From Octopus vulgaris (Eukaryota): a stretch of 64,000 nt of DNA. Positions 1 to 64,000 of this stretch are shown here, one piece after another. Within the stretch, counting starts at the first letter, position 1. Every line of letters starts with the position of its first letter. The notes below the pieces were generated by a model, which worked only from the letters and a program-made list of their open reading frames with translations, ran no database searches and had not been told where the DNA came from. The DNA lies in contig OX597815.1 of the NCBI GenBank assembly GCA_951406725.2, forward strand, positions 63,798,001 through 63,862,000, read 5' to 3'. The position numbers were made by a program, and so were the translations under genes.

Positions 1-465
1 TATACCCGTCATGACTACACGTTAGATAAGGGTACACCAGACACATACGTCACAAGCATATGTCCGCAAGACAGTGATGTCATATTAAGATAAACAGCCC
101 ATGACCTTGCAGTTTCAGTAGCCCATCCTGCTCATAAGATCCTTGAATAAGGTTCGTTTATGGATAACAAACAAAACACTCGTGTTTCCAGAGGTAACTT
201 ATTCAAACTCCAAAGTATTCCACTCAACATATGGTTATAATACTTCCCCGTCATTCCTGCGCGTAACATGAGATGCACACAGCGTCAGCCACTAAGAGAC
301 ACGCTCAGTTGGTTAGAGTCAAGTAATTGACAAGCAAATTTGTGTATTGAGCAGAATATTTGCTGCAGCCCATCTTTTGGACGAAGGTAAAACATGTACA
401 TAACACTTCCAATCAGTTAAGATTAGAAGTTATGAGAGTCATTGCTTGGTATAGCCTCAGAGCAT

Positions 466-491
466 CTCCTACTACTACTGCTGCTGCTGCT

Positions 492-548
<57 letters not shown>

Positions 549-585
549 TCATTATCCTCATTATTATTATTGTTATTATTATTTA
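466..585. repeat. (CTA)n/(TTA)n microsatellite
   Basis: Direct reading. The overlapping poly-L and poly-Y ORFs are artefacts of this tract. Confidence 0.95.
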
Positions 586-586
586 G

Positions 587-740
587 CAGGTAGAATCGTT
601 ATTGGGTCGGACAAATGCTTTGTGGTATACATTCCCGCTCTTTGCATTTTGAACCTAAATCCTTCAGAGAATAACGTTACCTTTTGCCCTCCGGGTTTGA
701 TTATATAAGGTCCCAGTTACGTACTGAGCTCGATGTTATA
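587..740 (+). mobile_element. Degenerate tRNA-derived SINE (Nin-domain-like type)
   Basis: Colinear but diverged match to the better-preserved copy at 46697-46915 (gtagaatcgtt...caaatgctt...ccagttacgtactgagctcgatg). Confidence 0.55.
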
Positions 741-1285
741 ATTAGAAACAAAAGCACACGTGAAATCCACTCAGATTTTATGACAAAACATCTCGGCAAA
801 GACAGCAACATCGAGAAAAGCAAGAAGTACAGTAACGACATCATCAACTAATCATCAGTTGCCACAAAATCAAAAATCAATTCCGTGTTTTGCAATTGTG
901 AATTGACTTAGGATTAGAAAACAATGCAAAGCTCAATCTGAGTAAGCTGTATTGCTTAGCCAGAACGTACGTAATCGCGCTTCCTCAGGAAGAGAAAAAG
1001 AACGAAAGAAAATGAACCATCATCCATAAATTTATAACCTGGGTCCTTATTCGTCAGAATCTACACTTCTCAGCTCACAGAACTGCGAACTGTCCCATTC
1101 TGTTGCTAGTTGCAGTAGACATCTGCCAAGCGATTTCTAAACAGCTTTGGCATATGAAGATAACGTTCATATATATATACATATATATATATGTAGAAAG
1201 AGGGAAAAGAGAAGAGAGAAAGACAGAGAAAGAGAGAGGGACAGTGTGTGTGTGTGTGCGCGCGCGCTGGGTTGGATTTTCTCAT

Positions 1286-2100
1286 GACTGACAATTCTTC
1301 TGTGATGATGACACTGAGGTGCTATTGCGGACAATATTGTTAATGTACCTGGTGCCACTGGTGCAGTTGCTATGGTTGCCGCTATAATTGTAAGTGTTGC
1401 CACTGTTGCTGATGTTAATGTGCGTTTTGATGTTATTATTGCTGTTCCTTTCCTAGCTCCTGCTGTTGCTGCTGCTGCTGCTTCCGCTACTTACGCTATT
1501 GCACGCTGTTGTTACGGCATTGGTCCCTTTCTTTCCCTTGTCCTGTTTTAGTTTTGTGGGCAGGGATATCTCGGGTGGTCGCTGGTACCACATAAAGGTA
1601 ACTTGGGCCTTCTTTTCTCAACTCTTCTGCAAAGAGATGAGGTCTGGAATTCTTTTTATGTGTCCCAGTTTAACTTGGAGAAGGATCTCCAGTATAGTCC
1701 CAGACCAATTCTCTAGCTTCGACATTTTTGTATTCAGGAGAGCATCGCTCCTTTCCGGTACAACACTTGTTCGCATCCACCAGAGATTCAGATCCGATTT
1801 TCTTAATCTGACTGTTCCTTTTCCACGTACGTAGAAAAGAGAGCGAACACTTCACCCCTCAAATATAACGTCAACCCCACCAAACTGCTTTGCTCTGGAT
1901 ATGTGATAGATGCCTTGCCATATATTATGGTGAAACCTCTTCACTTGTTGGTGCGTCACTTTTTCCAGGTGATGACTTTTTAAAGACACGTATCAACATA
2001 TAATTGTCTTTCTAGCCGTTCCAGCTGAAATATCCTCAGAGCGCTAGAGCAACTTCCTTCTCTCAGTTTTTCTTAACTGTAGCATGGGCTGTTCGTTCTC
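1286..2100 (-). pseudogene. Decayed reading frame resembling a non-LTR retrotransposon ORF1 (L1/Tx1-like), with an Asn/Ser-rich tail
   Basis: Manual minus-strand translation stays in one frame from 2100 to 1286 with about 5 internal stops: RKTIIC*YVSLKSHHLEKV...HISRAKQFGGVDVIFEG*...KLENWSGTILEILLQVKLGHIKRIPDLISL...VTFMWYQRPP...SNNNIK. The family assignment comes from remembered motif spacing only. Confidence 0.45.
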
Positions 2101-2962
2101 CAGTTATGCAGCTATACTGTTCGCTATGGAAGGCCACTTCACGAAGGAAATCATGCCAAAGTTGCCACAACTGCTGCTGTTGTTGTTATTTTTGGAGGAG
2201 CTATTGCGTTTTATTTGCCCCCTGCTACTGCTCTTATCGCCACTTCTGCACAGTTATTTCTGTTGTAGTAGTTGCTTATGTTGTGTCGCTGTCGTTGCTA
2301 TTGTTGTTGTTCAAGTTGCTGTTGCTGTTGTTAAAAACTTGGTTGTCCGCTTCATAAATGCTACTGTCGTTAACACGATATTGTCGTAAATAAAGAAATT
2401 GTAACTGTTACTGTTTCAGTCGTTGTTGCTGATCTCGCGTTCACCCCTACTATAAATACTAACTTAACATCCACAGAACTGCATGATCTGTTTTCAATAT
2501 CACTGCGATTTGTATCTCTGTTGGCGGCAGAGAGATTTGAAGAAACAGGAGAGAAGTTCTCACTAAGAAGACTGGTAGTGATTGGGACAGCTTTGTCCAC
2601 TACTATGTCGCATAGTCTATTAGTGGCGTATTTTTACTTGCAACGGCATTATTTTAGACATGAAAAAATATGATGTTAAAAGTTGTGTGCCCTTTCCCTC
2701 AGAAATGATGGTTTGTAAGGATTATCTGTGATGACCTCCCTCACTTTACACAGTGAAGTAGGGAGACCTTATTTAAAGCATTGCACAAAAATCTTAACAA
2801 AACAAAAACCGAAGAAACTTGTGGGAACCGAAGGGTAGCACAACCAACACAAATCAACAAATAAATGATGACGATGCTGGTGATGATGATGATGACGACG
2901 ACGACGACGACAACAACGATGATGACGAGGAAAGGGTTTAGTTGAGACTATCGATCCCAGTA

Positions 2963-3004
<42 letters not shown>

Positions 3005-3230
3005 GGAGAGGATGAGGAGGGGAAGAGAAGAAAGGAGCGGAGGGGGACGACACACAACGACAGTAATGCAAAATGTTATAGAAATATGAAAAATAAAAAT
3101 GAATAATGAAGGGTGAAAATAAATTAAGAAAACAACAAATTAAACAAAATAATGGCATTCGAAAATAACAATAACACGAACTGTAATAATTAAAAACAAA
3201 CTCATCAACACTAGCGAAGCAGCAGTAGCT

Positions 3231-3287
<57 letters not shown>

Positions 3288-4467
3288 AGAGCGAAAAGAA
3301 CAACAACTACTACAACAACGTCTAGTGAAACAAGAAATATATATATATATAAACAAAACGAGTAAAAAAATTCTTTCCTAAGTAACGCGAATGTTAACAT
3401 TAGCCTAGGAGGCAGCAACAACAAAATAAACATAAATAACAACAGCCACATCAACAACAACGACAACATGATAAGGATTAATACCAACCATAGTGACAAC
3501 AACATTATTAACAACAAGAACGACAACAACAATACTAGACGTGTTTTAATCAATGGTACATTGATTGGTAAACAGCTGCGCCATTGGGCCTCGTTTTGGT
3601 ATTTATTGACAATAGGCGTTTGTATTGGCTGATTCTAGTTCATACATCCGTTAGTTTCTCTCTCTCTCTCTTTTACCCCGTTCTCTACATCGCCCACCTT
3701 TTTCTAGCTCGACTCTTTTTCTTTCTTTTTCTTTCCTTCTTTCCTTTGCTCTTTTCCCCTTTACACGCTCACGCGCAGAATTATATATATATATATATAT
3801 AATATATAATTCTGTGTGTGAGTGTGTAAAGAGGGAAAGAGCGCACACGCGTGTGTGTATACATACACACACACATATATATATGCCCTATACTTTTCTC
3901 TCATCCCTCCTTTTCAGTTCTGCCATAGTCTCATTTCCTTCACACACACATGCATGCATGCATGCATGTATATACGTATGTACATATATGTACACAGACA
4001 CACATGCAGTCAGAGGTAAACACATGGTTGCAAAAGGTGGGAGAAAATAGTACTCGAATATATGAGGTAGAATAAAATATAGTGTTTTACTGAAGCAGAA
4101 AAAAAGCTTGAGAGATTTCTGTGAGTTTTAGGTTACTGATCATCGGACAGATGATCGGTGACATGAAACTCTGAGTAACAGTTTATGGAGTTTTTCAGTT
4201 TCAATAAAAGTGCTTGTGTGTGTTCGTGCGCGCCCGCATGTGCGTATGTATGTATGTATGTATGTATGTATGTATGTATTTATGCATGTATGTATGTATG
4301 TATGTATGTATGTATGTATGTATGTATGTATGTATGTATGTGCGTGTGTGCTTGTATGTCTGTATATCTACATTTGTATGTCATATTTTAGGTATCGGAA
4401 CCAATAAGCATTTCGGTTGAATATACATATCGTCCTTTCTATGTCGCTCTCTTTTTGTTCCTCTTCC

Positions 4468-4523
<56 letters not shown>

Positions 4524-4898
4524 TCTCTCTTCTTTCCTTTTATCTTAATATGTATGTGAGTGCGTATGTTTGAATCTCTGTGTACGCGTGTGTGTGTATG
4601 TTGAATCAGATGTTCAGATGCAGATGACATCAATTTCGATTCTTACTGTCATTTTCATCAACTCGAGGTCGTACCTAGGAATTATCTTGGAATGCCGGTA
4701 AATGTGGATATATTTGAGAATAAGCGAAGGCCGAAAATTATCAAAGTCTCCATACTGAATATTAATTCATACTGTTTGTCGAAAGAACCCAATTCTGTGA
4801 CGTCTCTTGAGAATTTCGCGGTTGGAACGTAAAACGTAAAAGCAATCAAATTTTCACTAATTTGTTGAAAGAATGAACCGTGAAATATGCGGAAAAAA

Positions 4899-4983
<85 letters not shown>

Positions 4984-5715
4984 TTAAGGTGAATCGATTA
5001 AACAATTTACTTTTAAAATGTCAATACGTTTCATTATTGAAAATATGTCCTTTTAATTGGTTGTGGTGGAGTAGAAATACAGCATAGATATGCAAGAAAA
5101 CAACGTTTCTAATGCTCAGATATTTAATTTTTCTAGTTTCAACTTTGGTTTTCATTATTTAATGATAAAAAAAGGTGGCGAGATGGCAGAATCATTGGCT
5201 CGCCGGACAACATCCTTTACGACTGGTCGTTTATTTTAAGCATACAGATAGGATGAAAAGCAATGGCGACGCCAGAATTTTTGACGACGCTCCAAAGATT
5301 CTGTCAATAAGTCCTAGGATCAATTTAATCCACGACTAACGACAAGACTCTCATAAACATGGCTGACCTGGTGCTTAGATTTCAAACAATTACTATTTCC
5401 GTTATTACTACAAATGCCCCCTCCCACCCCGCCACCCCACAATGTTGCTGCCCCGCACTGCGCCCATCGCTGTGTTATCTAAACTTATCTGACGAATTCT
5501 GTTAAATCTCAGCAAAAGAAAACAAACCAGCTGACTGTAACAGAGATACAGCAGAGAGTATCTTGACATGGTTTTCATGTTGACTTAGAGCTACCTTTAT
5601 CTACTGACAGGATGTTCCAACATATATACTCTCGGGCATCTTTATCGCACTAAATCGCTTCGTCTCTCTCACTCTCTCTCACTCTCCTCTCTTTCTCTCT
5701 CTCTCACTCTTTCTT

Positions 5716-5766
<51 letters not shown>

Positions 5767-5767
<1 letters not shown>

Positions 5768-6068
5768 GCAATGGCCCAGTGGTTAGGGCAGTGAACTCAC
5801 GGTCGCAAGATCGCGGTTTCGATTCCCAGACAGGGCATTGTGAGTGTTTATTGAGTGAAAACACCTAAAGCTCCACGACGATCCGGCAGGGGTTGGTGGT
5901 GATCCCTGCTGTACTCTTTCACCACAACTTTTGCTCACTCTTTCTTCTGTTGGCCTGCTCGCTTAGCCAACGGGGTGGCGTCATTGAAGGCTAAAACAAG
6001 GCAAAGCGCATTGTGACCAGCGATGTGTAGCAACATCTGATGGCCTGGTCGGTCACGTGATCACGTGA
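5767..6068 (+). mobile_element. tRNA-derived SINE
   Basis: A-box TGGCCCAGTGG and B-box-like GGTTTCGATTCC in a tRNA-like head, about 300 bp long, flanked by (CT)n and (CA)n/(TA)n. Confidence 0.8.
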
Positions 6069-6069
6069 T

Positions 6070-6148
<79 letters not shown>

Positions 6149-6151
6149 ATA

Positions 6152-6363
6152 CAGACACTCTGTCGGTTACGACGACGAGGGTTCCAGTTGATCCGATCAA
6201 CGGAACAGCCTGCTATTGAAATTCAGGCTGGCCTTTTGAAATACAGGTTAAAACTCATTTTTATCAGCTGAGTGGAATGGAGCAAGGTTAACAAATCTTG
6301 GGTAATTGAAGTGACGACTTTATGATCTTGAGCCGAACACCCTAACCACTAAACCACGTGCCT

Positions 6364-6368
<5 letters not shown>
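6152..6368 (-). mobile_element. Internally deleted SINE (type B)
   Basis: Reverse complement of the tail ctgttccgttgatcggatcaactggaaccctcgtcgtcgtaaccgac also seen at 7585-7640 and 23940-23990. The tRNA-like head lies at about 6320-6365. Confidence 0.7.
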
Positions 6369-6406
<38 letters not shown>

Positions 6407-6409
<3 letters not shown>

Positions 6410-6561
6410 TGGTTGTGTGGTAAGTAACTTACTTACGAACCACATGGTTCCGGGTTCAGTCCCACTGCGTGGCATCTTGGGCATGTGTCTTCTACTATAG
6501 CCTCGGCCTGACCAAAGCCTTGTGAGTGGATTTAGTAGACGGAAACTGAAAGAAGCCCGTC

Positions 6562-6611
<50 letters not shown>

Positions 6612-6840
6612 TTGTGTGCGTGTATACGTTTGTGTGTCTGTGTTTGTCCCCTGAACATCGCTTGACAACCGATGCTGGTGTGTTTACGCCACCGTAATTT
6701 AGCGGTTCGGCAAAAGCGACCGATAGAATAAGTACTAGGCTTACAAAGAATAAGTCCTGGGGTCGAGTTGCTCGACTAAAAGTGGTGCTCCAACACGATC
6801 ACAGTCAAATGACTGAAACAAGTTTTTAAAAAGAGTAAAG
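6407..6840 (+). mobile_element. Abundant bipartite SINE (type A): tRNA head, internal microsatellite, LINE-like tail
   Basis: Head gtgtggtaag...GGTTCAGTCCC, body ttgggca.gtgtcttctactatagc...gaaactgaaagaagcccgtcg, an internal (TA)n(TG)n tract, and tail ggtgctcc...cagtcaaatgactgaaacaagt. At least eight related copies occur in the window. Confidence 0.9.
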
Positions 6841-7042
6841 AGTTGTTGTTTTTGGCATCCTTTTGTCTCGGGAGACAATGGAGTTGCGCATAAACTAATT
6901 AATCCAGTCTGGTTTTACATTTCATGTCCTCTCCAGGTTCCTCTTCAGGTTCCTCTCCAGTTTTGCGCAGGCCTGGGTTAGATGTAAGAAAATCCTGGGT
7001 AGCCCAATCATCAGGATTCCTCTCTCGATCTTGCTGATCTTG

Positions 7043-7080
<38 letters not shown>

Positions 7081-7092
7081 CATATATATATG

Positions 7093-7220
<128 letters not shown>

Positions 7221-7459
7221 CATATAAAATAGGAATTAGAGATAAAATCACTATTAAGCAACACAAATAGTGATAGACATAAACCACTACATAAATGACA
7301 AATAATATAATATATAATAGATATATATATATATAATATATATATTTTTGTGACGTACTGAGGAGTCCGCGATATAACTTTACATACATTAACTAGAAAA
7401 ATCCGCGATGTACTGAGGGCGCGATAGGTAAACCACGATATAGCTAGGGATTTCTGTAT

Positions 7460-7642
7460 ATGTACCTGTGTTTCAAAAGGGCAGACTTGTCACATTTTGT
7501 ATCACGCTGAGTCTCCCTGACAACTACGTTAAAGTTACACATGTTTGTGAATGCTCAGGTACTTGTGGGTAACTTCAATAGCAAGCTGTTCTGTTGATCG
7601 GATCAACTGGAACCATCGTCGTCGTAAACGACGGAGTGACTG
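7460..7642 (+). mobile_element. SINE type B, 3' part
   Basis: Matches the 3' half of the copy at 23740-23995 and the reverse complement of 6152-6250. Confidence 0.7.
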
Positions 7643-7681
<39 letters not shown>

Positions 7682-7729
7682 TATATATAATATAAATATA
7701 TATATAATATATATAATATATATAATATA

Positions 7730-8059
7730 GGGTAAAGACCCCCTTCGGTCATGAATGACCATGGGATTGCACCTAGAAAGTTACCCTCCTAGACACAAGT
7801 CCGGGCAAGGTTGTTTATGGAAGGCTAGCAGTCGCCCATGCATACCAGCCTCCCCTCTCCACGCCACCAGTGTTATCCAAGGGAAAGACAAAGGTCGATA
7901 AAGCTTGGCACCTGTGACGTCGCAACTCATTTCTACAGCTGAGTGAACTGGAGCAACGTGAAATAAAGTGCCTTGCTCGAGAACACAACACGCAGCCCGG
8001 TCGGGATTCGAGCTCACAACCTCACGATCGTAAGCTCGACGCTCTAACCACTGAGCCAT
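7730..8059 (-). mobile_element. tRNA-derived SINE (shares head and central domain with type B, different tail)
   Basis: The minus strand reads TGGCTCAGTGG (A box)...GCTCGAATCC (B-box-like)...gagcaaggcactttatttcacgttgctccagttcactcagctg, a central block also present at 23810-23860. Confidence 0.85.
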
Positions 8060-9110
<1,051 letters not shown>

Positions 9111-10416
9111 CTTCCGGTTTATATATACTTCCGGTTTCGTAGAGAAAAGACGTGTTTTCTTTGGCTCTGTGAAAAAAACAAAAAGGTTTTGCATAAATTG
9201 ACGAAATAATCTACTAGAACTGACAAAAACGTAGAGCTTGTTATCTTATAACGGTCTACTAAAATATATTAATTAAAAACGTAATATATTTCGCTTGAAG
9301 CCAAATATTATACATTAAAGTTAGTTACTCATGCTAGATTCTTCGCCGAAAAGCACGTGGTGGCAAATCTTTAATTTATCTGCAGCCAAATGTAAGAAGG
9401 AAAAAGAATTGTTCTCTTTTCTTTTTTGAAAGAAAACATCTTCGTACAAGCACGAGGATTTGGATTGTACCTTTTGCGATAAGTATCATTTTCATTTGTT
9501 TGTGTATTTTTATTTTATTTTCCTTTAATGTAAGGTAACATCTGAGTTACGAATTACGACGCCATCTTTGTTTACATTCTGAGAATAACTTTCTTTCAAT
9601 TTCTGTTTCAGCATCCACTTCGCTTTCAATCTCTAAAACTCTATAAAACTAATATTTGAAAATTCTTTTCACTTGTTTATTTTCCTGTGGTTTAAGTTAA
9701 CATCTGAGTTACGACTGAGTTAGAAAATATAATCGTAATTAGTTTAGAATTATATATCTCTTTATTTTCCCCACCTCTTCATATCTACCTCTCGCCCTTC
9801 CTTTATCTCTCTTTACGCTTTCTCTTTCCCTCTCTTTTGCATATATCTCTCTTTTTCTCATCTCTCTCCCTCCCTTTCATATCCTTCTCTTTTCTCATTT
9901 CTCTTTTCTTTCCATCTCACATCTATCTCTCATCTCGTCACCTCACCCCCTCTCTCTCTCTCTCTCATATACTTCTCATTTGCCCATTCTTCTCACACCG
10001 TCTCTCCCTCTCTCTCACATCCTTCATCCTGTCTCTCCTTCACTCTGTCTCCCTTTCTCTTGCTATCCTCTCCCTCCCTCTGTTTCTTTTTCTCTTCCCC
10101 TCCTCTTCTTCTTCACTCTGCCTGTCTTTCTCTTCCCCTCTTCTCCTTCACTCTGTCTCTTTCTATTCCCCTCCTCTCCCTCACGTTGTCTCTCTTTCTC
10201 TCCCCCTCCTCTACCTTCCTCTATCTCATTAACACGCCCCACCCCCTTGCTTTCCTCCTATCACCCTCCCTATTTCTTTCATAGCACCTCTCTCTTTCCT
10301 TCATATCTCCCTCTCTCTTTCCCTATTTACTCCCTCTGTGTTTCTCCGTCTCTGCCTCTCTCTATCTCTCATTACCTCTCTAGCCTCTACTCCCCCTCTG
10401 GGCTTCAAAAACGAAG

Positions 10417-11243
10417 ATGGCACCAAAGTGGGAAAAGAAAGAGTTAAGTCTTTTGCTAAGAGCATGGACGATTGCTAGTGGCGATCCGCCAAACAACATC
10501 ATCACTGCTGCGTTAAAGAACAATGGCTTTCATAGAACCATTGACCAGATAGAGCGGAAGAAAAGTGAGTTTATCCGGTCTTACATGCTTATAAGACCAC
10601 ACATCGAAACATTGGATAACATAATTCAAAATTATTGTGGCAAGGATAATGAGGACGAAGAGGAGGAAAAAGAAAAAGAACCCGGAAGTCTCTGTAATCC
10701 AGAAGTTCCTCAAGAAAATGGATCACCTACCCCGGTGAACGACCAGGCAGTGAAGGATAGGGGAGCCAATGGAGCAGAAACTGGAATTCCCCCTGTACCA
10801 GTGGTCCTACAAAGAAATGAGAAATTAGAAAAACAGAAGGAAAAAGGAAGGACGGAAAACAAAAATAAGGAGAGAAAGGAAGGAAAAGGCAAAACAACCA
10901 AAGCTGAAACCCCAACCTACCACACAAACAGCAGAAAGCCCATGGAGGATCCAATGCTACCCAGTACAGTTCAGGAAAGAAGAAATCTGGAAGGCACCGA
11001 AGAAACTGTAAATTCTACCTGCGGGGTAAATGTTGGCATGGGGAGGACGGCAAAAACTGTCGGTTCGCCTACCCGATACCCCGCCAGAACTTCAGGGAAC
11101 TCAAAGACTTACTGAGGGAAGACAAGAAATGTCTTCCAGGAAAACATTCAGAAAAGAAGTGTGCTCCTCAGATGTTCTGCGCAATGCAGCAGCTGAGCAA
11201 GAGTCTCTTTTGTGCATGGCGCAAAGGATTGTCCAGCAGCTAA
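10417..11243 (+). pseudogene. LINE ORF1 with an N-terminal Myb/SANT-like (trihelix-type) domain and a frameshifted CCCH zinc-finger region
   Basis: KWEKKELSLLLRAW...ITAALKNNGFHRTIDQIERKKSEFIRSY fits the W..E...L...W...L...G+.RT..Q...K...Y pattern. A different frame from 11007 reads CKFYLRGKCWHGEDGKNCRFAYP (C-x7-C-x8-C-x3-Y in place of H). Confidence 0.65.
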
Positions 11244-11316
11244 CCTGGCTACACCAAGCACAAAGAAGGAACCCTGCCCACCACTATGCAAGACCACCAC
11301 AGTCAACAGACACGGG

Positions 11317-14300
11317 ATGGCCTCCCCTAACGCCTGCACAGCCGTCACCCCAATACTTTTACTAAATATTGGGGGCCTGTTGCATCAAAATAGAAACAAA
11401 ATTTCTTTCCTGAGAGATCTTACTGCATGCAATCAAGCCCTATGCATAGCACTCGTGGAAACTCACCTCAGCCCTGATATAGAGGACGCAGAAGTACACG
11501 TACCAAACTATGCCATACTGCGAACAGACAGAAGGGAAAGGAGCCATGGTGGAGTTGCTATATACATCTGAGATGACCTCACACCCCAGGTATTACGATC
11601 TATGAAATTCGGTATGTGACACTGTTAGAATACGATCATACGTGAGGTGTTTCGGTGACATATTTCTCCTCTTGTACAACAGCGTCCGGCCGCATCCCAA
11701 CATAACATAACACAATGTTATATATGCCATAATACATGTTTGTATGCAGTGCCAGAGTAGATGAATAAAGGACGCCAAAAACCGTTCTACTTTAATAAAG
11801 AGAAGATAGATTTATTTCACAGTGTACAAAGTGATTTGTTATTATTAGCGTAGTGTTGTGTCATGAATGCATGCTTATAATATTTGTGTCTGTGTGTTCG
11901 TGTGTGCAACAGAAGTACAGAATAAGATATGCAAATACAACAGAGTATGAGAGAAGTCTCAACATTTTGAGTTAAAATGAAGTTATTTTACCAGTTCATG
12001 TAGTACACGATAATGAGTTCTATACAAGATTTGAGTCTCGGAGCTGAGATTAGTTGAGTCACTTGTTGTGCATATTTTTCTCTTGATATAGATATTCTTT
12101 CAGATATATATACTGCAACTGTTTTTCCGTGGTGAGATTTTCCCACTAACAGCATGAGTTGAATCTGTATTTATCTTGTGTACAAGTTGAAATCTTCGTA
12201 GAGGGAGACGATGTTGGTGATGACGTTCTGTCTGTCGCTGGCTTACAATAGCGTCTTCATATTATAGTTGGCTTGGCTGTCGTGTGCCTTTCGAACTGGA
12301 ACATGGTTGAGTAAGCTCTCTGTGGTCTCCGACCAAGACCTTAAAAGGTCTTAAGCCGAAAGACCTTGAATCGTGATATATCAGCCTATTTAAATAGTTA
12401 AGATGGCTCAAATGAAAAGTCCTATCCGAAAGCCGTGATTGGTCAGTTTACACACTGGCGCGAAATAAGTAGATAGAGACCGCGCTTAGATGCTAACCAA
12501 TCATATCAGCGGACACAACAAGGTTAAACTAGCCAAAGATGTTTGTAATCTCAAACGAGATCATTCTTAATATTTTTCTCAAACAGTGAAGATAGCAATG
12601 AAGAAAGCAATATTGCTACAACACTTTAATTTTATACTTAAGACAACATAATATAGTCATATGCAATACATATTGCCCACCTGATGCTCCAAATCACATA
12701 GGCAAGTTTGAAGATTGCCTCACAAGAATGAAAGAAATCCTCATGAATCTGGAACACCACGTGACCATATTTCTTATGGGTGATTTCAACTTCCCCAACG
12801 TCAAATGGCCCGAAGGTCTCATACTCTCAGGAATGAATCATTGCAAGCAAGTACAGGTGGAGTCCCTGCTCAACCTCACCAATGCCTTATTCATGGAGCA
12901 AGTTGTACTCAAACCAACTAGGGCGAATAACATTCTGGATCTCTGCTTCACGAACAATATGGACATCATTCATTATGTGAAAGTGACACCGACATTAGTC
13001 TCGGATCACAAAATAATAGAGCTGTCTATGTTTGGGCCGAAAGTAACCAGAGACATACAGCATAAAGGAAGCACCCGAAATCTCTCCAATCTGAACTTCC
13101 ACAAAGCAGATTGGAAATCGATCCAAAAAGAGATCCTCAGAGAGGACTGTCTGGAATGTCTCTCCACACCAGACATTGACATGAAACTAGAATGTTTCAT
13201 GTCTTCTGTACAAGCCGTATGCCAGAAATATGTCCCAGAGCACAAGGTCAAAACAAATAGGAGCAAGATTCCAAGAGACAGGAAGATCCTCATGAGATGA
13301 CGGTGGAAGGTTGCAAATCGACTTAACCAACATCCCAAAAGTAGCGAAACGTTCCGCCTAAAAACAACACTGATGGAGATCGAAAAAAGGCTGCAACAAT
13401 CCTATGTGAGGGAGAGAGCAGACAAAGAAGCCTGGGTTATAAAAAACATTATATCAAACAAGTGAACGAACCAGTGGACTTGTTTGCCGCCTCACCTATA
13501 ACCAGCGAGGCAGTTACAATAGAATATATTGACATTAGTGAAGAAGATGTCCTACTAGCCATAGATGAAGTGGACACAAACTCAACTGCTGGTCCTGATG
13601 GTTTCCCAGCAATCTTCCTCAAAGCCTGTAAGCATGACCTGGCAAAACCCCTCAAGATTCTCTTCCAGAGCTTTCTTACAAACGGCAAACTGCCAAGCAA
13701 GTTGAAGGAGGGAATAATATGCCCAATACATAAAGCGGGGAGTAGAGCAGATGCCAAAATCTATAGGCTTATCTCTTTGACTTCACACATCAGCAAAGTC
13801 ATGGAACGGATAGTCAGAAAGAAACTAATGGCATTCCTTGAGGAAAATAACTTGCTGAGTGATACCCAGCATGGTTTTCGACCAGGTAGGACCCAGCTCT
13901 TACAGCATTATGACGGGGTGTTGAGGCAGTTACTCAACAAATCAAATGTGGACGTAATCTACCTTGATTTTGCAAAAGCTTTTGACAAGGTGGATCATGG
14001 TATGATATGCCACAAACTGCGTGACCTCGGCATAGCTGGAAAATTTGGAGTGTGGTTACATGACTTCCTGAAAGATAGGAGTCAGGCAGTAGTGGTTAAT
14101 AGAGCCACCTCTATGAACACACAAATAGTGAGTGGTGTTCCACAGGGCACTGTCTTGGGACCACTGCTTTTTATAGTGACCCTCTCAGATATGCCCTCAA
14201 ATGCCCGGATAGCCACTCTGGCAAGCTATGCAGACGATACGAAAGTCTCGCAGAAAATACAGAACCCCAGCGATGTTGCACACCTGCAGCAGGAGTTGGA

Positions 14301-14652
14301 CTCAATCTACAAATGGGCTGAAGATAATAATATGCAGTTTAATGCTGAAAAATTCCAGGCCCTGCGCTACCAGCATCCAAAACTGAATATTAAACTTACA
14401 GGGTACACCGGTCCAAGGGAATTTCAATCCCAGAGCGTAAGTCTGTGAGGGACCTGGGTATCGACATGAGTGATGATACCTCTTTCCAAGTGCACATTAC
14501 CAGGATGGTGACAAAGTGCAGCCGACTGGCTGGATGTATCCTAAGAACATTCAGAACCAGAGATAAGGAAACCATGATGGTCCTCTGGCGGACATTCGTC
14601 CTCAGCCGCCTGGATTACTGCTCACAGCTATGGTCACCCACCAGTGTGAAAT

Positions 14653-14657
<5 letters not shown>
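11317..14657 (+). pseudogene. LINE ORF2 (APE endonuclease plus reverse transcriptase), disrupted
   Basis: ORF pieces 11212-11571, 12728-13300, 13462-14448 and 14445-14657. Contains stops, frameshifts, a probable deletion near 13450 and the LTR insertion. Confidence 0.92.
11623..12620 (-). mobile_element. Solo LTR (998 bp) inserted in the LINE endonuclease
   Basis: Termini TGTTAGAATA...TATTGCTACA (TG...CA, imperfect inverted repeat) with a 4-bp TSD ACAC at 11619-11622 and 12621-12624. Removing it restores VCDTLILYLRQHNIVICNTYCPP. The order of CCAAT boxes (about 12437-12500), TATA-like TATTTAAATA (about 12387) and AATAAA (about 11840) suggests minus orientation. Confidence 0.82.
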
Positions 14658-14731
<74 letters not shown>

Positions 14732-15029
14732 TATTCACACTCGACATGTCCAAATGCAAGCCTGGAAGTACTTATAATACTACTACTGGATAGCACAAGG
14801 TAAATTCGAAGGCTGACGAACTTTATACTGTACTATATTGCTTTCTTAACAGAATATACCATTACTATATATATATATATATATATTGATAAAACGGTAA
14901 GATAACAAAAGAAAGAAAGAGACCTCAATATTATGTAAATAGAGGAAATTTATCTATACAATATGTTATACCGAGTTTTATCTTGACTACCGAGTAATGT
15001 AGCATATTGTATATATATATATATATATA

Positions 15030-15330
15030 ATGTTTTAAAAGAAAACGGAGAAAAGACAAGAAAAAAGAGTAGCAACGTAAGAACGTATTAATAAGACGCT
15101 CAGAGAAGGAAAAGAGTTGTCGTTTTATGTTTCGAGCACAGCTTTTCTTCGGAAACAGGAGACATAGGATAAGGGAGAAGGTGGTAAAAAATCACCAACA
15201 GTCCATATGTAGCTAAGGCATGGTGAGAAGGTGTGGATGTAGGTGTGGGTGGTGACGAGGAGAAGGAAAAGGAAGGAGAGTGGAAGGAGAACCGAAGTAG
15301 AGTCGAGGGAAGACAAATGAAGGGGAAGAG
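15030..15330 (-). mobile_element. PLE 3' terminus fragment with hammerhead-like motif
   Basis: Minus strand 15156-15122 reads GTTT-CCGAAGA-A-AAGC/GCTC-GAAA-CATA-AAAC. Related to 16060-16255, 34590-34800 and 62745-62870. Confidence 0.6.
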
Positions 15331-15365
15331 TCACAGACATATTCATACATACATATGCATGTGTT

Positions 15366-15397
<32 letters not shown>

Positions 15398-15771
15398 TAA
15401 AGTGACTGAGAGCATTAGTCAGCACTAGTATTGCTAGAAATAAGAGTTAAAGCAACTCATAGCCACGTGAATCACTTATCTTATTGACTGACAAGGGAGA
15501 CATGTTACCCCAGCGTCTAGGCCTTGCCAGATCACATAGCGTCTTAGGTTAAACTAAGTTCACCTGGCCAGTTTATAAGATTATCGTAAAAATCATACGC
15601 TGATTTCCTAAACGGTAAATATGAATATTATAAAAAATAAGAATGGCTCATTTGCAATTTTCAACCGAAAGGTTGAAACATATACATGACTGGAGGCACT
15701 AGTTAGCACCAGTGTTTCTAGAAATCTTATAAACTGACAAGGCAAGTTGAGTTTAACCCAAGGCACTAGGT

Positions 15772-15820
15772 GAGAGTCACTGATGAGCATTAATAAAAAT
15801 GCGAAATCACTGTTGCTCAT
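15772..15820 (+). ncRNA. Hammerhead-like motif with intact core and degenerate cleavage arm
   Basis: CTGATGA at 15780-15786, stem II GCATT/AATGC, GAAA at 15803-15806. Pairing of stems I and III is imperfect. Confidence 0.45.
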
Positions 15821-15966
15821 TTCCAATCATCAGCTGGTAAACAATGAATGTGTATGCGGACATCCATTTGCATGCGCCTGTGGAGATTCATACATACAGA
15901 CATGTGTACATTCATAGACGCACGCATACAGAGAATTATATAGTCATGTATATACATACACATATG

Positions 15967-16022
<56 letters not shown>

Positions 16023-16059
16023 CATACATACATACATACATACATACATACATGTATAT

Positions 16060-16255
16060 ATAGTAAGTCCCCAAAAGGATGAACAAACAAAAAACACAGC
16101 GCGAGGACGTGGTACATGTAAAGTATTAGCAGACGCACAGGGAAAAAAAGAAAGATGGTTTAACGTTTCGAGCAAACGCACTTCTTCATAAACAAAGGAA
16201 ATTCCAATAGAAAGGAAGACGGAGGAAGAAAATCGCCAACGATTCACATGCATTT
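16060..16255 (-). mobile_element. PLE 3' terminus fragment with hammerhead-like motif
   Basis: Minus strand 16193-16158 reads GTTT-ATGAAGA-A-GTGC/GCTC-GAAA-CGTT-AAAC. Flanks align with 34590-34800. Confidence 0.6.
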
Positions 16256-16647
16256 ACATTTATATATGAGTATATAATGAAGTATTAGCGTTACGCAGGG
16301 TTTAGGCATAAACAGAATTTGGGTTAGTTGAAATATGTTTGTGAAATGCTTCAACTGGTAAAAAGCAAATATACTGCAGTTACCGTGGAGAATATACATC
16401 TCTTTAATGGTAAAAAAGAGTGAAAACACCCGATTCGTTCAATGTCGCCATCTATTAGGAATCCAAGACATCGGTGTTTCAAGCTTCTTACTTTTTATCA
16501 AAGAGATATACTTAAGAGAAGCAAGTCTGTACGAACTTATAAAGCAATAGCTTTATGTATATTTTAGCCAACAGTGTTGACTGATTTGCGCCGGTAGATC
16601 GCCTGATCGAGGAAAATAACGAAATGTTAGCGCTAAGCAGTGTTTAG

Positions 16648-16682
<35 letters not shown>

Positions 16683-17326
16683 AGATTTTGTTTTATGGAT
16701 TCATACGAGTCAAGGCGCATCAACTTGTAGGAGGCCAGAGACCTATATATATATATATATATATGCCTTACACGTATTGTTGAATCCCACAGTCTCAAAC
16801 TAATCTACATTCATACAAAACGTTTTTTAAAAGATCGCTAAGTAACTCCAGAAGAAAAACAGAACCCCAAGAATCGAAAACAGCTGTTTTTCTTTCCTAA
16901 TCTCTAATTAACCAATAAACGATGTTGTCATTACATGCAATTTTATGCAAATTAGACCACTGCATGGTGTATTGAAGAATATCTACTTTGTTTACACACA
17001 CACACATACACAAACGCACACACAAATACACACTTGGTTGGTCAAACAGGTTTGAAGAATCAATGGCAAGGCAAAGAGATGAGGTAAGTGCTTAAGGCGT
17101 GGTAGTCACAATAGGAAATAGTTCTCGAGAGGTAAAGAAATGCAGAAGGGAGTTTAGTGAAAGGGAACATGTGAATGAGTGAGAAAGGGAGAAAGAGACA
17201 GACAGACAGACAAACAAAGATAGATAGACCTAGCCAACTTTATAAAGCTCAACTGGCTTCAATTGATTGAAGGCTTGTTTATATTAATACTGAAGAAACT
17301 TTTCAATCACTCTGTATTAATATATG

Positions 17327-17397
<71 letters not shown>

Positions 17398-17419
17398 CCA
17401 CATGTATGTATGTATGTAT

Positions 17420-18262
17420 TTGTCCGTGTTTGATTTGTCTTTGCATAGGGGCAATCCGGACTCCCGTTTGCGCCGTAAACAGGGATTAATCTTCTCTCTT
17501 TGCTCCTTTGTGCCACATGGGCTCAACTCTCCTCCCCTCGCATTTCTCCCCTTCACACCTACTTCCTCCCACCCACTTCTCCTCTCTTCCCCCGACTTCT
17601 ACTTCTTCTCTTCACTCCTAACCCCTTCATCGTCACCCCTCCCTCGTAAGCCCACCCCATCCATTACACCACTCCCACATACCCCACATCTACCCCCACC
17701 CTCAGCCTACCCACATACCCCGCCTCTACCCCCACTCTCAGCTTAACCTACTCCCGACCCATTCTTTCCCCACTCTCGCCTCCCCCACCCCCAACACCAT
17801 CACACCACACTACACACCACTACACCTTACACCACCATACCACACAACACATCACATCAGAACACACCACCACGTACACATAAGCACTGACAGCTTCCCA
17901 CACACACATTTTCACACTTACACGCACACGTCAAGATCAACCGCCTTCTTCCACACGCACATACAAACTCTCTTATATACACGCACGTACACCTTCATTT
18001 TAGGATCACCACTATTTTATTATCTCCCCTTCTCCCTAGCTCTCCTGTATGACCCTTCTGTCCGGCATTCGTCATGATAGATCGCTAGCCACTACACATT
18101 CTTTATTTTCTCTCCTTGTTTCTTTCTGAGTTCCTGTCTGTGGAAGAGCGTAGGTTCGAAACGTTAAAGACTTTTTCACTTCCCGAGCGTTATACTAAAA
18201 CATCAGTTTGTTGTCTACACCACCTGTGTTCGTCCTTTGTTGTTTTTTGTGAATTCTCCCTA
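17420..18262 (+). mobile_element. 5'-truncated Neptune-type PLE 3' end
   Basis: LSLHRGNPDSRLRRKQGLIFSLCSFVPHGLN resembles the GIY-YIG C-terminal R..RE..I..L....P.GLN motif. It is followed by a C/A-rich UTR and a hammerhead-like motif at 18134-18169. Confidence 0.65.
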
Positions 18263-18486
18263 TATATATATATATGTATATATATATAAATATGTGAATG
18301 AATTATCCTATGTTTATCGTCAGCATGGAAAATTCGTTTAACCTGGGTAGCAATTTCACTTCAGAAACACGGTTGAAGCGACCTGTCCAAAGGTAGAAAC
18401 TCCGGGTTCATGTGCAGAAATTTGTGTGTTGTATATGAATAAATGAAAGAATGGAGTCGAACGAAGATGTTAACAAAATTTTTTTA

Positions 18487-18568
18487 CTCTCGACATATGT
18501 TTCGAAGACAACATGTTTTCATTCCAAAGGAATAAAGGGTGCATTATGCAATCTTCTCATCAGGAAAG
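18487..18568 (-). ncRNA. Type I hammerhead ribozyme (sense copy in the PLE 3' UTR)
   Basis: Reverse complement of the motif at 20071-20152, with an intact core. Confidence 0.8.
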
Positions 18569-18844
18569 AAAGGGAGCCTCTCTCGACAACAAGACAAACA
18601 AAAATTTCGATGACTGCCTACATGGTAAACAAAGAGATAATGAGTGTTTTTTTTAAACCGTTAGAAGAATTGACGTCAAAGATAGATAGTAGGAAGAGAA
18701 GGGTTAAAGGAATAATAGCTAGGGAACAAGTGTAGAGGGAAGGGTACGTTGATTGAAAGAATGTTCGAAGGCTTAGGAAAGAATTTCGCTATAGAAGTGG
18801 GGTGGACGTAAAGCTAATTGTTCAAACCACAGTGACAATCGTTA

Positions 18845-19234
18845 TCATTCATATGAGTAGAAAGTATGTTTCTGCCAGTGTTTACATTTGTATGATTTTT
18901 CTATGAGTGCGTTTACTAGGGGAACCTTAGAGAAGAGAATATGGAAGAGCTCAGAGTTGCAAATGTTACAAAATCTCCTGCCCTTATCAAAAGGATAAGA
19001 TACAGACAGTATGAACCAATCTAATTTGAAATTTATATTGTTGTCTTTAAGACGCCAAACTAATTTAGTTAGCCCTGTACTATGTCGTTTTTTACTATCC
19101 CTGAATGTTGAATAATGGTTTGAAATTCTCTTGGATAACTGGGAAGTGGACGCTCCTATATAGAAGAAGACATCGGTACCGGAAGAAATTCTACACTGGT
19201 AAATAGAATTCTTAATCTTAGAATTACTAGACAA
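18845..19234 (-). CDS. PLE GIY-YIG endonuclease, C-terminal fragment
   Basis: SIYQC...FYIGA...KRISNH...STGLTKLVWRLK...CNIC..E...N...E...CKH. Confidence 0.85.
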   Translation of the reverse strand: MSSNSKIKNSIYQCRISSGTDVFFYIGASTSQLSKRISNHYSTFRDSKKRHSTGLTKLVWRLKDNNINFKLDWFILSVSYPFDKGRRFCNICNSELFHILFSKVPLVNALIEKSYKCKHWQKHTFYSYE

Positions 19235-20065
19235 AAATTTAATTCTGTTGGGGTTGTCCTCCGAGATCGAAACGAAGTTTTTATTGTTATGATTGTTGTT
19301 ACTATTATTATTAGCGCTAACAGTTACACTATTTCTATTATTATTAGTATTATTAATGGTACTACAACCAGTAATACCACCGACAATAATACCGTTATTG
19401 TTGTTACCATCAACACTACCTTTGTTATTAACACGACTAATACTATTATTAATATTATCATTGTTAACACTTTCGCTGCTACCAATGCTGTTACTATTAA
19501 AACTATTCCTATTATTATGATTGTATGATGGGTTGGAATTAGCAAGATTAGTGTTGGAACTCCCGGCTGAAGAATCTTTGTTTAGTAGCTTGGTATTGTG
19601 GGAAGATATAATTTGTGAAAGATTCCTAGTGTTAGAGAAAGCGATTCTGACTTTGTGGGAATTGATAATAGAATGATATCTGAGTTCTTCCGTATTCTCT
19701 TCTTTAAGGTTCCCCTAGTAAACACACTCATAGAAAAATCACACAAATGTAAACACTGGCAGAAACATACTTTCTACTCATATAAATGATAACGATAGTC
19801 ACAGTGGTTTGAACAATTAGCTTTACGTCCACCCCACTTCTATAGCGAAATTCTTTCCTAAGCCTTCGAACATTCTTTCAATCAACGTACCATTCCCTCT
19901 CCACTTGTTCCCTAGCTATTATTCCTTTAACCCTTCTCTTTCTACTATCTATCTTTGACGTCAATTCTTCTAACGGTTTTTTTTTAAAAAAGCACTCATT
20001 ATCTCTTTGTTTACCATGTAGGCAGTCATCGAAATTTTTGTTTGTCTTGTTGTCGAGAGAGGCTC

Positions 20066-20158
20066 CCTTTCTTTCCTGATGAGAAGATTGCATAATGCAC
20101 CCTTTATTCCTTTGGAATGAAAACATGTTGTCTTCGAAACATATGTCGAGAGTAAAGG
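20066..20158 (+). ncRNA. Canonical type I hammerhead ribozyme
   Basis: Stem I CTTTC(20071-75)/GAGAG(20148-52), extended by CCTTT/AAAGG. CTGATGA at 20076-82. Stem II GAAGA/TCTTC. GAAA at 20136-39. Palindromic stem III ACATATGT. GTC triplet at 20145-47. Confidence 0.85.
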
Positions 20159-20228
20159 AATTTTGTTAACATCGTCGTTCGACTCCATTCTTTCATTTAT
20201 ATATATATATATATATATATAGGGATAT

Positions 20229-20313
<85 letters not shown>

Positions 20314-20532
20314 CCGGCATCTCTGTGAGCGTGTATGTGTTTATAGAGTGAATGCACGTGAACGTAGGCCGTACAATTTGCCTTATTTAAGCGAGATATT
20401 TAATCGCTAAGAGTGCACAACCACTCAACACGTCATCGGTGCTATGGCATTTTCTCTCTAACGACATGGCTGAGTGTGTGAGATTGTGTATATCTATTTC
20501 TATAAACATATTTATATATGATGATATATAAT

Positions 20533-20600
<68 letters not shown>

Positions 20601-21507
20601 ACATGTATATTCATAAATCTTATATATACACATACACAAACATATATAAACTATCTGCGGGCGTGTATGTATGCATTTACGGATATGTATGCGTGTATTT
20701 ACATTTGCACGCGCATACACGCTTTCCTAAATACATTTACATATGTATGTACGAACAATTAACGCACATCTGCACGCACACATACACACACACATATATA
20801 TATGCATGCGCTCACAAATACTAATATATATGTGTCTGTGTGTACACGTATATATATACGCACACACACACATACATACACACACGCATATACACACGCA
20901 TACACACACATATGTATATATATGTATGTATATATATTTGCGTCTTTCCCTTCTTGCAACGTCCTCTTCCCCCTCCTCCATTCTCTCCTCCCTCATTCTT
21001 CCCATCTCCCGAAGACTTACACTGATCCGCTCTGATCTTTCGCCGTTCGTCGTAATCAGCTGAGCGATTGATTCGTTTTCCCGAGCGTGGCGAACATTTA
21101 ATCACTATCTCAACACCAGCGCCACCACCACTACCACTACCACCACTATTATAACCACCAACACTAACGCCGTTATTATTATTATTATCACCACCAACAT
21201 TGCCATCACCACCACAACCAACGCTATTACCGCCACCACCTTTATCCTCACCACCATCGCCACAACCACCATTACCACCGCCCCCACTACTACCAATACC
21301 TCCAGTTTATCCCTCACTGAACCTCTTTTCTCTGCTCTACTTCACTTTTACGCTTGTATTTCCTTTTTTTTTCTTTTAATATTTCTTCCTTTCCCTTTAT
21401 GGTTCCCTTGCTTTCCCCTTTTTCTACCCACCCTCTCTCATCCTCTCTCTCTTCTTGTTTCTCATATTTTCTTACTCTCCTTCCTTCTGAATCTCTCAAT
21501 CTCTCTC

Positions 21508-21585
<78 letters not shown>

Positions 21586-21850
21586 TCTTTCACCTCTCTC
21601 TCTCTCCCCACCTCCCATCCAACCATCTTGCGTTGAATATTTTTTTCAGAGTCTCATCAATTACACGAAAATACTGCCATTCCACATCGTCTGTTTAATA
21701 GGAAGAGCGAAGGGGAAAGAGATGGAGAAAGAGAGAGGAAGATAGGGAGACAGAGGGAGGAGGAACATAGACATGCGGACAGAAAAGTAGATAGATCTGT
21801 AGATATATACACACCTATATACATAAATATGTGTGTGTGTGTGTGTGTGC

Positions 21851-21909
<59 letters not shown>

Positions 21910-21997
21910 TATAAATAGAAAGACAAATAGAGAGAGACGGAGAGACGGACCGAGATAGAGCGAGTAGGAGAAAGTAAAAGAGAGACTTATGCATATG

Positions 21998-22170
21998 CGT
22001 AGGCGTGGTTCTATAGCAAGTTGTTTGTTTCGCAACGACATTGTCCCAGGTTCGGTGTCACGTAGTGGCAGTTTGGACAAGTGGCTTCCAGTATAGCCTT
22101 GATTGACGAAACCCCTGTGAATGGATTTGGTAAACGGAAACTGAAAGGAGACAGTCGTGTGTGTGTATGT

Positions 22171-22221
<51 letters not shown>

Positions 22222-22390
22222 TCTCTCACTACCGCTTGACAACCAGTGTTGTTTTGTTTTCGTTCCTGTAATCAAGGGCTTCGGCAAAAGAGCCCGATAA
22301 ATAAGAAGCTGGTAGATTCGTTCAACTAAATTTCCTCTAGCTGATGCTCCAGCGTGGCCATAGTCGAATGACTGAAACAAGTAAAAGATA
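21998..22390 (+). mobile_element. SINE type A (diverged)
   Basis: Colinear with 6407-6840. Confidence 0.8.
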
Positions 22391-22454
22391 TATCATTCTC
22401 GATGCACCCACATATACACAACACATGAATACTGTTATGTATCAACCTGTGAAC

Positions 22455-22790
22455 ATATATCGTTTATATATTACTTGCTTCAGTCAATCGAACAAAGCCA
22501 CCCAAAGTAATTTTTTGGTACTTATTCTATCGCGGACTTATGCCGAAATGCTAAGTTACGGGGAGAAAACATAAGCCAACACTGGTTGTAAAGCGATGGC
22601 GGAAGAGAGAAACAAACACAACACGGTTCACACACATATCCTTTCAGTTTCCCTTTACCAAGTCCTCTCAGAAGGATTTAGTCGACTCGGGGGTATAGCA
22701 GACGACACTCAAAGAGCCAAGCAATGTGACTGAACCAGAAATCGTTTGGCTGGAAAGAGACTTCTTACCACAGAGACATACATGCGCCAA
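22455..22790 (-). mobile_element. SINE type A (old, diverged)
   Basis: Reverse-complement similarity to 6407-6840 (gtacttattctatcg...gccgaaatgctaagttacggg...tttcagtttcc). Confidence 0.7.
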
Positions 22791-22937
22791 TATATGTATA
22801 TATATATATGAATATATCTATATGAATAGATATATGCATATATATATGATAGATATATGCATATATATATATGATAGATATATGCATATATATATATATA
22901 TGTCGTATATATTTATGTGTGTGTGTATGTATGTATG

Positions 22938-22982
<45 letters not shown>

Positions 22983-23011
22983 GTGTGTGTGTATGTATGT
23001 ATGTATGTATG

Positions 23012-23070
<59 letters not shown>

Positions 23071-23077
23071 ATGTATA

Positions 23078-23435
23078 GGCGCAGGTGTGGCTGTGTGGTA
23101 CGAATCTTGGTTCCCAACCACATGGTCCGGGTTCAGTCCCACTGCGTGGTACCTTGGACAAGTGTCTTCTACTATATCCTCGGGCGGACCAAAACCTTGT
23201 GAGTGTATTTGATAGATGGAAACTGAAAGAAGCTCTTCGCACATATATATGTATATATTTGTATGTCTACGCTTGTTTCCCCCCTCACCACCACTATTGC
23301 ATGACAGCCGATGCTGGTGTGTTAACGTACCCGTTACTTACCAGTTCGAAACAATAAATACTAGGCTTACGAGGAATAAGTTCTGTGGTCGATTCGTTCG
23401 ACTAAACGCGGTGCTCCAGCATGGCCGCAGTTATA
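23078..23435 (+). mobile_element. SINE type A
   Basis: Head ggcgcaggtgtggctgtgtggta...GGTTCAGTCCC and tail gcggtgctccagcatggccgcag. Confidence 0.85.
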
Positions 23436-23486
23436 GAATTATTTTATCGCCGACAAGAAACATCTTTCCAAGGACAGTTCCTTTTT

Positions 23487-23526
23487 AATCCTGAAGAAGG
23501 GACTTGTATGTCCCGAAATATTGGAT
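23487..23526 (+). ncRNA. Minimal hammerhead-like motif
   Basis: CTGAAGA(23491-97)-A-GGGAC/GTCCC stem II-GAAA(23515-18)-TA-TT-GGAT. Stem I is weak. Confidence 0.55.
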
Positions 23527-23620
23527 ACATATAAGACCAAAGATTACCAGGTAACTTTTAGTTCACGTTACCTTATCATAAAATCTATTTGCATTGTTTG
23601 GCCTTTTAAATCTTTCAACA

Positions 23621-23679
<59 letters not shown>

Positions 23680-23739
23680 CATATACATATATATATATAT
23701 GTGTGTGTGTGTGAGGGTCGTGTGTGTATATATGTATGT

Positions 23740-23995
23740 CTGCTTAGCAGTTAGAGTATTCGGTTTACAATCATAAGATCGTGAGTTCGATCCCGGCGGC
23801 ACCTACAGTTCTTGAGCAAGACACTTTATTTCACGTTACTCCAGTTCACTCAGCTGGCAAGAATGAGTAGTACTTGTACTTCAAAGGGCCAGCCTTTGCA
23901 AATTCTGTGTCAGTTGAAATCTCCAATTTCTCGAGCAGGATGTTCTGTTGGTCGGATCAAAGTGGAACACTCGTCATCGTAACCGACAGAATGCC
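23740..23995 (+). mobile_element. SINE type B
   Basis: B box GAGTTCGATCCC, central block cttgagcaagacactttatttcacg...cactcagctg, and tail tcgtcatcgtaaccgac. Confidence 0.8.
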
Positions 23996-24019
23996 ATATA
24001 TACATACATACATATATTC

Positions 24020-24057
<38 letters not shown>

Positions 24058-24491
24058 ATCTTGTAAACGTTCAGGTTCTGAAATAAACATATCTACACTG
24101 AAAAAGAGCAACAAAAAAGAAAGAACGAGAATATTATAAAATGGAAAAAAATGTAGAAAATAAGGGAGGATTGGAAGAGGAGGGGAAATAGGAGTAATGT
24201 CCCTTTGACACGATAGAAGAATAATACTGGTAATAGTTTAAATATGAATTAACGATAGTTAGTGGGGTTAACTGGATGGTTAAATTTTAAAGTTTGTAAG
24301 TCTGTATGCTTAATCGGAAGAGAGTAGAAACTGATCGACATGTTTGTGTTTGATAAAATTACCCATCTCGATTCCAGAATGTACGTAGTGTTCTTATACA
24401 ATTCCGTACAATATCTATTTATCTATCCATTTCTCTGTATATATATATATATATATATATATCACATTCTCTAATTTATATATATATATAT

Positions 24492-24846
24492 TCCTTTACT
24501 TGTTTCACTTATTTGACTGCGGCCCTACTGGAGCACCGCCTTTCGTCGAAGAAATCGACGCCAGTACTTCTTGTTTGCAAGCCTAGTACTTATTCTATAG
24601 ATCTCTTTTGCCGAATCACTAAGCTACATGGACGTAAAGACACCAAATTCGGTTTCAAACGATGGTGAGGGGACAAACGCAGACACACAAATACATACAT
24701 ACATACATACATACATACATACATACATACATACATACATACATAGAAATATTGAGTAGAATTAGGTACTTAAATTGAGGCAGCAAGGCAGTTCGATAAA
24801 GTCCGTGCAGCTCGAAGTTAGGTAAATAAAAAGCAAATATATATAT

Positions 24847-24916
<70 letters not shown>

Positions 24917-25083
24917 ACACACACGGCTTCTTTCAGTTTCCGTCTACCAAATCCACTCACAACACTTTGGTTGGCCGGATGCTATAGTCGAAAACACTTT
25001 CCCAATGTGCCACGCACTGGGACTGAACCTGGACCTATGTGGTTGTGATGTAAGCTCCTTACCACACAGCCACTCTTGCGCCT
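24492..25083 (-). mobile_element. SINE type A with an expanded or interrupted middle
   Basis: Tail at 24495-24690 and head/body at 24920-25083, both on the minus strand. Confidence 0.85.
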
Positions 25084-25309
25084 GGTAGTGGCGGTGGAGA
25101 TTGTAGCGGCGGCGATAGTGGTGGAGTGGTAGGGATGGAAATAATGCATGTACGTATATATATCCTTGAAGTTCGTTTACGGGAAACGTTTTTGAGTGTG
25201 TATATAAATGCTACTATTTTGTTATGTCAGTTAAAACCTCATGATACCAACTTACAACAGCAGTTTTATGAGGTTGTACCGAGCTGTGCCGATATAGCGT
25301 AGGATAATT

Positions 25310-25348
<39 letters not shown>

Positions 25349-25349
<1 letters not shown>

Positions 25350-25694
25350 ATGGCTGGAATTTATAAATATTTTAATGCTTCGTTACGCGCGTGTCCACAA
25401 ACCACACGTCTCTTATGATCATAGTCTGTATTTCTGGGATGATAATAGTATAATCCGTAATATCCATGGACATCAGGTGGATATTAGTTGATGCGTTCTT
25501 CATTTATACATTCGTTGCTTCCAACTTTGAAGCCATATCGCCAGATGAAATGAGTACATGAACTCATGAGATCCACCATATGTCCATCGATATTATGGAT
25601 TCTACTGTAACCATCCCAGGAATACGGACTATGATCGTCAGAAACACGTGATTTGTGTAAACGCGCGTAATGATACATTAAATTCCATCCATAG
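25349..25694. mobile_element. Old foldback/MITE-like element with long imperfect inverted arms
   Basis: catggctggaattta...ttacgcgcgt...gatcatagtc...ctgggatg...ggtggat is mirrored by atccacc...catcccag...gactatgatc...acgcgcgtaa...taaattccatccatag. Confidence 0.7.
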
Positions 25695-26301
25695 ACCATT
25701 ATTATTGTTACTCTCTCTCTCTCTCTTTCTCTCTGTATACACACACACACACACAGTTATACATTAATATACAGATTCTATTTGCATGTTTATATGTAAG
25801 TGTATATATGAATCCAGACATATATATACATATATTGTGCATATATTGACCCACATCCACACACTGATAGACGAACGGCGATGTTATAATGAAGGTTATC
25901 AATACGAACGAAGCTCCATTTAAAATGAAGGAAAACATTGTCGTCTCCAAGAGATCGGCTGGAATCTAGTGGCGAAGTTAGTGCCTCTCCATATAACAAT
26001 GGCGGAAATCTCGAACGTGTTCGCCAGAATAAAGACAGCCATGACAGGCAACGTCATTGTAGACGTCATGTCATTTTGACACGTAGAGAAAGGGTGGCAG
26101 ATATTTCTAAACAAGCGATTCTGGTAGGTTTCTATATAGAAAAGCTCCCTAGAGGTCGCTCAAGAAGCGTAAAAAGAGAAAAAGAAGAAAACGAAAAGAA
26201 AAGAAAGCAAATTCAATGTGAAGAGCGCCGGAGAAAGATATAGAGAGAAAATGGGGAAGGGTTAGTAATAGGGAGACAGAAAGAGAGAAAATGTGTATGT
26301 A

Positions 26302-26376
<75 letters not shown>

Positions 26377-26550
26377 GACAGAATAGATAATGTTGTCTAG
26401 TTTCTGATACTCTCTCTATCTTTGTAATCACTGTTAAACAAGAAAGAAGACAAAAGTGAGAGAGAGCAGACAACTTACTCTGTTTTCTGATACTCTCCGT
26501 TTCCTCACAATCACTATTAAAGTGGGAGGGAGAAATAAAAGAAAGGAAGA

Positions 26551-26581
<31 letters not shown>

Positions 26582-27225
26582 AGATACAGAGAGGAGAGGG
26601 TATAAGAGAAACAGAATGTGAATTGAAAGAAGAGTAAAAAGAGTCAGAACTAGGGGGAAACGTTAATAACGTGACGGTGTTGAACGACAAATATAGCAGA
26701 TATAATTCTAGATAGTCAAGCTATGTCACACACGCACTTCTAAATATATGCGCGCGCGTGTGTGTGCAAGAGATGGCATGGATAAGCGAAAAGATAAGAA
26801 GATGGATAGAGAGATAGACAACGTTGGCTTACGTTCATTGAAAGCAACTTCAGTTTTGTAGAAATTATCATATTCAAGTGTTACAAAGGAGCGCCTCTAT
26901 GACATACCATCCTCCACTCCACTGACACATACATACACGCGCATACACATACATACACACAGATAATGGAGCAAAAGAATGCAAATACATTTAAAATGAG
27001 CTGCGTTCTCTATTATGCTAAAACGCTCACACGCACGCACGCACGCACGCACCCATCCCACCCACACACACACATAAACACAAACACGCACGTATGTATA
27101 TATACAAATATATATGCATACATATATGTATGTATGCATATAAATATATTGATAGACAGACAGATAGATAGATATACGTGTATATATACATATAAGCATA
27201 TATATATATACAAACACACACACAC

Positions 27226-27284
<59 letters not shown>

Positions 27285-27285
<1 letters not shown>

Positions 27286-27490
27286 TTCTTTACTACCCAC
27301 AAGGGGTTAAACACAGAGGGGACAAACAAGGACAGACAAAGGGATTAAGCCGACTACATCGACCCCAGTGCGTAACTGGTACTTAATTTATCGACCCCGA
27401 AAGGATGAAAGGCAAAGTCGACCTCGGCGGAATTTGAACTCGGAACGTAACGACAGAGGAAATACGGCTACGAATTTCGCCCGGCGTGCT
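27285..27490 (-). mobile_element. SINE with a Nin-like central domain
   Basis: The minus strand reads gagttcaaattccgccgaggtcgactttgcctttcatcctttcggggtcgataaattaagtaccag, a B box followed by a block resembling the Nin-SINE domain. Confidence 0.8.
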
Positions 27491-27524
27491 ATATATATAT
27501 TATATATATATATATATATATAAG

Positions 27525-27885
27525 AAGCTTGCTTCCCAACCACATAGTTCCATGTTCGGTTTCACTGCGTGGCACCTTCGGCAAGTGTCTTCTACTATAG
27601 CCGCGGGCCGACCAAAGCCTTGTGAGTGGATTTGGTAGGCGGAAAGAAGCCCATCGTGTGTGTGTGTGTGCGTTTATCTGTGTCTTTGTGTCTGTGTTTG
27701 TCCCTCCTCCATCACTTGGCAACCGATGTTGGTGTGTTTACGTTCCCATAATCTCGCGATTCGACCAATAGAATAAGTACCATGCTTTCAAAGAAGAAGT
27801 CCTGGGGTCGATTTGTTCGACTCAGAGGCAGTGCTCTAGCACGGCCGCAGTCAAATAAGTGAAACAAGTAAATGAATAAAAGAAT
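27525..27885 (+). mobile_element. SINE type A
   Basis: Colinear with 6407-6840. Confidence 0.85.
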
Positions 27886-28020
27886 ATATGCATAGATATA
27901 TACATACATGCATGCATATAATCACTCTATATGCACATATATAGGCACTCACACATATATATGTACAAGTATGTACGTACGTATAGATAGGTAGATAGAC
28001 AGATATGCATATATATGTAC

Positions 28021-28070
<50 letters not shown>

Positions 28071-29002
28071 ATGCTGAACTGGAAGACACCAGCCTCTCCA
28101 GAGCACCCTGTCCGGATTGAGTAGCTGTTCGCAGACATTTGACCTCTCTCCGTTAAATTATTCTTCAACAACTGGCTTAATTATGGTTTTACGGTCATTC
28201 TGTTTTATATTTCCGTTTTAATTCACCTTTCCACTTTTTGCACCTATTGCCTCCTCGCTTTTTTCCTGTGATTTCTCTTGTAACAGCGACCTGCTTCGTA
28301 AATTGAATATACCTTGTCCTCAGAGTCAGTAGATTGCTTGGAGATACAATGCGTGTTATAAAAACTGCCCCAGAGTCGCAGGGATAGCAAGAATAACAGG
28401 TGTAAAAAGCAAATTATTGTTGAGCGTGTTGTGGGAAATGGTCGAATCAGTCAGGATAGGATTCCTTTAGAGGACGATGTATGGGTTTGTTTCAAAGGCC
28501 AATCAATATTACATGGTGAGGTTGGAGTGGTATTGTCGAATGTCATTTGTACCGAAGTTAAGCATAGATGGAGCATGTACTGACAGGATGTAAGTCATCC
28601 GTTTTGGAGTGTTCCAGGTAGCATCGCTAAATTTCGGGCATCTTCGTTGATGCACTAAATTGCTGCAACGCAACAAGAACCTCACAAAAATCACTCAGCC
28701 ATGAAAGATCTTTAATGACAAAACATCTTCAATTAATGATTCATGAGATGCGTGAATTATTGATCCAAACAATAACCTATTCATTCTTAATACGTTTTAG
28801 CAGATTCGAAGTGAATAATAAAGGATCGAACTTCGTTGGTTTTCTTCATCGGACAACACCTCTTTTTGACAGCATGTATTCATAACACATCTGATTCGCC
28901 GGTTTAAATGGACGGTGAAACACCGGATGCCTCCTCAGTCAAGACTACCCAGTAACAATAGATACATCAGCGTGCTTTGGTAAATAATTTGTTACTGATT
29001 TC

Positions 29003-30287
29003 TACACCCAAAATCCTCAAATGTAAAAGGCAACACAAATCTTTAAAAAAACTCTTGACAAATGCCAAACTTCACACACCACATCCACCCCCAGCAGTTA
29101 AAAAATGTGCACGCCCAAACTGTAGCACCTGCCCCTTCCTACTTGAAGGCTCTGAATTTATCTTCAAACAAGGAACGAAGTTTAAAATCAAGACCAACTT
29201 CTGTTCCTCCGAGAACCTTATCTACGTTCTCACATGCGCTGGTTGCCAACATAATTATGTTGGACAAACGAGCCTCCCGTTACGTAAAAGAGTAGTGGTG
29301 CATAAAGAACAAATAAATCTCCCGGAATACCGGCAAATCCCACTGAGTGACCACATAGACTCATGCGCTAAAGACAAAAATCCCAAATTCTACATATTCC
29401 CCTTCTACCAATGTAAAGACGGAATCACCACACAGGAGAGAATTAACAAGGAGAATCTCTTTATTGAAAAATTCTAAACGCATCTTAATATGCAAACTCG
29501 TCGTTGATCATACTTCTTTTTTCTACCTCATTCTTCATGGATGGACTAACACAAATATATAAGGATACCATGCAGTCATCACTTCAAGCTAAAACTTATA
29601 TTCTTTAAATATCATTATTATTATTGTTGTTATTATTATTATTATTATTTTTATTATATATGACATAACAATCCGAAATGTAATTATAAATTGGTTTATG
29701 CAAATTTATATAATTAGAAAACAATATAAATAAAGTGTTAAAATCTGAATGTTAAGTTAGCAAACAATTATATAAAAAGGAAAATGCAAATGAAGCTAAA
29801 ATGATAATTTTATAATTTAAGGTTTATTAACACCCTTTATTACAAAAAAATTGATAAACACAAACTGAAGAGCTTAAAACCCATAGAGTTGTCTCCCCTT
29901 ATTCACAACACAGGAACTGGACTACTACTACTTCCTGTTTTGCCATTCACTTAAGAGACACCCTTATTTAAATTAAACAACACATGGATTTAATCCCATT
30001 GGATCTCAATACTTCAAGGTAATTTTTTCGTGAACAATCATTAAACTCAAGATACACAAAGACTTTACAATGTATCGGAGTACCTATTTTTAAATTTTTG
30101 TATATATTTATTATTATTTTTTTTGCAAAAAACAATGTAATTTTCTTTTTTCCCCCTCCTCACATTAAAAATTTTTTTCGCTTTACAATTCTTGAAAAGT
30201 CACATTATGACGAAAACCGGTTTGAATTAATATATATATATTTTATCAATTTTTCAAAAACTATTCCATACATCCATTTTCATTATA

Positions 30288-30290
<3 letters not shown>
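29003..30290 (+). mobile_element. 5'-truncated Neptune-type PLE (copy 1)
   Basis: CARPNCSTC Cys motif, then NLIYVLTC..C...YVGQT...RKR..VH (GIY-YIG). The 3' UTR is near-identical to 35570-36840. Confidence 0.9.
30187..30228 (+). ncRNA. Minimal type I hammerhead with a U3-A8 core variant
   Basis: AATTC / TTGAAAA / GTCA-catta-TGAC / GAAA / A-CCGG-T-T-T / GAATT. An identical copy lies at 36739-36780. Confidence 0.65.
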
Positions 30291-30363
<73 letters not shown>

Positions 30364-30494
30364 ATTAGGGCTTAGTAAAATAAATTAAATTTTAGGGCTT
30401 AGTAAAATAAATTAAATAAATTAAATAAATTAAATAAATATATATATAATAATTAATAATTAAATAAATATATATATATATATATAACTTATAT

Positions 30495-30845
30495 ATGCCA
30501 AATATGCCGAAAATATCAATAACCATTATAATTTATCATATATCGAAACAAGCCGACAGAAATTTCTAAAAAATTCCGTTATTACCGTATTGGTCCCATT
30601 TGGTCCTCTGAAATTGGGACCAATACGGGAATAACGGAATTTTTAGAAATTTCTGTTGGCTTGTTTCGAGACGCATGTTGATAGTGATAAATTATAATGG
30701 TTATTGACAATTTGTCTATTTTCGGCATATTTGGCATTAGAATTTTTTTCTTTTGCCCTTGTTTTAATAATTTATAAATTTAACTTTTAAAGGTAATTTT
30801 AATATGCTGGCCATTGATTTTTTTTCGAAAAATTTTATTCTATAC
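30495..30845. repeat. Foldback (arms about 30495-30598 and 30615-30737) plus an unpaired tail of about 100 bp
   Basis: atgccaaatatgccgaaaata...ccgtattggtccca / tgggaccaatacgg...tattttcggcatatttggcat. The left arm carries two small deletions. Confidence 0.8.
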
Positions 30846-30848
30846 TAG

Positions 30849-30892
<44 letters not shown>

Positions 30893-30895
<3 letters not shown>

Positions 30896-31898
30896 TATTA
30901 TAAAAGGCAGATTTTCTCTGCCTGTTCCCATGTTCCTTTTTAACACAATTCTACAATATAGAATTTCTTCAATTAGAATATACCTATGATTTTTCGAAGT
31001 AGATTCGATTGGGTCATGGCATATAAAGTTTTTCAATTTGACCCGCAAGTAAGCAAAAATTCGAGAAAAGTAAATATTTTACGATTTCCCTCTCTCATTT
31101 CAAGTGGTTTACTCCTGCTATTACTTCTCCTACTTTCTCTTTGCAAGTGTGAAACTATCAAAGTGAAAGTATTATATAACAGGGATGAGCCATTAATACT
31201 GGTCGTCCTTTTTGCTAGAGGAAGATCCGCTATGGTCTTATATGCTACACCACTGGTTTTCAATTCATATTAGTCAAATTAATATTCAATTTTTCACCCT
31301 TATTATGTGTGTGTGTGTATTAGCAATTCGTATAAAATTGCATCAATGACTTGAACTTGAATAAGTGGTTTCACATAAATGGGGATAAATTAAAAAGGTT
31401 TGTTATTATTATTATTACTGTTTGACTATTGTAATCGCGTTTGTTTGTTCCTCGTCAGGGAAATGCTGTTGTGTTGCATTTGTTAAATAATTGTAAACCG
31501 TAACCCTCCCCCTTTCGGAGAAGGGGCTTTGGTTATTGTTTGAAAATTTAATTGTGTCCCTGTTTGGGGAAATTGACAATATTTTCACCGTCTTTACGGA
31601 AGCATTTTTGTTAAACTGCCTTCGATAGAAGAAAGTCCAAAAATGAATTTCGCTGCAGCCGTACACTTCTATACAAGAGGGAGGACAAGATCCAATTGAT
31701 CGAAATGCAAGAGACGGGCCTACAATTCCAGTCTGGTATATATTTTGAGTATTGTTATCACTAGCGATATCAAGATATAACTTTGTATTTTGTATTTTAT
31801 GTGTAGATGTATATATATATATAGATGTACATGTAATATGTACACATATATATATATACACATATATACATGCATACTATATCTACCCATACACACAT

Positions 31899-31946
<48 letters not shown>

Positions 31947-34346
31947 GGGCAGGTGTGGCTGTGTGGTAACAAACTACGTTCGAAGATACTGTACTTGATA
32001 TGGGCGGTAGTGCCTTGCCGGTCTATGGCCTACCTTCAACAAACTGGGAAGGCACAAACACTCTGTCTTCACATTTGCTGCGTGAGACATGTTTTAATGT
32101 TGACGAGCTTGCCGAGTACATAGCCGACAATGAGCCAAAGCTCCTTCCAGAACAGAAGTTCGCTTACTACTCCGTTGTTAATTCAGTCCGGGCCAAAGCT
32201 GGGGGGATTTTTTTCCTGGACGCTCCCGAGGGCACTGGGAAAACTTTTGTCAACAAATTTAATATTGGCTGAGATTAGGCGAACATAAGGCATTGCCCTA
32301 GCTGTGGCATCATCTGGAATTGCGGCTACTTTGTTGCCAGGCGGCAGGACAGCTCACTCCACTTTCAAGCTTCCGCTTGATTTAGCGAAGACTGAGGCAC
32401 CAACTTGCAACATCAGTAACAGCTCCGATCAGGCAGAAGTCTTCAGACGATGCAAGCTTATCGTTTGGGATAAATGCACGATGGCCCACAGAGGTGCTCT
32501 TGAGGCACTAGATAGATCTCTCAGAGACATCAAACACTCTTCAGCTCCCATGGGAGGCATAACACTTCTTCTTTCAGGGGACTTCCGACAAACACTTCCC
32601 GTTATTCCCAAAGGGACTACAACTGATGCAGTAAGTGCGTGTTTTAAGTAATCCACATTGTGGCCACTGGTGAAGACACTCAAACTTCACACCAAAATGC
32701 GTGCTCATATGCGACGTGATATCACATCAGCAGCATTTTCTCACACCCTTCTTGCACTTGGCGAAGGCAAAATACCAGGGGATGAAAATGGTAATATTGC
32801 CATCGATTCCATTTGTACCATTGTTAAAACGCCTTCTGATCTCAGAGATGCAGTGTTCCCAGATCTACAAGCTAATTATCAGAATATGGATTGGATTGGC
32901 CAAAGGGCTATTCTGGCCCCGAGGAATAAAACTGTTCACCATATTAATGATGAAATGCTAAAACTCATTCCTGAGGATGTCTATGTATATAAGTCTATCG
33001 ATACAACTCCTGACCCAGAGGACGTCATCAGCTATCCAATAGAGGTACTCTATTCCTTTGAGCACCCCGGACTACTACCACACATTCTCAAACTTAAAGT
33101 TGGTGCCCCTATAATGCTCATTAGAAATTTGATTCCCCCAAAACAATGCAATGGCACACGTTTGATCGTTAAGTCCTTATCTCCCAATCTGACTGAGGCC
33201 ACCATTATCACAGGGTGCGGTCGAGGCAACGTTGTGCTCATACCTAGGATGCATCTTTTCCCATCAGGAGCAGACCTACCTTTCATATTTCGGAGGTCCC
33301 GGTTCCCAGTAAGGCCATGTTTCGCAATGTCAATTAACAAAGCGCAGGGTCAAACACTGTCTGTGGCGGGAATTCATTCGGGAGAGCCATGTTTCTCTCA
33401 TAGTCAGCTTTATGTTGCCTGCTCGCGTGTCGGCAGCAACAGTGATGCTTTCGCATTCGTTCCACAACGAAAAACAAAAAACATTGTGTACAAGGAGGTT
33501 TTATAGGATTACTACGTTTCATCATTTTCGAACACGTTAGTATTTCACTTACATACGACTCTCTTTTATGATGGCATTTACATTTTTAGGCGTTTCATGA
33601 CATTAATTCACACTTAACCAACACCTGTCCTTCGCTCACCTCTATTTCTATCCATTCATCATCAAACCACCAGCCTCATCTTCTATATCCAACTTACATG
33701 ACACATCTACCCCCTACATCTACACTCTCACTGTTAAAGTTTACATAAGCGACAACACGATCGCAACATACACTTTGGAAACTAAGCAACAGATCATTTT
33801 ATACAACAACAGATTTAATCATAACGCCCATCAATGAAAACATCTCCACCACTGTGTTGTGATTCATCTATTCAGCACCACTACAGTCTTGCCGGTATGA
33901 CATATGGTGAGTAGATGCTATTGTTCTATATTTTATAAATTACACATATTTACTTACCCATGCTTCATTCCCCTCTTGCCTACATAGGGCATCCATTCTC
34001 TTTTAACACAGCATGAGGTTTTGTAACAGTACACCCGCTGCCGTTCGTGGAAAACGAAGAGACCCTATTCACCTGCGAACGTTTTACACCGCCTTCCACG
34101 ACTATCAAATTCTTACAATTATGAGAACAATAACATCGCTCTTTTCAAGGCAACCTCGCATTCAATTCTTACACCATTCTACGAGGGGGTGGGAACCCCT
34201 TTACACGGCTTTCTATAAACTTACAAATACATTCATTCGCCGTAAACCTATATCAATATTTGCCTGTATAATCATCATAATTCAGTGCAATCATTAACAG
34301 TACTTTCAAGAAATTCAGCCCCGAGCATCGCCGGGCAATCCTGCTA

Positions 34347-34347
<1 letters not shown>
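30893..34347 (+). mobile_element. Internally deleted Helitron retaining the helicase
   Basis: The 3' end has a CCCG-agcatcgc-CGGG hairpin followed by CTAG|T at 34344-34348, and the PIF1 helicase lies inside. The candidate 5' end A|TCTTATTATAAAA at 30893 is less certain. No Rep (HUH) motifs were seen. Confidence 0.75.
31975..33506 (+). pseudogene. Helitron PIF1-family helicase, disrupted
   Basis: FFLDAPEGTGKTF, ASSGIAATLLPGGRTAHS, IVWDK (Walker B altered), GDFRQTLPV, ILAPRN, CNGTRL, FAMSINKAQGQTL, QLYVACSRV, TKNIVYKEVL*. Frameshift near 32260 and a stop at 32649. Confidence 0.93.
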
Positions 34348-34386
<39 letters not shown>

Positions 34387-34397
34387 TGATATATATG

Positions 34398-34462
<65 letters not shown>

Positions 34463-34533
34463 TGATATATATGTATATATATATGTATATATATATAATA
34501 TATATGATATATATGTATATATATACATATATG

Positions 34534-34589
<56 letters not shown>

Positions 34590-34593
<4 letters not shown>

Positions 34594-34798
34594 TAATCCA
34601 AACAAGAAAGCACAAAAAAAAGCACAACAACGCGAGGACGTGGAACAAATATAGTATTGTTGGACGCTCAGGAAAGAAGGAAAGAAGGAGGGCTCAACGT
34701 TTCGAGCGGAGCTCTTCGTCGGAAACATAGGAGAAGGAAAGATTCAGAGAAGGGAAGACAGGAAAAAAATCGCCAACGGTACACACGAGGTCACATTT

Positions 34799-34800
<2 letters not shown>
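34590..34800 (-). mobile_element. PLE 3' terminus fragment with hammerhead-like motif
   Basis: Minus strand 34726-34692 reads GTTT-CCGACGA-A-GAGC/GCTC-GAAA-CGTT. The same family occurs on + at 40945-41040, cut at ...gtttCTGAT. Confidence 0.65.
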
Positions 34801-34863
<63 letters not shown>

Positions 34864-34876
34864 GATAGATCAATAA

Positions 34877-36888
34877 ATGGTGGGGTTGTGTTGCACCAGT
34901 CCTTGCGAACCTCATAATGGGTTTCTTCGAACTATCACTCTATGAGATATCACGCCAGAAATTTGGACATGTTTTCCACACCTACCTAATGGAAAACTGG
35001 AAAAGGTATTTGGATGATTGTTTCATCATATGGAAAGAACCTTATGAAAAACTTCTGGAATTCAAAACCATACTGAACAGCATACATCCCAACATCCAAT
35101 ACACTATGGAATTAAACAAACATCAACTCCCTTTCCTTGATCTCCTAATTATAAAAACACCTAAGAACCAAATCATAACAGACATCTACCACAAACCTAC
35201 AGACTCACAACAATACCTCCTCTTTAGTTCATGCCACCCAAAACACACCAAGACAATTATCCCTTTCAACTTAGCTAAAAGGGTATGCACCATTGTCTCG
35301 GATCCAAAAACTCGAGGAATACGCCTTCAAGACCTCAAAAAACACTATTACTACGCCAATATCCCTCCACCCTTATAGAGTACGGAATAAAACGCGCCAA
35401 AGAACTAGACAACATTACACTGAAAACCACCCAACCCAACACCACACACAACCTCAAAATACTTCCATACATTTCCACCCACAACCCCAATAATATCGAA
35501 GCATACACCACAATCATACAAAACCTCACTCTACTGTCAACAGACCCAAAAATGAAAAACATTATAAATACACACAAAATCCTCAAATGTAAAAGGCAAC
35601 ACAAATCTTTAAAAAAACTCTTGACAAATGCCAAACTTCACACACCACATCCATCCCCAGCAGTTAAAAAATGTGCACGCCCAAACTGTGGCACCTGCCC
35701 CTTCCTACTTGAAGGCTCTGAAGTTTAAAATCAAGACCAACATCTCCTGTTCCTCCGAGAACCTTATCTACGTTCTCACATGCGCTGGTTGCCAACATAA
35801 TTATGTTGGACAAACGAGCCTCCCGTTACGTAAAAGAGTAGTGGTGCATAAAGAACAAATTAATCTCCCGGAATACCGGCAAATCCCACTGAGTGACCAC
35901 ATACACTCATGCGCTAAAGACAAAAATCCCAAATTCTACATATTCCCCTTCTACCAATGTAAAGACGGAATCACCACACAGGAGAGAATTAACAAGGAGA
36001 ATCTCTTTATTGAAAAATTCTAAACGCATCTTAATATGCAAACTCCTCATTGATCATACTTCTTTTTTCTACCTCATTCTTCATGGATGGACTAACACAA
36101 ATATATAAGGATACCATGCAGTCATCACTTCAAGCTAAAACTTATATTCTTTAAATATCATTATTATTATTGTTGTTATTATTATTATTATTATTATTAT
36201 TTTTATTATATATGACATAACAATCTGAAATGTAATTATAAATTCGTTTATGCAAATTTATATAATTAGAAAACAATATAAATAAAGTGTTAAAATCTGA
36301 ATGTTAAGTTAGCAAACAATTATATAAAAAAGATAATGCAAATGAAGCTAAAATGATAATTTTATAATTTAAGGTTTATTAACACCCTTTATTACAAAAA
36401 ATTGATAAACACAAATTGAAGAGCTTAAAACCCATAGAGTTGTCTCCCCTTATTCACAACACAGGAACTGGACTACTACTACTTCTTGTTTTGCCATTCA
36501 CTTAAGAGACACCCTTATTTAAATTAAACAACACATGGATTTAATCCTATTGGATCTCAATACTTCAAGGTAATTTTTTCGTGAACAATCATTAAACTCA
36601 AGATACACAAAGACTTTACAATGTATCGGAGTACCTATTTTTTAATTTTTGTATATATTTATTATTATTATTTTGCAAAAAACAATGTAATTTTCTTTTT
36701 TCCCCCTCCTCACATTAAAAAAAAATGTTTTTCTTTACAATTCTTGAAAAGTCACATTATGACGAAAACCGGTTTGAATTAATATATATATATTTTATCA
36801 ATTTTTCAAAAACTTTTCCATACACCCATTTTCATTAAAATTTTCTTTCAATTTAGCATTCTGCCTTTTTACAATTTTTCCTTGCTTA
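34877..36888 (+). mobile_element. 5'-truncated Neptune-type PLE (copy 2: RT C-terminal half, GIY-YIG, 3' UTR)
   Basis: VAPVLANLIMG...WKRYLDDCF...IQYTME...LPFLDLLI...TDIYHKPTD...SCHP, then CARPNCGTC and GIY-YIG. Frameshifted. Confidence 0.92.
36739..36780 (+). ncRNA. Minimal type I hammerhead, U3-A8 variant (second copy)
   Basis: Identical to 30187-30228. Confidence 0.65.
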
Positions 36889-36925
36889 TATATATATATA
36901 TATATATCTTTAATATGACATATAT

Positions 36926-38700
36926 AATTTTGATTTTGATTTTGATTTTTCCAGTTTCAGCTCATGAGCTGTGGCCATGCTGGGGCACCGCCATTTGGTT
37001 TGCTATATGATTTTTACCTCACGAATGCTTTTTAGCAACTGCCATTTGGTGCATGAGAGAGTTCGATGCAGTTGCCCTCATCTGCACCTCTTGACGTGAA
37101 GTTGGTTCATCCGGGACACCTGAGAGGAAGAGATCCAGTCCTACTTTAAAGACATCAGCATTTACACCATGCAGGTCCTTCAGGTTCTTCGGGGGGATAT
37201 TGAAGAGCTGTGGGCCTCTGAAGCCCAGGCTATCACAGTATCTTGTCCTACATCTTGATGGCAAATTTGGAGTCCTTGGTACCACGCAGTGGCGCCCGGT
37301 TCTGGCATTTGTGTGACTCTCGATGCCAAAGTTTGGGACAAGTCCTTCCAGGATCTTCCAGATATATATTATGGCATATCTTTCTCGCCTACGCTCCAAG
37401 GAATAGAGTTTTAATCTCTTGAGTCTTTCCCAGTAGCTTATATGCTGCACAGAGGCTATCTTCTTCGTGTAGCTTCGTTGGATCGCCTCAAGTTCTGTGA
37501 TCAACTTGACACTGGATGGTGACCATAGCTGAGAGCAATAGTCAAAGTGGCTTAGGACAAGTGTCTTCCAGAGGACCATCATGGTTTCTTGTTCTCTTGT
37601 TCTAAAGGTTCTAAGAATCCATCTGGCCAACCGTCTACATTTCATTGCCAGTTTAGCAACATGTACATGAAGGGTTGCGTCATCACTCATGTGAATACCC
37701 AGGTCACGCACTGATTGTGCCTCTGGGATTGCAATCCCTCCGGGTCCAGTGTATTCATTAGGTATTGCATTCAGTTTTGCATGCTGATAGCATAAAGCTT
37801 GAAACTTTTCAGCATTGAACTGCATGCTATTCTTTTCAGCCCACTTGTATATTTTGTCCAGCTCACATTGCAGGTGTTTAGTGTCTTCAGGGTTTTGTAT
37901 TGCATGTGAAACTTTTGTATCATCTGCATAACTTGTGATCGTGGCTCTCTGCGTGGCTGAGGGGATGTCTGAGAGGGCCATTATGAACAGTAGTGGTCCC
38001 AAAACAGTGCCCTGCGGAACACCGCTCACTATTTGCGTGTTAATTGGCTACTACCACCTGACTTCTATCCTTCAGAAAGTCATGAAGCCATTCTCCCAAT
38101 TTTCCAACTATGCCAAGATCACGCAGTTTGTGACATATCATTCCATGATCGACTTTATCAAAGGCCTTTGCAAAGTCGAGATATATCACATCCACATTTG
38201 AGTGGTTGAGCAGTCAGTTTCAGCACCCAGTCATAGTGTTGTAGGAGCTGAGTTAAGCAGCTTCTTCCTGGTCGGAAACCATGTTGAGTGTCAGGCAGCA
38301 AGTCATTTTCTTCAAGGAAGGTGATTAGTTTCCTTCTGACTATTCGTTCCATGACCTTGCTGATGTGTGAGGTCAGAGAGATAGGTCTGTAGTTCTTGGC
38401 TTCCGCTCTGCTACCTCCTTTATGAATAGGGCATATTTTACCTTCCTTCAGTTTTCTTGGAAGTTTGCCAGTTGCAAGGAAGCTCTGAAAGAGAGACTGC
38501 AGTGGTCTTGCTAGGACTCTCTTACATACTTTTAGAAGGATTGCCGGGAATCCATCGGGGCCAGTAGCTGAGTTTGTTTTCATCTCATCTATAGCCTTTA
38601 TTACATCGTCTTCCTTTATATTGATGTAATCAATCATCGCCGCCTCTGACCCCATATCTGCAGTGGTGAAGAAGTCAGTTGGATTGCTGATTTGGAAATG
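36926..38700 (-). mobile_element. 5'-truncated CR1-group LINE (second subfamily) with an intact 3' end
   Basis: RT ORFs at 38158-38655 and 37019-38029 (NYRPISLTS, QHGFRPGRSCLTQLL, GVPQG, YADD, LYSLERRRER, PDEP). A short 3' UTR with the CAGCTCATGAGCTG palindrome and an (AAAATC)n tail. Confidence 0.93.
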
Positions 38701-38739
38701 CCCAAATATATTATATATATATTACATATATATTATATA

Positions 38740-39315
38740 TATAGCCACTCTGGCCAGCTATGCAGACGATACGAAAGTCTCGCAGAAAATACAGAACCCC
38801 AGAAGATCGTCTCTTTGCAACAGCTCAGCTACTGGGAAAGGTTGAAACAGCTAAGACTCTACTCCCTGGAGAGAAGACGGGAGAGGTATGCAGTAATATA
38901 TGTCTGGAAGATCCTGGAAGGAATTGTGCCAAATTTTGGCATTGTAAGCTACACCAATGCTAGAACGGGACGACACTGCATAGTGCCCAAGGTTCCCAGC
39001 AATGCCATCATGCTTCAGGACCAGCTTCTGCAACAGCCTGGGTTTCAAGGGCCCACAGATTTCTAATATTCTCCCAAAGAGTCTGAGGAACTTGCACAAA
39101 GTAGATGTAGCGGTTTTTAAATCAAATCTGGACATCTTCCTGTCGAGAGTCCCAGATGAACCTACCTCACGGCAAGGGGTGCACATGAGAGTAGCTATAT
39201 CAAACTCTATTCTTCACCAAGTGCCACATATTAGACGAGGTTCTTCGCAATAACAGTGTAGCACAAAACGGCGGTGCATCAGCATGGCCGCAGCTCTGAG
39301 CTGAAACAAGAAAAC
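38740..39315 (+). mobile_element. CR1-group LINE 3' fragment with an internal deletion
   Basis: The first about 60 bp are near-identical to 14210-14270 (ATLASYADDTKVSQKIQNP). The sequence then jumps to SYWERLK...LYSLERRRERY...PDEPT and the 3' tail ggcggtgcatcagcatggccgcagctctgagctgaaac. Confidence 0.9.
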
Positions 39316-39316
39316 C

Positions 39317-39344
<28 letters not shown>

Positions 39345-39347
<3 letters not shown>

Positions 39348-40760
39348 CGTTTAAATATTTGTTGTGCAAGATTTTTTATGTGAAGTCGTGTGTTGAAACA
39401 GATATTGTTATATTTCGGAATGGTCATATTGCCAGTTTAGCCAATAAAAACACACGCACTATATATTTGGTGTTATTTTGCTTCAGTGATATTTATTTTT
39501 TACATTAATCTTAATCTTATTTCGGCCAAAGTTCTTTCGTCACACTCCTGTGACCGCATCAGTGGTCCTTTGTTTTCTTCTCACTTACTTGTGTCTCTCC
39601 TTACTAACCGTCAGCCATTTTGTATTTCTATTGTATGTCTTCATTTGCGCATGCTTATATCTCTATGTGCGTCTATGTTTATTTAGTGTGTGTGGGGGGA
39701 TGTCTGTAATATTTGTATCTTCTGGTTATATACATTCTTGTAATTTGTATTTTGTTTTTGTTGTTGTTGCTTTTGTTCTAATTTTGTTCATGTGTTTACA
39801 TCCACCCATTATTATCATTACATATGCTTGTATGTATGTATAACAACAATATTAGTAATAATAATAATAAATCTAATCGAGAAAAAAAAAAAAAAAAAAA
39901 GAATATACATATACATATATATATATATATACATACACATACATATACATATATATATATACATATATACACACATATATACACATATACATATACATAT
40001 ATATACACATATACATACACATAGATATTCATTTCTATTTCTTTAATTACCTGTGTATTTATTATGTTTGCAGGATCCACTATTGTCATATGTTGTGGTG
40101 TGCGCTATTGCTCCATTCTAGTTTTCTATTCAGGCTAGGTTTATTTTCTATTATATGTGTAGCTTCTGTAATTTGTCTAATTGTTGCATCTGTTCTATGT
40201 GTGGACAATATCTTAATCTCTATGTTATTGATTGATCCCCCGTGTTCTTGTTCGGCGTGTTGGTACAGAATCGATGAGCTTTTATTTCTCGATTAGATTT
40301 ATTATTATTATTACTAATATTGTTGTTATACATACATACAAGCATATGTAATGATAATAATGGGTGGATGTAAACACATGAACAAAATTAGAACAAAAGC
40401 AACAACAACAAAAACAAAATACAAATTACAAGAATGTATATAACCAGAAGATACAAATATTACAGACATCCCCCCCACACACACTAAATAAACATAGACG
40501 CACATAGAGATATAAGCATGCGCAAATGAAGACATACAATAGAAATACAAAATGGCTGACGGTTAGTAAGGAGAGACACAAGTAAGTGAGAAGAAAACAA
40601 AGGACCACTGATGCGGTCACAGGAGTGTGACGAAAGAACTTTGGCCGAAATAAGATTAAGATTAATGTAAAAAATAAATATCACTGAAGCAAAATAACAC
40701 CAAATATATAGTGCGTGTGTTTTTATTGGCTAAACTGGCAATATGACCATTCCGAAATAT

Positions 40761-40768
<8 letters not shown>
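39345..40768 (-). mobile_element. 5'-truncated PLE with an inverted terminal duplication
   Basis: Minus strand 40290-40089 translates [17 protein letters not shown]...IKILSTH...[23 protein letters not shown] (GIY-YIG C-terminus, absent from the ORF track). Inverted arms lie at 39402-39884 and 40285-40768, with a tail at 39345-39401. Confidence 0.82.
40605..40644 (+). ncRNA. Hammerhead-like motif in the inverted arm (mirror copy at 39526-39565, minus strand)
   Basis: CCA / CTGATGC-G / GTCACA-ggag-TGTGAC / GAAA / GAAC-TT / TGG. A9 is replaced by C. Confidence 0.55.
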
Positions 40769-40814
<46 letters not shown>

Positions 40815-40819
40815 TATGT

Positions 40820-40861
<42 letters not shown>

Positions 40862-40868
40862 ACAAATT

Positions 40869-40949
<81 letters not shown>

Positions 40950-42015
40950 TCATTCAAAATGTGACCGCGTGTGTACCGTTGGCGAATTTTTTTCCTCCGT
41001 CTTCCCTTCTTTGGATCTTTCCCTTTCCTATGTTTCTGATATATATATATATATATACAGTGGACATCCACTTATCAGAGAGAGACCCACCTTCTTTGGT
41101 CTCAGGACCATCTTATGCTTCACAAACGGGAATGAAACGAGAGTATCAAGTAGTGATACTGCAACGACTTCCACTAAACCAGTTGCTGTCACCCGTAGCA
41201 CGTAAGCCTCTATCTTCTATGCCAGTTCAAAAGCAATATTGAGCCATTGTTGTGGTAATGCATCCATTCGTTTTGCTATTGGAGACAGCAGGTTTGATCA
41301 TGTTTATTCTGGTTTCTTCTGTTCGACCTTATAGGAAACTTCCGATGACGCTGCTCTGCGTATCCATCAAGTCACGTGAATCTTCCTCACATAAATTTCC
41401 TTTAATTCCCCCTAATAAAATGCTATCGTAAACTTAATCCTATGCAATAGCAACCCTCACTTTCATTATCATACATCTAATTATTTTCATACCTAAAATT
41501 AACACTGATTCTTTTACAAAAATTCTTTTTTAACCATTCCACCTAACAAATTTTAAACGCTTCAGTCGTGTATCAACCCCTACTTTCCTTCTATCTTCGA
41601 CATTTTCTTCACTCATCTCTCCTTCCAACCATAAATACCTTTTCCATAAACTTAGTATAGATGAAGAATTTCTCTTGTTTTATATATATTCTATATTCAA
41701 ATTTCAAGTTCCTAATAACAGGTTTTTTTTTCAAAACTACTCGGTTGTATTCACATTACAACTGAATTTTAGTAGACTCCCACATTAAATATCCTGCCCT
41801 TTTCCTATTGTGCTTCGCTGCTATTTATCCATCTTTATAAATTGATTGTGTGTGCCTATATACATACACACACACACATGTACGTATGTATGTATGTATG
41901 TATGTATGTATGTATGTATGTATGTATGTATGCATGCATGTATGTATGTATGTATGTATGTATGTATGTATGTATGTATGTATGTATGCATGCATGTATG
42001 TATCTATGTATGTAA

Positions 42016-42046
<31 letters not shown>

Positions 42047-42052
42047 CATACA

Positions 42053-42086
<34 letters not shown>

Positions 42087-42300
42087 AATATGTATATGTA
42101 TATGCATACATATATCCATGTGTGTGTCTGTCTGTGTATGTATGGTGGTGGTGCTGTTTTGTGATTGGTTGCATTGGGACTAGTTGCATTGGCATTGCTT
42201 ATTTCAACGTTTCAGTTGCTTGATAGATGGCGCATGGGTGGGAGTGTTCAAGCCTCAGTAATTGCCTCTAGCTGTTTGTAATTACGATGCGTCCACCACC

Positions 42301-42332
<32 letters not shown>

Positions 42333-42620
42333 CAACAAAACCACCAACATCACTACTTTGCTCAGTACTCCTAAATATACCTCCACCTATTCCTTAGGCC
42401 ATCCTCTTGTTCCATTCTTTACTCCCATCCGACCAATCTTATATTTTATTGTTTTCATTTCCCTTCTACCTTCCCTCTTTCTTTTTCCTTTCACCCATCA
42501 TCCCACTTCCTTTTCCTTTCTTAAAATCCCCTACGTCTTTTCTCTCTCTCCCTCACTCACTCTCTCTCTTTCTCTCTCCCCCCTCCCTCTCTCCCTCCCT
42601 TCCGCCCTCATTCCCTCCTT

Positions 42621-42686
<66 letters not shown>

Positions 42687-43211
42687 CTATCTCTATCTCT
42701 CTTTCTCTCTCCCTCTCTCTTTCTTGTTTCTTCTTTCACCCTTCTCCTTTTGTTTTTCATTTTTCTCGTTCATGCGAAGTTCGATAAAAACAAATACATC
42801 ATCATGATTACCTTCCCCCTCCACCTCCTCCTCTTAATCATCATCATCATCCCTATCGCCGTCGTCGTCATCATCATCACCATCATCGTCGTCGTCATCA
42901 TCATAATCATCGTCACCTTCGTCGTCATCGTCATCATTATCATCATCATCATCATCATCACTATTGTCATCATCATTAGCATCAACAAGGAAAATCAGCA
43001 GCAAACATCTATGATGGCTCGAATGAGCGCCACGGTATTCATGACGATGATCATGATGATGACGAGAATGATGATGATGATCATCATCATCATCATCATT
43101 ATCATCATCATCATCATCATCATCATCATTCTCGTCATCATCATGATCATCGTCATTATTGTTATCATTATTATTATAAGGACACGACTTTTGTGGTGGT
43201 GGTGGTTGTTG

Positions 43212-43243
<32 letters not shown>

Positions 43244-44779
43244 GGTGGTCATGATAGATTTTGATACATGCTCAAATGGAAACCACTTCCCAATAACCCT
43301 TCACCACCACCAGCGAGCACGGTCACCTTCATCGCCCTCCACCGCCTCCATCACTTATCAATCAATGGCCAGCCATTGATTCGCTGCTTTCCACACTTGA
43401 TGGCATGGCAAATGTCAAGCCTGTGTAATGTGGTCGATGAACCGTCCCTGGCCATGGGACGGTTCACTTGTGATAACTAGAGCTGACACAGACAAATATC
43501 AAATAGATTATTAGGAGATGGTTGCCGAAAAGGGCTGCTGGCAGTAGTAGTAGTAGTAGTAGTTCTTGTTATTGCTGTTCTAATTGATGCTGGTGGTATG
43601 TGGTGTTTGTCGGAGTGGAGATCGCTTAGTAGTAATTGCAGCAGCAGCAGCAATAACAGTTCTGATAGTAGTGATGGTGGTGGTGATGAAGGTGGTGGTG
43701 GTGGTGGTGGTGGTGGTGGTGTCGGTGGTGGTGGTGGTTGTGGAGGTAGTTTAATTTATGCAGTAGAAATATATGATATATTTAAATGCGAGTTCCAATG
43801 GACATTGATGCGGTTCATTTGTTTTGTTTTTGTCTTTGTTTGTTTTTCATGTGTGTATTGTGGTAGGCGACGGGAATGAATGCTATGGGAAAGGACCAAA
43901 TTGATTGGATGATGTTCAACAAATAGGGAGGACGGCTGAAGTACTTTGTCGCTTCTTGCCGTGACATCGTCCAGTCCTTGCGCAGGATGCTTAACTCTCA
44001 TCAATCAACTGAATTTATATTTTTTAATTTCTTTCAATTTACGCACGCACACACACAGACACACACATACACGTATATACACATTCATACACACAAATAC
44101 ATATGTATAGGCTTGGCTGTGGATTGAGAAATTCGTTTTAAAATCTCGTGGTCTCGGTTTCTATCTTACTGCGTAGAAACCTGCCATATGTGTGCGTGTG
44201 TGAGCGTGTGTTTATGTCTAGTTATATGTTAAAATAATTTATCATTTTACTGAAGAATTGCTGACAGCTTTTTAGTAGAGCACAAGAGAACTGAAAGAGA
44301 ATGAAATTTCCACCTGCTAGCATCGTCAAACTGTACTACAGCTGACTTACTTATGGTTTTATACTCTTTGGCAAGTTGTTTTTCCAGAGTTGGGGTAGCT
44401 ATGTGAAATAAGAATTAGCCGTGTATATTGACCTGGGATGTAGATGTATAGAAAGAGAAATACAGAAGATGGGAGAAAAGAATGTTTGCAGGATGTAGGT
44501 TGAGAGAAAGTTATTGCTGGACGCTTTTGTTTAGTTTGAAGTGGGAATTGGTGTTATTGGTTAGACTTGTAAATAATATATATATATCTTAAATTCCAAG
44601 ATACAACAATATATATTTTGTGTTTGTACTTGCTGTATCTTTGGAGGGTTATTATGCCAATAAAAAACACATACTGGTTCTATTTCATTACTGTAGTTAT
44701 AATCATTATTAGTCAACTAGTAAAGCATTCAACCAATTAACAAATCGTTTTGATTAATTTCACTTAATTTATAAATCAG

Positions 44780-46200
44780 CTACGTTTGTCAGAGTCTTTT
44801 TGTCGAGTTTCACGAACTTACCATTGACTTCCCATCTCTACTAAACCCAGAGGTCTAAGATGGTATATCTGGATTGTTGGCTGCCAGAGATTTGAAGTTC
44901 ATTAACAGGGCGTACCTCTGTTGGCAACAATAAGATAGTTCATTCTCCTTGTTGATAGAGTCTGCAGGTTGACGACATTTGTGTTGTTTCTCGCGGAGAC
45001 AGAGTTGGCAGTTGTGAGTTCCAGGTGAATACGGAGAGACCTAGTCAATGATACTCCATTCGATGTTGATGAAGTCGTTCTGATGATCACGGTGTTTCCA
45101 GATAAAAAGGGGACAGGGTGATGGGAGTTTTTCCTATCCCTGTACCTGCTGTGTATGCCTTCCCTTGAAATCATTGACTGGCATACTCTTGTGGTTTCTT
45201 GTAATGCCATCGGATGGTGTGAGAGTGGCTCTATAGATCACAGTCTCTGAGAGGCAGAATCCCCTTGGTTTGCAGTTAGTAGGATTTCGGAGTTACAAGG
45301 CGGTGGCGGTGTCTGCTTGTGTCTTCTGTAGCGCGTGATGTTAAAAGTTATGTTGTCTACCGAGCCACCTTCACCCTATCCAATGGCAGTCAATGACTTA
45401 CAAACGAAGGTATACACGGCATAAGTACTCCTTCAAATGTAGGGAGAGAGAAAACTCCATCTTCTTGTACTGCTCTATCTGAAGACTCTGTAACCATCAG
45501 AATGACTCCCACAACATCGAATGTAATATCATTGATAGGTCCCCACTTACTCACCCGCACCTTGCAATTTCCAACTCTGTCTCCGCGAGTAATTTCATAT
45601 ACTCCATCAACCTGGAGGATCCATCGACAGGAAAAATGTTTGTTATGGTCGTTAGCAGAGGTATGCTATGCTAGTGAACTTCAAGCCGCTGACAGCCGAC
45701 AATCCAGATATACCACTTTATGTCTTGCTGCCCCTATACTCAAGAGTACGGTACATAATGCCTGCTGCCTGTAAAGACTACAGCCCCATCCATGCTGGCA
45801 TTCCAATCTAGTACCGCTAAATTTTAATCCAGCACCACCGAATCTGCTTACTCCTGCGAAAAGGCCACTAAACGTCGTCAACACGCCGACCCCGTTCTTC
45901 TATGTAGCATTAAATGCGACGAACTATGTTGCTAAATAAACCATATCAAAGCTTCCCGATATAGCGGTGACACCAACATCCTGTCCGACTACATGGGCTT
46001 AAGAACAAAGAAAATAATTCATGTCGCTTCCAGACCAATAGCAGAACGTGACCTCAATTGACCAATAGAGGCCTAAAATCTAGAAACTACTCTATCTCAT
46101 ATTTTGTCACGTTTACCCCAGGCGCCCGATGAGTTATGGTCGTTGTACAAGTCTACGAAACTTTAAGTTGCATGGATCTGAGTCAAACTGTTATTAAATT
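44780..46200. mobile_element. Old Naiad-type PLE remnants in inverted orientation
   Basis: Minus strand about 45120-44890 reads IWKHR..NIEWSIID..PYSPGTHNCQLCLRE...INKENE..CC. A diverged + copy lies at about 45480-45690, and a hammerhead remnant CCGATGA...GAAA-CTTTAAG-TT at 46126-46170. Confidence 0.6.
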
Positions 46201-46259
46201 ATATATATACACACACACACACACACGCAAACGCGTGCACAGACACACATATGTATGTA

Positions 46260-46340
<81 letters not shown>

Positions 46341-46696
46341 ATGACTGCAAATGTTTCTGGTATTTGTAATGTAGGTGACTTCTCAAAAACGCAAGAATCT
46401 GTTGGTTCAAACTTCTGGGCTTATTTGAAGTTTGAAAAAGTATTTCTCAGTTTTGTTCGGATTTATGAGAATGCTATTATAATAATTGGTTGGTGGTCTG
46501 AGAAGATGTAGAAAGATATTTACCAAGTGGTTGTGTTAAGTAGCGTGGAACGGACGGTAGGCAATGTGTTGTAGTTGACTTGGGGATGATGTGCGTATGA
46601 GTGTACGTCTATGAGCACATGTGCATGCGTATATTGTTTAGATCGTTAAAGGAATTGCAGTGTTTTTATGTAACTGTGTGTATTATTCGTTGCGGT

Positions 46697-46915
46697 GAAA
46701 GGAGGCGAGCTGGCAGAAACGTTAGCACACCGGGCGAAATGCTTAGCGGTAGTTCGTCTATCTTTACGTTCTGAGTTCAAATTCACCGAGGTCGACTTTG
46801 CTTGTCATCCTTTCGGGGTTGATTCATTAAGTACCAGCTGCGTACTGGGGTCGATCGAATCGACTGCCCCTCCCCCTGCCCCAAAATTTAGGGCCTTGCG
46901 CCTAGAATAGAAAAG
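46697..46915 (+). mobile_element. SINE with a Nin-like central domain
   Basis: ggcgagctggcagaa...GAGTTCAAATTC...catcctttcgggg...taagtaccag. A second, more decayed copy follows at about 46925-47100. Confidence 0.8.
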
Positions 46916-47175
46916 GTTATTTGTTGCGGTGAGCTAGAAGAATCATTAGCGCATCGGAAAAAAATGCTTGGTGGCACTTCGTCCGGCGCTCACGTGGTCA
47001 ATCTTGCATTTCATTCATGATGGATAAAAATAAATTAGTAGTAATGTACTGAGGTCAGTGTTATCGACGAAACTCCTCCCCTTGAAATTGGTGCTATTGT
47101 GCGGTTTGTCTCTCTGTCGTTTGCCTGTCTGTCTACCTGTCTGTCTCTCTATCCATCTATGTATGTATGTATGTA

Positions 47176-47216
<41 letters not shown>

Positions 47217-47217
47217 A

Positions 47218-47450
47218 TAAAATAAGCAAAGGACATACTAAGTATGTCTACCTCCTGGTAATAACAGTTAAAACTCTTATTTAAATCGCCGAAAATAAGA
47301 GTTTTGACTGTTATTTCCAGCAGGTAGACATACTTGGTATGTCCTTTGATTAATTTTAATCTTTCAGCTATTTAATGTTTTTTGGGGGCCTGCAATCGGC
47401 TATATTATTGGTTCTGTTTATTATCATTTTAGAATTGTCACTCTCTATAT
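47218..47450. repeat. Foldback (arms of about 60 bp) plus unpaired tail
   Basis: caaaggacatactaagtatgtctacct...aaaactcttatt / aataagagtttt...aggtagacatacttggtatgtcctttg. Confidence 0.8.
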
Positions 47451-47454
47451 ATAT

Positions 47455-47632
47455 AGTGAGAATTTACAAAAAAAAAAAATAAAATGAAGCCGAATGTGTA
47501 AAAAATAAACAGATGTATTAGTTTGATGCTCGGCAAGTGAGAAAGTCTTTTACGCTTCGAGCCTACGCTCTTCGACAGAAAGGAACAGGAAGAGAAAATA
47601 GAAAAAGGTTTAGTGGCTAATGATCTATAGAT
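47455..47632 (-). mobile_element. PLE 3' terminus (same family as 18080-18262)
   Basis: Minus strand 47582-47547 reads CTTT-CTGTCGA-A-GAGC/GCTC-GAAG-CGTA-AAAG. Confidence 0.65.
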
Positions 47633-47661
47633 ACCTATATATATATATATATATATACATA

Positions 47662-49170
47662 CTAGCAGTATCGCCCGGCGTTGCTCGAGTTTGTAAGGGA
47701 AATAACTATATAAGCATTTTTAGAGAGTTACTTCCTTTATAGATGCCAATTCGGGCTTTCTTAGCCATTTCTGTTTTGGTGTCTTCAAGCCATGAAGTCG
47801 TTGTTCTAAAAGAACGCTGGTCTCCTTGACAACGCATTACGACGTTGATTTCCTTAAACTCCCTTCCCCACAGCTTCACGAGGGAGGGAAGAAGGGGAGA
47901 AGCAAACACAGGTGCAGGTGTTTGAGCATGGACGCCAACTCCGCCGCCATCGACACACGAAAAATTATGCATTAAAATGGAATAAAAAATGATGTTAAAT
48001 TATTTTTAAAATCGTAGACTCATCGTAGACGCGCGCTAATAGCCAGACGGGCTCGATATTAATCACAACTATAAGATACCCGAATTTGGTTAAACTGCAC
48101 CGCAAAATGTGGGAGGAGTTAGGAATCTAAATCGTAGGAGACAGACACTCACACAACTAGAGTTTTATATATATACTAGCAGTATCGCCCGGCGTTGCTC
48201 GGGTTTGTAAGGGAAATAACTATATATGCATTTTTAGAGAGTTACTTCCCTTATAAATTCGGGCTTTCTTAGCCATTTTTGTTTTGGTGTCTTCAAGCCA
48301 TGAAGTCGTTGTTCTAAAAGAACGCTGGTCTCCTTCACAACGCATTACGACGTTGATTTCTTTACACTCCCTTCCCCACAGCTTCACGAGGGAGGGAAGG
48401 GGGAGAAGCAAACAGGTGCAGCTGTGAGCGTGGACGCCAACTCCGCCGCCATCGACACACGATGCATTTTATGCATTAAAATGGAATAAAAAATGATGTT
48501 AAATTATTTTTAAAATCGTAGACTCATCGTTGACGCGCGCTAATAGTCAGACGGGCTCGATATGAATCACGACTATAAGATACCCGAATTTGGTTAAACT
48601 GCACCGCAAAATGTGGGAGGAGTTAGGAATCTAAATCGAAGGGGACAGACACTCACACAACTAGAGTTTTATATATATAGACTAGCAGTATCGCCCGGCG
48701 TTGCTCGGGTTTGTAAGGGAAATAACTATATAAGCATTTTTAGAGAGTTACTTCCCTTATAAATTCGGGCTTTCTTAGCCATTTTTGTTTTGGTGTCTTC
48801 AAGCCATGAAGTCGTTGTTCTAAAAGAACGCTGGTCTCCTTCACAACGCATTACGACGTTGATTTCTTTACACTCCCTTCCCCACAGCTTCACGAGGGAG
48901 GGAAGGGGAGAAGCAAACAGGTGCAGCTGTGAGCGTGGACGCCAACTCCGCCGCCATCGACACACGATGCATTTTATGCATTAAAATGGAATAAAAAATG
49001 ATGTTAAATTATTTTTAAAATCGTAGACTCATCGTTGACGCGCGCTAATAGTCAGACGGGCTCGATATGAATCACGACTATAAGATACCCGAATTTGGTT
49101 AAACTGCACCGCAAAATGTGGGAGGAGTTAGGAATCTAAATCGAAGGGGACAGACACTCACACAACTAGA

Positions 49171-49185
<15 letters not shown>
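47662..49185 (-). mobile_element. Three head-to-tail copies of a non-autonomous Helitron of about 506-514 bp
   Basis: Units start on + at 47662, 48176 and 48682. On the minus strand each runs from (TC)TATATATATAAAACTCTAG to cccgagcaacgccggg-cgatactgCTAG. Confidence 0.9.
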
Positions 49186-49219
<34 letters not shown>

Positions 49220-49862
49220 AGATGCAGATCACTCCATATATACATACAAACATACATACAACTAGAGAGGGAGAGAGCAAGTGAGAATATAGTGGCACAA
49301 GCACATAATTATTAGTCGCCAGAGAGATCAAAGACATGAAATTCTCAAACTTCTAAAGCAGGTTGAGGCAGAGCAGGAGTGGAAAAGTCAGTTAAAAGAA
49401 TAACCGAAATGTAAAGTATATCAAAAAGGAACGACGGGCCAGCAGTTATATATGTAAGGAATATATCTAAAAAAATTTATTTATATGAAAAAGGGCCGAC
49501 AAATCTGTAGAGAATGTCGTTTAATTTGCCACAAGAAGCTACTCAGTTTTCAAGTCTCGTGCTAATTAGTATTGTCTTTGCTTAAATGTTTTGGATAATA
49601 TTGCCTCAATATTGCACCTGTATACATAATATGCTTTGTTATATCAACTATTCACTGATGAACTTGAAATAGCTGTAAAAACAATACCTGATTACATCAT
49701 GTAATTCCTTCCACCTATAACTTTGTCAATCATTTCGTCGTTTCTCTTATACATACATACATACATACATACATACATACATACATACATGTGTGTGTGT
49801 ATGCATACATACGTATATATATATATATCATTATTATTATCATCATTATTATTATTATTATT

Positions 49863-49904
<42 letters not shown>

Positions 49905-49999
49905 ATTATTATATTAGAGGAAAAATCAAAAACCAAGACAAAACGAGTATCTCAGGTCATTTAGAATAATTTATGGTAAGGTGAATTTGAAGTGTTATA

Positions 50000-50760
50000 G
50001 CCGTTTCTGCGATAACCCAAGCGGTAGGTTAGCCTGTCACCACTTTGGGCATTCCGTCATCAGAGACAAGGTATGAATAAGGCATTTCACATAGGGTCAG
50101 TTTATGGGTTTCATCATCTCTTTTCACAATTGGAGTGGACAGTACGTTTTGGGGGGTAGTTGTTGCTTAATAGATTGTTACTTAACTTGATCATTTCTTT
50201 GTGGTGTGTATCAGGATCGTTACTTATATTATTTGCTCGATGTTTTATGCACTGAGCAATCCCTCTCTTTACACTGTATGGACGGTGGTAATTGAAGTTG
50301 AAGTATCGTCCAGTGAAGGTTGACTTGCGGTCTACGGATGTCCTGGATCCATAGTTTGCGCGTGTTATTAATATGTCCAGGAATCCTAGCTGATTATCTT
50401 TATCCTTTTCCATAGTAAACTGTATGGGTGGCTTTATTGAGTTCACATGATCTAACTGTATTTGGAAATCTTCCTGGTGGGGCCAGAGTATAAAGGTGTC
50501 ATCAACATATCGCAGCCATAGGGTTGGTTTTAGTGGTGTAAATCCTAAAGCCAAATTCTCAAAGTATTCCATGTATATATTGGCTATTATCGGTGATAAT
50601 GGCGAACCCATAGCTAAACCCTTCCCTATCGATATATATCAGTGTCCATACTGAAGTAGCTAGTTTCTACACAGAAGGTCAACGTTTCCATCAACTTTCT
50701 TATTGGTACACTAGTACGTTCTTTTAAATAGGTGTCTGTCACTAGTTATTCTTGAATCAC
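50000..50760 (-). mobile_element. Poseidon/Penelope-type PLE RT fragment
   Basis: GLAMGSPLSPIIANIYME...WLRYVDDTF...IQFTME...FLDILI...RKSTFTGRY. A CTGATGA...GAAAC hammerhead remnant lies downstream on the same strand at about 50065-50000. Confidence 0.85.
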
Positions 50761-50897
50761 CGATAGGTATGGATATTTTAGACAGGGAAAATTAGCAGTG
50801 ATCTTGGAACCTACCGGTCGACCAACTATAGCACCTACTCAACGTACTTATTTGTTTAGATCACAAGTGAACTAAACGCCTCATATTATATATACAT

Positions 50898-51303
<406 letters not shown>

Positions 51304-52252
51304 GCAAAATTATCTTAAAATGTTGTTAAAAGTTATCAGCTATATATAAAAAGTCGTAGAAAAGCACGACAATCTTTTTGAAAGAAAGTTTTCGTACTGG
51401 GCATAAACGTTTGCGTCAATTTTTCCAACGCACGTATTATGAAGTTACACATACACACACACACACATGCACACACACACATACGTATCTGCACGCCCCT
51501 TCGAAGTCAGCCATATTGTTATTGTCAGTATTTTTCACGTAAATTATCAAAAGTCGACGTCTTTGCTACGAAGAGATATGCAAGGAGAAAATTCTAGAAG
51601 GGTGAAGTACTGAAGATGAAGGACAGAAATAAGCGGGAAATGTGGGAACTGGTGGAATTTCAAAGCGATTTCTGTTAACTGAGAGCATCTTAATGAAGAT
51701 TTCTGCTGGAAATAAGAAGACAAGGACTAAGAGAGAATTCCAACGAGAAACAAACGTTGATAGGATAGGCTTCGGTTGCTTTGTGGCCTGAATTCATCTC
51801 CCTGTCGTTTCGGTCCACACGATTCTTCCGAAGCTGCTCTTCGCCGAATGTCTGAGGCTGCCAGAACATTGGCTGTGAAAATACACAATTATTGCTCAGC
51901 GTGAAGCACCAATAACTTGCAAAGGGAAAACAGAATTAGGGGACGGATTTTGTGTGGGTATTGCAAGTTTGACACAATATGAATAACAGCGAAATTGGAA
52001 CAGGTGCTTCCAATGGAATTAGGAAGGAGGGTGTATGTATTGCTTAAATTTGTAGTAGCTGTTGAAGATAGTTCACATCTTGTGTACCAATAATTGAAGT
52101 GTATTCGAAAATGAGTTTTCGACAATTGGTCGAGTGGCGTGTTTTGGGGAATTTTTTTTTTGTATAGTTTAGGATGTTTATTTCTGAGTTCAACAGCAAC
52201 AGAAAGAGCAGCACTCTCTTAGATATATGAACAGTAATTTCTTATGTTCTCC

Positions 52253-52313
<61 letters not shown>

Positions 52314-52472
52314 TCATCTTCTTTCTCTATGTCTCTCTTTGTATTTCCATCCTTCCCTCCTCTTCTTTCTACCTTCCTCTACTCCTCTCACTCTCCATGT
52401 ATTTTTTCTGTGTTCTTTGCCCTCTGCATTTTCATTTATCTTATATTTTTCAAAATTATGTTGTTCATCTAC

Positions 52473-52510
<38 letters not shown>

Positions 52511-53590
52511 TACACACACACACACTCTCGCTCACTAACTCACTCTCTCACTTTCCTTCTTTCTGTCTCTCCCTCCTTTTATCCCCTTCTCTCTTCCCTC
52601 TCACCTATCTCTCACTTTCCCTTCACCTCCCTCTCTTCTCTTTCACCACTCTTTCTTCTCTCTCACCTCTCTTTCCATGTCCTCTTATTATTCTCCTCTC
52701 TCTCTTCCCTTTCACCTCTCTCTCTTTCTTCCCTCTCATCTCTCTATCTTCCCTCTCATCTTTCTTCCTTCTCACCTCTCTCTCTTCCCTCTCACCTCCA
52801 TCTCTTCTCTCTCACCTCTTTCTCCATGTTCCCCTATTATTACCCCCTCTCTCTTCCCTCTTACCTCTCTCTGATCTCTTCCCTCTTTTCCTTCTCACCT
52901 CTCTCTCTCTTCCCTCTCACCTCTATCTCTTCTCTCTCACCTCTTTCTCTTCCCTTTTACCTCCCTCTCTTCCTACTCACTTCTCTCTTTTCTCTCTCAC
53001 CTCTCTCTCTCTCTCGCCATATCCCTCTGTTATTCCCCACTCTCCTCTTTCTCCCGTGTGTCTCGTCAATCTGCGAAAATGAGTTGATTGAGTTTTGAAA
53101 CGAACAAGACTCCTTTTAACAAATTAGTGATGTTGCTGGATTGCTGATGTCCATCGCCACCCCACCCCAAAGCCGTCTCGTCCCGAATCCCCACTACCAA
53201 CACACCATGTATATATTACATACCACCGTCACCAATAAGTCAATTATCACCACTAACACCACAAACCGCCACCCCAATCTCACAACACATTTCTACCACT
53301 ACAACGACCACCAGCGTCACATCACCAGCGTCATCAGCATTTGTCTTCACCACCAACACCACCATTGCTACCATATATCACCATTGTCACCACTACCACC
53401 GACACTTCAATCGCTTCTATTACTAACATCGTTAAACCGGCACAACCACCATCACCACCACCACCACTACCACCACCACCACACCACCACCACCACTACC
53501 ACCATCATCCCAACCACTTCCATCGTCATCATCACTATGACCATCACCGGAGTATTGAGTGGAACACTTGAAAATATGTGCGTGGTATAC

Positions 53591-53648
<58 letters not shown>

Positions 53649-53674
53649 GTGTGTAAGTGTGTGTACATACCTAT

Positions 53675-53821
53675 GTGTGGTAGAAAGCCTGCTTCCCAAC
53701 CACATGGTTCAGAGTTCAGTCTCACTTCGTGGTACCTTGGGCAAGTGCCTTCTAATGTAGCCTTGGGCCGTCCAAAGCCTTGTGAGTGGATTTGTTATAC
53801 TGAAACTGAAAGAAGCCCGAC

Positions 53822-53879
<58 letters not shown>

Positions 53880-54160
53880 ATGTTCATATATGCATGGATA
53901 TGTGTGTGTATTTATATATATATATATATATATATATACGTATGTGTGTATGTATGTATCTATATGTATATGTTTGTCCCCCCACCATCGCTTGACAACG
54001 GGTGTTGGTGTGTTTAAGTCCCCGTACACTTAGTGGTTCGGCAAAAATGACGGATAGAATAAGCACTAGTCCGTGAAGTCGATTTGTTCGTCTAAAGCCG
54101 GAGGTCCAGCATGGCTGCAGTCAAATGCCTGAAACAAGTAAAGAAATAAAAGTATAAAAG
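53675..54160 (+). mobile_element. SINE type A
   Basis: Colinear with 6407-6840. Confidence 0.85.
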
Positions 54161-54253
54161 AATAACATACACACGCATACACACACATACACACATATAA
54201 ACACAGACATACACGTGTGTGTGCATGTGTGCATGTATGTATATATGTATATA

Positions 54254-54369
54254 GAGGGTGGGGCAAAATGAGTTGACACAGTTGTAGGTTTAAAAAATCT
54301 TTTTCATTCTTCTCTCTATTCCGCTTTTATCAAACCTACAAATGTGTTAGCTCATTTTGCCCCACCCTG
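54254..54369. mobile_element. Tc1/mariner-type MITE (116 bp)
   Basis: TA|gAGGGTGGGGCAAAATGAG...CTCATTTTGCCCCACCCTG|TA, with imperfect TIRs of about 38 bp and TA on both sides. Confidence 0.8.
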
Positions 54370-54821
54370 TATATATATATATATAGCAGCGAATGCAATT
54401 GGCTGGACCACACGTGCGTTTATCGTGATGGTAAAATCTAGCGTGCGGTCGAGTAAATTGTATTCTGAATGGGTTCGGCCGATGAGCTACAAATAAAGGT
54501 ATATTATGTGAGTAAAATTACATAATTTATTAATCTATTAATAGCGAAACAATTGTCCCGAAATAATTTGAATTTTTGTTATGTTTATTTGCCCTGTCTG
54601 CGCCAGTAGTTGTGCTAATATTCATCGGAAATATTTTTTATATGGTTGAAGCCCAGCAGATCTATTTTTAGTGCTAGAGTAGACCACATGGTGGTTTGCT
54701 CTCTAATATTTATGTATAAAATGTGTCGTAATCCGGGTTTTATATGCACTAAGCCACTTGGTGTTAAATGGATGTACTATTAAATTAGTATACAACTTTC
54801 TCACCCTCATTAATCCTTTAA

Positions 54822-55211
54822 TCCTTTACTTGTTTCAGTGATTTGACTGCGGCCATGCTGGAGCACCGCCTTTTAGTCGAGCAACTCGAACCCGGGACTT
54901 ATTCTTTTTGTAAGCCCAGTACTTATTCTATCGGTCTCTTTTTGCCGAACCGCTAAGTGACGGGGATGTAAACACACCAGCATCGGTTGTCAAGCAATGC
55001 TAGGGGAACAAACACAGACACACAAACACACACACATATATATATACATATATACGACAGGCTTCTTTCAGTTTCCGTCTACCAAATCCACTCACAAGGC
55101 ATTGGTCGGCCCGGGGCTATAGCAGAAGACACTTGCCCAAGATGCCACGCAGTGGGACTGAACCCAGAACCATGTGGTTTGTTAGCAAGCTATTTACCAC
55201 ACAGCCACTCC
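54822..55211 (-). mobile_element. SINE type A (well preserved)
   Basis: Full reverse-complement match to 6407-6840, with tail GGCGGTGCTCCAGCATGGCCGCAGTCAAATCACTGAAACAAGT. Confidence 0.9.
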
Positions 55212-55218
55212 TTAGTTG

Positions 55219-55284
<66 letters not shown>

Positions 55285-55290
<6 letters not shown>

Positions 55291-55601
55291 TAAATTAGAG
55301 ATAAAACCACTATTAGGCAAATCATACAATGAAAAACTTAAGACAATACATAAGATTATTTAATTTATATTATTTAAATATATAACAAAATTATTTTAAA
55401 AAATACAATTTTTAATAATTTTGTTATATATTTAAATAATATAAATTAAATAATCTTATGTATTGGCTTAAGTCTTTCATTGTATGATTTGCCTAATAGT
55501 GGTTTTGTCTCTAAATTAATATAATATAATATTTTACTATAAAATTGGATTCAATCCTAAATCTGATTTTTCCCTGTAAGTTTGGATTTATTCCCTAATA
55601 T

Positions 55602-55605
<4 letters not shown>
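55285..55605. repeat. AT-rich foldback (arms of about 115 bp) plus unpaired tail
   Basis: ttagagataaaaccactattaggcaaatcatacaatgaaa... is mirrored by ...tttcattgtatgatttgcctaatagtggttttgtctctaa. A related terminus occurs at about 7232. Confidence 0.82.
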
Positions 55606-55655
<50 letters not shown>

Positions 55656-56369
55656 GTAAGGGGTATTAGCCATCTGAATGTGGCTAGCCACTGGGGGGGT
55701 ACTGATGCTTTTAGCCCCAGGCGATCAACGTCACCAGAAGGACTTTAGACACTATCTCAGTGCCCTTGTGTTATTTGCAAAGGGAGGTCATCCTCCCTCG
55801 AAGACCCGTGTACTACATACGGACTATAGTTTCAAGGTAATTGCCTCTCGTCAAGTATGTTGAGTGCACAAATGGACGGAAGACAAACACAGAAGATCCC
55901 TAATTCTTCATCAATTACCAACCTGATGGCATTACTCAGCTTCGCACCAAATACCACCTGGTTACCCACACATACACACATACTTGCAGTACACAAACAC
56001 ACACCGATAAATGACACCTAATGCTTCTTTGACCTTACTGTGAACCCAGTGTTATGATACCCAGCCAGTACACACACACACACACACACACAAACACACA
56101 CGCAAGCATACGTGCATACACACGCACAGGTGACAAACGCTTAAACACACATATTTATATTATCTAATGTCTCTCTTGGTCAATATACCTGCATCTAGAA
56201 AGTTCTTGTTCTGGATAAAGTTCCCCAGTTGCCCGTTCACCAAATGTCTCTTCTCGCTCCATCCTGCGCCAGTATTGTTCAGAGAAGGAAAATACAAGGT
56301 CTAGAGATACAGTTCCATACCTGTGTCATCTCAGACCAAATCACTCAACCAGAAGAAATGCTATTCCTG

Positions 56370-56405
<36 letters not shown>

Positions 56406-57687
56406 TACACACACACACACATACACACACATACACACACAATCACACAAACACACACTCATACATACACACACTCTCCTTTTCTCTCTCTCTCCTTCCC
56501 CTCTACCACACATATGACACACATGCACTCGTATATACATACACACACACATTCACAGAGACACACACATATATATGTTTACACACATACACGCACACAC
56601 AACAAAGAGGAGTTGTGTCATGTGTATCCCTTAGACCACTCGAGTGAAAGTAAATTATTGAAGGCAAAGAAGTTAAACCAGTTAACATCAGATGCCGTAC
56701 AAAACAAAGACGTTCCAAATACATTGTTTCTTCGGTATTTGTCGACTGAATGTTTTGCATTACCAGGTAGTGTTCAACATACTAAGATGCAATACTTAGA
56801 CAAATCGTCAGCGCTGTATCCTGGAATCACTAGTTAATTCGGGTCTTACAACGAACATACATTCTCAACAAGGAGGTCCAACTTCGGCTGGTCAAGCTTA
56901 GACCTGTGTCGAAGAGACATCCTACTGACCCCAATCAATCACCTTTTTCCTGCCAAAGCTAGCTAAACGCTTTCTTAGCAACCTCTACGTTCTTCATGAT
57001 AACTCTTCCTATTGTTGACATGAAACTCAACATAAAACAAATTTTCTATACGAGAAGATTAACAGTTTCTTACAACTCAGTAGCCTCTGTTTTTATTAAA
57101 ACAAAAAATTGCAGCAAAGCTGCATGATAGTGGTGTCAGATGTAGCATACATACCATCATATAACCCGTTTTATTCTTCTCTTCCGTTTTACGAATTCAG
57201 TGTGCACATGGAGATTGTGTGTTCATACTGCTCTTTCCGGTTCACACTGAAAACTGTTTACAGATCACAACCATCCCACGAACCTGTGTTCGTGAGGAGC
57301 GCTCCACGTTCTGATGGTTGTGAAGTATTACATGAATACTTTATTAAGAAGTGAATATTCCAAAGTAATTTGAGAGACGAGTTATTGCCATTTTTAGAAG
57401 AGTAACCAAACACATAGAAGGACTTTGGCCCATCAAGGAAAAGGTTCCATTAGAATCTATTTGTGATACTAGACTCTTTTAGCATTTATTTCTCATGCCG
57501 CTGGTGTATTATCAAGTCTACAAGTGATGCTGTTTCGACGAACTCTCTCTCTCTCTTTAAAGCTTACTCTGGTATTAAAAAAAAAGTTTATTGTATTTTT
57601 AATGTCAATGTTTTCTTATTGTATTGTTATACTTGGGAATGGTCATCTTTTGCTGATTAAACACAAGCACTATTTATTTGATTTTCA

Positions 57688-57741
<54 letters not shown>

Positions 57742-58059
57742 TATTATTATTATTATTATTATTATTACTTTATTTACTGTGATCTCTTCAACGACTTTCT
57801 GTCCCACGTGTCTCCCCTTGTCCTGTCTATTCCATTTTGTCTTCCTGTGGTATGTATCTTTGTGTGCGCACGCGTTTACGCCAGTGTTTCTGTGTGTGTG
57901 TCTGTGTCAGTGTGCCTATGTGTATGTGTGTCTTGTGTGCGTGTATAAGAGTTTCTATATTATACTGTTTGTACTTCTGTCTTTTATTTTTTTTTCTTCT
58001 GTATATTTCTTTCTATTTTTAGAAAATTTCGTTTCACTTCAACAAGTTTGTTCAAGTTT

Positions 58060-58235
58060 TGGCAGGATAGAATTTAAGTGTCACTGCTCTAGCCACAAGG
58101 CAAAAGATTTTGAGTGGACGGCGGAGTGAATCGACATCACTGACCCCAGTACTTGCCTGGTACATTATTTTATCGACCCTCCGAAAGCATAAAAGGTAAA
58201 GGTGACTTCGATGGGCTTTGAACTCAAAACGTGTT
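58060..58235 (-). mobile_element. Nin-like SINE fragment
   Basis: ccccagtac...tggtacattattttatcgaccc...tttgaactca, comparable to 27360-27450. Confidence 0.6.
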
Positions 58236-59515
58236 TGTGTGTTAGCGTTTGTGTGTGTGTGTAAGTGTGTATGAGAGACAGAGAAAGTGAGAGCGTATGC
58301 GAGTGCGTTGTTTGTGCATGTGTGTGTATGTGAGTGAGTGAGTGAGTGAGTGTGTGCGTGTGTGCGTGTGTGCGTGTGCACGTGTGTGCGCGCGACGCGC
58401 GTAAACCAGGTTTGATTCAAGTGACTAGCACTTTCAGAATCTTGAGTTATGAAATCCTTATTAACTTATTGATATCCTTTATATTTCAATAGTAACATCC
58501 TTCATCTCTTGGATGGAAATTTTCTGGCAATGTTGCCATTCTATGAGTTCTAAACATCAGTAATCCTTTGGATCGGAGAGACTTCTTTGTGATGTTGTTT
58601 CACTGTGATGATGGATGACTCTATGTATGGTCATTCCACCACCATCACCACCACCGCCACCGCCGCCGCTGCCACTGCTAGCACCATCACCACCACCATC
58701 CTGCATATCACCCACATACATCAAACTCTATTAATGATCTACTCAAAGCTAAGTCAAATCAAGCATTCATAAAAGATGATAGCTCCACGTACTGTTCTCA
58801 TCTCTCTCTCCTAATCTCTCTTAATTTTCTCTTTCTCCCTCTCTCCTTCTTTCTCCAAATGCACACACACACAGACACACATACACATGCATACATACAT
58901 ACAGAAATTACGTTCACATGCATCTTGAAAGTGTATGGTCCAGGATCTCGATACCATTTTGGAATGGCAACTCAACTAAATTCCTCTGTGATCTATCACA
59001 GACATGAAAGCCCTCTAATCCACCAAACAAACACGCCTACGATGTTAGATTCATACGACAGAAGAACAATACGCATCTCATGTCATCATGTCACTTCAAG
59101 AGGATCAGTTCTTCGACTATTTGATGGCATTCTGTGTTGACGATCATTCTTTGACTCAGTCAGAATTGGGTTTCCCATTTGGTGCCAGAGGAACGCCAGT
59201 TATCAACTGCTACATACACTGTCTAAACCTTATTATATATACACTTAATAATATTGAGTATACAACCTATAAAGGGTGCTTATTATTAACACATTCTTCT
59301 ACATAGAAACATGCACGCATGCGTATACACACACAAGTATAACACATATAACAAGTATATACACATACGCACACAAGTATAACTATGTGTGCGTATGTGT
59401 ATGTGATGTATATATATATATATCACATATATAAATATGTATGTATTGATAGATGAATAGATGCACACACACGTTTATATACGGACACACACATACACAG
59501 ATATATATATATATA

Positions 59516-59550
<35 letters not shown>

Positions 59551-59560
59551 GCGTGTGTAA

Positions 59561-59613
<53 letters not shown>

Positions 59614-59728
59614 CATACATATATATATATATATATACATATATAATATACATATATCTGAATATATATATGTATGAAAGTATATATATATATATGTGTG
59701 TGTGTGTATATACACGCACGCGCACACA

Positions 59729-59829
<101 letters not shown>

Positions 59830-60349
59830 AGATATGTGTATATGTGTGGATATTCGTCTGTGTGTGTCTGAGTGATGTAGGTGTGCATGCATATGTGGGT
59901 ATGTGTAAGATGTTGATAGCTGATTGACTGCATTGATAACAAAGCTAAATCTGGCAGATCTCTAGGTTTATCATTTGCCATCAAATTTAGGTATTAATTA
60001 TTTCCCTTTCTTGTGAAACATTCTCCCAGTTCTCCTTTTCCTAGAAATACATTCAAGAGTTTACCCAGTAATTCATCTCCCTGCCTCAAATATTTCAGTA
60101 AGAAGTATCATTCAACTGACGATGTTCGCGGTGTTTAAAGCCACAACAGTTGTTCCTGCACTCCACTCTTTTTCCTTTATTTCTTTTATGCCGTATCATA
60201 TTATTTTACATTGGACGATGTTGCGTTGATTTCGTGCTTTTCATAGCCGCCGTATTTGGTTTGATCATGTCCAAGCTTGCTATACATATATCAGTTGATA
60301 TCAGCTGTGGTTGTATTCTTTTTATCTTATGTCTTGCTTTTTTTTCTTT

Positions 60350-60471
60350 TTCTTCTTCTTCTTCTTCTTCTTCTTCTTCTTCTTCTTCTTCTTCTTCTTC
60401 TTCTTCTTCTTCTTCTTCTTCTTCTTCTTCTTCTTCTTCTTCTTCTTCTTCTTCTTCTTCTTCTTCTTCTT

Positions 60472-60500
<29 letters not shown>
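60350..60500. repeat. Pure (CTT)n tract, about 50 units
   Basis: Direct reading. It produces the poly-S, poly-L, poly-F and poly-K ORFs. Confidence 0.97.
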
Positions 60501-60502
<2 letters not shown>

Positions 60503-60756
60503 TATATATATCGTCCGTTTTTCTGTCCCTGTTTCGTATACATTTGATCCTTTTTCCAAGAAATCTAATGCTCGTAGCTTAGTTTTTCCTTGGGGCTGGC
60601 CGGATCGGAGCGATATCAAGATTAATCAGCCGAAATTGCGAGGATGATCCGGTTCTTGACTGAAGATTGAAGGCTTCGAATGTCCCGTCCGTGTTTTTTG
60701 TATCGACTTCTAAATGTTTTGCGTTCTTGTCCCAGTTCGTATTTTTTTACATATAC

Positions 60757-60849
<93 letters not shown>

Positions 60850-61489
60850 ACCCCCCACACACACGCGCACCAAAAAGGTTCATACACATGTCTATATACG
60901 CACATACCCGTATGCACGCACACACACGCCTATATACGCGCATAGCCGCACACGTCTGTATATGCACACACACACACACGTTCATACATCCGTCTATATG
61001 CGCATATACACAAGAAAAAAAGGGCTAATGGCAAAAATGCAGGAAAATGTGTAAAAAATATATAAGCAATAAACCTGTAAACCAATATCTCTATAAATAT
61101 GTAAAAAATATATGTATAAAAAATAAAAAATATATAAATAAAAATATATAAGAAATATAAGTAAAAGGTATAAAGAGATAAAATGCTTATACGTGGACAC
61201 AATATAGAAAGGAAGGACCAAAAACGTAACAAATATTTGGCCACGTATGGGCATAATCCGAAATGTTCAGTTCTTGAATTCAGAGAAGTAGCAGGGTCTA
61301 AGCTGCTTTTCCAGCTTGTAGCGTAAACCCTCTGAACCCGGCGATAAGTATAACAACCGTAGGAAAGGTGTAGTTGGAAGTATTTATTGCAGTGAAGTCT
61401 TCATTTCTTAAAACCCGGGCACCTGCAATGTATTTCAGTAAATTACTGTTGTTGTTGTTGGTTTGTTGCTGCTATTGTTGTTGTTTCTA

Positions 61490-61675
61490 AGTGGTAAAAT
61501 CGACAGATCGTTAGGCAAGATGGTTAACGATTTTGCATCCGATTCTTTAAGTTCCGAGTTCAAATCCCGCCGGGTCCGAATTTGCTTTCCGTCTTTTCGG
61601 AGTCAATTAAATACCAGTGGAGCACTGGGGTCGACGTAATCGAGATTTCAGGCCTTGTACCTGTAGTAGAAATGA
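61490..61675 (+). mobile_element. Degenerate Nin-like SINE
   Basis: GAGTTCAAATCCC...ctttccgtcttttcgg...taccagtggagcactggggtcgacgtaatc. Confidence 0.6.
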
Positions 61676-61811
61676 TATATTATTACTATTATTATAGCCG
61701 TCATCATCGTCGTCGTCGTCATCGTCTTCATCATCATCATCTTCCTCCAATTCATCATCATCGTCATCATCATCATCATCACTCTTCTTCTTCTTCTTAT
61801 TATTATTATTA

Positions 61812-61846
<35 letters not shown>

Positions 61847-61860
61847 GCTGTTGCTGTTAT

Positions 61861-61915
<55 letters not shown>

Positions 61916-62590
61916 CACACATACATATATGATGTATCGTGCTTTTATTCCCGCATCTATTTTATTTTACACAAACTATTTCCCCTTCCATGGGAAGGTA
62001 TTAAGATGTTTGTAACTTTCAACATTTATTCTCTCGGCTTCATAATATCCTTTATTATTCGTTCATAGGGGTGAGTTACCGCCATATTGTTACATATATT
62101 TTATAGTGGTTTATTGTCGATGTTTCTTCATACATTTCCATTTCAGATTTGTACAATATTTATTGAGTAATATGCCTGTTACGGTTTATTTCTTGCTGAA
62201 GCTGACGTTACATTTGTTTCCATATTTTCAGAGTAAAAAGCAGATGTATGTAGACATTTTATATGTAAGCAGAATAAATGGAAATAGGTGTAGGCAAGTA
62301 TATGAAGAACTAGAAGTATGTAAATATACATAGCTATAAATGTTTTCAGAAATATGTATGCAGATGTATATAGAAGCATATTGTATGTAAATGTATTTCT
62401 GTTTTAGATTTAGACCTTCTGTTTTAAAAATATTATTTGCGTCTAAATATTAATCAATAATTCAGTATACATACATGCATATAAAACATACATATATACA
62501 TACATACACATATAGATATGTACATATATATGCACACATACGTGTATATATATATATATATATATATTTGTATGTATATATATATACATT

Positions 62591-62648
<58 letters not shown>

Positions 62649-62654
62649 TACATA

Positions 62655-62744
<90 letters not shown>

Positions 62745-62747
<3 letters not shown>

Positions 62748-62870
62748 TAATCCAAACAAGAAAACACAGAAAAAAAGAGAAAAAATGAGAAAAAAACACA
62801 GCAACGCAGGACGTGGAACAATTAAAGTATTATTGACGCTCAGGAAAGCAAGGAAGGAGAGGAGGAATAT
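62745..62870 (-). mobile_element. PLE extreme 3' terminus (family of 34590-34800)
   Basis: aagttaatccaaacaagaaa...ggacgtggaaca...gacgctcaggaaag is shared with 34590-34690. Confidence 0.6.
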
Positions 62871-63716
62871 ATTTCTGTGTGCGTTAGAGGTTGAGAAACC
62901 AACTAAGGGATAGTAACTCTCCAATATACTGCTGGTAGTGTACCCAATTATTCATACCCAAGTGCTAGTTATTGCATGGCAATCTCGCAATTGAGTATTA
63001 CATATGGGCGGGGGTAAAAAGTGGTTTACCCTTGATTTATACGACAAATAAGAAAATGGAGAGGATATAAAAATCGACAGACACAAGTAAACATTCCAGT
63101 ATATCTATTTATTCAAATGTATTGGATGAATTCACACATGTATTAGTGGTACAGATAATTAAATACAAAAAGTTGGTAATTGCATAAACAAAGGTGTGGA
63201 AGCATATAAGCATATAGTAACAAGTGAGTAATTGAGCAAATGAGCAAATGAGTAGATTGTCACTAAAACCGAATGTGTATGCGGGTGCTAGTTGCTTACG
63301 GCCGTTTCTGCCAAGAGGCAACGAAATCTTCCAGGTAATCTCAATCTCTTCAGTGTTATGCAAGGATGAGCAGATAAGGCTCGGATAATGAATGTACCCC
63401 TAGGCTTCTTCAGAGGGTCTAAGTGGTTGGGGTGGGATAACACATATAAAAATCAGTTAATAATTGCTACAGTGTGTTTGTCTTTTTGAAATAGAGTAGA
63501 AAAAGAATAAGAGTAAGAATAAGAACAAGTACGAGAATACACGTGAAGTACATCATATTTTAATGATTTGGGCATAGCAAGGGGAAATAAGATACAGACT
63601 TCCCGTGATGTATTATAAGATCCATGTTATTTCATCCATTGGTGGGTAGGTGAATATAGTCGTTCTCAGTAGGAGTTTTTACAGGAAGGGTAATTTTAGG
63701 CAGTAGTTCCCATTAT

Positions 63717-63777
63717 GTTTCCATAGAACTTCAGTGGTGGGTTACCATCAGACCCACCACTGAAGTTCTATGGAAAC
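63717..63777. repeat. Perfect 26-bp inverted repeat with a 9-nt loop
   Basis: GTTTCCATAGAACTTCAGTGGTGGGT-taccatcag-ACCCACCACTGAAGTTCTATGGAAAC. Confidence 0.95.
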
Positions 63778-64000
63778 CAGTCTACAGTTCAAACTTCATT
63801 AAAAAGAAATGCTTAAAGCCTCGAAGTTTCCATTTCTTTGCTTCGACGCGCAAGGATTCTTCTCTCCTGTTTAAGATATGACCAAATAAATTCAGAATCT
63901 TAAGTTTTCTAGTTGTATGTTGGTAATTGGCTGTGGATATCGAGTCTCTTGTTTTTGCTGCAACACCACATTTTATTATGTGTTGCTGCCATCTTCCAAC

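Follow-up and report, generated by a model that had tools for sequence, protein, structure and literature searches.

A complete type I hammerhead core lies on the forward strand at 20076-20147 of the window, the whole 64,000-nt stretch of Octopus vulgaris DNA that was analyzed (Table 1). The core residues CUGAUGA, GAAA, and GUC and the cut site, which is a predicted position, are located as claimed in an earlier, preliminary description of the locus. The stem I given there (5 bp, a bulged U, and 5 bp) matches the sequence, one pair being G-U, and the palindromic stem III is present as well. The identity as a hammerhead is upheld by a type I descriptor, which finds only two sites in the 64 kb, both of them these copies, and none in 60 block-wise dinucleotide shuffles. 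The second site is the mirror copy noted before. It is confirmed on the minus strand, but its distal stem I is weaker, with AA replacing GG, and it belongs to an inverted repeat of about 527 nt (18432-18955/19679-20207, 96–97% complementary). The Rfam hammerhead models, proposed earlier as a check, gave no match in the whole window at the gathering score, and none in a local E-value scan up to E 10; the long stem II is the likely cause.

Table 1. Features of the hammerhead and of the insertion that carries it (positions in the window).
Feature	Position	Strand	Description and basis
Hammerhead motif, type I	20066..20158	+	Core sequence, descriptor search, core conservation
Stem I	20066-20075 with 20148-20158	+	5 bp including one G-U, bulged U20153, then 5 bp
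Core CUGAUGA	20076-20082	+	
Stem II domain, 53 nt	20083..20135	+	Extended helix, internal loop, distal hairpin; folds, RNAalifold, pair counts
Extended stem II helix	20083-20093 with 20125-20135	+	RNAalifold and pair counts
Distal 8-bp hairpin in stem II domain	20103..20121	+	Paired with probability 0.67-1.0 in each of the four folded contexts
Core GAAA	20136-20139	+	
Stem III palindrome ACAUAUGU	20139-20146	+	Likely dimer-pairing site
GUC	20145-20147	+	Predicted cut after 20147
Upstream purine run	20051..20073	+	Can pair with 5' strand of stem I (competing hairpin); only in this subfamily
Second hammerhead copy	18482..18573	-	C3 at 18563; predicted cut after 18492
Right arm	19679..20197	+	Inverted, 5'-truncated copy of element 3' region; short end ~50 nt past cut
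Left copy	18288..19681	-	5'-truncated Penelope-like element: ORF end, 3' UTR, hammerhead, long tail
Endonuclease-end open frame	18845..19681	-	Asn-rich linker and GIY-YIG-type endonuclease, CxxC and CxH; RT missing
Tail, ~150 nt	18288..18441	-	This end only; equals 5' UTR of next unit in tandem copies
(TA)n left boundary	18261..18293	.	Likely target
(TA)n then (GATA)n right boundary	20198..20313	.	Likely target

The hammerhead belongs to an inverted insertion, truncated at its 5' end, of a Hydra-clade-like Penelope-like element (PLE), a retrotransposon, in (TA)n, and it lies close to the insertion's 3' end. The motif is thus no stand-alone RNA; this context was missed by the preliminary description. 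The insertion ends 203 and 50 nt past the cut and thus has one long and one short end. The open frame of the left copy shares 30% identity over 131 aa with protein P0005 (pairwise E 1e-15). Pfam gave nothing above cut-off for this frame, and a search with the endonuclease end among longer proteins returned none of 244 candidates.

The window copy is a truncated, non-autonomous product with no evident host function. The predicted probability of the hammerhead fold is near zero when the RNA is folded in three longer contexts, although stems I and II are retained in the best fold of 20040-20170. In plus-strand read-through RNA, all 93 nt of the motif are predicted to pair with the left inverted arm, and the modeled folds indicate that the window hammerhead is likely silent in such RNA. 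The locus is unlikely to be an active cleavage site because the reverse transcriptase (RT) and the 5' end are absent, the fold probability is near zero, and the read-through RNA pairs with the other arm. Its rank as the best candidate for an active RNA is therefore doubtful: the copy is truncated, read-through RNA pairs over the 93 nt, and stem III has a probability of about 0.01 in the monomer. The mirror copy lies on the opposite strand and is ruled out as a dimer partner in cis. The upstream purine run opens with a 9-nt stretch that directly repeats the cut-site sequence, and in another register this stretch permits a fold resembling type III that uses a second GUC, at 20052-20054. As a working fold it was rejected, being less stable (-16.5 vs. 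-19.3) and confined to this subfamily.

Other mobile elements were noticed by eye in the window. GIY-YIG-endonuclease-like and RT-like pieces of other Penelope-type elements occur at 28962-29477 (+) and 50114-50638 (-), and LINE-type endonuclease and reverse transcriptase frames at 12602-14448 (+) and 37019-38721 (-). The frame at 32652-33506 (+) resembles the PIF1-type helicase of a Helitron.

The family is abundant in the genome. In a DNA search of the octopus genome, 40 of 1,582 first-look candidates were scored, and the 30 loci examined are 5'-truncated, often inverted copies, mostly 93–99% identical to the window copy. A 27-nt subfamily pattern has 461 exact genomic matches, and a lineage pattern has 3,404 (reversed control, 0). 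In this one genome, thousands of hammerhead motifs thus escape Rfam and short-loop descriptors. Of 3,427 candidates from the protein search, 150 were scored, and these show 62–100% identity. Twenty stretches around protein matches were examined for sister subfamilies; these have frames of ~800–930 aa and a hammerhead at the equivalent place, with a stem II domain of 53–56 nt (47 nt in one copy). In longer copies of the family the endonuclease is preceded by a Penelope-type RT bearing DKT and GLYRDD motifs. By motifs and alignment, RT and GIY-YIG are assigned to a single frame of 785–934 aa in these copies and in sister subfamilies; Pfam gave nothing above cut-off for five longer proteins. The best named protein match is from Argonauta hians (39%). 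A metagenome scan found two relatives in 46 stretches, one ending in a hammerhead-like core with a short stem II, cut by the contig end, and the other showing none.

Further hammerheads were seen beside this family. A second family with a 25–29 nt stem II and palindromic stem III occurs at L038:482 (-) and at L053:6333 and 6898 (-), and a hammerhead-like motif with a short stem II, unrelated to the window family, at L047:2981 (-). The frame at L034:7213-7914 (-) is another Penelope-type endonuclease and has the cysteine linker motif.

Core conservation was compared in nine subfamily representatives, whose RT cores are 68–100% identical to the reference L060. Twelve of the 14 core positions are invariant, vs. 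nine of 190 upstream columns, which points to selection on the core. Of 132 copies, 107 have a stem I with 5 or more contiguous bp. Across subfamilies the core varies only at N7 and in one lineage with a U4C change. The U4C core (CCGAAGA) is found in 39 of 39 matches at L064:2012-2102 and L098-L127. Exact matches in the whole genome number 490 for U4C, 107 for U4, and seven for the CpG-decay form; CpG decay was rejected as the origin of the U4 copies in this lineage (107 CTG vs. 7 CCA). Mean identity is 97.5% among 18 U4C sequences vs. 88.3% among five U4 sequences, and the U4C lineage looks younger than its U4 relatives. It keeps the long stem II helix.

The conserved fold of stem II was examined in an alignment of 34 rows chosen from 51 distinct cores, decayed-looking or flank-truncated singletons being left out. 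RNAalifold picks an extended stem II. The 12 pairs of the extended helix are 89.5% paired and seven are compensated; the distal hairpin is 88.7% paired with one compensated pair, and the palindrome is 100% paired, with a central pair that is UA in 22 rows, UG in eight, and CG in four. Together these elements are 91.1% paired, vs. 31–42% in slid controls. They contain 56 double-change cells vs. 21.6 in shuffles, a count in which cells are not independent and related sequences may outscore shuffles without structure, as the tool warns. Read by eye on the RT tree, the signal amounts to ~8 double changes on ~4 branches. Two of the five covariation measures failed to beat shuffles: pairs with a double change number 9 vs. 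7.1 (44/500 shuffles), and further pair types are not above shuffles (390/500). The column pairs 34:82 and 37:79 fail to form in 11 and 18 of the 34 rows, respectively. The conserved fold supported by the alignment consists of a single long helix, an internal loop, and a single distal hairpin.

This picture differs from that of an enlarged, branched loop 2 with two small hairpins. The large stem II region was rightly called atypical, but the branched fold is unsupported as the conserved form. The GAAGA/UCUUC pairs of stem II are present, but the helix has at least 6 bp, which reduces the insert from 43 to 41 nt. The hairpin described as ATTCC-ttt-GGAAT exists and was understated in length, being 8 bp, while the one described as TGCAT-a-ATGCA cannot close a 1-nt loop and has at best 4 bp and a 3-nt loop. 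In this subfamily the TGCA hairpin reaches P 0.3–0.45 in the 93-mer and 0.5–0.9 in longer contexts, and the two folds differ little in energy (-16.9 vs. -17.8 kcal/mol), the branched one lying within 1 kcal/mol of the extended one; according to the model it may form locally as an alternative here. Across the 34 rows, however, the TGCA hairpin is only 75% paired, with none of its four pairs compensated and the outer pairs broken in 19 and 15 rows, and where stems I and II fail to form it belongs to a non-hammerhead fold. That the branched loop is the functional form is hence highly improbable, and RNAalifold also prefers the extended helix.

In the monomer, stem III is not predicted to form and costs 0.6 kcal/mol. 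One of three 8-nt self-pairing forms is carried by 126 of 132 copies, and the central palindrome pair, which is impossible within one strand, is complementary in every row. Since the palindromic stem III covaries at its center, dimer pairing is favored. A modeled double hammerhead has -47.4 kcal/mol vs. 2 x -17.8 kcal/mol, a gain of ~12 kcal/mol over two monomers. The dimer assay suggested in the preliminary description is apt. The PLE hammerheads tested in the literature are described as weak and dimer-dependent (PMC4209133; review PMC6765202), and their cleavage as dimers is attributed to Lunse et al. in the summary given by the review (PMC6765202).

The same RNA could instead be an efficient monomeric ribozyme in which the internal loop of stem II docks on the stem I bulge and replaces the loop 1-loop 2 contact. 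Such a ribozyme would suit the complete core, the G10.1-C11.1 (or G-U) pair in 34 of 34 rows, the 17 invariant columns among the 53 of the stem II domain, and a stem I that is bulged or interrupted in all subfamilies and forms with P 0.96–0.98 in the isolated 93-nt RNA. Self-cutting as monomers is reported for some type I hammerheads of invertebrates, and for those that cleave well in this form a stem III of 2 bp closed by a tetraloop is given as typical (PMC7229834); by analogy, these monomer-cleaving motifs with a short stem III count against a need for dimers. The predicted absence of stem III from the monomer argues the other way, as does a palindrome center that covaries and that a monomer would not need, and no covarying loop 1-loop 2 contact or pairing was found by eye in the alignment. 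Efficient monomeric cleavage is accordingly judged unlikely.

The ends of the inserts bear on how the cut is used. In a survey of 133 ends, 55 lie 45–75 nt and 56 lie 185–230 nt past the cut, so that 111 reach (TA)n at two fixed distances, near 50 and near 205 nt; 16 have no (TA)n within 330 nt and six lie elsewhere. The tail of ~150 nt is found on one end. Both ends could be classified in nine of 15 outward-facing pairs, and all nine have one long and one short end. Tandem pLTR structures and inverted 5'-truncated structures with a one-ended tail are present, as in EN+ PLEs. The tandem unit measures 3,624 nt (locus L061), and its cut lies 262–267 nt before the start codon. As the ends lie past the cut site, the insertion template appears to span it. 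The motif CTCCATT, ~35–45 nt past the cut (20183-20189 in the window), is invariant in nine of nine representatives and just precedes the short end; it is a possible RT-start signal. A pseudoknot between the internal loop and CTCCATT was dropped from consideration: the loop varies between subfamilies and CTCCATT stays constant.

Templates that span the cut would also be expected if the structure were retained chiefly so that the RT/endonuclease can recognize it, placed as it is beside two reverse-transcription start sites, with catalysis marginal or dispensable. The U4C lineage fits this proposal, as it outnumbers its U4 relatives, looks younger, and retains the long helix. So does the anole element, for which the account consulted reports no reads ending at the cut and insertion by ribozyme mutants in vitro (PMC11167929). 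Given the spread of the U4C lineage and these mutants, cleavage may be dispensable. Invariance of the other core residues across subfamilies is, however, hard to explain without catalysis, and U4C reportedly retains enough activity in a viroid; recognition as the main role seems unlikely. A related proposal is that stem II became a structured protein-docking switch of ~55 nt, through which the element's own RT-endonuclease gates cleavage vs. reverse transcription. This is rather unlikely, and so is its further component of two RT start sites ~150 nt apart, one for each end of an inverted insertion. If the switch were real, long-armed hammerheads would escape standard descriptors, and this could explain some of the 'half-core' elements reported as ribozyme-less.

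The motif is best read, with reasonable but not full confidence, as a conditional ribozyme of a Hydra-clade-like Penelope-like retrotransposon, with a predicted long and irregular stem II, that likely cuts tandem transcripts with the help of a partner copy or a protein. Tandem transcripts of the element are predicted to be cut at GUC, folding being helped either by a second copy that pairs through the palindrome or by the protein of the element; protein assistance is described for the hammerhead of the anole element (PMC11167929). Cleavage at successive hammerheads in tandem arrays would release unit-length RNA starting ~262–267 nt before the start codon. Since whole hammerheads are found in inserts, the RNA that is reverse transcribed must often be intact over the cut site, whether re-ligated or never cut. 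The long stem II may help the RNA to fold or may bind protein.

Judged from sequence, with reference proteins compared by eye, the element is a Hydra-clade-like PLE. Published descriptions of the Hydra clade give the order RT then GIY-YIG, insertion into (TA)n, and a hammerhead in sense orientation close to the 3' end (PMC8557442). Shared with it here are the C-terminal GIY-YIG following RT, DKT rather than DKG, CxxC and CxH around conserved E and N (alignment columns 888-922, by eye), the missing cysteine pair inside the GIY-YIG core (no CCHH), (TA)n targets, inverted 5'-truncated copies, and a sense 3' type I hammerhead with a short self-complementary stem III. Differences from the described members lie in the stem II domain (53–56 nt vs. 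loops of 3–10 nt for the Hydra elements of File S2, PMC8557442), in an N-terminal RW followed by L in place of RWK, in the unit length (~3.6 kb vs. under 3 kb), and in the tail (~150 nt vs. the published 30–40 nt). The CxCX5C linker is absent in all seven own-genome rows, where an Asn-rich stretch is found instead, and present in P0001, P0002, and P0005. The name 'Hydra-like' is used because CxCX5C is absent, RWK is only partly matched, and the RT tree contains no named references. In print, CxCX5C has been proposed to be tied to (TA)n targeting; it is lost here (window 19270-19640, minus strand; alignment columns 640-800) and the inserts still end in (TA)n.

Several features agree with those described for PLE repeats by Cervera and de la Pena (2014; PMC4209133), i.e., type I motifs, a palindromic helix III, opposite-strand pairs, proposed dimers, and a helix II longer than usual. 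The helix II given there has 6–8 bp, whereas here ~11–12 bp are followed by an internal loop and another hairpin, and this subfamily is without the extra base at the helix II 5' end. Long loop 2 regions in PLE hammerheads have a precedent in PLE-X1_sMoe and PLE-X1_sTam of spike moss (File S2 of PMC8557442), which also have a large stem II (9 bp with a 35-nt loop; a 29-nt loop). These are endonuclease-less plant elements on 28S rDNA, represented by single consensus rows flagged as non-canonical, and the relevant passages present no covariation for them.

The anole element, Poseidon PAc of Anolis (Frangieh et al., 2024; PMC11167929), is likewise described with two RT starts downstream of the hammerhead that set the tail, and with unprocessed RNA as template. 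Its hammerhead overlaps the start codon and its RT starts are in the ORF, whereas here the cut precedes the start codon by ~262 nt, and the two ends lie within the UTR, ~150 nt from each other. Non-LTR retrozymes, as presented in the accounts consulted (PMC7229834; bioRxiv 10.64898/2026.07.22.740005), also carry type I hammerheads in animal repeats. They are short non-coding tandem repeats, whereas the present motif belongs to a coding element, parts of which, truncated or inverted, make up the copies.

The literature covered contains no description of an animal PLE with a long stem II that covaries, and supplementary files beyond it may show similar stems. The family is a natural comparison set for the role of the hammerhead in PLEs, with subfamilies that have a covarying long stem II, a young lineage whose core is weakened, and sharp ends at two sites. 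It allows a test of whether selection keeps cleavage, the pairing of dimers, or the binding of protein. For the Hydra clade, hammerheads have been published before at this position; the difference here lies in the long covarying stem II.
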